Origin: Paraphysomonas bandaiensis
Taxonomy: Eukaryota; Protista; Chrysophyceae
Reading direction: 5' to 3'
DNA: 64,000 nucleotides
Assembly (NCBI GenBank): GCA_965644295.1
Contig: CBFFRP010000371.1
Span: 62,001 to 126,000, forward strand
Within the stretch, counting starts at the first letter, position 1. Every line of letters starts with the position of its first letter. This document shows, piece by piece, positions 1 to 64,000 of this stretch. The position numbers and the translations under genes are program-made. The notes under the pieces were generated by a model. It worked only from the letters and a program-made list of their open reading frames with translations. It was not told the origin of the DNA and made no database searches.

Positions 1-3
1 TAG

Positions 4-753
4 TGAATTCCTTAGAGCCTAATGTTAAAGAGAGGACAATTGCTTTTCAGAGATATATACAGGCTCTACTTGCACTTCCTGACATAACAGATAATGAAAT
101 CGTCATGGAATTTTTTGACACTAAGTTCAAGGGGTGCTCGGGATTCCGGTAGGGGATTGTGGAGTCAATTTCTGAGTTTATTGTGAACTTAAATAGGAAA
201 TCAATTGGAGCTTCTGGAATATGGAAAGAATGCTACGCACAAATTAGCCTTGGAACTTTTGACTTCATGCACATTTATGTGTGGAAAACTGCATACATTG
301 GTTTGACTAAACGAGGTGAGATATGTTTATTGTCATCAATGATTGGAAGTACGAAACACTCTTATGTAAAATTTAATATTCCAATGGGAAAATGTAGGCG
401 TCTTGTACGTATTCCGCAGTATGTACGACACTCCTGACCAAGCTACTATTCGTATCGACCTGCGCAGTGTGGATGCTAGAGTGGGTGGTGACGTCCTCGG
501 TCGCTGTGTTAATGTGTCTAACGGTGACGCCAAGGTTTTCATTAAGTTTTCCACCATAGATGAGTTCTCTTCATGGCTGAGACAAGTGTCGGACTTCGGC
601 GTTAATGCTGCGGCCCATGCACCGACAGTATCAAGTGCTCGAGAAGCTAATCGACAAGCTGCACCGACAACGTCTGCACCACCACCAAAAGAAATCAAAG
701 CCAAGGGCACAGGAAATACAAACGATGAATTTTCTGCTATGTATGGGATGTAG
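4..753 (+). CDS. PX + PH domain protein, 5'-truncated by window edge (at least 3 exons: ~4-148, ~199-315, ~398-753)
   Basis: First exon reads KERTIAFQRYIQALLALPDITDNEIVMEFFD, a PX C-terminal signature. Spliced downstream exons read WKTAYIGLTKRG/VLYVFRS...IDLRS...FSTIDEFSSWLRQV, which is PH-like. GT-AG introns. Confidence 0.65.
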
Positions 754-1218
754 TCGCTGCGCAACTATGGCAGTGCAAATTATTAAATGTATTACGGTCA
801 CGATTGATGTGAAATCTGATTGTAGCATGCTATTGTGGTAGAAGGATATGTGTTATTGGTGATTTAGATATAAGGGTAACTACCAGTTCACTTCTAGCTA
901 AATACTTAACAATTATCAATTTCTATCAGAAATACTTTTTACCTAAACTGCTATGTGTTGCAACGTTGCAACTAGGAATTCTTGTCGACTGTCTACAAAG
1001 GCCCAAGGTACCTACACCAAGTATGTAAAAATTTTGATGTTGTTATGAACCGCATGGTGGAAGTTATAGCACTGTTTATTTCTACTGAATACATAGTAAT
1101 AACTACATACTACATATACTTGATGAACACACAGCTCATTAAGCTGTCAAATGCCTATCCAACAAGTGCCATAAGTCCTATATTATTATTCATCTAACAG
1201 CGAAAAATATACGATTGA

Positions 1219-2111
1219 TTACATCATCCTTCCTCTGGAATTTTTAATGTTTACTGTGTTGCTTCCACTGCCTTTACTGCTAAGGGGATCTGAATGCAGT
1301 GCACCAGGTAAGCTATTATCCACAATACATCACTAATTGTTACCTGCGTCCTCATATAGAACATCGACAGCTTCATTATATTCACTCTGCTGCTCCTTCT
1401 TTTTTCGCTCAATGGCTTTCTGCTGAGCCAAGTATTCTTGCCACTCCGAAAACGAAACCTTACCATTCGAATTCAGATCGAATTCTACAAATTTAGGGAA
1501 GTCCTTTTCAGACAGTTCTGGGAAGGACGAGAGATATTTCTTGACATAGACGTCAAACTGTCAAAATAATATGTGAGTGCACAATATGTACTTTTCAGCG
1601 ATTATGCGATTATAATATACCTCGGCACTGGAAATCATGTCATCATTATCTGTATCGGGGGCCTTGAACTCGTCGTAATCTCTGTCTACAGTATCCTGGT
1701 GCAGCTCCTGAAATCAATATCACACACTACACGCTACAGAAGACTAAACTCATTTACTTTATAAGCCTTTTCTAAGTCATTGTATTGTTCTTTCCATCCA
1801 GTTTCTTGCAGTTTATACAGTTCCGTCTGCAGCTTGATGTACTCCAGCAGATCACTATTCTCAGCTTCCAAAGTTTTGTAGTGTTTAGATGATCTCCTCC
1901 TGCCAAACCAATAGCCTGCTACTCCTCCGCATATACCACCAATAATACATGCAACATTAGACCTAATAGTTTATAAATATGAGGCCTGTCGCACGCCTCT
2001 CATCAACTCTTACCCTATCTTACTATCACGAGATCTCGGACTCCTTGAAAAGTCCTGGCCCACCACCTGACCAATACAGAGAGTAATAAAAAATACAAAG
2101 TATAAATTCAT
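1219..2111 (-). CDS. Signal-peptide/TM, coiled-coil, two-EF-hand protein (multi-exon)
   Basis: Manual splicing gives MNLYFVFFITLCIGQVVG (signal), VACIIGGICGGVAGYWFGRRR (TM-like), a coiled coil, and EF-hand loops DTDNDDMISSAE and DLNSNGKVSFSEW. Stop TAA at 1219-1221; last exon uncertain. Confidence 0.7.
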
Positions 2112-4285
2112 AAGTAAAGAGGGTGGAAAAAGAGGAACCGGCTGTGTTTGGTCACTGCTGTAATGAATGCAAGTCCTTAACACTATAGCTACGTAGTCAT
2201 ATAGAGGAGTGGGCTGGGATGTTAGTATACATATACTACAGACTACAGAGGATATAAAAACTGTACTTTGGTACAAAGTTGTGTCCAAATATTGTTGCTC
2301 TTGACATTTTTGGACTTTTTTTCCTTACATGATCGAAAAATGTGATAAAAAGTGAGGAAAAGTGAGGAATAGTTTAAGAAATATTCACTTTTGGTCAAAA
2401 AGTGAGTAGCAATTTGTTCAATAAAGGCATCCTTTGTATATTTTTGTTCCAAGATGCCTCTAATATTGAGACAACAATTATCTGTATTCTATCCGTAGTT
2501 GTATTGCAGTAATATAGACGATATTTACTTCAATTTATATCCGAAAAATATGAGATGCTGACTGAGATGTGTGAGTGGTATCCATAGTAATAGTCATACA
2601 CCATTTCAATATAGATCTCAGGTAGCGGTTTACATTAAAAGGCTAGCAGGCAAAAAGTTGTTGTTATTTTCAGTTTTTACTATCAAATGTGTTCCAAATG
2701 CTACCCCTGGATAATGAACATTACAGGCGAATAACATGCAGTGCTAATATCTACACTACTTCTCAGTCAATGGGCTATGAGTTGACATCAGATGACGCTG
2801 CATGGGCCATTATCTCTGTTGTGAATGATACAGTATCGTGCAGTTCCAGAACACTCTTTGGATATATGTATATTTGGTGCGATATGGATCCTCATCAGTG
2901 TTGCTATTAGGCTTCTGGAGTAGTCGCTGCAGCTAGTTAAGCAAGATGTCGCATCAGAATGACATCCTTCTCAATACCGCAAATGCTTCATAACAACATA
3001 ACCCCGATAATGTTATAAACTGTGTTATCAGAAGATCTGTGATAATAGTGACTTAGTTTACAAAGTCCTGTATGCTACCATATGTCCTTAATATTAGGGC
3101 TAGGAAACAGTATATTGTATACTTTTTGTAAGATAGCATCCCATCGACAGTATTACTGTACGTTTATAGCCGGCCTAACAATAGATATTATATCTATATT
3201 ATATATATCGCAATATGTAATACGTTATAATCATAAATCAGCGATAAAATACATTTTTAATACGAGTTATAAAGATTACATGACGATAACCACAGTGATA
3301 ATCTATGATACTATATACTATACACGAATACTGATTGCAATATATTGTGAGCTAACTTAACAGTAACAATATCGATGGAATTTTTCGTCGGTCGACTAAT
3401 AAATATATTGTTCCCTAGCCCTACTTAACATTACAGACTACACTCTACACTCCTGATATACCATATACGTATCCTATACCGCATTGTCATGGAATGCATA
3501 TAGTTATATTTAACCACGGGCAATAAGTAGGCTATATGCTATATCGTCCCGCTAGGTTGAATTGTAGCGTTTCCTCATGATGTTGAAAACTTAATGTTAG
3601 GTTGCATGGTTGCATAGCTATTAGTAGCTTGCTTTCTGTAATAAGAAATAGGTATTCCCTGATTAACACTAAGGAAAAAAATGAGAATTCATATTGTTTC
3701 AAATGAATAGTATACTGTGTATGCTTAGGAAATAGCAATTACACTATTGTTGAACTCAAACAGTAAACCCCAAAATTTCTATATATAATAGCGACAACAA
3801 ATGTACCTTACCACAAAAGAGTACTGAGGGAAAAGCAACTGTGAGGTGTTGAAATTAGTACATAAGGGTGATGATGAATGAGAATGAGCACTTGTAGTCG
3901 CTCAAAAGGCTTCTTATTGTTTTACATAAAATTTAATATAATATATATATATACCTAATTGAATGAGATGTGAGTAATAATGACATGAGGTACACAATAT
4001 CCTCATAAGCACAATATGGGACCCAAGCCCTGAAAGAGCTGGGTGCTACTGCCCTTAACTACTTATACAGCATCAGATATGGCAGTTAAACTCTCCTGAA
4101 ATAATCTTGAAGTTGTCTCGAAATCCTGGTTATGACTGTACATTGCTTGCATTGACGACATTGTCATCTTCTACAGCAGACGAAGGATGGAATACAACTT
4201 GGTTTGATAATCAGCTTTGTATAGTAGGCTCATGTTGTGGTTCATCTATAATTGTGTACTATAAGAAAATCACATACATACATAT

Positions 4286-6163
4286 TAGGGCCTGGTAACC
4301 ATTAATGGTCCATTAATACCTACTAACTTAAAGTAGGTAGCACCACTCATATGATAGATAGTGTTGTGCTCCCTTAATTACTAATTTTCAGTTAAATGTA
4401 GCAGACTACAAATAATTTAAACTACATCTCGCTCTCTACTGGCACATCATGATCTTCTTGCAGGGCTTCATGGAGGGTATAAACATCCCACAATATGTAA
4501 TTATTGGCTCGTAGGAATAGCAACGATTCTAGACGATATGGATTCATGTTTCTACGCTCAGGTGTCATATCAACTTTGCACAACTAAAGAGCCTCTCAAA
4601 AACGTTAGATTGTGCTTCAATATGAAGCAAGCAGCGGTAGTTGGACTCATAGGTACCAGCTCTCTTGGTGACCTCTCGGCGCTGTCCAGAACACGCTGTG
4701 CAAAATCAGTTCCTTCACTCTCGTCCTCGTTATTTCTGTCGGGTACACCAACCTCCATGGATAAATCATGTTGCAAATGTCTAACAGCTCTTCTCTCATT
4801 GCCTATCAACTCTCTTTTATCGTCCCCTTTAATTTTAACCGCTGCCTTCTCAAAATTTGCACTGGCAACAATGCTTGCATTCGGGTAAAGGTATGGATGT
4901 AGCTCTGGAAATTCATGTAGCAGCATATCAAATAACTGGCGGGCTTGGTACAAATTGGTTCCATATCCATCTCTTTTTAAGAAGGCCAGTGTAACTTTTC
5001 ATGTTGCGTCAAATACTGTTTCAGATCTCGAAATTTAGCTGGAGTAAGATTCTTATCTTCCAGGGTGCTCGGAAGTTACATTCACCAAGAAAAGGATGCA
5101 GTTTTACGAATTTAACCAGCATGTTGTATGTTGAATCCCACCGAGTTACATTTCTTATCGTCTTCTGCGCAAGCAAACTTGCATTCTTCAACGTCCTTAT
5201 AGATACTTCATCAATGAATCGATTCTTTCAATTGGTAGTAAGGGAATTGCCAAATTCAGTCGATGTGAGTAGCAATCAACCATTGGTTCTCCACCAGTTC
5301 AGCCAGTTTGCGATTTACTGAGCAGTAATCACACACAAGACAATCGACATATTGGCAAGAGTTTTATTGAATAAAAGCGCTGTTGATTTTAATGACATAG
5401 CTATCCGTTCCAGTCACCGAAATATGTTCCTTGCAGCAGGAGATACTTTATTTCTTAAAAAAGACAATAAACCGCCCCCGTAAAGTCTTTCACTTCCCGA
5501 AATTTTCTCGGGTTCCTCTCGCCAAGAAAAATCCGCATATTTGGTGCCCTTCTTGGTTACATGATTAACACAACTCGATTTATATCTGCACGACGAACAA
5601 ATATGATACGGAGGATTCTCTGAATCCACTCTGAAGAAGACTCTGTAAATTATACTGCCATCAATTTTTTCGGCCATCATTGTTGTTGCTTAGTATATAT
5701 ACTGTATAGTATAAATACAGAGTATAATATTACTCTGCTTAGTTGTGTGTTGTAGCTTCTTTTAACTTTGGGGAAAAATAGTATTTTTATGAATGTTGTC
5801 TATAGGTAAAATATTATGATTATTTTAGAGTTTTTGGGTGTATGAGTACGTCGCTACAGATATTTCTCGCTCAGGAAACTATTCTCTAAATCTACAGAGC
5901 ATTGAAAAGGTAGTGATCAAAGTTGCCTGTAGAGTTGCATGAACATTGTTGTCTAATATTGTTTAGAATTTCTTCGGAGTGTAGAGGAGATACTATATTT
6001 TATAATATTACCTTTAAAACACTCAGTTCTATATATATATAGCAGTACAGGTGGTCATTAATGGTAGGCCGGTTACCGGCAATTACAATGGCATTAATTA
6101 AAATTGTAACGGCAATTATAATAGCATTATCATTAATGGCCCATTAATGGTTACCAGGCCCTG
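4286..6163 (-). mobile_element. Decayed hAT DNA transposon with both TIRs and an 8-bp TSD (ATACATAT)
   Basis: Left end TAGGGCCTGGTAACCATTAATGG (4286) and right end CCATTAATGGTTACCAGGCCCTG (6163). ATACATAT lies at both 4278-4285 and 6164-6171. Minus-strand fragments include an N-terminal Cys/His (BED-like) region, KTIRNVTRWDSTYNML (hAT TRWxS motif) and a C-terminal IESLLFLRAN. Confidence 0.92.
4470..5680 (-). pseudogene. Frameshifted hAT transposase
   Basis: ORF fragments 5414-5680 and 4570-4953, plus the TRWDST motif near 5130-5150, lie in different frames with stops between them. Confidence 0.8.
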
Positions 6164-7021
6164 ATACATATGACAGTCAATATCATAATTAAGGTAGAAG
6201 TGAAACTTTTTTTGAAACAAAATGGCGATAATCGTATGCACTACTCGCTACTTGTCTACTGCTATGGCTGTCGACTGTCGACAATGCACAATACACAGTA
6301 TTATTGTCGACAATACACAATACACAGTATTATTGAGACAGTGAAAATTGTTTAAGAGAAATTACAGTTAATCAAAACTAGATAGATTATATTATTATAA
6401 TTGTATACACAATTATGTGTGTTGTCATGTAACACATCATGTCAACAAGAACACGATAAATTATTTCGTTCATGTCAACCACTACTCAACTTCCGTACCT
6501 TGAACCGTCATGATATAATACTTCAGTTTCACAGTTATAGCTATATATATAGCATCTTTGACTATTGACTACGTATTACTGTTTTCCACATTGTATTTAA
6601 CGTATTCTACAGTACTATCTTAGAGGACCATACGTATTCCAACATTATCTAACGGAATAGGATCGAGAGGGAGGGTAAAGAATATGATGTTAGGGCTTTC
6701 GGTCTATTATCGTTAGTGAACAAAATAGTAGTCATCATAATTTAAATAAATAGAGTGCGATGTGATTACTGAGCTTCTTCTTGAAAAGGATGGTTATATT
6801 AATTTCTCAATGGTACATCGTATTGCAACTCTTTATACTGACCAATTCATATACAAAAATTATTGCCACAGAAGCACAATAAGAACATGATACAATGCAA
6901 GTTCTAATAAACACATTGCGACTCTCTTGGTGGGACAGAAAATACCAACACGTAATATTACGTGAGTGTCGAAGCGAGATTACGAAAAAAATTCGTAAGA
7001 TAGACAGTTCAAAAAGGAAAT

Positions 7022-7591
7022 TCAAGCCTCCGCGTCATCATCATCTTGTGAATCCAATGCCATCTTTGCGATCAAACTTAAATCTTCCGCCACTACTTGA
7101 GCTGCTACATCACTGATATCAGAATTGAAGAAGCTACCTCCTCTGCGGTGGCTCTTGTAATCTGGGTGTCGAGGATTAAAGTCGTCATATTCATCAAAAG
7201 AGCTGGACTCCAAATGCTTTTCAATCACAAACACTTCTTCGCTTTCCTGCGATGCACTGTCACAGAAGCAGCCTGCTACAAAACTCCCACTCTGATCCAG
7301 TCGAGACTCAGTGTCAGTAACGCCGACAACAAGTCTATATAGTACAATTCGCAGTCCGGATAGAGTGAGATGCTTGAGATCCAAAAACTGAGGGTCTAAT
7401 TTAGAAGCAATTGGATCATTTGTAATTAGATATTGAGCGACGTCTCTGGTTAACGCAAGATTAGAAAATTGTTTCGATGCAGCAGATAGAGCGAGAACAT
7501 CTTTCAAAGTACAATACTGTAGAATATGAGATGACCAATGCAAGGAATACTGTGAATCAGGTTCAGTTGTATGTATAATGAAAGGGACCAT
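7022..7591 (-). CDS. Small protein with N-terminal F-box-like motif and acidic C-terminus (189 aa)
   Basis: LHWSSHILQYCTLKDVLALSAASKQFSNL fits the F-box pattern (ILxYLxxxDLxxxSxVSKxW). Single ORF in AT-rich flanks. Confidence 0.55.
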   Translation of the reverse strand: MVPFIIHTTEPDSQYSLHWSSHILQYCTLKDVLALSAASKQFSNLALTRDVAQYLITNDPIASKLDPQFLDLKHLTLSGLRIVLYRLVVGVTDTESRLDQSGSFVAGCFCDSASQESEEVFVIEKHLESSSFDEYDDFNPRHPDYKSHRRGGSFFNSDISDVAAQVVAEDLSLIAKMALDSQDDDDAEA

Positions 7592-8307
7592 AGTATATAA
7601 GACTGTTTGTCGGTTAATATCAATAGAATGAAACCAATAATTTAAATCACTTCTCGCAATATCAGTGTATAGAAAATAAATACAGAGGGGCGGGGGAAAT
7701 TGTTATGCTGACATGCGAGAAAATAGCTCTGTTGTATGATTGAATTACTTAATATTCCTTCCAATTGTTAGTAATTCAGTGAGATATGAATAATTCTATT
7801 CATGTTTTGGCATAAAAATTTCCAATATATAAAATCTCTGTATGAGATCTACTGTACTGCTGTACATACATATGGATATACTGCTGTATGTGGACTCTGC
7901 TCTATGTGTATTCGTAGAGTATATAGTTTCGTATGTCATAAAAAATCAATGGAGATGTGAGAGATTATGGGTTTTGATGGGATGAAATGACATACTCTGT
8001 CGGACAAAAACCCACGAAAAAAACACATAATAGTTTTTCTGATGGTGGCCTGCTGATGATGATGATATATGATCAACTGTCGTAGTGTGTTATTTTATAC
8101 ACTATTTTGTGGTTGTTTTAAAACTTGTGCTTTTATACAATATTTTCCTACAGTCCAACAAAAAATAGGATTTTCAATACACACTTTGGGTTAGTCTCAT
8201 TAAAAACCAGTACAGTTCGCCGCTCATACTTAACATGGCCGGCCAGTATGATGGTCCAATAGATTAACCATTCGAAAGATACATACATAGCATGGGTCCA
8301 TATTAAC

Positions 8308-9897
8308 ATGAATATTACAAAGCTTATTATTTGCTTATGCAGTCTTCTCATATCTGTCAGCTGTAACAGGCCCATACAAAGATCCAGAGAACAATTGACC
8401 GACTTAAGCTGCATCCCTCATAACGCCATTGCATCCGTTAATTATACATACAGAAATAAAGTGTATGTGAAGGCGGGACAGACAGGGGTATCTGTGACGG
8501 AAGATATGATGATAAAGGCGTTCATCAACCACTCTCCCGGCTATGAGGAGTTTCCTCCCAGTTATATCTCATTGTTCGAAAAGTTTAAATGCTGTAAACA
8601 CATAAACATTATGCTATTGGGGGGATCATTTGCTGCAGGTGTGAAATGCGGGCAGCGCCCAAAAACGCAGTGTCGGTGGTTGGTACGATTTGTGCGCTGG
8701 TTAGAAAAGGCCTTCCCTTGCTCAACTTACACAGTAATAGATAAGGCAGAGGGCAGTACGACGTCAGTATTCGGCCTTCATTTGGTGTCAGAGCACCGTG
8801 GTCCAATCGATTTAATGCTGGTGGACTACTCCATGAATGACTGGGATATATTAAATAATGGTTTTCGCGATAGCAATAGTTTTTACTCTATGATAGAATC
8901 TCTAGTCCGTAAGTCTACGAAGATTGGCAGCCCTGCAATTTTGTTTTTGTCTGAGTACATGCCGTCCAACATTTCGGAGGTATCTTATCTTCCTGTTTGC
9001 GACTATTACCAGATACCACTACTTTCTTATCGTGCTGCCACAATCAGTTACATAGAAGAAAGTAAACGTACTAACAGTGTGAGTGCGTTGCCGCCCTTAT
9101 ATCCGTCAGATTTTACTGATGTTCACCCTCCCTGGCCAGTCCACCAAGGCTTAACTGACATCATAACACACTACTTTGTTCATTTGTCAGAATTATATGT
9201 GAAATTGCAGCCGTTGGATGCATCCTCCTCGTCACTCCCTGCCCCGAAGTTTACCCTCGTGGATACAAATGTGCCCAATATTCCCGGAGGAACGTGTGAG
9301 AATCCTCTACTAATTATGAGCTCCATGTCGTCGGATCATACCACTCTACCTTTTGAACCGTACTTGAACATGCAGAAAGGCCCTGAACACTGCAGAGATT
9401 ATTATCGCGGATGGGAGTACACTCGGGATCTACCTACTAAACCAATGGGATGGATCGCTCAGTCAGAGAATAGGAATTCACCAATTGCCACAATAGCATT
9501 CCCTGTAAATTTGTACCACGGAGATGTGAGCATTACTTATTTGTCTACCTATCAAAATGCTGGAATAATCGAAATATTTTTGTCGATGATTGGTGTTGTG
9601 TCCAATGGTGGTATGTTACTTCCTCGGCATGATGAAGGAAATTCTTCTACTATTTATTGTTGTAACCATTCGAAACATTACGAAGCACCGGCTGTAAAAA
9701 AAAGCCAATACAGCAATTCTGCATGGTTAGATACTTTCAGTAATATATCTCGTGTTTCGGATATTAGAACTTTTACAGTTAACTTTGCGTACAGAGGTAA
9801 CTTTTTGGTTAATCTTCGACACCATGCACTCGATCCAGAATTGAAAGCTGCTAGGCGCGGTGACAAAGTTAAGATCCTTGGTATACGGTCATGTTAG
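8308..9897 (+). CDS. Secreted SGNH/GDSL-type hydrolase or esterase-like protein (529 aa, intronless)
   Basis: Signal peptide; block I LLGGSFAAG, block II AEGSTTS, block III LVDYSMND, block V DVHP. Confidence 0.75.
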   Translation: MNITKLIICLCSLLISVSCNRPIQRSREQLTDLSCIPHNAIASVNYTYRNKVYVKAGQTGVSVTEDMMIKAFINHSPGYEEFPPSYISLFEKFKCCKHINIMLLGGSFAAGVKCGQRPKTQCRWLVRFVRWLEKAFPCSTYTVIDKAEGSTTSVFGLHLVSEHRGPIDLMLVDYSMNDWDILNNGFRDSNSFYSMIESLVRKSTKIGSPAILFLSEYMPSNISEVSYLPVCDYYQIPLLSYRAATISYIEESKRTNSVSALPPLYPSDFTDVHPPWPVHQGLTDIITHYFVHLSELYVKLQPLDASSSSLPAPKFTLVDTNVPNIPGGTCENPLLIMSSMSSDHTTLPFEPYLNMQKGPEHCRDYYRGWEYTRDLPTKPMGWIAQSENRNSPIATIAFPVNLYHGDVSITYLSTYQNAGIIEIFLSMIGVVSNGGMLLPRHDEGNSSTIYCCNHSKHYEAPAVKKSQYSNSAWLDTFSNISRVSDIRTFTVNFAYRGNFLVNLRHHALDPELKAARRGDKVKILGIRSC

Positions 9898-11203
9898 TCA
9901 AAGGGGCTACGTTTACTAAGTGTTGGAATTTGGAGGCGCAGTTGTGGTAACCGTATAGATGATGTAGCTCCAATGACCCATACGAGTATTCTCACATCTA
10001 CTTCTTTCTAATCGCTGATATTACCCGCATATTGAATGACATGTTCAACTCTAGTTACTAGCACGAAAATTCCTTTTAGATTTTTAATTATTGCTAATCA
10101 ATAGCCTTTCTTTTTCTTATATTGTTATTATTAATATCTACTGTAGAGCAATTCATTACAAGAAGTACTTGTCCTTTTCAATAGTTTAATAATAGAGTAT
10201 ATTGAAAACATTTTTAATCTGTGAAACTCCTATACTTCTAATTCAGCGCTTGTACTTTTTTTTATTCTCTAGCATGATAGTCAAGCGATACAACAACACC
10301 ATTCCTGGAACCAACAACGTTGTGTTTACACCACTGCACACAACAGTCTACCCAAATGATCTCCGTCAATCGGTAATGCAAGTTTTCAATCGATGAATGA
10401 GCCCCATCGAGTATGAGCTCTGTACGCCAATTGCATAGAACGCTATTTCCACGATATCTGCAACAAAGCTTTTCTGAGTGTACTTTTCAGCTCAGATGGT
10501 GGTATACCATATGTCTGACAACGAGGTGTAAATACGTACAATCCAAATGCATCAATACTCTTCAGCAAAACACATTGCAACGATCATATATGTATCACGT
10601 AGCATATATTTTAATCCATGGTAAAGGAGAGTTGCTCTTGGTAAGGTAAGTGTTCTTAATGCATTCGAGAAGCAAAAGAGTTTGCATCAAATAAAGTAAT
10701 TTGTACAAACTAGAGCGCAATAGTGTTGTCAGTTAAGTGCCTAACATGGTCATCTCTATCAGTCAAATGATCCGTATATGCTATGTATACCGGTATACAC
10801 CCTGTATATCTCATACAGCGATTTCCATTCGATTTTTTAGTATATACAGTGCACGGAGTATATACTTGAGCATATACTTCCTACCACACAAGTCCAGAAA
10901 AATGAATTCTGTTTTTTTGTATGGGAGTGTGTGTAGGAGGGGGTTGAAGTGGAGATATTCTGGTGTGCAGAATTCAGCGTTTATGTACGTGATTCAGCGT
11001 TAATGTACGTCCCTCTTAACGACCATATCGAGCGTATGGCTGCGTAAAAGTACTTATATATATATATATTCTTGTAGAGGACTCTTATTACTACTATGTG
11101 CCTTACTGACAATATCTACCGTGTGTAATCAGGTCAGTATTCCCAGTGAATAAGCGAACGTCATGAAATAACAAATATGTTCCAGTGGCCGCCATAAGGC
11201 GCG

Positions 11204-11713
11204 ATGACAACACCTAAGAACTGTTTAAGTATCGATATTAGGCAGTCTAATATGCCCTACCTCTCATTGGGTGGCTTCATACTCCACTACGTTAACCACA
11301 AGGGTGTCTGGTTCTGCCACTGTGCGGACTTATTCAGTTTCCTTGCGGCAGCTCTGGGCGTCACTTTGGGAAGTCAAAGATCCAGTGAAAACAAGAGAAC
11401 ATATATTAAGAAAAAGTGTAGAGAAATGGGTCAAATTTTGCATGTTGTAGAGTATTATAGAGACATAACATGCAGTGAAATGCGGCCCTGCCGACAAGTT
11501 GTTGCTGCCGAATTCATTCCATTTGATCGAGGGTTACACTGTTTTGCTGGAACAACCGACAATAATAAAGATTCTTTGCAAAAATATGCCAATTTGCTAT
11601 CCTTTAGCAAGACCGAAGATGATACAAGTTTGGGTTTTGTTTCCAGCCAGGGGGTGTCCGAACTCCAGCACCCTCCTATGTTAGCCCGAGTGCGGGATCT
11701 GGTAATGCAATGA
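11204..11713 (+). CDS. Hypothetical protein (169 aa); weak resemblance to a BRO-N-like N-terminus
   Basis: ORF with GC above its flanks. HYVNHKGVWFCHCADLFSFLAAALG loosely resembles the BRO-N pattern WFxxxDvxxaLG. Confidence 0.3.
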   Translation: MTTPKNCLSIDIRQSNMPYLSLGGFILHYVNHKGVWFCHCADLFSFLAAALGVTLGSQRSSENKRTYIKKKCREMGQILHVVEYYRDITCSEMRPCRQVVAAEFIPFDRGLHCFAGTTDNNKDSLQKYANLLSFSKTEDDTSLGFVSSQGVSELQHPPMLARVRDLVMQ

Positions 11714-13470
11714 CCAGTGAAGCTGACGGTAGAATCACCACACATATGCATATATATAGCATATACATTTTATTTATTAGCATAACCTTTGAGGTTTTGT
11801 TTAATTTATATCACAGGTGGCGCGAGTACTACATATAATGATATAGACTGTATAAACACCTTAATGAAGGCTGTTGATAAAGGCTGTCGAAAGCATCATG
11901 GAATGTGCAGCTGGCAAAAGAATTAAATTTGACACAAACTTGTACATGAATTTGCTTAGATTAGTTTGAATATATATAATTTTAGTTAGCCAATCTTTCC
12001 TATCATTATTATTTCGGTAATTAAGTGAATGTTTGAATCATCGCTTGGGGGTGTTGAAGGGCTGTTTCCGGTAGCTTTAATATCTATAGATTTATAGTGT
12101 GTATATAGTATGTAATGTGTCGTGCAAACATATTTGACTATAACCAATTCCATATCGGGGAAATAATGAATTGTAATACAAGTTTATCAGGGCACTGGGA
12201 GAAGTAGTTGAAAGACGCTGAAGGGATTCTGAGGTATAGCTAGAAATAGAGTATATTAACATGTTATAAAAACACATATTGATGAAATTTCAAGGCTATA
12301 AAAACATTATAGACATAGATAGTATAGAGTGTACCAGATGCCTTGGGTGCCCTCTGGGAGCTGCTGGGGTGGTGCATGTAAGTGCTTGCGATAGGGGTAT
12401 AATTAGTAAAATAAGAGTCTCCATACATATAAACATGCGTATAAATGTCAAAATATAGCTAAATATACAGCGTGCATATAGTATACAATGTACTTGTCAT
12501 GTTCTAACACCTGGAGTATACATAATATATATCTGTATTGCAATAATAAATTACAAGCTTATTATTATTTCTTGGGTTACCTGCTGTCACAGTATATATA
12601 CTTATGATTTATATGTTTTTACGATGTCTATGAAGGTGCACTCGGCTCAAGGGCTCACTGTGATGAATACTGGTGATATGCATATTAAGGGTGTGACGTG
12701 TGAGCGTGTGTCAATGTGTTTCAACTCTGTACATATTTTCATACTCTCACTATAGAAAAGATAAAAGTTATACGCTCTATGAGTATAAATATATATAGAC
12801 TCCGTATATTTAAGTCAACTTTTGGCCTTCTACTGCTCTTCTTCTTCATACTTACCAGATCGCCTGCTTGCTCAATAAGATGCTTAATAACGACTGGAAT
12901 GACCCACTTAATGATGCCACGAATAAACCTCGTCTTATCTTTGCTTTAAAGGGTTGTGACATTGCTGTCTTATGTCGATATTGTCTTGTATTTGTTGCTA
13001 TCTTTTAATGTGTCTATCACGTCTTTTATCTCTTCCACAGATAGAGCTCCATTATTGGGGTAAACCGTATGCAATAAATTACCTTTTTTACATCTACCCT
13101 TTTCTCAATAGAATGCTGTATTTTTAGGGTAAAAATAGTAAAAATAGTAAAAAAGGGAGAAAAAAATAAATTGCCGCCATCCTTTAATCTGAGGGTGTGG
13201 GGAATAGTGAGTGGTGATGATGAGTGAGAACTTTTCTCGTTTTTCTGGACTTGTCTGGTAGGAATACTGCTGTACATTGACACACACACATACTGGTGCA
13301 TATATACATACAGTACATACATACATACAGTGCTGCTGTAGACGTCTCCACTATGCATGTATACAGCCAGTCTGTGTGTTATACCACTGAAATAAGGGAT
13401 AGTTTAATCAAATATAGTCACATATCCCAACATCTATACTTTATAATTCCATTACGTATTAATATACACA

Positions 13471-14134
13471 ATGGCTCTACGTGCAGTTGTGCAGAAAGCT
13501 AAACCAGTTGCTAAGGAGACTCAGCGAGTTAATTGCATTCCTCTGTATAGGTTGAATAATTAATACCATTCCTGTGCATCATATCATCATATTTTCTGAC
13601 TCAGGGCAATGTTACGTGAACTTCCCCGTGTATTGGTTATATACGATATTGATATGCCTATAAGAAAAGCTACAGCAGCTGTGGAAAAACATTTTCGACA
13701 GAATGCTGATGTCAAAGACCCCAGGTACATATACCTGCATGTCTGTATATACATACGAATAGTGTTATAAGTATATCTATATTGCCAATGTATCTAGAAA
13801 CTGATGTAGCATAATTATGTTTGAAATTTACTTAAACCCAGTTTATTCGTCGTGTGATGGATTTTGTGCAACAGGGTGCTGAATATACTCTTGGGTAAGG
13901 GTTACATGGAGTTGGAAGAGACACTATTTCAGTGGAAGCAAAAAAGTCATTTAATGGATCGTTTGGAGGTAAGTTAATTATTCCCGCAGAGCATTATGAG
14001 TAGCCTGCTTGCTATACATGCTGTTTACCGTTCTTGCTGATATTCGTGTATTATAGCCTGTCGAAATGGCATCTGCTGAGGATGTGACGGCCGCTGAGAG
14101 AGCGTGTCTGGGGAAGGACTACAAATTTGAATAA
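13471..14134 (+). CDS. NDUFA6: Complex I LYR-family subunit B14/NDUFA6 (4 exons)
   Basis: Spliced: MALRAVVQKAKPVAKETQRVNCIPLYR/AMLRELPRVLVIYDIDMP...HFRQNADVKDPR/VLNILLGKGYMELEETLFQWKQKSHLM. LYR motif and the WKQxxH NDUFA6 signature are present. Confidence 0.9.
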
Positions 14135-15585
14135 GTACGTTTTTGTTGCGCAGTGGCCGTGTAACTGTTAGAACATGAAACATTACCGCGTGCTTGATAT
14201 GGAGCCGTTTGTTGGTATTAATTTAATAGCTATATTTACCTTACTGGCTTTAACAGTTTGAGGTTCACTATGTTATTCTGAAGGAGAGCGTTCTATTGAA
14301 AGCTCGATGATTAATCCACGAAACATTACATTACGAAATATATATCGAGTAACAATATAACGCAACTCCAACAATGTATTGTGGGAGCCACTATATAAAT
14401 TGCATTTTAAAACATTGTAGGCTAGTAGCTCTTTATATGCCAATTGCCAGATAACCAAATTCACTAATTGTTAAGTGTACTGCTAGATTGTATCAAAAAA
14501 GTTTTGCAGAAAGGGGTTGATGAGCGCCCGAATCAATTTGAATCACGGCTAGGAAACAATATATTGATATATTGTATGTCACTATATTGTAATTGTATTG
14601 TTGGGCCAGTTTAAAATCTCCATCAATAGTGCGCCCATCAATTGTATTGATGGTACGCTATCTAACAATAGTATTGCAATATATTGTTTCCTATATCGGT
14701 ATATGTTTGTTGACCTAACATTGCTAATAACCACGACATAAGATGGTTTGCCCAAATCCAGTCTAGGCACTTAATAGAAGGAAGAAAGATTGAATTTATA
14801 GTATGACTGAATGTACATTTCAGTAATGATGACGACGATGCAAAAGTTGGTTGTACCAACGTACCAACAGCAGAATATATGAGCAGAAGAAGAATAGATC
14901 AATCAGTACCAATGACAACAATGTGTTGCAAAAAGAAGAGATTAAACCAACGTCGCGGATGTTAATTACAGCAAAGTGCATTCAAAATTCTCGTCATATA
15001 CAGTTGAGTTTGTATATATATCCTATTAGTAATTTCAAAACGTTCCGACACAGAGGTGGTCTTCATTGTAGTAGTGAAACAATTCAAACTCAAAATAAAA
15101 TAAACTCAAAAACTCAAACTCAAATTCAAAACACACTTAAAATAAAAGTAAGATGATTGCCATAGTAGTGTACTACGTGTAATTCCATACATTAAGACAT
15201 AACGATTAGTCTGTTATAGAGGGTGATTGTTGAATGCAAATCTATAGTTCCATTGGATAAAACTATGACATGAGTGATTGATATTGATATCTAGATATCA
15301 TAGATCTTGTTGCATGGACGTGGACTCCTCATGGCATGCATAGTGGATCATGAGCTGCTGTAGCCTGCTGTGGGTCTTGTGACTGTATTTGTACCGGACG
15401 GTACTATTATACGTACTTCGCTACATAGTCGTATGGTACAATTCAGATGTACTGAAGTACAGAAATGTTCTTTAAGCATCATATAGTTCCTACTTTACAT
15501 ACATACAGAGTACATATATACATACATGTACCTCTGGAAGATCCATATATAACCATCACCTTCATATATATTACTACAAGCCCCT

Positions 15586-16211
15586 ATGAAATTACTATCC
15601 ATATTCCTTGTGATATCGATAATGGCAGGAGCTGAAGCTTCATTCCCAGATCCTGATGTACACGCACACGGTGAGTACATCTCTCTATATATACAGACAT
15701 ACAGACGTACATATAGACGTATGTTACTACTCATATATGTATATATATATGGATATATGAATCTATTTTGAACTGATTTGTAGCAGCAGAACATATTGCT
15801 GGATCCAGATCCAGTCCGGGCAATTCGGTGCGTCACTGGCCTGACCTGAAAGGTGCAGTAATGTATATGTGTATATATGTATATGTATGTATATAAATGT
15901 GTGTATACTCTCTACGATTAAACATATATATATAGCATATAATATAGCGGAATGTATTGTAATACTCGTATGTAAGTGTTTTGTTTTTTCTACAGGAATG
16001 CACGCGGATGATGTAGAGATCAAGATTCACAGTGACCGACCTGAATTAAAAGTGCAGCGGGTTCCCAAGGTAAGCTTGTTTCATACATCGACTTCTGGTG
16101 TGCTGACATATCTTCTAGGACGCCATGGTTACGATGGATATGCGAGAAGACCGTGTGAGGCTCTTTGTGGATGAAAATGACCGAGTTGTACGTTCGCCTC
16201 GTGTCGGATAG
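15586..16211 (+). CDS. Secreted potato inhibitor I family (MEROPS I13) serine protease inhibitor (4 exons)
   Basis: Signal peptide MKLLSIFLVISIMAGAEA, then WPDLKG...IHSDRPELKVQRVP/DAMVTMDMREDRVRLFVDENDRVVRSPRVG*, which is the I13 signature. P1 residue is Met. Confidence 0.9.
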
Positions 16212-16856
16212 CCAAAATGTTATCCTCTACTATCTCTAGCAATTGGTTGAATATGAAAATTGAAAGTATGAAGATGAAATAAAATATTAGGAAATATTAG
16301 GATCTTAATACTGACGCATGATGTTGTATAAGGAGTAAGGAGATTCACCTCGAAATTATTTTGTATTTCAAGCTGCGATGACTTGAGTATGGTGAATAAT
16401 AATGGCCAAATTAAAATATATTTTTATCTTTCCGCATTGACTGTGCTCCCTGCATTGCGGGCTGTACGGACAGTAGAACGATAAGATTTCTACATTTCTA
16501 CTACCACATCTTGAATGGTAATAGTATTTCCATGTTGTCTACAGTCTACATGCATTGTGCCACGACCAGAGTTAATTTGAGGCTTCGCGAAGCAACTCTC
16601 AGAGTAGCTATAATTTTTTGTTTATACGGTTTATGACAACTATTTCCTATTCCTAGTGTTTTCGCAGCACTCTATGGGATATAGTTAGCGAAAGTGTGCA
16701 GCTTTCCACAATTGTGCCATACATCACGTCGATAGATACTGTATGAATTATGTTATATATCTTCAAGAGAACTTCGCAGACACAACACGCAGTTTCCAGT
16801 ACATAACTTCACACATTAAACATCATAATGAGTAGTTTAAAAAGACGCCCAACTAC

Positions 16857-19800
16857 CTATGTCCTACTTGATACAAACGGCACATACACATCAGCCTCAT
16901 GTTCTAGTAAAATGGCTTCACTTTCGTCGTCGTTGGGACCGAAACACTTTCTGGCGGCAATATTAAGAGAAATAGGGTAGTTCTTAAACCTCATCTCTGA
17001 AGTATCGTCGAAAAGGTTAAAATCTCCAACTCGCTCAATTTCACAAAATCCGTTCTGTGCGGCCCAATAATATTAGTTAGACATTTGACCACCCGTAACA
17101 AGTGACAAAAAACTTAAAATACCTGAGAAAGGATAGACGACAATGTGTCTTCATCGAATCCAGTCTGAAAAATAGCAATTAGATGCGCCACAACAACATA
17201 ATGGGCATATAGTAATCATGCACTGATAAATAATGTCATAATAATGCTATTAAAGCGCACCATGTGATAATCCCACTCATCCGATTGTGCACCATATATC
17301 ATTTTGCTTACAAACCAGCGCTCATTCAAGGACAAGCTCTCGTCCAGAAGAAGCCTAAATACATACAGCTATTACAAATATGGCAATCGAACAAGTCATA
17401 CATATACCGTGCCATGATTCTCATATCAGGTACAGCTACTAAAAGCAGCCCACCAGGAGCGAGAACGCGATTCCATTCTGAACGTGTTGAGACAGTTTTA
17501 CAAACTATCAAATCATATAGAATATCGAATAAAACCTGACAGTGCAGCCTCCATGGTGCCGTCTCCGAAAGGCACGTGTTCGAGTGCGTGACTGCCGTGC
17601 ACACAATAACATTAGATACTTCGACAATATATAGGAAATTTCGTACCTACTGTATATAGCCAGAGCAGAATTATCTGGAATACCCTATAAAAACGTCAAA
17701 ACAATAGAGAAAAACCTTCAATTAGAACTCACATGCAAGTCATGTAACTCGCGGACTATATCAGCCTGTTCTTCACTATTGAATGACGATTTCTACGTAC
17801 ACGCCAAATCATGCGTTGACAAATCCACATATCGCATTACCTGGGCATTCACATTGACCCATCCTTCCTTCCGCTTATATCCTCCGATGTTCAAAAGTAG
17901 GGGATCGTGCTGAATAAAAAAATCTTTTGAAAGTATGTCATGTCCTTGTCTCGTTTCCCCTGGGTCCCTTTTCCTCGGCGACCGCTTCTTGTTAATATTG
18001 CTCTGTGACCCAACAGTGGTCGCTACGCCATGTCGCTGTGCGTGTTGACGTCCCCGACTAAACGCGTCCAAGATAGGCCGCAAATATTTCTGTGGTCTCC
18101 TTACGGCTTGCCTGTCACTCTGGGCACCGTCGTCATATTCGACTTGCGCCACAGTTATCTTTTTCGCGGGACCTGCAGTACAATCAGTCAACACATTCTG
18201 TCAAAATATTCGTTACCAACAGTTATCACCTTTCGGAGGAAGAGTAAGTACATGAAAAGGTTTGCGACCTCTATTACGACTGAGCCTTCCCACCTCCCAC
18301 ATCGCCTGCCACAGCAGTTCTGTTGTTTTCGTCCACAACTACAGTATAATGTAAATAGCATTAACCAATTCTTCCATATATCTTATGCAAAGCTACCCGA
18401 GTGTCAAACAAAGTTTCCGTAACCCTCTTTCTTCCAACGTGCTCTCTCCAAATCTTAAGCGCTTGTTGGTCACGTGCATATTCAATGGCGATATCTTCGT
18501 ACTCCTTCAGCGAGAATGCAATGCCAGTATACGAGTCCAGCACCTCTGCAAAAGACTCGGCGGCCCTATATACATGTATATGAGTGTTGCATAATACATC
18601 CGACAAGCTGCTACGTAAAGACATGATAATAACGCTGCTGCGCCCACTGCAACGCTGAAATATCGAATCATACCTCTGCTCCATGTGACGTCCTCCGCCT
18701 AAACTCACTGTTGGAACACCAGCCCATATACCGTCGAGACCTTTCAAGTATGTTTTACAATTCCATCATTTTTATATATGCCATATACCAGTGGTATGTC
18801 CATTCTTGGAAGGTGTATCTAAGATCATATCTAGACTAGTTTTGGTACGTAAGTGGTCTATCCATGGCGCCTGAGGGGCGAGAGCAAGACGATCGGGGTC
18901 GACACCAAACGCTCTGTAAATATGTTACATTCAACATTCAGCCAATGCATAGCACGATAGATGAATTGCTCCGTTAAATAAAAATACCTGGCATACTCCT
19001 TCAGGTGTACAATCGCCGACTCATAACCCTGGTACTCTATAAACAGCTACACCACACCATCACAATTGCTCACGATCAGATACTATTCTAGAAATGAAAT
19101 ATGATGAAACGACAACACCGTACCATTTTGCTCCCAGGAACACTTTGTAATATGTTCATCCAGACGTGAAATATACTTGGAGTAACCTTCTGGAAGTTCG
19201 ATAGAGTTGCAAACAGTACGGTTGTCTTCGAGAGATCCTCTGCTGCCTACATGACCAGCAATTATAAAAGAATCCCCATCCGGTACATAATATATATACA
19301 TACCCTCATTGACTCTCGAGACTCCCTGTTAGCCCCATTATAGTCAAGAACCCCACCTCTTAACTGAGCGTAATCGTTGGCAATACAAGACGCTGGCATA
19401 TATGCTGCGCGTAATGGTTACAAATTGCACTCCATATGAACATAGGCAACCAACATATTCTACGAAATTCCTAAGCATACCTATATGTTCAACGAAAGCT
19501 TCTCTACCCTCGACGGGCAGTGCCACGGGATCCGCCATATAGTAATCTACGAAATCGGCACCTGAAATAGCGCATTCAGGAAGAGATATACATGGACACA
19601 ACCACATCCACCTGTCGACGTCGGAAAACCTAAAAACGAAACCTGTAGTCGCGCTGGTTTATGTTTTAATACATTCAAGCCACTATTTAGTGTATGTCCA
19701 TTTAAGTCTATTAGTATTTCTATACCCAGCAGTGCCATCTCAGTAGCGATATCCTATATCGAAGTATACAGGATATATTATTACATCTACTAAAGTCGGT

Positions 19801-21134
19801 ACGAGCACGATATTTATTCATACCTGTGTGTTCATATTGCTGAGTGTGATGAAGTGCTCTACGGTTTGTGTAATGTTCGTACCCCACCAACTAAGCTTGT
19901 CATTGAGAGCGAAGCAAAATAGCTCTATCTTTGATGTGTTTATATATTGGATCATTCCTCGCATCAATGTAGCCACAGGGTGCACTCCGAAGTCTGAAAC
20001 GAAACAGGAAAGTTAGATGCGGTCATCAATCAAGCACGCATTTCTTAAATATACCTGATGATACCAATCCAACTTTAAGCCTCTGAGGTGGTGAAACATG
20101 CTTTCTCCACTTGCTGGTGGCATGGGAGGGAACAGGGGGTTCCCAATAAGGGGCGACAATGTCATCATCCACAGTATATGGGCTCGGTGCAGCAGAAGGC
20201 AACTCTGTCGCCGCTAACTTGTGAATCCAGTCTATGTAGTGCATATCAAAAATAACATATGTATATTAGAATGTTTGTTGTGGTTCGGAGCTCTTACATG
20301 GAGCATTGATATAGGGCAGTCCAGATGAGCCCTCCAGAATGCACCCATCCTACAACACCACAAGCAGAGTCTCATTATCTACTGTATGCAAGGAAAAGTT
20401 CTATGCATATGTAAAGTAACGGGAAAACACACCTTGTTAGTATACGTAGGGTTGCATGCTAAAGCTGCTTTCTCCACAATCGAAGCAATGTATTCAAAAT
20501 TTTGCCACGAATCACTCCAACCCTAGAGCAGCATTCATTAGCACAACTTACAAAAATTAGAAAGCAGTAATGGATAACACCTTAGCTCGCAGTAGACGTG
20601 ATGCTGCATACGGATTACCCAGATTCAGTGCCTTTTCATAAGCCTGTATGCCATCGTCAATCTTAAACAGATGAAGCTGCGACTCCCCCAAGTTTATCCA
20701 GCATCTTCGATACACAGTATCAGTATCTCTATAAATCATGAAACACACATTCAATTTACCGAGTATCTGATGGATTATGTTGTACACATTTCTTAAATGC
20801 TTGCTCAGAATCTTCTATTCGTTGTGCAGAATGATATGCCACACCTAAAAAATTATACAAATTTGGCGACTCTTTATCAATAATAAGAGTCCCTAATACA
20901 GTATTATACATCTCACTCTACATACAGCATTCTCTTACCACGTTGAGATTCAATATCCTCTAAATAATTAATAAGATCAATGAAATGACCGCTATCTAAT
21001 AACTCTGTAACTGTTTGTCGGATCTTCTGAGGGTTATTATTAGAAGAGATATGTTTGCGTCTATTGCGAGCACTGATTGTGCTTGAGACAAACAGGAATA
21101 GAAGGAGTATAAGAAGAGGGGAGATAGGTTGCAT
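16857..21134 (-). CDS. Signal-peptide TPR + GT41 (OGT-like glycosyltransferase) fused to a C-terminal class I SAM methyltransferase; many exons
   Basis: MQPISPLLILLLFLFVSSTISA signal; TPR (CWINLGESQL...AYEKALNL); GT41 motifs KVGLVSS/DFGVHPV, ILIDLNGHT, QVSFLGFPTSTG, LDTPSKNGHTTGLDGIWAGVP. MTase motifs LNIGG...GWVNVN, SHALEH, EWNRVLAPGGLLLVAVPD. Ends ISLNIAARKC...SRT* at 16857. Confidence 0.82.
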
Positions 21135-21199
21135 GGTGTGTAGATATGGTGAAGAGAACGATTACATACCAGACTGCACCAACCTAACAACACCATGAA

Positions 21200-21628
21200 A
21201 CATACATACATACATACATACATACATACATACATACATACATACATACATACATACATACATACATACATACATACATACATACATACATACATACATA
21301 CATACATACATACATACATACATACATACATACATACATACATACATACATACATACATACATACATACATACATACATACATACATACATACATACATA
21401 CATACATACATGCATACATACATACATACATACATACATACATACATACATACATACATACATACATACATACATACATACATACATACATACATACATA
21501 CATACATACATACATACATACATACATACATACATACATACATACATACATACATACATACATACATACATACATACATACATACATACATACATACATA
21601 CATACATACATACATACATACATACATA
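21200..21628. repeat. (ACAT)n/(TATG)n microsatellite, ~430 bp, with one A>G interruption at 21412
   Basis: Read directly from the sequence. Confidence 0.99.
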
Positions 21629-22851
21629 CCGTTTTTTTTTTTATTAATATAACACCATACACCTCTATGTGCCCATATGCATATCTTATCCTTCCTTGAG
21701 CTACTACATCATGTGGATGCAGAGACAAGTAATGCCGTGGACGTATCGTACCCATATGGTATATGCAGTTAGCATTTAGAGGATCATGAGGTAGTACTAG
21801 TGCATTGAGTGATATCTATTGTTTGTGCAATGGACATTGCATAGGGGTACATATTATCAGAAATACAAGAAGCCGCTACGTTGAACATTAAGATGCCCTT
21901 TCCCACGCAATTTCCGAGGGCTATTTTGATATAAATAGCCTTCTGAGGGGTCGAATTGATGCTTTATTGTTTTGAAAATCAAAATGTTTAGCTGCTGCGG
22001 AGGTCTCAGTATGAAGTAATTATACAAAACACAGAGATCCGGTCATAGGCCTTATGACTCTTGTTTACGAACAGATGGAATATGCATAGCTGTCAAATCG
22101 ACAAAATTTAAGGTAATATATCGTTCAGATCAGTCAATATGAAAGAATATTAAACGACCTTTCACACGGAAGAAATGAATTGGCGCTACCAAAGTCCACT
22201 TACATCGATCTTGTCTCCGGGATATATGTCTTCAGATGTTTATTGTCATGGTAGGGGGGCGAACTTCGTATTTCCCACACATGTGTGGTTGTATATTTAT
22301 GCGTTCCTTACATTGTGTACATCACTGCTTGTGTATTATTGGCGACAATTCACACTCCGTTGATTTCACAACATATCCATGACACCGCATAGGTGTGTGT
22401 TCTATTTTTAGTATAAACTTTCCATAATATGAACGCTTATTAGTTACACCAGCCATGCAATGTAGTTGAAATTGCAGTCACAGCCTGTAAGCACGCACTG
22501 AATACTTGGAGACAAAAGACACAGAAAAATACAACTTATTCTATATGATGTATGCATGATTTTGAATTTAATAGTAATTCAAGTGCCTGATTTTACTTTA
22601 TTGCATACAATTCGATGCATTCTTTCAAAAATACGACATCGCAAGAGCAAATGAGAACCTTATCAACGCGATGCTATAGATATGTTTCTCAGCTATTATT
22701 ATGAAATAAGGAAATAGTGCTATCACAAACTATTCGTTTAAATTATTCGTTTGGTGAGAAACATTCATTTTGCACACACTTAGTGCGCTGAACATGATAT
22801 CAGGAAAAGGTCACAATAAAATTCCATCAGTGGTGAGAAGAAAAAATTGGC

Positions 22852-23568
22852 TTACTTGAGCAAGCATCGAGCACATATCCCACCCGCAAGTGTAGCGAGA
22901 CACTGTTTGCAATATCTCCTTCCGAAGTGACTGATTGCGGTATGAACAACACAATTATTTGAAGTAGACATCGCGTACGTCTCTTCGTTCGTGAAATAGA
23001 ACGGAATAATCTGCCCATTAGCATTGTATCCGTGAATAGAGTGAAGTTGTAAAACCGGTACCGAAGACTCACTCTCCCGTTGGGCAGAAGCGACCATACT
23101 TTTCAGGTGGGGTTCTGGGACGTGAATGACCAGCATGTTTTCATCACAAGACCGGTCAGGAGATGTAAAATTGTTAATACGACTGAAATTTTCTCCAATA
23201 TGGTGTACTTTCTCCTTTCCAGAGGCAAAATGAGGATCTCTGTCAGATTTATTGGTGGAGTGATTGTTTATACAAGCTCTACAGCAGGTCTGCACAGACC
23301 GCACATTAACTTCCTCAGAAACAAAAGTTTTCGGTGAAACACTCACGCCCAAATCTTTATGCATAATATCACAATCAGACATCATTAAGTACTGATGCAT
23401 TTCATCGAACCCATTCTCATATGCGATACGAAGTAATTCACCTTTATGAGTCAGGCTACATTCACTTAACTCATCAATATCAATATTATCAACTTCATTC
23501 GAGGGTGTATACTCGAAACATAGCGACGACACTTTACTGTTAATCCATTCACTTGATCTTCCACTCAT
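22852..23568 (-). CDS. Hypothetical protein (238 aa) with a C-terminal CxxC...CxxC zinc-ribbon-like motif
   Basis: Long ORF ending YCKQCLATLAGGICARC; no family recognised. Confidence 0.5.
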   Translation of the reverse strand: MSGRSSEWINSKVSSLCFEYTPSNEVDNIDIDELSECSLTHKGELLRIAYENGFDEMHQYLMMSDCDIMHKDLGVSVSPKTFVSEEVNVRSVQTCCRACINNHSTNKSDRDPHFASGKEKVHHIGENFSRINNFTSPDRSCDENMLVIHVPEPHLKSMVASAQRESESSVPVLQLHSIHGYNANGQIIPFYFTNEETYAMSTSNNCVVHTAISHFGRRYCKQCLATLAGGICARCLLK

Positions 23569-24192
23569 TGTTCCAACTTTTTAACAAATAATTCCTTATG
23601 AGGCTAGTTGCCATACTGTGTGATCACTGATATAGCAAATGATTGTTCCGATCTACTGAATTGATGATGTCAGTGCAATGGACACCCTTCCATCTCAACC
23701 ATAGTGACATATGCATCAGTATGATCAGTGACGAATATCATGGTCCCTTTAGGTTCAATGTTCAAGGCCATATGACATGCTATTGAACTTAGATATAAAT
23801 TTCCTGGATTTTTTGAAAAAATCTGATATTATGAGGATGTAAAAAACGTTTTTACAAAAAAAACAGTTGCTGGATTTTTTTTGAAACATATGTGTCATTT
23901 TTTTGGATATTTGCATTTTCAGAAGTCTTCCACACTGCTGTGTCAGCTATAGAGAATCTGACAAGAAGTTGGTGGGTGGTACAGACGTACTACATATCGT
24001 ATCATCTTATATATATACGTATGCAGAGTATGTAGGATGTATGTATGGTGTTGTATCATGGGTGCATACACACCTACAGATTTGCATATATACAAGTGCA
24101 TCTATCCATATGTCTCCACATTATTTGCCTTAGCTATCAAAGTGTTCAGCTGTCTCTCTGCAATCTATAATACTACCAATACTACTTCAATA

Positions 24193-26070
24193 ATGAGTGC
24201 CTTTCTTGCGGACATCACGTGAGTGGATCACCAGGCTGCTGTGGTTGTTACTAATATAATTTTTATACAGTGTTGATCACATCCGATCCAATAAAGTCAG
24301 TACACGTAAAACAAAGATTATATGCACACTCGGTCCTGCATGCTGGTCAGTCGAAGGTCTCAGTGGTCTCATTGATAACGGCATGAATATTGCCCGTCTG
24401 AATTTCTCACATGGTGATCATGAGGTGTGTATGTTTGGGTTGATGCGTTGTCTGCTTGATAACATGTAATCCATTCAGGGACATGGTGCTACGCTAGAGA
24501 GACTACGAGAGGCTCTTGCTTCCCGCCCTGGATCTCATGTGCGTTTTATTAATATCTGTGTGTGAGGTTAATCTTAGCTATATGTAGGTTGGTGTCATGT
24601 TGGACACCAAAGGTCCTGAGATTAGAACGGGATTTCTTGACGAAAGTTGCAACAAAAAGCTTTCCCTTGTAAAGGGTCAGACAATTGAAATCGGAACCGA
24701 CTACGATCGTCTGGGTAACACTGAATACCTTGCATGCTCCTACAAGTCGCTCCCTACAACTGTGTCAGTTGGTAGTCGCATCCTTATCGCCGACGGTGCT
24801 CTCATGCTAGAAGTGGAAGAGATTCGGGCCGAATCAGTAATTGCCCGTATCTTGAACTCTGCAACTATTGGGGAGCGCAAGAATATGAATCTTCCCGGTG
24901 CGATTGTTGATCTCCCCACTCTCACCGACAAGGACATTGATGACATTACGAACTTCGGAATTCCTGAGGGAGTTGACTTCATCGCCGCCTCATTTGTTCG
25001 CCGTGGGAAAGATATTGACACTATTAGGGAAGTTCTTGGTGACGAGGGTGCTCACATCAAAATCATCGCCAAGATTGAGAACCAGGAGGGGCTGGAGAAC
25101 TTTGATGAGATCCTTGAAAAGGTACTTCTCTCCCTTTCATTGAATAGTAGGTGTTCCTGATCATTTGTTATAGACTGACGGAATAATGGTGGCAAGAGGA
25201 GATCTTGGAATGGAGGTAATGTTTTTAGAAAACTACTTATTGATGTGTTGTATTAATATCATTTGTAGATTCCTATCCAGAAGGTGTTCTTGGCTCAGAA
25301 GATGATGATCAAGAAGGTGCTGCATGTGTTGACGAAATGTTGATATATTTAACATGTATTCTGCTTTTAGGCTAATTCTGCGGGAAAACCAGTGGTAACA
25401 GCAACGCAAATGCTCGAAAGTATGATCACAAACCCTCGCCCTACCCGTGCCGAGTGCGCTGACGTGGCCAACGCCGTCTTAGATGGCACCGATGCCGTCA
25501 TGTTGTCTGGCGAAACTGCCAATGGAGAATTTCCTAACAACGCTGTCGCTATTATGGCAGACACTTGCCTAGAAGCGGAGAGCATGATCGATTATGATTT
25601 CGTTGGAGACAAGATCCGTCGTGATACACTTCAGAAGGTAAAGGGCATGTCATCCTTGGCAATTATATGAATGCTAATGTCGTCACCTGTAGCTGGGTTC
25701 TCTCGAACCTGCTGAGTCTATCGCCTCCTCAGCTGTGAAGACGGCCTACGATGTGCGTGCCAAAGTTATTGTCGTGTTAACAACAAGTGGAAAGACCGCC
25801 CGCTACGTTGCTAAGTACCGCCCAGAGATGCCTGTACTGGTGCTCACCGCCATGGGCCATGTAGCCCGCCAGACCCAGGGGTACTTGAAGAATTCGGAGA
25901 GTGCGATGTTGGGATCTATGTTAGGTACAGACGCTATCCTTGTACGTGCCCAAGATATGGCGAAAAGGCGCGGCTGGGTAAAGGCTGACGATAAGATGGT
26001 ATGTGTATACGGTCTTCGTGAGGGTACCACTGGGTCAACCAACATGCTCCGCGTTATTACTGTCGAGTAG
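24193..26070 (+). CDS. PYK: Pyruvate kinase (about 8 exons), probably cytosolic (no N-terminal extension)
   Basis: Motifs [80 protein letters not shown]. Confidence 0.98.
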
Positions 26071-27291
26071 AGCAGTAGCTGTAAAATTGCAGTCACGTGA
26101 TATTGTACCTCTGTCTGTCGACTTAGAGTCTGTGCAAGTCAAAGTAGTGCAATATGGGACGCATAGTTTTCGCTATTCGATATATTTTTGTGATTGCAGA
26201 ATGAGTAACATTTAACACTCTGGCAGCATTTTTGATACAAAAAAATAAGTGGTCTTTGTCCTCCTGGGGTGTATCTATCATATCTAATTTTAGAGAATAA
26301 GTGTTTGAATAAGATAGCTGAACACAGCGAACATGACACACTCGATTAAGTAAAAATGGCGACAAAGCATATCTCATCTATCATTGCAAACTTCCTACTA
26401 GATTAACTACACCTCACTAATTTACAGTTTACACTTAGTAGTACAAGTACGACAATTGATTTACGTTCAATGATTATTATTTAGTTTGCAACTTATATAG
26501 TTCATGTATACAGCTGCCTCCTTTTTCCATATGGCTGGGGCAGTGCTGAGGAACAACATAGTATTGTATGGTTAGCTGTCTGCATATTGTTTTCAGGACT
26601 TCATTGATACCAACGGAATCGGCAAACCTCTATACGCTTGAAGCCCTAAACGCAAAGTAAATCATGATGCGGCTCTGGTGGTGCTACGAATCGTATCATG
26701 GATACTTTTGCTTAGGCGATATCCTCATCTGGATGCTGAAAACCCCAAGTTTTATATTATATATTCATGAATTTTGTACGAAGTATAAAAAGTACTGTAA
26801 AGTTCATGTGTACGATGGGATTGAAATTTTCAGCCCCAAAAAAAAACAGGGACTGAAATTTTCTCCTACATCTATATAGACTATACTCTGTAGGTCTGTA
26901 GGGGATGATTGGGGTAGATGTGTATGTGTGTATATGTGTATGTGTGAGATATCGTGTGTATGAGATTGTTATGTACTGTATATGTACATACGTATCATAG
27001 TTGTGTCTGTTTTTGTCCACCACCCCATATATGTATGTATGTACAGTACGAGTAGTATGTCATCTATTGTAAAGTCTCAATATGCATAGCCCAGTCACAT
27101 TATATACACATCCACCAAACAATTAATGAATAACTTTGTATTCCTTACATCTAATCTCTGAATGATATCTCATATTAATGTGTGAGTGAGTGATAGTTGT
27201 ATAATTAGAGAGTTATTAGAGAATCTGCCCTTTAGTCACAGTTATCAACCATATCTGCTGCTCTCTGCTGTGAGATAGATACATTTCTACT

Positions 27292-30200
27292 ATGAACAAT
27301 GTATCTAGATATGGGAGGATGTTTATGAATGGTATACACTGGTATAGATGCTATGGAGTGTGTCTACTGCTATGTATTTTGTTGTCTCCATGTAATGTAG
27401 CCGCTATAGGGGCTCGTACCCCTGATTTCGATGCAATTTTACATGGAAAACCTCGAGATTTAATGCGTAGAAGACAGCTTTGGAAGGAGAACTCGATATC
27501 TAGTTCAAATTTTGTATCTTTATCAACCGAGTGCAATGTACCTGGCCCTGATTTGGTAGGTGATGGCTGGTGTGATTATGGAGAATACAATACAGAAGAG
27601 TGTGATTGGGACGGCGGAGATTGCTGTGAATCTACGTGCGAGTCTGGACCAGAGACATGTGGTAGTAATGGGTATTTCCAATGCTTGGACCCCAATGCAC
27701 AACCCCCAACGGCGAGTCCTACTTCGGGGCCCACAGAACACTGCAAAGTGGCGAGTCCTGAATGGGTAGGTGATGGCTGGTGTGACTACAATGAATACAA
27801 CACTCTGGAATGTCAATGGGATGGTGGTGATTGTTGTGAATCTTCTTGTGAGTCTGGGGCCCATGAGTGTGGCAGCAATGGATTTTATGAGTGTTTTGAC
27901 CCCAATGCCCAACCCCCGACAGCTTCTCCGACGAATATTCCGTCCTCACTGCCGAGTTTGTCTCCCACTGTCCCTTGTAGGGTGGCTACTCCTGACTGGG
28001 TGGGAGATGGCTGGTGTGATTATGGAGAATACAATACAGAAGAGTGTGATTGGGACGGTGGAGATTGCTGTGAATCATCATGTGTATCCAGTGATCAGAC
28101 ATGTGGTAGTAATGGGTATTTCCAATGCTTGGACCCCAATGCACAACCCCCAACGGCGAGTCCTACTTCGGGGCCCACAGAACACTGCAAAGTGGCGAGT
28201 CCTGAATGGGTAGGTGATGGCTGGTGTGACTACAATGAATACAACACTCTGGAATGTCAATGGGATGGTGGTGATTGTTGCGAATCTACTTGTGAGTCTG
28301 GGGCCCAAGAGTGTGGTAGCAATGGATATTTTGAGTGTATTGACCCCAACGCCCAACCCCCGACAGCTTCTCCGACGAATATTCCGTCCTCACTGCCGAG
28401 TTTGTCTCCCACTTCCCTACCTACTGTCGACCCAACGATGATACCCTCTGTGTGTCCCACTTTGTTGCCAACAGAGAGTCCTTCTCCTCCCCCAACAGTA
28501 CCACCAACTGCAGCTCCCACTTTCTTTCCAACTGCCACCCCTACCACAGGGCCAGGAGTACCTTCGCCAGCTCCGACATTGAAGCCTACATCCTTTCCAA
28601 GTTCTGCGCCCACTTCTTCACCTACTAGAGTACCTACAATTTGCCCGACATTCAGCCCCTCCACGAGCCCAACATCGCACCCATCATCGAATCCCTCTAT
28701 GCAACCAACCTTGCTTCCCACGTGTGCCCCATCTATTTCTCCTACTACTCTACCTAGTGCTGAGCCAACTGCATTTCCTACAGCTTGTCCAACAAAGTTA
28801 CCAACTTTAGGCCCGACTAGGTCACCAACTCTTTTGCCATCCTCTGCCCCATCTTTGGCGCCATCGAATACTCCGACAATTGTACCGGGATCCCCATCAC
28901 CAAGTCCTACTACCGTACCGACTTCATCACCTACTGTTGTTATTACTTCATCTCCAACATGTGCCCCTTCATTATCGCCAACAAACATGCCATCATGTAG
29001 TCCAACCGTGCGGCCATCGATTTTAGTGACTGTAGCACCTACACCCCACCCTACAGTCTGTCCACCAACAACATATACACCGTCGTTGACACCTACTCAT
29101 GCCCCCATTTTACCGGAGTCTGCTGTGCCCTCACCATCTCCCTCTGTGAAACCGACACTACTTCCAACTTTAGGTTCTAGCTTAGGCCCCACGACTGACC
29201 CATCCCCAGTTCCCATCGCTCAGCCAACTCAGTCGCCTACAATGACAACTATTCCAATCCCAACAGTGGTGCCATCACATAGACCCACTGTGTTGAAACC
29301 GTTAGTTACTCAATATCCCACACCATCGCCTACAGAGTCGCCAACTGTTAATGGGTACAGTTCCTGTCAACCTACAACTGCACCGAGTAATGGTTTCACT
29401 GCCTCTCCAACAAGTACTTCCACTATATCGCCAACTGCAAACCCTTCGTTGGCCCCCACTATGAATCCGTCGCCCCTATTAACAGATATTCCAACAGTGT
29501 TTCCCACCGATACACCTACTCATACACTAACTCTATCTCCTACCCATTTCCCCACAACTGGTTTGGGAGTTCCGTCGCCACAGCCTACAAGGGTACCCAC
29601 ATATAGGCCGATTGTGTCATCTACTCCTGCACCTACCTATACACCAACTCTATCTCCTACCAATTTACCCACAACTGCCCCGTTTGCTCTATCGGCACAG
29701 CCTACAAGGGTACCCACGGATATTCCAACAGTGTTTCCCACCGATACACCTACCCATACACCAACTGTGACTCCTACCCATTTCCCCACAACTGGTTTGG
29801 GAGTTCCGTCGCCACAGCCTACAAGGGTACCCACATATAGGCCGATTGTGTCATCTACTCCTGCACCTACCTATACACCAACTCTATCTCCTACCAATTT
29901 ACCCACAACTGCCCCGTTTGCTCTATCGGCGCAGCCTACAAGGGAACCCACGGATATGCCAACAGTGTTTCCTACCGTTACACCTACCCATACACCAACT
30001 CTATCTCCTACCCATTTCCCCACAACTACCCCAAATGCTCTATCGCCTCAGCCTACAAGGGTACCCACGGATATGCCAACAGTGTTTCCCACCGATACAC
30101 CTACCCATACACCAACTCTATCTCCTACCAATTTCCCCACAACTGGTTTGGGAGTTCCGTCGCCACAGCCTACAAGGGTACCCACATATAGGCCGATTGT

Positions 30201-31356
30201 GTCATCTACTCCTGCACCTACCTATACACCAACTCTATCTCCTACCAATTTACCCACAACTGCCCCGTTTGCTCTATCGGCACAGCCTACAAGGGTACCC
30301 ACGGATATGCCAACAGTGTTTCCCACCGATACACCTACCCATACACCAACTGTGACTCCTACCCATTTCCCCACAACTGGTTTGGGAGTTCCGTCGCCAC
30401 AGCCTACAAGGGTACCAACAGTTTGGACGAATGTTTCAGTCTATTCGGATGTAAATATTAGCGGAATTTCACTGTCTGATTGGGATATTATTGAAACTGT
30501 TTTAGAAGACACTCTTATAGATTGGAATTTGTTCCAGTATGGTTCTGTGGATATATATTCGATCGTTGAAGCATCCATACCCTCGACTACAGGCGCATCA
30601 CGGCAACGAGCTCTTGGCGAGACATTAAACACCCCATTGTACAGTGTTCGTTATGTTGTCCGCCTCGGGTTTCTGAATGGGACGTACAGCTCCGATGAGG
30701 TATTTCAGATGATTGACAATAGAACTAAGTATGCCGTGTCAAGTGGTATCATGGACAGTAGTTTAATCACTGCACTGGGCAGGCCGGTGTCGGTACAAGG
30801 CTATCGGTCATATCCTAGTTTAACAGAATTCGTTGTGGGTACTCCTATCCCGACGTTATCACCAACGTTTGAGACAATAGAGACGATTAAGCAAAATTCG
30901 AATGCGGCCGCAGCCAGTGATTCTGGTACAGTTTACATATATGCATCTGTTGCGGTTGTGATTTTTATGGTTGGGGGGGTGTTGGCTACTGTTGCATACC
31001 AACGACACCGGCAACGTCATTTTGAAAACGTTTACTTGAAGAATGTTGGACCTCATGGTGATTTAAAAAGTGCGTTTGTACATGAACCTTGTGATATTGA
31101 GTCCAATGATTCAAGTTCACGGGGATCAAGGTTACTGAATGTTCAAAGTATTACCCTCGGTAGTCACTCCTCATCTAATGTGAGTCATTCTGATGGCAGC
31201 GATATGGACTCTGTAGTTTCGGAGTCTGCAGTTGTCCCTAATTTGCCTACTAAAAGTGACAATATCGTAGAATCACTTACTATTCATTGTTCAGATGCGA
31301 CTACTTCTGACGCTTTCGAGGAAATTGAACTCGTTGATACTAGTGCAACAATATAA
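27292..31356 (+). CDS. Type I membrane mucin-like surface protein: 4 LNR/Notch-like Cys domains, long Pro/Thr/Ser stalk, juxtamembrane domain, TM, Ser-rich tail (1354 aa, intronless)
   Basis: Signal peptide; 4 x GDGWCD...NTxECxWDGGDCC; PT repeats; TM VYIYASVAVVIFMVGGVLATVAY followed by QRHRQR. Confidence 0.9.
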   Translation: MNNVSRYGRMFMNGIHWYRCYGVCLLLCILLSPCNVAAIGARTPDFDAILHGKPRDLMRRRQLWKENSISSSNFVSLSTECNVPGPDLVGDGWCDYGEYNTEECDWDGGDCCESTCESGPETCGSNGYFQCLDPNAQPPTASPTSGPTEHCKVASPEWVGDGWCDYNEYNTLECQWDGGDCCESSCESGAHECGSNGFYECFDPNAQPPTASPTNIPSSLPSLSPTVPCRVATPDWVGDGWCDYGEYNTEECDWDGGDCCESSCVSSDQTCGSNGYFQCLDPNAQPPTASPTSGPTEHCKVASPEWVGDGWCDYNEYNTLECQWDGGDCCESTCESGAQECGSNGYFECIDPNAQPPTASPTNIPSSLPSLSPTSLPTVDPTMIPSVCPTLLPTESPSPPPTVPPTAAPTFFPTATPTTGPGVPSPAPTLKPTSFPSSAPTSSPTRVPTICPTFSPSTSPTSHPSSNPSMQPTLLPTCAPSISPTTLPSAEPTAFPTACPTKLPTLGPTRSPTLLPSSAPSLAPSNTPTIVPGSPSPSPTTVPTSSPTVVITSSPTCAPSLSPTNMPSCSPTVRPSILVTVAPTPHPTVCPPTTYTPSLTPTHAPILPESAVPSPSPSVKPTLLPTLGSSLGPTTDPSPVPIAQPTQSPTMTTIPIPTVVPSHRPTVLKPLVTQYPTPSPTESPTVNGYSSCQPTTAPSNGFTASPTSTSTISPTANPSLAPTMNPSPLLTDIPTVFPTDTPTHTLTLSPTHFPTTGLGVPSPQPTRVPTYRPIVSSTPAPTYTPTLSPTNLPTTAPFALSAQPTRVPTDIPTVFPTDTPTHTPTVTPTHFPTTGLGVPSPQPTRVPTYRPIVSSTPAPTYTPTLSPTNLPTTAPFALSAQPTREPTDMPTVFPTVTPTHTPTLSPTHFPTTTPNALSPQPTRVPTDMPTVFPTDTPTHTPTLSPTNFPTTGLGVPSPQPTRVPTYRPIVSSTPAPTYTPTLSPTNLPTTAPFALSAQPTRVPTDMPTVFPTDTPTHTPTVTPTHFPTTGLGVPSPQPTRVPTVWTNVSVYSDVNISGISLSDWDIIETVLEDTLIDWNLFQYGSVDIYSIVEASIPSTTGASRQRALGETLNTPLYSVRYVVRLGFLNGTYSSDEVFQMIDNRTKYAVSSGIMDSSLITALGRPVSVQGYRSYPSLTEFVVGTPIPTLSPTFETIETIKQNSNAAAASDSGTVYIYASVAVVIFMVGGVLATVAYQRHRQRHFENVYLKNVGPHGDLKSAFVHEPCDIESNDSSSRGSRLLNVQSITLGSHSSSNVSHSDGSDMDSVVSESAVVPNLPTKSDNIVESLTIHCSDATTSDAFEEIELVDTSATI
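27556..28412 (+). repeat. Intragenic ~444-bp tandem duplication (LNR A-B / A'-B')
   Basis: The block from ggtgatggctggtgtgattatggag through ccgagtttgtctcccact recurs 444 bp downstream with few substitutions. Confidence 0.9.
29485..30420 (+). repeat. Intragenic coding minisatellite (~117-bp / 39-aa subunits, mostly paired into ~234-bp units)
   Basis: Recurrent PTVFPTDTPTHTPT...PQPTRVPT and YRPIVSSTPAP...SAQPTR units, near-identical at the DNA level. Confidence 0.9.
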
Positions 31357-31929
31357 GCTTATTATATTAATTAGTGTAAAGGAGATCAAGTGTCCTTGAT
31401 ATGAGTTGAATATAGAGTTTTGTTTGTGTAATTCTTCCCATAGTGTATCCTGTTGGATAAATAGATTGTATAGGTGATATTATATAGTAGTGATATTGAA
31501 TAAAATAATGATTACGAGGTTAACGTTGAATCACGATGTTTGCAAAACAAATTTCTGGGCAATGGTTGTTGTTTTATGTCTTAATTTAGAGCGAGTTATG
31601 GAACTTAATGAGAGATGTATTTTGAATTAAGCCAACTTAAGTTGGTTGGATATGATTTACATACTATAGAATTCATATCGGGTGACAATACGAAATTGAC
31701 ACCCCAAACTGGTAATTGTGTGTGACCTGTGCCGCTCATCTAGCGAGCTCGTCTTAACCAGAAAATTAGATACCGCAGCGTGTAAGAGTCAGAACTAATG
31801 TAGCAATGAAATTTAACTATAACTATATTATAGTCTTTCACCAATCGTCGATTGTTATCCTAAAAATTGGATTTTCTCAATAAAAATGCCGTTTTTAACA
31901 ACTTTTTAGCATTAGAATGTGGGTTTTTT

Positions 31930-32760
31930 AATATCAATTAATTGTCAATTAACCCTAAGCCAGCTGGAGTCAATTATAATTGTCAAGGTTTGACATTATA
32001 TGAGAAGTATTAACTTAACAACAGAAGGTAACTTATACTCAAAGCTGAGAATTATAAATTATAATCAATGTCTCTTATCATTCATCAATATCATGTTGTC
32101 TCCACTACCACTCATTTCTCGTACGACGATCTTACATCGTCACTACAACTTGCATCGTCACAATATTCCGTTTTACCGCTATGTGCTTATCGTCATTCAT
32201 TCTCACAATACGATTAACAAGACTACAACTGTATAATACAGTAATTTAAATACCTTATAACTACAGCTTTCAATTGCTCTCATATAGCAGAACTCAACAA
32301 TAATAGCAATAATGATTTGTTGTCCCGATTTCAATTATTGCGATTCCAATAATTTATTGAAAATCTATTAATTGATTCGCAGCCCTGATATCCAACTATT
32401 TAACTCGACGAAAGCTTCTCGTGAGTCACCGCAAGCACCGTGGTGCAACCATTTCGCTCTGAAGCACTTGCATATGCCACAACCAATAAAGTTGAAAGGT
32501 TGTTCAGTAGAGCTAAGATTGGTATGACGGATTTGCGTAAGTCGTAAGTGTATGACTCCTCGGCATTTAGAACTACTTAAGTTTTACGCATGAACCGTCG
32601 CCTCTGGAATGAAATGATGTCAGTTGAGGTAGCTATATTGCAGCTAATACAGTTTTGTGTTTAATTATTACAATTAATTGCGATCACTGAAATTGAGACA
32701 GCAAGTAATATTCGAAATTATCATTGACTATTATCTGCGTCAAATAATTGATAATTATCC
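31930..32760. mobile_element. Nested hAT remnants: a terminus ending ...CGCAGCCCTG at ~32388 and a hATC dimerisation fragment on the + strand at ~32475-32620
   Basis: AATT-rich subterminal repeats. The fragment translates as ATTNKVERLFSRAKIGMTDLRKS...MTPRHLELL, matching the hATC ERxFS motif. Confidence 0.75.
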
Positions 32761-33011
32761 ATTCTATAGTTCGCACATTCTATTCTTGTTAGCCGATTCG
32801 TAGATATCATTCGTGAGTAGATATAATATATCATATCGAGAACAAATATAACATTCTAACTCCTTGGTGACGTGTTTAATATGACAACCACCTATCGCTT
32901 ATTAAATTATAACAAGTGCTATTATTTCAGGAAACTCAAAGGACTTGACAGGGTTATAACAATCCCAACGCAATGCGTCAAATATCGCTACACAACTACT
33001 ACTGTCAGACA

Positions 33012-35053
33012 TTATCCTTGTTTTGCCTGTGCCTCCTGCTGCATATGAAGTGATGACGACATCTGCAACAGTAATGTAAGAAACGGCGCTAGCAGATCAA
33101 ATCGTCCCAACCTGGTTGAGGATTTCCTCGATGCCACCCTTCCCCATGTGCTCCGCACCGCGTCTACTGAATATTTGGCCAAGGCGAATCAGGCCGTGCT
33201 TTCTGCGCATACGTGCTTCCGGAGTTATGAAGTTGTCGTGAGTGACTTTCACGCACACTTTTCTAAGTGTACTCTCGATATCGATAGAGGTAATATACCA
33301 CATCACTGAAAAGCTACAAATTCAAAAAGCATCGTAAGGATTACTAGGCGGTATCTAACAAACGGCTTACACGTGGCCTTGTGCTCGCTCGATAACTTTC
33401 TTTAGAGCTTTCTCTTCTTCTGTTTCTTCATCACCAGCCTGTAAGCAAACCATATGTCAGTTGTGACATTTAAAGGGGATATGAGTCCAATACATGCACT
33501 ATTCCGCCCTCCTCTACGCGCTTGCGAGCGATCTCCTCCAATCTCTCCTGGGCCTTTTGCGCCTCACTTGCCTTGGAGGCAGCCTGCCATCCCTTGTTCA
33601 CTATATTGAACCTTGTGCCTACGTATCTGTTGGTCTGTGCGATATTTACTCCCAGTCCACCCAGTCCCCCGACCTCAGCTCTGCCCTGCTCTTCATATAT
33701 AGTACCGATTAGGTGTAGCAAAGTCCCGCCGAAAGCGCTCTGAGACAGTTCTACAGCTTCTTCGTCCATGGCCTTGGCGAAGCCCTCTTCGTCTCCATCA
33801 ACATAGAGTTGCAGTTTCTGTGCAAGATTGACAGCACACTGGACTTCTCTCTTCTTCTGATGGAAAGCGCGCAACTTAGGATGGACCTACATACAATCAA
33901 GTATTACGGAAAAGGCTTTGTCAGAAGCAAGTATACCTTTGAATCAGTATCCACTTCTGATTGCATCTGAGAAGCCAGTTGTAGCTCTCCTATTAATGGC
34001 TCAAACTTCTCTGATCCAAATATCATAGCATAGAGGGCACCAGGGTCCATTTTTGGCGCTTCCTCAACTCCCCCTTTACCATGCTGGTCGTACCGAGCAC
34101 GAAGCTTCTCGTCGCTCAAAACTTGGTAAGCCTCACCTATTTTCTGGAATTTGGCCGCAGCATCGGGGTCGTTCGGATGCTTATCGGGATGGTTCTCTTT
34201 CGCTTTGATATAATACCGCTTCTTTATTTCAGAGGCAGAAGCCGAAGGCGAAACACCAAGGACATTGTAGTAGTCCATCTCTTTCACCGATGCACGACTA
34301 GATGATTTCTCACTATCATTCTTGGCCTCCTCCTTGTTCTAATAAGAATAGTCACACTCATCTAGACGCATATAAAATGATAGTATACCATTTCTTCAAA
34401 TGCTTTTAATTCGTGCTCTTTGAGTGTAGCCATAAAGTCGTCATCGTCCATTGAAAGCACAGATGCTGCTTCATCAGGTAGGTTGTACGCGATCCACTCT
34501 TTCTTCTCCTCGTCCCAGTCCTTCCCACTCATGGAGGCAGAAATAGCCCCAGGAGTATGATACACACCGCGCCCGATCTACACAATAATGTGTTACGCAT
34601 TGCAAAAATATCGTTCAGATTATCCTACTTGGTATACACCAGTGGCAACACCACCAACAGCAACCGCTGCTCCACCTAATATACCGGCCCCGGCGCCTAC
34701 ACCGAACCCTTTCAAGGCTCCCATTGCACCGCCCGTTTGGGCACCATCATAAGCACCTTTAATAGGTGCACTTACCATTAGTGCAGCACCACCAAATACT
34801 CCACGTAATACATTCCCAGCACCCTAATATATAAACATTTATGAATAAATCATTAAATTATAATAAGAAAACTTACATCAGTAACACCTGATAGAAATCC
34901 TTTTGGTTTCTCTAAATTATATAAATTAGATAATTTAGCATCTGAGATACTGTCATCATCATCATGTGTATCTGATATATTCTTATTCTTATTTTTATCT
35001 TCTAATAAATTGGTTGCATTTTTTTTATCAATATCCATATCTTCAGTTAACAT
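33012..35053 (-). CDS. J-domain protein with DnaJ-X domain (Caj1/Djp1/ATJ10-like) and a Gly-rich N-terminal region; multi-exon
   Basis: DYYNVLGV...KENHPDKHP...FQKIGEAYQVLSD (intact HPD); FGSEKFEPLIGEL; SAFGGTLLHLIGTIY; DIESTLRKVCVKV. Stop at 33012. Confidence 0.92.
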
Positions 35054-35856
35054 ATCAACCTATAGATATATATAGATAGATAGATAGATGATTAGTATGA
35101 TGGAGTTAGTTGAGTTATGTTAATACATACAAATTTTTTAAAAGATCTTCTTTGTGAGTATCTTATGAATAATGAAACTTTTCTCTTAGTAAGAAACTTG
35201 ACCAGCATCCATTCACAAGATTTATATTATTATGATATATTGATGAGATGTTATGGTATAGAGAGTGTGTATAATGACCTCGTTATGAGGTTAATGTATA
35301 TGTATATAGAAATCAACGCTTCGATTCATACTTTATCATACCATACTATCCTCTCCATACATACCATACGTACATACCATACATACAGCAGTCCATAGGA
35401 GGTACTTACATATGGTAATCCACACCACACTCTTAGGAAGAATACAGATGTATTCTACACTTCTTCTTTTCTTTCCTCTCTACCATTCTTTAGATTTATC
35501 CTCACCAGCAGCAGAATACAGAGAGATCATATCCAATCATATGTCTTTCTAATGGAATTGGATGGTTGTGGTTAGAGCACTTATGACAGCCAATCACAAC
35601 TGTTAAAGTAGTGTAAAACTCTGTTTGTCCCAATTCTCTTGAATTAGGTACGTATTTTGCTATATGATAACTAGGAACCATCTAATGTATGTGTGTACAT
35701 ACAGCACCAGCAGTTTCTAACGTTACGAATGTGCCATATGGTGTACATATATGTACTGGCTGTATATATCATATCCTTCAATTGCATTGCATTGCATTGC
35801 ATTCATTGCACACTGTTGTGTGAATTATCCTCTGCATACTGTGTGTATATCAGATT

Positions 35857-36724
35857 ATGTCTGTAACTGATAGAAAGATTGAAATTGAAGCTCCAGTGAG
35901 CCTTATGGGCTTATTTTGTGATGATAGTGACAGTGATTGTGATAATGAACAAAATTTTGAGCAGACATATGAAGAGCAGACTATTAGTATATGTCAATAT
36001 AATTTGACTATTAGACAATTTTGTTGGCATCAGGCTAATGCGAATAAAGTTTGGCCAGGAACCTTTAATTTGGCTGAATTTGTTATGAAACATAGAAATC
36101 GTTACTCATCTTTTGGACATACTCTTGAATTGGGTGCTGCGACGGGGGCTTTGTCGATATTTATGATGAAGGCTTTACCTGGCATTGAATTGATGACCTC
36201 AGATATAGATGACAACCGCGAAGTGGAATCCAATGTGAAGTACAACTTTGAGAAGAACGGTATGTCTGTCATTCGAAAATACTCTTGTATATGCTGAAGT
36301 GCACTACTTGTAGGTCTCCTTCCCGTTCGCCACATTCCTCATACTTGGGGAACTCCGTGGGAGTGGGAAGCTGGACCGAAACCTCTTCCTCGTTTTCGCC
36401 TTGTAATTGCATCAGACATTTTGCTTTACGTTAGGTGAGATATAACAATAGTTGTGGACCCTATTTAACACTGTATATGTGTTTCTTATCAGTGCCTATC
36501 CCGCGCTTGTGACTACTTTAGTCACCCTTTTCGGAGAACCGGGATCGGATACAGGCGGTAAGGCGGTTGAATTTTTGATGAGTTGGAACAGAAGGATTGC
36601 TGAGTCGGATAAATTTTTTGATCTGATGCGAAATGCGGGGTTTTATGTTCACCATCATGGAAAGTGTATTTATTCATTTTATCGGGATGCATCCGTAATG
36701 AATGGTATGATTCACGGCTGCTAG
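35857..36724 (+). CDS. Family-16 (METTL21/METTL23-like) seven-beta-strand protein methyltransferase (3 exons)
   Basis: KVWPGTFNLAEFV, TLELGAATG (motif I), MTSD, HTWG, LVIASDILLY (DxxY-type motif II). Confidence 0.88.
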
Positions 36725-37599
36725 ATAGTTTACTTGGTGCAACAATGATATATTGGTGTCCTACCAGCTGTCTTTAGGCTCTATGTAAATAGATTTGCTT
36801 CGCATGTTGTATTGGTTGAACACTGTATAATATGCAGAGGTAGTATAAATTAGAGGGTCAGTAAATGAATGTTAATGAAAAGGATAGATATAATTGATGT
36901 TGTCTCAGATTACAACTATAATTAGTAAAAAACGAAGGGAGATCAGATTACTGTTGACGAATATAATACCAAGAAAAGGTCATGTACAAGTAGATGTTAA
37001 CTTGTAGACATACACCCGGATCATGAACATCAAACCGAAACTCTTTCATATTAGGCAAGCGCATTCAGTACAGATAAAGTGGTAATTAGCGCCATGGTCT
37101 TCTACGGCCTAAAGCGTTCACCACGCCATCAAGTGCTTCCCGCCTATCATTGATAATAATATGTCACCTTAAATCTATGGTATATGGTACTACTACTTTC
37201 TTTCTCTTACCAATACAAACATAAAATGTACATGTACTACTAAGGTGGACAACTCCAGCAATATAGTGTCAATCATTAGCCCGTCTTATTTCAGGAAAGT
37301 AGATGTAGCAAATATATCTGTTGCCAGCAGTCCAGGATTGGAAGAACATATCTTCAACTAGAAGGGTAATATGCTATGGATCGAGCTGAACTTAGTCTTG
37401 TTGCTCAAAGTCAAGAGGAAAGACACATAATCGACCGTACAATAACACAGTACTTCTCTTAATGTAATTAGAGGACAACCTCTTCCCACCATTAGAATAG
37501 CCGTTATAATAGCCATTAAGGGTGATGGTCATTACAAGGGCAATAAATGGCTATTGACCTTAGTGTTTTCCAAGTTCTAATTCTAATATTTTGTCCTAA

Positions 37600-37728
37600 T
37601 ACTTATAGTAAATAATTGTCAATTAATCGCAATTTAATTGCAACATTCCAGCGAGCAATTATAATTGCAATTATTATGTATGTTCGATGCAATTTAATTG
37701 CAATTCAATTAATTGTTACGCAGCCCTG
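37600..37728. mobile_element. Solo hAT-family terminus ending ...ACGCAGCCCTG
   Basis: Same GCAGCCCTG end and CAATT-rich subterminal repeats as at ~32388 and ~41628. Confidence 0.6.
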
Positions 37729-38817
37729 TTGTTGCCACGTTTCCAGTAGAAAAGCACATACATATATATAGGATTATAATTTCTTGGAAAACTATTCATA
37801 TAAAGCACATCTAGTGAAAGGATGAGCCAAAAGTAATCAACTACCTCAGCAAAGCCGGACTCTCACCTATTCTTGTTTACTTACATAAATGTTAAAGATC
37901 TGATTATTACATGAGAGAACTTATGGCGTTTATCTATCTACCTATTACTCTAGACTAGTGGTAACACAGATTACAAAATGCTCAGTTGTCTCGGGACTGC
38001 TTGTGCATTTACTTACATAAATAGTTACAGCAGAGATTTTCTCCGGGAAATTAACGTATATGAGAATATGTATATTATAGTCGCCCTCAACAATATATAT
38101 GTTGGACGCGCACCTTTTTGTGTTGTTTTGGTGGATAACTATCAGAAATATTTCTCCGGGAAAGTAATGTGAGCCGCGAATTATATAGTCAGCAGATATT
38201 GTTCTGCCCACTAATAGCCAAATGCTTGCGTGTGGTACAAGGGACACAAATAAGTGTCTTTTGTGTAGACGTCTTTTTGCGCCTTGACAAATTAACAGGC
38301 ATCCGGGGTATTGGGCTGCCTACTGAAGTCAAGCATCCGGGACAGAGAGCGAAAGTGGTTGCACCTTGGTGCTTACGACGGTGACGCACAGCAGCTTTCG
38401 TATCGCAAAATAGTAGAGTCTCAGAGTTAAGCACTAGTTAGTTAAAAAGCTTTTTGCAACACTAGTTCTGCCTCTTACACGCCTATAATTATATATTATT
38501 GCTAATAATCAGACATTCACTATAATACAACATATACAATCAAAGATTATTATAACGAAACGCCCTGGCACGGTTCTCCACAAGCAGTGTAAGGAATATT
38601 ATTTGTTGTTTTAAGTTATTTTATTAGCTTTTTTAGAAAAAGTTTAAATTGAACGGAGAAGGTGCATGGTTACCTCTACTTTCGTAAGAAGTCACTCTGA
38701 AGAAGAGTGAATGCATGTGCTGGACGAGAGTGCATACAATAGATAGAAGACAGAGGAGTCCTATTTTCGTGTGCAGCGGGGCTGTAAAACTATGTTAATT
38801 CCTTGGCGTTAACGACT

Positions 38818-39090
38818 AGTGAAATATTAAGCAAGTTCAAAAGGAAGTACGTTCTGCGAAAAAGTTCAAAAGGTACTTCAAAAGGTAGTTCGTAAAAAAG
38901 TGTAGAGTGTGAAAAAGTAGAAAAGGTAGTTCATAATGTAGAGTTTTTATAAGAAGGTAGTTAAAAACTATCTTGTAAACTTTTTGTCGAAAGTTCATAA
39001 GATAGTTCATCGTATGAACTGCTTTTGAACTTGAGCGAACTACCTCTTATGAACTTCTTTTAAACTTCTTTTGAACTTCTCCATTTCACT
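38818..39090. mobile_element. MITE-like element with AGTGAAAT/ATTTCACT ends and multiple inverted AAGTTCAAAAG subterminal repeats
   Basis: Terminal inverted 8-mer. aagttcaaaag repeats in the left half are mirrored by cttttgaactt in the right half. No clear TSD. Confidence 0.6.
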
Positions 39091-39094
39091 TGTG

Positions 39095-39567
39095 AACTGT
39101 CCTTCCTGCTGGCACATGTGTTGGAGTTCTAACAATGGTTGAAAGCAAGCTGCACTCTTGTATGGCTACATCAGGACGAGTGAGACCCTCAATAGTGATA
39201 ATATATTATCTATTGTGTATGTTATTATTACATCATGTATGCTTGCATGTACACCACACACACTATGCCTTGCGCTGCATGTATGTCATCATTGTATTGA
39301 TATTGCATTGTATGCAGTTACACTTATATTACTTATACCACACCACACACTACATACATAGATATATATATTATGATGTACATTATACATCTTATCCATA
39401 ATGATTGTTGTATACATACTACACTTCACACATATAACGCTGTTGTGTGCTATACGTTGGTACTGATTCCTTCTATCTGTCACTCGTCCTGATGTAGCCA
39501 TCATATACAAGAAGTGCAACTTGCTCCCAACCATAGTGTTAGCACTCACATGCCAGGAAGGACAGTT
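39095..39567. mobile_element. MITE with ~90-bp imperfect TIRs and an AT-rich core
   Basis: AACTGTCCTTCCTG...ATGGCTACATCAGGACGAGTGA (39095-39183) is inverted as TCACTCGTCCTGATGTAGCCAT...CAGGAAGGACAGTT (39480-39567). Confidence 0.8.
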
Positions 39568-41264
39568 ATCGCCAAGGCGTTACACATTCGTAGACTTCGC
39601 TTTTTATGCATGCGTGGGCTAAATTGCATCACATGTGGTGAGAGGGCCCAGCAAAAAAGCTGCTCTCCTCAACTCAACTATACCGGCCTGATGCTCTGAA
39701 CAACTGAAGGTCTCTAAAAATCTACCGCATATATATATAATTTTATTCCGAAGACAAGGAACTCAAGTTCTTCGTCTTAGGTCGAGTAGATTGGGTAGAG
39801 GTGCACAAGCTTGAGCTTCTTAAAATGAGATTAAGTAGTGATTACCTGCTGTGCAACTTTACTGTTCTAGGATGTGGTGAAGCTGATATTTATAAACTCT
39901 TGTGCTACTTTTTAGCCCACCATTAGTTTTAAAAAAAGTCAAGTAGTGGTATATATAATATATATTGTCATTCATGATGATACTATAAGCACAATATAAT
40001 AGAAGAAGGTATGAATATAATATATAGTTGTGCTCAGAATATAATATATTATTATATATTATTCAAAACAATTTTTCTTCTGCGCTTGTTGGCATTCTTC
40101 TGCTGTGTGTTTGAGTTTTAGTTATTTTTTCACTGTTGTGCATCATATTATATATATATAATATGCAAGAACCATTCGAATTTAATTGGCAATTGTACGC
40201 AGTTTTAATATATTTAATTAATGCTGATTGCACTTTCAATTGTCAATTAACTGGGGCAGATATATTATATAGTTATCTCCCAATTATTATTGCAGTTATT
40301 TAATACTCTAACTAGTAACGTACGCCAGTCGCTATATATTAGCTCCCTGATGTCAGTAGATGTCAGGTGTATCAACATTATCAACTGCGTTTGCTTTTTG
40401 AGTGAAAGAGCAAAAAAGTGGTTGCACCTTAAGTATACATTATAAGTAAACAATATTATGCAAACGTGGGAATTTTACGATATCTTTGGAAATTTAAGAG
40501 TATTTACAGCATTTAAAAGTAGAAATGTTATAAAACTATTCTATTTGTGGTAAAATAGGGTTAGGGACAACAAATAATAATCTTTTAACCTTCTTATTGA
40601 TTGTGGCTTCCAAATGCTTTATGCTGCGCTATCGAGTTTGCTTGTTAAGACGCACCCTGTTCCGCTACCTGTTACCATCATCCAGCTTTGAACTGTAATG
40701 GCATTATTCCGAACTTGACACTCACTGTCATCGTCTTCTTCCTCATTGAGCAGTGGTATTTATTAAATTATACTATATATTAAAAGTCTAGGCGTTAAAA
40801 ACCTGCACCAATGAAGTGGCTAGTTGAATGCTAGACATACTATTTAGACCGCTACCCATAACTAATCGGCACAAATTCTATTATCCTACTATGACAGAAG
40901 CTGCTTGTGCGTTGCCGCAAGCACCAAGGTGCGACCACTTCCGTTCTTGGTGTTGATTGTGAGTTTCGCCATGATCGTGTGTCTGAGGACTCACTGGCAC
41001 GTTTTCTCAGGGGGTCTCCCCTTATTAAATTATACTTGTCATAGCACAGTACTGACTGAATTACGTTAAGAGGATAATATGGTGAAATAATAGTGATATT
41101 GTAGCAATGTGATTGTAAAGACACACCATTCACCAACACCAACAAATTGTATTTTTAAGAGCTACTAAGTTTTCAATTTCTGTGTTGTCTTTTAATAGCT
41201 ACTCCTATATTGTTGTCCTGAATAATATTCTGTTTTCATTGCTACATAAAATGCAGGATAGCTA

Positions 41265-41628
41265 CTAGCGATAGGCTTCAACAAGTATTTTAAACTCAAT
41301 CCTTCTCCGTCCGGGTAAAAGTGAGCCTTTGTTACCACCTTGTATCTTTATGACTACCTTTTTGAAATCAGGGTTCTGAATAATAGCAGCATTGATACCC
41401 AGATCACAATCGACAGTCGGGTGCCTTGTATGAGTCGTCGTGGAGATCGAGCTCATATTCACCTTCCTTCTGTAATACTATTATTCCTTGCCAGTATCAA
41501 ATTGATGATATTAAATATTAAATATACTTCTAATTTATAGATTGAAGCAGGTTGTAGTCAATAATAACTGCAATTACTATTTGCTGTCCCAATTTCAATA
41601 ATTGGCAATCAATTGATATGCAGCCCTG
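41265..41628 (-). mobile_element. Deleted hAT remnant: terminus plus transposase fragment
   Basis: INAAIIQNPDFKKVVIKIQGG aligns with NASIVASANFEKAAVKIKG of the 4.3-6.2 kb element. The terminus ...GCAGCCCTG and subterminal tgtccc[ag]atttcaat are shared with 32320-32388. Confidence 0.7.
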
Positions 41629-41848
41629 ATGCAATGTCTCTTATTGCGATTAATTAAGAAGCTGCCTGAGATTAAAATCATAAAGTATACACTGCTACAA
41701 AACCCTGGTATGTAGGTGTTGCCTGCAAATGCATTAAAAAAGAATAATAGAATTGTACTCACAAAGCCATTATTATAATATACTGAAACTGTGTGCTCAT
41801 CCATACTAACCGCTTTCGACATTAATCAAACACATCCAAAACCAATAC

Positions 41849-44800
41849 TTATTTTTTAACTACAAACTTGATAGGATCTGCATTGACTTGAAACTCTTCG
41901 TGAATAGCCTCCTGCATTAGATTAAACATTGTGTTTCTGAGAATGTCTGCAGACAAAGTTACAAATTCCTCTTGTATTAAAGCGGTTGCTGCACGGGCAT
42001 TCAACGCATCTTCTTTCTTTTTCGCTACAAGAGCACGATCTCTTGCTCCACGAGCAACATTCTGAATTTTTTGGGCGGCATAATTAAGCCCTTCAACCTC
42101 TTCAACTGATGAGTTGTCCAACATGAGACAAGTCTGTTGGCGTAATCCTAAAGATGGCTTCTTGGGCAAAGTGGCATTCGTGCCCTCTTCTCCAGCAACG
42201 CTTTCAGGTGGTGGAATTCCCCCACGGCCCTTCCGAAGTGGTTCAGATGACGACCTCCTCGTACGTTTCAAGCCACTAGACCTCTCACTAGCCAAAATAT
42301 CTAGTTTTTTCTCTAACAAAGCAGCAACCGGGTCACTAAGAGACAAGATAAAATCTCGTATCGGTATACTACTTGTACGGGTTGATTGCATTCTGCACAA
42401 ACATATACATTATTGGTGTGCGATATAAGTAATAAACATACATTGATTGAATTTCCTTGAACGACTGACTCTTTCTCGTTATTCCAAACTTTTGCACCAT
42501 AGTTTCAACGAGATCAACCTTTGTAACCTCCAGTTTAGATAGCTCTTCGCCGGATACAGTGCAGCCAGATTCCTTCAACTCGATGACAAGTTTCGTTGAC
42601 AAAGGGGTTTCTTGTACGATTTCTTTGAAATATACACCATACACAGGCCCGCCAACGGGTTCAATTCCACTACTGCCAGGAGTATACCCACTGACTGGCT
42701 GAGTGACGACGCGCGTTAACTAAACATCAAAGTAAGTAAAAAGTACAAAATATAGTCCACTACAGCACCTGCTCTCGTGTGTCAACAGCATTAAGCACAT
42801 CTTTAAATATTGATGTCAATACCCCATCGACAGCGCATCGAACTTCACTCTGCCGCTCGGAAATGGGCACGGGGCGACTTCCTGGGCTCTTAGTTGACCT
42901 CATCTCTGAGTTACTACTCCCTGGAAGTGATCCCGGTACTGAAATCCTCAGGGCAGATGCCGGAGAAGACTCTCGTGGTGGAACGAATGGCATCTTAACT
43001 GGAGCGACGTAGCCGTCCAATATACCTCGCTGTGGGCCCTTATCAAATACTGCAGAAATCACTTCTCGAGAGTACACTTCTCCTTCGATACGAAGATTTA
43101 GAACCTCAGATGGTCCCCGAAGCGCGCCCTTGGTCGCTTCCGAACTTCCAAAAAACGACGATCCTCCACGAGAAAACGATCCAGGAGAGCCACCCATAGA
43201 ACGTGATGCAAAAGAGTCCAACATACCACTAGAAAAGGAGCTGTCATTCAGGCCAGTAGCTGAATCTGCACCCGGAGTGCGCGTTCCTTTCATAGCGCCT
43301 GCGCCTACAGATTTGGACATACTTGTTGGATATGAAGATGTTCTACTAGCATCTCTGAATCCCATATTTTCCATGTAGCTAGACCTAGCTGCAGTAGGCG
43401 AACAAACGATCTCAGTGCGCTGAGAGCTTCCAACCTAACACATATTACGAGACACATATATAGTACTTTACATCACAAATACCTTGCTTCTGCTCCTCAG
43501 GCGATCCTTGATTTTATCATGCCTACTTCCTCCTCCTCGCTTAGCCTGTGCTCGAAGAACAGTTTGAACGATAATTTTAAGTCGATCGAGGAATATAATA
43601 GGCTGCATGTTCGCCGTTATAGTGACATTCAAAACAACTAAGCCAAGCGGAGGAATTGTACCCCTCTCAGGGGTAACAGCAAGAGATCCAATCTCGTATA
43701 GGTACGACGATCCTTCTTCAATAGAAAACTCCACGTCCGAAGAGGTATGATTTCGCAATACAACCAAACGCGATGCCGACAACGATTTTGGAATCACCTT
43801 GAAGTCTAACATATCTTCGGACAAGGAACTTATAGTTTCGACATCGACCAGTCTCTTTGAGGGAGGAAGGGCCCCAATTAACAGGCTTCCTGGGGCAGGT
43901 GGTCGTTCAAATCGTGGATCGTACCCTGCAGCCTTCAGAACAAGCTGCATAAATTTGAGACTGTTCAACAAATTTGCCCCCTCACGCATCGACTTCCTTC
44001 TGGACTGCATAGGTGTATCCATCGAACTAGGAAAATACTTGATACTGAGGTCAACAGAATAAGTCACAGCCGCAATGGGGTTGAATATCCACTCAATATA
44101 AGTTGACGAACGACCTGCAATGGTGCCCGTTGGATTTAAAACCTTGATGATTTCTTGATCAAAATTGTCTTTCGTCAGTTGCCGCAAAGTAGACTGGTCG
44201 ATTTCATATTTAACATCTAGCCGGCTCACATTAATCAACTCCATCCGTTGCAGAGGAAGTTCTCCAGGAGGAATGCCTATAGGAACAGAACTAAAGTTGT
44301 GGACTTTACTCGTTCCAGTTGTAGAAAAGAGCATCAAGCTCGGCGGGCGTTCCCCTCCACCAGTGCTGGCCCTACTCGATACAGATGGAGTTGCAACGAC
44401 ATCATTGGCAAGAGTTATACCAATAAAATCAATCCAAAACTGTTTTCCTTGACTCAATTTAAGGTGAACAGGAAGCTTGTGATACCCGCCATACTTCAAG
44501 CTAGTGTGGCTATAGCTCATAGTGATCACCATGCCCTCACCAGGGGCAAGCACACCTTCCCGAGGCTCAATATCGAAGCACTTTAATTCTTCCAGAATAC
44601 TGATCTGGGTCAATCTTTCCTCTGTCAGCTCATCTTCATCACACCACTGTTCTAAATCCAGTTCCTTTTCATTAGGAAGATTCATCTTAAACGATGTTGT
44701 CAAGAAACCACGATTCCTAATCTGTAAGTAGATCACTTGCCGCGGGCTCCCAATGACGTCAGGGGTAAATTGAAATTCAAATCGCTTTAACGACGAAAGA

Positions 44801-47800
44801 TCAGGTGAAGAAATAGTATTGAAATGGACTTCTTCATCGGTTAGGGGTAAATTCATCTCGTGATTTATTGCAGGTACAGAAAATTGAGACCATAATTGCC
44901 TGACATCAGAAACCAGCATGTCGACATCTGTCCTCAGGTCTTCAATCATAAGAGTAGGGAAAGATGCTCGGCCAGAGAGAGACATTGTGAGAGGCATGTC
45001 TGGAATATCAGAAGGAGCGTTTGCAGAAATATTTTGTTCCATCTTCATCTGAGCGTGGTGAAGTAATGCGCTCTCTTCATTGGATATTGTGAGTGGATTT
45101 CCACTACTGTCTACACTCTTCAATCTGCAGCATACAACAAATTCAAACAAGCCAGCTCTGTTGGGTTGAAAAGTAAAAAGTATGCTAGTTCGAGATCGTG
45201 CCGGCAAGAGGCCTTCCGGTTGCTCGCAAAAGAGGTTCTGGTGGTTCTCAGCTGTACCATCAGTGGACGCACTTGATTTCCTCATTGCTTGCATTGGGTA
45301 TGAGATAAACTCGGTAGATGTGGACCCAGCTTCAGGTGTGAACCCCATTCGATAATGTAATTCATACTGTAAAACACTGTCACACACATTCTCAAGTGTA
45401 ATATGCTGCGTTTCTAAAGTATTCACGAGCTTGACATCCGTTTCTACTTTGGGAGGGTCAAAAGCTATTGCTCCAACTCCTCCCTGAGCTACCAACATCA
45501 CCTTAAACTTCTGAAGCGGCTCAACCTTGGCGACAGTACCAGGTTGTCTCGCATCTATAACTTTGGATGGAGTTCCACCGATGGGGTACACATCCACACC
45601 CATTTTGCACGTCGTCTTCACCGGATTTTGAGGAGCATACGAGATAGTAACAGTCGTTTCCGCATTTCCACGTAAAAACCCACTAGAGGGCGATACGTTG
45701 AGGACACCACGGACAGTAGGTGGGAGATTACAGAAAAACCTCAACGGCAAGCGGGAACAATTTTTCATCACAAACTCTCTGGAACTCGACAAGCCAACAG
45801 ATGTAGGATTCATACAAAAGCTTTTCTGGTTATAAGGTCGAGATGGTAGGAGGGTTCCTATCTTCTGTGGAGTACCTTGAGTGAGGTCAGGGCAACACAA
45901 CTGAGGAAGAGCCCCAGTTCCTTCCAGCAGCAACTGGCCACCTAATGCACCATTTACGATACATTTAACCAGCTGCATCACTTTCTTCCGCGTCTTAGGA
46001 GTGAATTTGATGCATACAAGTGCAAAATCTTCAGCGGCAATTTCTCCGGCAGATGGTTTGACAGAAAACACACCATCTATATCATTACCTAAGGCTCTGT
46101 CTTCGTCAAAACCTAATTCAACACGAAATATAGATGGAAGATTGCTGCTGTTCGTCAGCTTAACTGTCTGGTATACAGAATCACCCAAGTAGCATGCAGG
46201 AAAAACAAGTTTCCCTTGTCGAACACCACCACTTCTCAGACCAACCTTGGCGAGGAGCTGACCACTGGAAAAGGTGTGTCCAGTCGCCCGAACAGTAAGA
46301 CACCAAGGTGGGGTAAGAGTCGGATCGTTCACCAAACGAAAGGTGCGCTGGTTTTTGAAGAAAGCTACAACCTCTAATTCACTAATAAAGTTTCGATTGC
46401 TCTGCAGAGGATGAAATACTATTTTGTACTTCTGGCTCCCACCTGGAGGAATTTCGGATGACGATGGCTCAATCGAAAACACAGGAGAGTTCAGGTCCAA
46501 GCCCATAACCGACGACGTTGCATCGTTACCATAATCACCGTGCACTCTTGGTGGAAACCAAAGGACAGCCACCTTCCCTCTTGTCCGATTCGTAAGTACT
46601 ACAGTGCGAGGCTGTGAAGAAGATTGGTACGGAGTAAACCCAAAATCCAAATCAGTAGTGTCAACTGTAACTCCACGACAATAAGGTTCCGTGTCATCAA
46701 TAAACAGTTCGTGTGCAGCAGCGACATCCACTCGTGAAGCTTCTCCGGTTCGAGTCAACGGGTTCCGCAGCATGGCAACAGATACAGCCCTCGTTCCATC
46801 AGTGCCTACCTGAGCGAATAGATCGCTCATGCCCTCGTTCTCGAGCATCGCATCCATTTCATCCGGGTTCATATCCCCAAGTCCAGCCGTACATCTGTTT
46901 CGGTAAGCTTGTATGTGGGCATGCCTAATAGGTGCAGGGCGTTGTTCTTTAATTTCACCCTTTGCCCGTATAAACCCAGTACCCATCATGTCGACGAAAA
47001 GGGGGAGAGCATCACCAATAAGTACAAACACACGACGATAGTAATTAATAGGTTTGGAAGGCGAAAACGAGATCTTTACTGGAACCTCCAACAAAGCCGG
47101 AATAACTCCTTGTCGAGGAAATACCTTGAAGGTAGCCTCTTCATCAGTCATGATACTAAAAGTGGTTTTCACGTTGCTGTGGTTTTTCAAGAAAAACAAC
47201 CGTGTCTCCAGCCCCCCAACGACGGTGTCTCTGAAATTAATGGAGTCTGCCGGCGAGCCGGCAGGAAAATCTTGGCCGGTCAAATTTTCTTTGTGTAAAG
47301 TAACTTTTGGAGGCATAGACGTACCAGAGCAAGTGAGCACTGTACGGCAGTCCCCGGGAGTGCGGAAGGTGTATTGGTCGAGGGAGTATGTTCCAGATGC
47401 AAGGGCTGAGTACGACACAGTGATAGCAATCTCACTCTGTGTCGGAACAACTCCGGTCCTGGGCGATATATGAAAAACTTCATCACGATCATTGTCGTGT
47501 CTGATACACTCGAACTCTGCAGGTACAACTCCTTGATTTCGTAGGAGTATTTCCTTTGTTACAGTTTCAGATGGCGTACCACTCAGCACCTCACCGAATG
47601 CAACCTCAGGCTCTGAGAGGACTATATAGGCGTATTTTCCAATTGCACTAAGTTTCGTTACTAAATGAGGTTCAGGTATGATGGCGTGTACTCCCTCCCC
47701 AACATGACATATAGCCTCAGATACGTAGACGGAACCATCTTCAGGGTATATGCTAACTTCGATATCCTGCTTGTGACCAACTGGGACAACTCCCTCCGAC

Positions 47801-48348
47801 GGATTTAATTTGAAGGGGTAAGAAACATCCCAGCGAAAAGGGGCATCTACTTCGCCGAAATTCTCGAGCTGAAATACTCTGCTAGTAATTTGATGAGTTG
47901 CACAAAAACCTAAGTCCACCCCGAAAGGAGATGACACTTGTAGTTTCGAAATCAGCGCACGAACTGGAACACGAAATTCTCCACTCCCTTCACCATGTTG
48001 CATTCGGAAGAGGATAAAGTCATCATATGGATCGTATACAACAGGACGAAACACTACATCAAGTTCTTTAAACATACCAGGGCTTAATGTGATAACCTCA
48101 GGATATGCCAGTGAGAAATATCGTGTAGAAGGTAGTTTATACTTTAGTTTCTTAACTGAAGTAGTAACGTTTCTAACGATAAGCTTTTGTACGTATTCTC
48201 CACCTGGTTTCCATTGCCCTGCTGCAAATAGGATACCATCTCCTTTCGGACCCACACATTCAATCCCAAATCTCTTTATACGTTCTTGTGGATCCATTAT
48301 CATAGATGAGCAATTGCTCGTAGAAGAATTGAATAACTCTGTTGACAT
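41849..48348 (-). CDS. CFAP65: Cilia- and flagella-associated protein 65 (CCDC108) homologue; ~4.9-kb first exon plus about 3 further exons
   Basis: N-terminal WKPGGEYVQKLIVRNV...LKYKLPSTRYF; tandem ASH/Ig-like repeats; NYYRRVFVLI...PLFVDMMGTG; DLEQWCDEDE; C-terminal IQ-like AAQKIQNVARG and ILRNTMFNLMQEA. Confidence 0.88.
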
Positions 48349-48653
48349 TTGTACGATAATTATACAAAACTCATCGTATTATGATACTTACTAAGTCTTA
48401 ATGAATATCCTGTACACACACATATATATAGAGAGAGAGCACCCCTTACTATATATGTACACAACATACACCTGTATGTATATTATCACTTTCACTTCCT
48501 CACACTTCATTTTTTTTTTTACTTTATTGTGCAACGTCTATTTTCAGTTTACAAAAAGATTTAAAAAATATGTGTCCCATTAAGATATATAAAATATATA
48601 ATTTGAAATTATTTTTTCTTATCAAGGTATATGAATGTTTGTTTTTATAGTGG

Positions 48654-48658
<5 letters not shown>

Positions 48659-48689
<31 letters not shown>

Positions 48690-48706
48690 TGTATGTATGT
48701 ATGTAT
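48659..48706. repeat. (TATG)n microsatellite in the CFAP65/MYB3R divergent intergenic region
   Basis: Read directly from the sequence. Confidence 0.95.
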
Positions 48707-49011
48707 ATTGTTGGCGAAAACTCAACGCTTAACTTTAACAATAAATCTGTGCCATAGTTGCCTATATATATATATTGGAACATATATTGCCTTTATGAGA
48801 AGGATAATAATTCAATATTATTATTATTTCATATATTTGGCAGTAAAGTATTGACGTTATTAATTATAATTCAAGGCACAACAGATATATATTACTACAT
48901 CAGGTAAACTAGAATATAATATAAGTTATATGCATTATAATTTTAATAATTAATCTTTATATTAACAGCCTCTTTGACCTACGACTACATATAAGTTTGT
49001 TGTAGGCTTAG

Positions 49012-52000
49012 ATGGAAGAATCAAACGCCACAACTATATTGCCCGTGGCAACACCTGTTCTTCAAGGCAAATCTGAATCACAGAGCTCATATAGTGGCGA
49101 TGTTACTAAAATTGATACTACTGAGCCGGTATTATCTGACTCTGAAATTGATGATTGTGCATCGCCCTCTCAACTTGTACTAAGAAAGGGAGAGAAGGCC
49201 AAATGGACATCTGAGGAGGTATATCATTCTAGTTGCCCTGTATAGATTGTAATGAGCACTGCATTCAGGATGAAGTGCTGAGGGGGGCCGTGAAAGAGCA
49301 CGATTTTAAGAACTGGAAGAAGGTTGCAGAGCATTTACCTGGGAAAACAGAAGTACAATGTCTTCACAGATGGACTAAGGTTCTGAATCCTGAACTGACC
49401 AAAGGTCCTTGGACAGAAGAGGTGCCTTTTCATTACGTCGTATTTAGGTGCATCTGATTGGGCTTGTGTACAGGAAGATGCAAAGGTCCGCTATCTTGTT
49501 GGCGTGCATGGAGCGAAAAAGTGGTCAAAGATAGCTTCTCAGCTTCCTGGTCGAATTGGTAAACAGTGTCGGGAACGATGGCACAACCATCTCAATCCTG
49601 ACATCAACAAGAAGCCATGGACAGATGACGAGGACAGACAGATTATAGTGGTACATTGTTATTTTATATACTCGTATCGGTTGGGTGACTTGGTGAAAAT
49701 AGGCCCACGGAGAACTTGGGAACAAATGGGCTGAGATAGCCAAACAACTGGACGGTCGTACTGATAATGCCATCAAGAACCACTGGAACTCGTCAATGAA
49801 ACGTAAAGTAGAACTTTTCCTAAAGAACAAATATGGTGATGAAGGCGGGCAGCCGGATCCTAATGATGGACATTACACCTTTTGTGAGTATTGCTTCTCG
49901 TTTGTATATAACATCCCTTAACGAATCATGCAGGCTCTGATGATGTACCCGATATGCTCACATTTGTTCGAGAAAAGGGGAAGAAAAGTGGTAAGGAGAG
50001 AAAGCCACGTAAGACTTCCGTCTCCTCTCCAGGTGCGAAAGAAAAGAAAGAAAAGAAAGAGAGAAAAAAGAAGAAGTTGGATACACTGGAGGAGGGTGTC
50101 GAAACTACACCTCTGACTGAGTTCATTGCTGCTGCTGGTCGTGAAGTCGAGCGAGCAGAGTCAATGCAGAATGGGTATATTGAACAGCCGCATATCGAAG
50201 CGCTCAACTTTTCCGACTCTTCATACCCATTGGTTCCTCCAAGAATATCTGGTGCGGTATCCCCAACCTTTCCATGTAGTTTTTGATATCATTCTCTGCA
50301 GCCCCACGCAAGAGGAAACCCCTAGATGTGAAAAAGGTATCACCTCATATAAAGGGCGTTGATGGCCTCTCCCCTATCAAAGAAAAACGTAAAAAGAAAT
50401 CAAAGCTGCAGACAATAGGTAGTGGAGAGGGCGGCGCCGTGACAATGACAGACTCCGAGCGCCGGAGGGAAGCGGAACGCCTGGGTGTGAGCATGGATTC
50501 AATCTGTAGCGATTCGTCATTCTTGGATACGAGCACGGACAGTACTCACGATATGCTGCTCAACTGGTCTACGGGACCTGTGGGAGAGCAGCAAAAATCC
50601 AAGGAGAAGAAGGTACACTCCCGACAGTCGACATCTTGAACTGTGGTTGATGTCTTTGCAGGGCGGACGGAGCAAGGCTCCCCTACCGATTCGTAAGCCT
50701 GTTGATAGTACTCCACAACAGAAGGCTCCCCGCAAAAAACGTCGGTCAAAGCAAAGCAAGGAGGAAGAAGGGTTTGGATCGGCATCTCGGGTGATGGCTG
50801 GTAGCACCTTGACACCTAATTTCGACCAAATGGGTCTCACAGATATTGAGCCGTTTGGATATCGATGTAGCAGTCGTGGTGGGGCTGTCGGAGTGGACGC
50901 TGATGATGTAGCCGCCCTAACTTCTCTCTGTACTCCTGGTATTTTTTCACCCTCAACGAAATTTTTTGATAGCGCATCACCTCGTCCGGCTCACAGTTTG
51001 ACGGGGTCACATGGTACCGGTCTTCCTTCTGCGGGTAAACTTATGGGCACTCCTCGTGGAGGTGTGTAATTCTCTGTATTGTTTATATGTACCTGACAAC
51101 TTATTAGACTCTTACTTCTCAACGGGTATGACTCCGGGAACAGGTGCGGCATTCGGCACAGAAACGCCAATGATGCCTTTTGGTTTCTCATCCACCTCTA
51201 CTCCTTTGTCTGAAATCAGCTTCAATATGTCGCCGTCCATATTCTCCCCTAGCGGTGGTGGTTTTAACGTAGGTGATATGTCATTTAGCGATTTGCAGTC
51301 AACAATTAAGAAGAAGAGACCTCCTGCGGAACACTCGCCGCTTGTGGGCAAGGGTAACACATCATCGGCTTCGTCGTCCCCGTCCGCCCTACACGTCCTT
51401 GCGACAATGTCAGCCACCAAGTCCAAACAGGGTAAACGCTCGCGTAGCCCGTCATCTTCCTCCCCTCTTGATAGGAGTAGCAACATATCGGATAGTTTTG
51501 GAGATTATTCGAGTGGTGCTTTGGGCAGCAATGTGCATTTGTTTCAGGATATGTGTGATGGTCATCCTGGGAGTGCTGGAAAGAGCTCTGAAAGTAGACT
51601 TCATAACGGCATTGCTACGAGTAATGGAAGCAGAGGTGGCGCAGTGGAAGCTACTGCGACAAGCCACGACGATTCCATGATTGCTCCAAGCACTGCTGAA
51701 ACAACTGCGATTAGCGGAATGAGCGAGTCCTCTGTTGTGGCAGCTTCGGAAGGAGACCAGTGCACTGACAGTGGAAGTGGTCCATTGAACACTTTCAACA
51801 CAACATGTGTGGACGAAGAGGATTCGTTTTCACGACATGTTAGTTCCGCTGCGGCATTTACACCTAATTCAGTGCTGAAAAAGCGCAATTTTATGGGACG
51901 GTATGGAGATGTTTCTCGGGGGTCCCCTCTCTGCGATGATGACAGAGAAAGCCTTCGCAAGAGGCTCAACACCACTGCCTTTTGCGAAGAAGTGGAGCCT

Positions 52001-52099
52001 ATGGTCGTTGATTTGAAGAAAACTTCACCTTCTAAATGCCTGGGGAAAATTGATAGCCCACATCAACACATTGAACGCAGAGCCCTGGACATGAGGTAA
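49012..52099 (+). CDS. MYB3R: R1R2R3 (3R) MYB transcription factor; multi-exon
   Basis: R1 KWTSEE/DEVL...[28 protein letters not shown]; R2 KGPWTEE/ED...[26 protein letters not shown]; R3 KKPWTDDED...[29 protein letters not shown]-rich tail. Confidence 0.95.
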
Positions 52100-53696
52100 C
52101 AGTACCACTGCTCTAAGTCATGGTTCTGACATTATATTATATTATGTAGTAATGTATCCGATCGGACGGAGGGTGAGGTTAATGACTCAGTTGATGTGTC
52201 TGTCGGTGTATCTGGACGTGGATATTCCGCAGAGTCCAAGTGTTTATTTGTGAGTCCGAGTCGGCATATTGATGGGATCAGCAAAACAATTAAGAAGGAT
52301 GACGTGCATGTTGGAATGCAAAGCGGACAAGTAAGATGGGCATTTAGTTTATTGTACAATACTGTTTCTAACAAGGAATCATGTTTAGGAAGAAAATAAC
52401 GCTTTAGCGGTACTGCTTTCATTAAAGGCCGACCGAATGGTTCAGTAGGCTGTCGATAAGCAGAAGTTGTGTCTTGTCTTTTACTATATCAAATATTTTA
52501 GACGTAATGATAGTCCACATTTATCAATATTATGAGAATAAGAGCACCGCATACTTCAACATACTTCAGTGTCTGTTAAAGCTGCAGAAGGTGTCAACAT
52601 AGCATCGATACAGATATATTTGGTGCTTAATGGGTTGATTTGCTTCATTATATTAAGTTTGGTAATAATTCAGTGTGTTTGTTGAACATTTCCTGCAGTT
52701 TTTGTGTGCCGCGTCGATAGTAGATGCAAGGAAGTATTCTACCCATGACTTCGACATTTCTTGAAAAAGGAATGTCTTGGTGCACAGTTAAAATTATTAT
52801 TATTACTCTGTTTACATTCTTTTTCTGTCTATACGATTTCGAGTCACAGCTATTCAGTTCACAAGTAAACAAAAACGTAAGTATGCAATATTAATTATAG
52901 ACTTCGTAGGAACTAGGAGCTATACAGACGCAGTCTATATGCGCTACATCTACTACAACTTATACTGGTACTACGTACTACATACGCTTCTATAGCATAC
53001 AATGTAGCAAGCAATGTAAAAATCTGCACATAAACTGTCTTCAATTATACATTTCATATTTCTGAATGCGTATATCATATATCATAGTCCATTGAACATA
53101 TAAAAGTCGAGAAAATTCTAAATGAAAAAAACGTCTAGTTTTCATACAGCGTACACAGTGTGAATATTGATAAGCAGAATCAAAGTAAACGAAATTCGTT
53201 AGATTAGATGTCCTCATACATCCATATATCATGTATCTATCCATTGAAGTGTACAGAGACGCAGGAAATAAACTTCAATATGAGGATGTGTACTCAAGAA
53301 GAAAAAAATAATGCATAGCAATAGAAGAGAACTACAGCTGAGGACAGTCAATACATATTCAAGAGGAGACTCTTCCGTCTATTGATATCAAACAGGCAGA
53401 CGACTTTTCATGAATCTTCACCACGTTAGCGAGCATACCTTTGTATGAAAGGAGTGAACAGTGGCACGGAACACACATCATATCTGGCATTACAACACTC
53501 TTCTTGTGGAGTTTTCTATGCGGAGATATACTGCTGTATGTAGTGTTGATTGTTATGTACAGTAGCAAGTTGTAAATACCTCATCATATGTGAAAAGTTG
53601 AACGAGATAGTGTTGTAATAATTGTCACGAATCGGATAGAGTTCTAGTGGAGGTAATGTAGGTGCATGAATCTATGTATCTTGTAGAGGAACAGCA

Positions 53697-54440
53697 CATG
53701 TCTATAGTGATATGATGGTCGTGTTATGCGGTGTGATAGAGTGTAGATGCAATATATGTAAGTGATCTAATGTGGTATGAGTATGTATATGTCTATAGAG
53801 TGATATGATGGTCGTGTTATGCGGTGTGATAGAGTGTAGATGCAATATATGTAAGTGATCTAATGTGGTATGAGTATGTATATGTCTATAGAGTGATATG
53901 ATGGTCGTGTTATGCGGTGGATATAGAGTGTAGATGCAATATATGTAAGTGATCTAATGTGGTATGAGTATGTATATGTCTATAGAGTGATATGATGGTC
54001 GTGTTATGCGGTGTGATAGAGTGTAGATGCAATATATGTAAGTGATCTAATGTGGTATGAGTATGTATATGTCTATAGAGTGATATGATGGTCGTGTTAT
54101 GCGGTGTGATAGAGTGTAGATGCAATATATGTAAGTGATCTAATGTGGTATGAGTATGTATATGTCTATAGAGTGATATGATGGTCGTGTTATGCGGTGG
54201 ATATAGAGTGTAGATGCAATATATGTAAGTGATCTAATGTGGTATGAGTATGTATATGTCTATAGAGTGATATGATGGTCGTGTTATGCGGTGTGATAGA
54301 GTGTAGATGCAATATATGTAAGTGATCTAATGTGGTATGAGCATGTATATGTCTATAGAGTGATATGATGGTCGTGTTATGCGGTGGATATAGAGTGTAG
54401 ATGCAATCTATGTGAGTGATGTATAGTGCTATGAGTATAT
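53697..54440. repeat. Minisatellite, 8 copies of a 93-94-bp unit
   Basis: Units start at about 53700, 53791, 53884, 53978, 54071, 54164, 54258 and 54351 (gtctatagagtgatatgatggtcgtgttatgcgg...). Confidence 0.97.
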
Positions 54441-54913
54441 GTGTGGGTGGAAACCCCTATGGGGCAATAAAAATTCATAGTGCTGCCATAATGATGTTGT
54501 ACAACGGTTATCTTTAGTAAAAGGCGAAAGATAAGTGCGCCTAGTATAACATCAGCAGGATGATTAATTAGAGGGGTCGGTTCGATATATATATGTATGA
54601 ATTTACCCAAAATATTTATTTTGAAAATGGTATATGGACTAATTGGTATACAGGAAATACATTCATATACAGCCAGACCTTTTTGGACATATGGTATGGA
54701 TGTAGTCTACTGTATTCTACTACTGTATACATGTGGGTATACACTAAAATATAGTTGGAAGTGATCCGGATGGTACCTACTCTCATCAGACGAGTGGCGT
54801 GTAGTGGATATGATGTGAGTGGATGTGCAGGTTGCTTGTATAAGTCTAGCAATATACTACATTTAGAAGTCATAATTTTGTTGTAGTAGACAATAAATTA
54901 CTGTTGTTGCATC

Positions 54914-57900
54914 ATGATATATGGTGCATTTTGCTGGCTTGCCTTGTGTGTATCCGCTGGATATGCCGCAGTTGACAAGAGCAGGCTGATTCCATTCTCT
55001 CCTGACTCCGATAAATGCACCAGCATTATCGTCTCCAGAAAGGCCTCTACAGAGGGTCCTATGACCACCCATACGGCAGATTGTGCAAATTGTGATTTCC
55101 GTATCAATAAAGTACCTGCTATGGATTGGAAGAAAGGCGATATGAGGGCTCTGTATGTGTATAAGGGCTCATATCCTGCCATGGTGATTGAGAACCGTGG
55201 CACTACATGGAGTGCTGACAACCTAGAAGGTGAGTTTATTATCCTCTGCTAGTACGTGTATGTAGGTAATGTTTTTGTAGGAACGGCGGAGCAAATTGAG
55301 GCCTGGAAGCAAGAAGAAAGGGATATTACTGGCTACATACCACAGGTAATAGCACAACTATCTGGCAATTCGTGAAATGCTATATCCGATGATAGTTCTA
55401 CATGAGATTTATGACTGTGTAGTGAGATCCATTGTGATGCCAGCTACTCATTACGATTAAAGCATATTAATGCTGAGGATATGTGTCATTCGTCCTGTAT
55501 TCGTGTTTTGTTGAAGTCGTATATTGACTTGCGCACGACAGGTGGAACATACTTACGCCTTGTACGAAGCTGGCTATGGTATCATGAATGAGCACGGACT
55601 TGCCATGGGCGAGTCCACATGTGCATCGTGGCTGTGGGCTGCACCTACAACAGCTGGAGGGAAGGCCAGAGTTGAAGTTAGAGAACTGTCGAAGTAAGTG
55701 CTTACGAGTACACTTATTACTAGTTGGTGTCGTGGATATTATTGGTGATGACGATAGCACATTTTGTCGTGGACAGGAGGTTGGTGGGAGGGAAAAAAGG
55801 GACTGAGTCTCTTCGTGAGATTCGTCTCTCCCTTTGCCTCCTCCTGTGTGCGTCCTGATTGAATGAAGACACATAGCGACCATACTCTCTGAGCCAAACA
55901 CAACATTCACGTGCTTATATTATAACGACGATGATTATTTACTTACTCTTGTTCACCCTAGGATTGCTTTAGAGCGCACTAAGACTGCGAGGGAAGCTAT
56001 CCAACTAATGGGCGACCTTGCTGTTGAGTTGGGATACTATGCGGCAGACTGGAGTGGTGGGGATGGCTCCAAGGGCGAAGGTGGAGAGGCCCTTACAGTA
56101 GTTGATAAGGAAGAGGCTTGGGTTTTCCATGTTACTTCTGATGATACCGGAGAAAGTGCGGTGTGGGCAGCACAAAGAGTTCCTGATGGAGAGGTATATA
56201 TACACAGTTCTGCATACACTCTACATTTCCATCCACTATACAACAGTGAGGTTGTGTTTGGTGATGACGATAGCACATTTTGTCGTGGACAGGAGGTTGG
56301 TGGGAGGGAAAAAAGGGACTGAGTCTCTTCGTGAGATTCGTCTCTCCCTTTGCCTCCTCCTGTGTGCGTCCTGATTGAATGAAGACACATAGCGACCATA
56401 CTCTCTGAGCCAAACACAATACTCACTGCGTATCACTCACTACATATTCAATGTACCTGTTTAAATGACGTGATGGCAATGACGACTCAATTACTGGCCG
56501 GTGGGTCGAGGCAACATCCTTCTGAGTCTCTTCGTGAGATTCGTCGGTGGCCCTTCCCTCCGGCTCTGATTCAATGAAGACAGCAAAGACCATACTCCAC
56601 TCTGAGCCATTCACAGTTTACTTCACACTATCTCTACACGTATAAGTATATGTATATATATGTTTTATATATTCGTGATATGTGGCAATGACGACTCAAT
56701 TACTGGCCGGTGGGTCGAGGCAACATCCTTCTGAGTCTCTTCGTGAGATTCGTCGGTGGCCCTTCCCTCTGGCTCTGATTCAATGAAGACAGCAAAGACC
56801 ATACTCCACTCTGAGCCACTTTATATCACTACTTCACTTTGTCTACTGTTAGCATGAGTGTGTTTCTATACTAATTTGTGATGTGTGTCAGGTGGCTGTC
56901 GTTGCAAATCAGTTTATTATTCGACACATTCACGAGGATAGCGACGACTTTATGTTCTCAAAAAATATATTCAAGGTTGCAGAGCGCGCGGAATTGTGGA
57001 AGCCCTCTGACGGAAAGCTGGACTTCTTGAAGACTTTTGGACCTCAACGTATGCATTCTCCTTATGCAACTCGACGTGTGTGGCGAGTTTTCAGTCTGCT
57101 TGCACCCTCTTTGGAACTCGATCCTGTGACTGACTCTTTTGCATCGGAGTATCCCTTTTCTGTCAAACCCGAGACTGGAAAGCTCAGCAAAGAAGACCTG
57201 ATGCGATTGCAGCGAGATCACTATGAGGGATCGGAGTTCGACTTAACTCAGGGACTCCAGGCTGGACCATATGGTGACCCGGAGAGATGGGATGTTTCCC
57301 CAGTTGATGGCATGGACCTTGCCGATGTTATGGAGGGGTCGTTCGAACGGGCCATTTCTCTTTTCCGAACCTCTTATTCTTTCGTGGCGGTGTCGCGGAA
57401 GCACCTTCCTGATCCGGTATCATCTGTTCTCTGGTTTTCTCAGTATGCTCCAGCCTCTACTACTTACACCCCTTTCTATGTGGCCGCCACTGACGCTCCT
57501 CGTGCATATACTAAGGGATCCCTTTTTAACTACGACCCATCAGTTTCTTTCTGGAACTTTGCTGCTGCTGGTAACTACGCTAATCGGTTCTATATTCACA
57601 CAAAGCAGGTGCTTCAAGATTTGCAGGATCAGCTGGAGAGTGCTTATTCCAAAGAGAGTGCTGATATAGATGCTAAAGCTGCTGCTGTTCTTAATGATTG
57701 TGAGGCCGCTGATGACTGTGACAAACGTGAAGCAATGACCACTGTAGTTGAAATGCTTACTGACTTTACACACGCCAAGGCTGATCAGACTGTACAAGCA
57801 TGGCGTGATTTATTACCAAAGCTTATTACTCGCTTCCATGACGGTTACAGCGCTGAAAATCTGCAGGGTGCCGAGATTACTATGAAGAAGCTCTTTTATC

Positions 57901-58148
57901 CCAAGTGGTGGTTGGAAGCTGTCGGTTACTTCGACAGCACACCAAACCGGGACCCCAAAGCAATTATGTTCGCTGCAAATCCTGAATCCACGATGTCTGG
58001 TGGTGAGCTCGTATACACTCGTGCTGGCTATACTGGTGGTGTTGTTGCCGCTGCACTCTTTGCGAGCGCACTTTCAGTTACCATTGGTTTTGTGTTGGGT
58101 CGAAGGACTCTCGGCCAGCGAGCTGAGTACATGGTCATTGATTTGTAG
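54914..58148 (+). CDS. Peptidase family C69 (dipeptidase/secernin-like Ntn hydrolase) with signal peptide and C-terminal TM; exons ~54914-55229, 55281-55345, 55542-55693, 55962-56193, 56892-58148
   Basis: [11 protein letters not shown]...HTAD (catalytic N-terminal Cys); [16 protein letters not shown]; [17 protein letters not shown]; WAAQRVPD; RDHYEG; [14 protein letters not shown]. Confidence 0.92.
55382..55482 (+). ncRNA. Candidate intronic box C/D snoRNA (intron 2 of the C69 gene)
   Basis: Terminal stem ATATCC/GGATAT, then g-ATGATAG (degenerate box C in k-turn spacing) and CTGA (55473-55476). Host intron is enlarged to 196 nt. Confidence 0.5.
55742..55897 (+). ncRNA. Intronic box C/D snoRNA-like RNA, subtype A copy 1
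   Basis: Stem TTGGT/GCCAA, box C ATGACGA, long internal hairpin, D' CTGA with C' ATGAAGA, antisense GCGACCATACTC, box D CTGA at 55889-55892. Confidence 0.8.
56258..56414 (+). ncRNA. Intronic box C/D snoRNA-like RNA, subtype A copy 2
   Basis: Core identical to copy 1. Flanked by an extended stem CAGTGAG-GTTGTGTTTGG / CCAAACACAAT-A-CTCACTG (56244-56428). Confidence 0.8.
56470..56614 (+). ncRNA. Intronic box C/D snoRNA-like RNA, subtype B copy 1
   Basis: Stem GTGA-TGGC/GCCA-T-TCAC, box C ATGACGA, internal hairpin, D' CTGA with C' ATGAAGA, antisense GACCATACTCC, box D CTGA at 56602-56605. Confidence 0.8.
56675..56829 (+). ncRNA. Intronic box C/D snoRNA-like RNA, subtype B copy 2
   Basis: One C>T change from B1 (keeps a G-U pair in the stem). 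Stem GTGGC/GCCAC plus outer GTGATAT/ATATCAC. Confidence 0.8.
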
Positions 58149-59260
58149 GTGGTGTAGTTACCAGAGTTCACTGAACTTTTTTGTCTACGATAGACTTTGG
58201 AATGAATATTTGGGACACTATCTGTACTTAAATTATTTTGTTTTGCGAATCTATTCAATTATTTGTTGAATATCTAAGCTCATGTTTATTGGGCATTCTA
58301 TTTTAAATTTTAAAAATCACAATTTTCATATTATATATTTTACTATGCTTGGTTAATTTTACAGCAGTGAATTGGTGTCTGGTGCCTACACAATAGGAAG
58401 TACTTTGCATTAGGTTAAAAGATCTCTATAGAAAAGTAACAGTACTTGCAATACAACGCATTCTTATTTCTCCTCTTATTCGTGTTATTTCACTATATTG
58501 ATGTTGCCATTACTACAATGCTACCATTCTATATTTTACGAACTTTGGTAAGCCCGTAATTCATTGCATTGCAGTAAATTTATATAGCTCTGTCTTGACT
58601 CTTGACTGTATTCTAAATTCTAAATATTAAACGATTATAGTTTAGAGGTTAAAAACATAACACAGTATAACTATTCACTATTCATTGCCTCACAACTATG
58701 AAAACTCAACACCCCGTCTCAATTCCAGGCTGTAGATTATCCTTCCACACGCGAGACATAACTGCATTATGTGCCTAACCACAAACCATTGCCAAGCAAC
58801 ACTCTCCAGATATTTTTTGTCATTTGAACGAATATTTGCTTATGAGTTCGAGAGAACTTTTCTGATCTACCCTAGACCCAAGACCCTAGACACCTCTTTC
58901 GGCTCCTGGTATATATATTGCGACCTGTCCCAAACATGATCAAGTCTTACGACTAGTCGTTTTCACAGTACACAGTCCTCACAATTACCACATCGAGAGA
59001 GTCTTCACAATCATCACACGACTCTATGTCCATGCTCTATCATATGGATATTACGTACGAAGGATATACGGTATACTATTGGGCAGTATACTACGAAGTA
59101 CGTAGTATATCGTAGTTTATATCACACTCTATATTGATGTGTGCTGGTCACTCATGATTTACCTGAATATCTAGACATGCATCTATGAACAGATGAATTG
59201 AAATGGAATATAGTGAGGGTTATTTCAATTCCCTATGAAAAGGAATGATAATTCCATTGC

Positions 59261-60337
59261 ATGTTGTTTCCTTATTCATATGATTCCATTGCATTGAATG
59301 ATATAAGAATGCCTACTATATCATATATATCCATCATATGGTCTGTGATAAGTTGTATATATGTAACAGGGGCATTAGATATTCGCTGTGTGCATCAAAC
59401 TGCTACACTAAAAGATCCAGGTGATACAAGAGATGATGGGTTCGAAGCATGGGTGTCGTCCTCCAATATAGTCTATATTCAATTTGGTAAAGTGGGATCG
59501 ACAGCGATTCGACACTTTCTATGGAATACAACTAATTTTCATCTTGCTTTAAGTGGTAACAAACTTTACAAGTCGGTTGGGACGATATATAACATGCATA
59601 CAAGAAAGCAGTATCTCATTCGTAATTCTTATCAGGGCGGTTTCGGTGTGTGTGAAGAGTATCTGAACAGCACCTGCTTGTATTTTACGACCCTTCGACA
59701 CCCATTATCTCGTGTAATTTCATCATACAATTACTTCTGTCGCAGCTGTGCCGAAGAAGAACGTTTTTGTCGACATCGTCCGGTTGGTGCTCCGCCTTGT
59801 CCCAATGTTAGTTTAGTTGAGTGGGCTTCATACGAAGGAAATGTTTACGTGAACGATTTTTCATTACGTGATGTATGTCGTGTAGCTGGGTTACAGGAGT
59901 CTTACAAAGACTACTTTGCGTCCAGATCACGTTATGTGACAGTAAAAGAGTTCTTAGGAGATAAGTTTCAACCAGATGATACCAAGGCTAACATGGGTTG
60001 GCTTATCGAGGTTGCCATCGCCAATGCATTGAATAGAAGAGTGGTAATGCTTCCGACTGGTGTAGTCGACTTCATGGCACTGAGAAATGTATTGCGTCTT
60101 CAGTCAACCAGAATTATACCTCACCGGTACTCTACTAATTCTGCGAGAAGTGCAAATAAACTACGTGAAATTTCTCCTACTTTGAAGTCCCAACTCGTTA
60201 GTGTCCTCTACCCAGATATTATATTCTATAAGTTCATGGAAACGCGATGGAACTCAATATATACTTGTGATATTGATTCCTGCGAATTTGCTTATGCATT
60301 ATATTTTGAACATACATATATGAAAAACCCACGGTAA
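59261..60337 (+). CDS. Golgi-type carbohydrate sulfotransferase family protein (intronless; true start may be the second Met)
   Basis: N-terminal hydrophobic anchor; 5'-PAPS loop YIQFGKVGSTAIR; 3'-PAPS motif FTTLRHPLSRVISSYNY; C-terminal DIIFY. Confidence 0.8.
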   Translation: MLFPYSYDSIALNDIRMPTISYISIIWSVISCIYVTGALDIRCVHQTATLKDPGDTRDDGFEAWVSSSNIVYIQFGKVGSTAIRHFLWNTTNFHLALSGNKLYKSVGTIYNMHTRKQYLIRNSYQGGFGVCEEYLNSTCLYFTTLRHPLSRVISSYNYFCRSCAEEERFCRHRPVGAPPCPNVSLVEWASYEGNVYVNDFSLRDVCRVAGLQESYKDYFASRSRYVTVKEFLGDKFQPDDTKANMGWLIEVAIANALNRRVVMLPTGVVDFMALRNVLRLQSTRIIPHRYSTNSARSANKLREISPTLKSQLVSVLYPDIIFYKFMETRWNSIYTCDIDSCEFAYALYFEHTYMKNPR

Positions 60338-60758
60338 CAGAGTATTGCATTTTCTAGAATGTATATTTCTAATATTATAAATGCACTCTGGCTATGTATC
60401 TTCGCTCCTTCTAATCAATATCGCAGCCATAATGATGCTTTGGTGATCAATGTCGTAAAACTATTAGAAAATTTAAGATTAAGTAATTTACAGTCAGACG
60501 AACACCCTGCAGAAAATCCTTCGGATAGTCTATTCGGGTTATGAACATAATAACTAATACACTACTGATATACTACCACTGCATTAACTGCTCCTAACAA
60601 ACAACGGGTGCTCTCAGAAACGTTCTCTGTTCTCAGGAATATTAACGGTGATCCAGCATCCAGCATACGACACAGAGAAACACTACATCACCATAAATAG
60701 TCTATATATACAAGCATATTGACACCAGAGGATAACGGCTCAGGAATGTACATGTGCA

Positions 60759-61457
60759 CTAAAATTTGCTACAGGAGTACCGAACATCTGAAAGAAACTC
60801 CTGTCTTTGCTTCATGGCAGCAGTAGCAGTATCTTCCTCATCACTGGAATCCATAGAATACAAGCCCATCCAATCTAACGAGCAATCAGTTGAGAACATC
60901 GGTAATAGACTGTACTTTATGAATCGTCTCGAACTATCGCCGGCATGTTCTACCAAATGAGCTGGGGCACCATAAGTGGTTATCACACCTATTTTTTTAA
61001 TATGCTCCAGTCGTGAGTACATTGAAACGTGTGGAAGAAGAACACGATCAAAGTAACCTTTTAATATCGCCGGAAAACAGAACCACCATGTAGGATATAT
61101 AAAAATGATAGAATTACACCACTGAAGGTCCTGAACAGCTTCAGCAACATCTTTCGATATACATGTGCCGTCAAAGTAGCACCGATGTTCTTCCTCTGTC
61201 ATCGCTGCCCCAAAGTTCGACCCAGCGTAAGATTCATTCGGATGTTCGGCAGTCCAGTACAACCGCCTCACTCTCAGGTCATGACCAGCCTCTTTTAGTC
61301 CTCGTCTGGCTTCGACTAGTAGAGTACTGGAATACGACTCATAAACAGGATGTGCCTGAATTACTAATACTTTCCTCTTTTTTACTTTCCCTGATATATC
61401 TTGAGATAACAGATTCTTTTCAACACTTTTTTTAACTCGAGTGAACAGACTGTTCAT
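60759..61457 (-). CDS. Flavodoxin-fold NAD(P)H:quinone oxidoreductase (Flavodoxin_2 family), intronless
   Basis: KVLVIQAHP...SYS; IIFIYPTWWFCFPAILKGYFDRVL; VITTYGA. First ATG is at MNSLF (61457). Confidence 0.88.
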   Translation of the reverse strand: MNSLFTRVKKSVEKNLLSQDISGKVKKRKVLVIQAHPVYESYSSTLLVEARRGLKEAGHDLRVRRLYWTAEHPNESYAGSNFGAAMTEEEHRCYFDGTCISKDVAEAVQDLQWCNSIIFIYPTWWFCFPAILKGYFDRVLLPHVSMYSRLEHIKKIGVITTYGAPAHLVEHAGDSSRRFIKYSLLPMFSTDCSLDWMGLYSMDSSDEEDTATAAMKQRQEFLSDVRYSCSKF

Positions 61458-62200
61458 GAATCTTATATAAACACTAGTTGATAATATCAACCATCCATTC
61501 TAACTCCCTCTATATGATATCCTTTGCAACTATTGACATCATTATGCAATATAAATGTAGTAATACTTACTAGAAACAATAGTATGGTAATATATAATGT
61601 TATAGAGGGATATATCTATATTCTTTCTAGTGCAGTTGTTATATATGACATGCTGTGTACATCTATTCCAAGTATTCTCAGATACTATATACATACTGTA
61701 TATATACAGAGCAGCATACAGCAATGGTGTACCATTGTACTGTGATACTATATATACGTATACATACTGCTGATCAAAATCTGATGTCGTACTTGTACAA
61801 GTACAGCAGTTTTTACATCCCCAATACCTAGCTTTTTTCTCCACAATATCATACATATTGTAGATGTAAAGTCGAAAAAACTGTATATTACAGTGGAAAA
61901 AAGAGGATTTTCCAAACCACCCCACCCCAAAATATCACAATATATGCATACCTATATCTGAACAATGCATCTAGTTAATCACATTCCATTGTAATTCATT
62001 GTAATGTAAAACATTAATATAATAATATGTTCCTTCATAACTGTGGTATTGATAATGATATAATTCAGAAATTCATATCTATATCTCCCCCTGTTACAAC
62101 AGGTAACAGATACTTTACACTATACTTATAGTAATATATATATATATATAGTGGAGGAGTTGTTATGTACTAACTCACGTTTATTAGCTCGAAGATGTAA

Positions 62201-63250
62201 TATGGGCTATAAGGTAGCTAAATATATATGGAATATACACTAGACTGAGTGATATGTCACAGGATGTATGTGATATTAAGACGACTTGTGCATTGAAGAT
62301 ACTCAATCGGTGTAATGTTGATAATCCTATGGGGGTATCTGTTTCGAATGAACTTCATTCATCTGGCCGGGATCTCTACCCGCCAACTGGATACTCACAG
62401 TGTGAGACTTATTAGTTCTGACTTCTCTACATTACGTTGGGGTTCATTAGGCTGGACTCATTGCTCTGCAGTTTACAAGCCGGATCTGTGACTGAAATAA
62501 TCGGCGGATGTAACTCAGAAATATGCCAGGTAAGTCGGAACTTGATGTTTAAAGCTGTTTATAGTATTATGAAGCAGATTGGAACCTCGTTTGCTGTCAC
62601 TTGTGCTGGAATTGGGCTTTCAGTGATGATAGTAGCGGTTGGGAAGGGGGCAGAGGTGGAGAAAAGGCTTCTAGCCACGGCCACACGTGATATCCTACAG
62701 CAGGGGGAAGCAGAAAGGCGCGTATTTAATTAGACATACTGCGATGTATATGATAATCAATGCCAGGGCCCTTCGAAAAATATCTATTGAGCGCGTGCAC
62801 TCGCCTTGGGATATTATATCCATATTGAGTTCTTCTGATTGTAGTGGAGCATTTGATGTCCTTGTCGTTGACGACGTGACATCGCTCTGGTCCCCACTTT
62901 TATTCAGTCAAGCGGGATCAGTTGTCTCGTTAGAAGTCTTACTAGCACAAGTAGCTGGCGCTGTGCAGCAATTTTCCACAAATGGTTGCTCTGTCCTTCT
63001 TTTACATCCATGCCCTCAACTCCAACACAGTCGCGGTAGTCCTGGTCCAACACGCAAGATAGTCTCTCGAAACCTACCACTTTGGCACGTGTGGGCAGAT
63101 GTGGCGAGTATTTCCATCCTAGCGGAAAGAGAAGAGTGTACAGCTGATAATTCCGTCGATATATCTACTTCAGATGCATTTTCTTTTTCTGTTCTGTAAA
63201 AGTTACTGTCCTAACAGTACTATATGTATATATTTCAGGTTTAATTTGCA
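62201..63250 (+). CDS. Divergent RAD51 paralogue (RAD51D-like); multi-exon, both ends uncertain
   Basis: PTG...LDSLL...AGSVTEIIGG; FDVLVVDDVTSLWSPLL (Walker B plus RAD51D-like SPLL); LWHVWADVASISIL. Confidence 0.6.
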
Positions 63251-64000
63251 GCCGCTTGTGATAACGTTTGTTTTGTTATCTGTTTGAATTTTATATCGTG
63301 GTTGTATTATTCGTAGCAAGATTCTATTGCGCAGAATATTCGGTTTCCTGAGACACTTTCAAAGTTATCGCAGTTGCTATTGTCTCAGCAATCATTTGCT
63401 TTAGCTATTGTATAAATTTGGGAATATGATTTTAATTGCCGTTCTCGTTTACAGATGTCTTTCATTTTGAAACAATATCAACTCATATTGTTATCAGGGA
63501 ATACTTATTTCCTCCAACGCAGCAAGCCACAAGTATATATATATTACATTATCTGTATTGATTATTAACTGATTTAACCTTTGCAAGAAGATAAGGATAA
63601 AAGAGTACCAACTTTCAATAAGTACAGCAGCTTCGTACAAGGGATAAATACTATTAGCCGGAAATTTCCAACTCGAAAACGAGCTACTACTTACTAACAC
63701 AGACTTCCGATATCTTGCTTTAAGGGTATTGAATTAACACCAATATTGAATGAATAAGAATAGCGACAACAAGAAAACTTCAATGAAAGCTACAGCTAAT
63801 GTACAATGTACCCCGACTGCGAGATATTGAAATTCGTACATAAGTGTGATGATGAGTGTAAAAAAATTTCCCCGTGCTAATATGAGTGTTCTGTTGAACC
63901 CATTTCAGGTCGAACAAAAAACAAAATAGAGATAATATCTCTTAACAAAAGAAAGGAGAAGATATTTATGTTTAACTTCAAAGGACTAACGGTTACATAC

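Follow-up and report, generated by a model that had tools for sequence, protein, structure and literature searches.

A conserved, previously undescribed family of intronic box C/D snoRNA-like units with a predicted 18S rRNA target in the chrysophyte Paraphysomonas bandaiensis

What kind of RNA is carried by the three long introns of a C69 dipeptidase gene in Paraphysomonas bandaiensis, and what might it act upon? A preliminary description of the locus, made from the DNA alone, placed five box C/D snoRNA-like units in these introns and assigned four of them to an atypical family. The units are followed here through the 64,000-nt stretch of genomic DNA in which the gene lies (the window, whose numbering is used throughout), through the rest of the genome, and through sequences of relatives. 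One unit, X, is by its sequence an ordinary guide, and the other four belong to two types, A and B.

The host gene, its long introns and their RNA

The C69 gene lies on the plus strand, and its last exon carries the Peptidase_C69 domain (E 3.5e-28). Intron 1 is ~50 nt long; introns 2 (55346–55541), 3 (55694–55961) and 4 (56194–56891), all GT..AG, are 196, 268 and 698 nt long, and assembled contigs of three runs splice out these same lengths, which confirms the sizes given in the preliminary description. Unit X resides in intron 2 and A1 in intron 3; intron 4 is polycistronic and hosts A2, B1 and B2 in an A-B-B order, as had been proposed. The branch adenosine of intron 4 is 56874, within UACUAAU. 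A full-length U5 spliceosomal snRNA gene (54452–54560, minus strand; 70.6 bits) lies ~350 nt upstream of the C69 gene start.

Expression was read from assembled contigs of RNA or presumed-RNA runs, in which RNA ends and levels are not readable. Culture run X1 (organism A) contains fully spliced mRNA of the C69 gene, and in a 396-nt contig of the same run 56873 is followed by one odd letter and then by 56194, a junction of the branch adenosine (56874) with the first base of the intron. This back-joint is the lariat-junction signature of intron 4, and its presence in an assembled contig means that the snoRNA-bearing lariat was abundant enough for assembly. Further contigs of run X1 cover 56474–56712, those of a random-primed marine metatranscriptome (run X11) cover 56345–56712, and a single contig of culture run X6 (organism B) covers 56354–56627; RNA of intron 4 accumulates. 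Introns 2 and 3 have no contig coverage of their own, and A1 is indistinguishable from A2 in such data.

Unit X, a large-subunit guide in intron 2

Between the end of the fifth snoRNA-like unit, X (55381–55482, plus strand), and the 3′ splice site of intron 2 there are 59 nt. X has a 6-bp terminal stem (UAUAUCC/GGAUAU), a degenerate box C (AUGAUAG, 55389–55395), a D′ guide (55396–55409) followed by a D′ box AUGA (55411–55414), and a box D CUGA (55473–55476). The 14-nt D′ guide is a perfect complement of the organism's own LSU rRNA (contig C545, 249–262, rRNA strand) in the context ...GAAAUCUCAUGUAGAAC, and methylation is predicted at the C of AAUC. The same guide is retained in relatives L022 (two copies), L023, L024 and L025. 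Judged by these features, X is an ordinary large-subunit methylation guide. The two X-like units of L022 (2800–2895 and 3080–3135) carry the same LSU guide and lie in an upstream intron of that relative's gene; between them there is a weak snR76-like match (2941–3020; 37 bits, below the cut-off).

Anatomy of units A and B

Type A is represented by A1 (55731–55911) and A2 (56244–56428), and type B by B1 (56470–56614) and B2 (56675–56829), all on the plus strand; with their outer stems the A units measure 181 and 185 nt and the B units 145 and 155 nt. Every box and outer stem claimed in the preliminary description can be read directly in the window: a box C AUGACGA (overlapped in type A by a canonical UGAUGA), a D′/C′ element CUGA-N3-A-AUGAAGA, and a box D CUGA. 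In A1, box C lies at 55746–55754, the invariant hairpin at 55805–55823, D′ (CUGA) at 55855–55858, C′ (AUGAAGA) at 55863–55869, the guide at 55876–55888 and box D at 55889–55892; in A2, box C, hairpin, guide and box D are at 56262–56270, 56321–56339, 56392–56404 and 56405–56408. The corresponding parts of B1 are at 56478–56485 (box C, AAUGACGA), 56524–56542, 56588–56598 and 56602–56605, and those of B2 at 56687–56694, 56733–56751, 56797–56807 and 56811–56814. The box D of B2 is 77 nt from the 3′ splice site, which is 62 nt from the end of the B2 outer stem.

A2 has a 10-bp terminal stem in addition to its outer stem and folds with a z-score of -5.6. The outer stems of A1 (55731–55737/55905–55911, with one G·U), A2 (56244–56250/56422–56428) and B2 (56675–56681/56823–56829) all pair, and B1 has a stem of its own (56470–56477/56606–56614). 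Repeat finding aligns 55742–55910 (A1) with 56258–56426 (A2), and 56474–56609 (B1) with 56683–56818 (B2), each at 99% identity; type A versus type B is ~75% identical across the 3′ halves. Since the units are 99% identical inside, yet their flanks are unrelated and in each copy form a different outer stem, we infer that old copies homogenised by gene conversion fit the data better than a very recent duplication. The differing outer stems had been taken earlier as an argument for selection on structure; this is supported, the covariation of the terminal stem between species (below) being the firmer evidence.

Copy number and the search for known families

DNA similarity searches and a covariance model of the A/B family built in this analysis (R1), which scores A1, B1 and B2 at 124, 128 and 133 bits, find only four A/B copies in the 62.5-Mb genome, all of them in the C69 gene. 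The four window copies are the whole genome complement, and thus the units are not a dispersed repeat; the genome-wide transposable-element origin considered in the preliminary description is not what the genome contains. No U3-like locus was recovered in the genome search with R1. A pattern search with the 19-nt apex of the hairpin, allowing at most two mismatches, returned the four A/B copies and one unrelated genome site, on which ground the apex was rejected as a module common to other RNAs. Exact matches to the 19-mer in bacterial and viral collections are coding or lack the boxes and guide: five near-identical phage matches are one repeated coding sequence, and the other four consist of the 19-mer or little more.

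Rfam 15, applied to the whole window at the gathering threshold, reports only U5 and no match on A or B. At E ≤ 10 the best matches on the units reach 11–16 bits with E-values of 2–9, which is noise, and at E ≤ 0.1 nothing falls on the A/B units of five related loci. Full-text searches of the literature for the conserved strings, together with topic searches, returned no description of the family. The earlier suggestion of a possibly undescribed family therefore agrees with both Rfam 15 and the searchable literature, and the A/B family is conserved and previously undescribed.

Relatives that carry the family

Orthologues of the host gene were sought by a word-index protein search in which only the last exon served as query. 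In four other lineages, at 43–66% protein identity, the C69 orthologue carries units of both types at matching intron positions. In L025/L026 (66%) type A lies in the intron after ...RELSK and type B in that after ...VPD(D/G)E, which is also the arrangement of the window, and the L025 intron orthologous to intron 3 also hosts a type A unit; the other orthologues with A and B units are those of L020/L021 (55%), L022 (53%) and L024 (43%). A second, less strict pattern scan of metagenomes found a single contig, the AT-rich L023. Here an intron of a different host gene contains X-like, B-like and A-like units plus another C/D unit; this extra box C/D-like unit (minus strand, 300–215) follows the A-like unit and has AUGAUGC ... 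CUGA with a GGCC/GCC terminal stem. The covariance-model search of relatives that the preliminary description had suggested gives scores of 72–134 bits for units in L020–L026, save for the divergent B-like copy of L023 (35 bits); L034–L040 had no match with R1. The relatives mostly have one A plus one B per genome, and the genome studied here shows only a local doubling of each type; the expansion inferred earlier is not supported.

In L020 and L022 the intron orthologous to intron 4 also hosts a SNORD36 homologue (L020:1713–1794, 33.7 bits, and L022:4808–4886, 49.8 bits; gathering score 30), which by Rfam is absent from intron 4 of the window. In L018/L019, whose protein is 67% identical, introns 3 and 4 are kept at ~50 nt each and contain no snoRNAs. 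The host-protein tree places the carriers in three distinct clades, amid sequences of Mallomonas, Ochromonas and Spumella, and leaves oomycetes outside. These separate clades, together with the empty introns of L018/L019, make the association of A/B units with their host look old and repeatedly lost. Upstream introns of L022 also contain a duplicated stretch of ~140 nt (3650–3790 and 4050–4190), partly common to L020:500–600, which may be a further small RNA.

Conserved boxes, a covarying terminal stem and an invariant hairpin apex

An alignment of 13 units has a mean column identity of 51%. Box C (RUGACGA, the UGA(C)GA columns), box D (C(U/C)GA) and the guide GA(C/U)CAUACUC are invariant in all of them, as is a 19-nt hairpin apex, GAGUCUC-UUCGU-GAGAUUC, which has three changes in one of the 13 units; sites beyond the invariant columns drift between lineages. 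The terminal stem is paired in 92% of cells, and both partners vary in four of its five pairs; its covariation score was not matched in any of 500 shuffles, and when the register is slid, pairing falls to 24–45%. The assignment to the box C/D class made in the preliminary description is borne out by these invariant boxes, this covariation and a guide held in fixed register.

The apex, 7 bp plus a UUCGU loop, belongs to a conserved part of the hairpin of 19–21 nt and is as conserved in sequence as the guide that pairs with rRNA. Its fold is predicted from energy alone, since it shows no covariation; constraint on its sequence is evident, and the absence of covariation is silent about the fold. 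The stem below it is wholly different in sequence between lineages. When compared with shuffled arms, this lower stem is clearly stabilised in the A units of the window (z -2.5 to -2.7) and in both units of L025 (A, z -4.8; B, z -3.6), weakly stabilised in B1 of the window and A of L023, and not stabilised in B2 of the window or in L020, L022 and L024. A long lower stem was thus rejected as a family trait, and the long hairpin is a lineage-specific elaboration of a short conserved one. The earlier reading of a stem-loop in place of the D′ guide stands as regards a hairpin between box C and D′; its length of 70–90 nt holds only for this lineage and that of L025, the C-to-D′ stem-loop region of the other relatives being 40–50 nt, with lower stems that fold no better than shuffled arms. 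In nearly all units a helix closes directly against D′, and box C is followed by ~10–12 unpaired nt that are unconserved between lineages.

What, then, might the apex do? Its distance to D′ varies from 12 to ~35 nt, which rules out a D′ guide. A role as accessory antisense element was rejected: the best pairing of the apex with the rRNA pieces (-18.8 kcal/mol, with LSU only partly assembled) is inside the range of 30 shuffles. Pairing with U3 was likewise set aside, the 19-mer ranking 344 of 500 against shuffles. Nor is a third D-like/C-like box pair (YUGA ... GUGAGAU) favoured: its upstream YU is variable, and a simple hairpin of 7 bp has far greater stability. The CUGA immediately 5′ of the apical hairpin varies in relatives and so does not count as a conserved box. 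At the loop-stem junction there is a UGAG loosely like a CAB box. The most economical guess, and the most likely role, is that the apex is recognised in a sequence-specific way by a protein or RNA partner.

A predicted target in 18S helix 27 that overlaps the U3 site

The organism's own 18S rRNA (L010:891–2686) supplies the numbering used here. The type A guide pairs with 18S 1106–1118 over 13 nt, a G·U pair followed by 12 Watson-Crick pairs, which places U1110 opposite its fifth nucleotide upstream of box D. For type B the pairing covers 1106–1116 (11 nt) in a register shifted by three, such that the fifth nucleotide faces G1107; the type B units of this genome are mismatched at position 3, counted upstream from box D. 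Duplex energies with 18S are -24.3 (A) and -21.4 (B) kcal/mol, and the next best rRNA sites give -12 to -17. Within each type, every lineage has the same register relative to box D, and by the fifth-nucleotide rule this fixed register leads to predicted methylations Um1110 (A) and Gm1107 (B). The paired stretch of 18S forms the 5′ strand of helix 27. We take U1110 and G1107 to correspond to about U1115 and G1112 in yeast, and we know of no Nm at these 18S positions in yeast or human. Arabidopsis SnoR35, unexpressed and unvalidated, was predicted for 18S U1107, which may or may not be the same nucleotide (PMC8053127).

No conserved D′ guide was found across the A/B units compared, and a scan against the own 18S found no second antisense element that brackets a cytidine, and the spacer after box C is unconserved and has no adjacent 18S match. 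The rDNA of this genome is in pieces (contigs C525, C653, C545, C516, C543, C196, C551, C437 and C68, with several partial 18S copies), and the LSU 5′ part (~800 nt) was not recovered, which limits complementarity scans. On C525 an LSU fragment lies directly upstream of an 18S copy.

The GGAGUAUGGUCG stretch complementary to A and B is presumably the same as positions 1111–1122 of yeast 18S. In the yeast processome these nucleotides pair with Box A′ (nucleotides 3–13) of U3 (10.1101/175547). The organism's own U3, found with RF00012, begins with sequence containing GAUCAUACU, which is complementary to 18S ~1104–1117 and close to the A/B guide GACCAUACUC; B units of two relatives read GAUCAUACUC. 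The A/B units and U3 are thus complementary to the same 18S strand, and simultaneous occupancy is impossible. Box A of the own U3 pairs with 18S nucleotides 9–15. Most eukaryotes read GAUCCUG near the 18S 5′ end; here the 18S (L010:891–930) reads GAUUCUG and U3 Box A (L031, minus strand, 1702–1680) reads the complementary CAGAAUC, which may be a compensated pair.

Comparison with known box C/D RNAs

Canonical intronic C/D guides such as U24 and SNORD36 resemble A and B in having boxes C, D′, C′ and D with a terminal stem, an 11–13-nt antisense element that abuts box D, and an intronic position in which the last unit ends 50–75 nt before the 3′ splice site; A and B differ from them in the RUGACGA box C, the lack of a D′ guide, and the invariant 19-nt hairpin on a variable stem between C and D′. 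U14 of yeast and plants has in its Y domain an extra internal stem-loop with conserved non-guide nucleotides, and in this A and B are similar to it; however, the 18S complementarities of U14 (domains A and B, to the 18S 5′ region and the C414 region) are absent, neither a scan against the own 18S nor Rfam giving a U14 match. U3 Box A′ shares its 18S segment with A and B, but U3 lacks a methylation register, lies outside introns, and has a B/C motif and hinge regions. snR4, snR45 and U13 are also long box C/D RNAs with structured interiors, but two antisense elements bracket their target cytidine, whereas A and B have one element in a methylation register. Plant intronic clusters likewise place several snoRNAs in one intron, as seen here (A-B-B) and in relatives (A-B-SNORD36); the present cluster differs in being small and mixed, in a non-ribosomal host gene kept across lineages, and in not being a tandem array of one unit.

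What the A and B units may do

It seems likely that A and B are two ancient paralogues within a single family of intron-encoded box C/D methylation-guide snoRNAs of chrysophyte-like stramenopiles, with an apex that binds a partner and a target that overlaps that of U3. Each unit would be released from the spliced intron, its mature ends presumably defined by both of its stems, terminal and outer, and by the C/D kink-turn. The element just upstream of box D, the sole conserved antisense element, would pair with the 5′ strand of helix 27, and by the fifth-nucleotide rule type A would direct 2′-O-methylation of U1110 and type B that of G1107. D′ and C′, which are 3–4 nt apart like an archaeal K-loop, probably serve only as a second site for the snoRNP proteins, and the hairpin would take the place of the D′ guide, its stem free to vary and its 19-nt apex held invariant. 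Within the small-subunit processome A/B and U3 Box A′ would exclude each other at the same 18S stretch. Several points count against this reading: box C has a C where U is usual, box D is CCGA in several relatives, type B is mismatched close to box D, the apex neither covaries nor matches rRNA or U3 better than shuffled sequences do, and contigs are unable to reveal RNAs of 140–185 nt with defined ends.

The A/B snoRNPs could instead be non-methylating chaperones or placeholders that keep the 5′ strand of helix 27 single-stranded, or exchange it with U3 Box A′, their hairpin docking on the pre-ribosome. The coincidence of the target with the Box A′ site, the lack of a conserved D′ guide, and an invariant non-guide hairpin for which a plain methylation guide offers no explanation all speak for this, and we regard it as rather unlikely, mainly because the register of each type is preserved in all lineages, as selection on the methylated position would predict: a mere clamp needs neither two types for one target nor registers 3 nt apart, and all four boxes are kept as well. 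The preliminary description had likened the family to scaRNAs and to processing or acetylation guides. Guidance of Kre33/NAT10 acetylation (as by snR4, snR45 and U13), or of snRNA modification in Cajal bodies by scaRNAs, would suit the long internal structured region, and the UGAG of the apex loosely recalls a CAB box; however, the only conserved antisense element is an invariant 11–13-nt one at box D that matches 18S perfectly, no cytidine is bracketed, the spacer after box C is unconserved between lineages, and Rfam finds no snR4, snR45 or U13 on A or B. That likeness is not supported, and we consider a role of this kind very improbable. The two near-identical pairs (A1/A2 and B1/B2), which fit inside 1.1 kb, might suggest that the units have no function as RNA and are either mobile or repeated DNA or motifs that match by chance. 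The chance of this appears negligible, given four copies in the genome, orthologous intron positions kept though the host protein has diverged so far, invariant boxes and guide with a covarying terminal stem, and phage and bacterial 19-mer matches that are coding or lack boxes and guide.

If A and B are methylation guides, a more speculative step concerns the hairpin, which could be a new module that docks the snoRNPs to a small-subunit processome factor or RNA and so couples helix 27 modification to the timing of U3 Box A′. We hold this specific role to be improbable; if true, a docking hairpin would make a methylation guide double as an assembly checkpoint or U3 competitor.

Rfam has almost no annotated snoRNAs from stramenopiles, to which the A/B units add a well-supported family; the units also present an association of snoRNAs with a non-ribosomal host gene that has been kept across deep lineages. 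The 19-nt apex, which has no known partner, is a handle for finding a new snoRNP cofactor. The two predicted rRNA methylations lie on the strand with which U3 must pair, and they raise a testable question on the sequence of steps in early 40S assembly.
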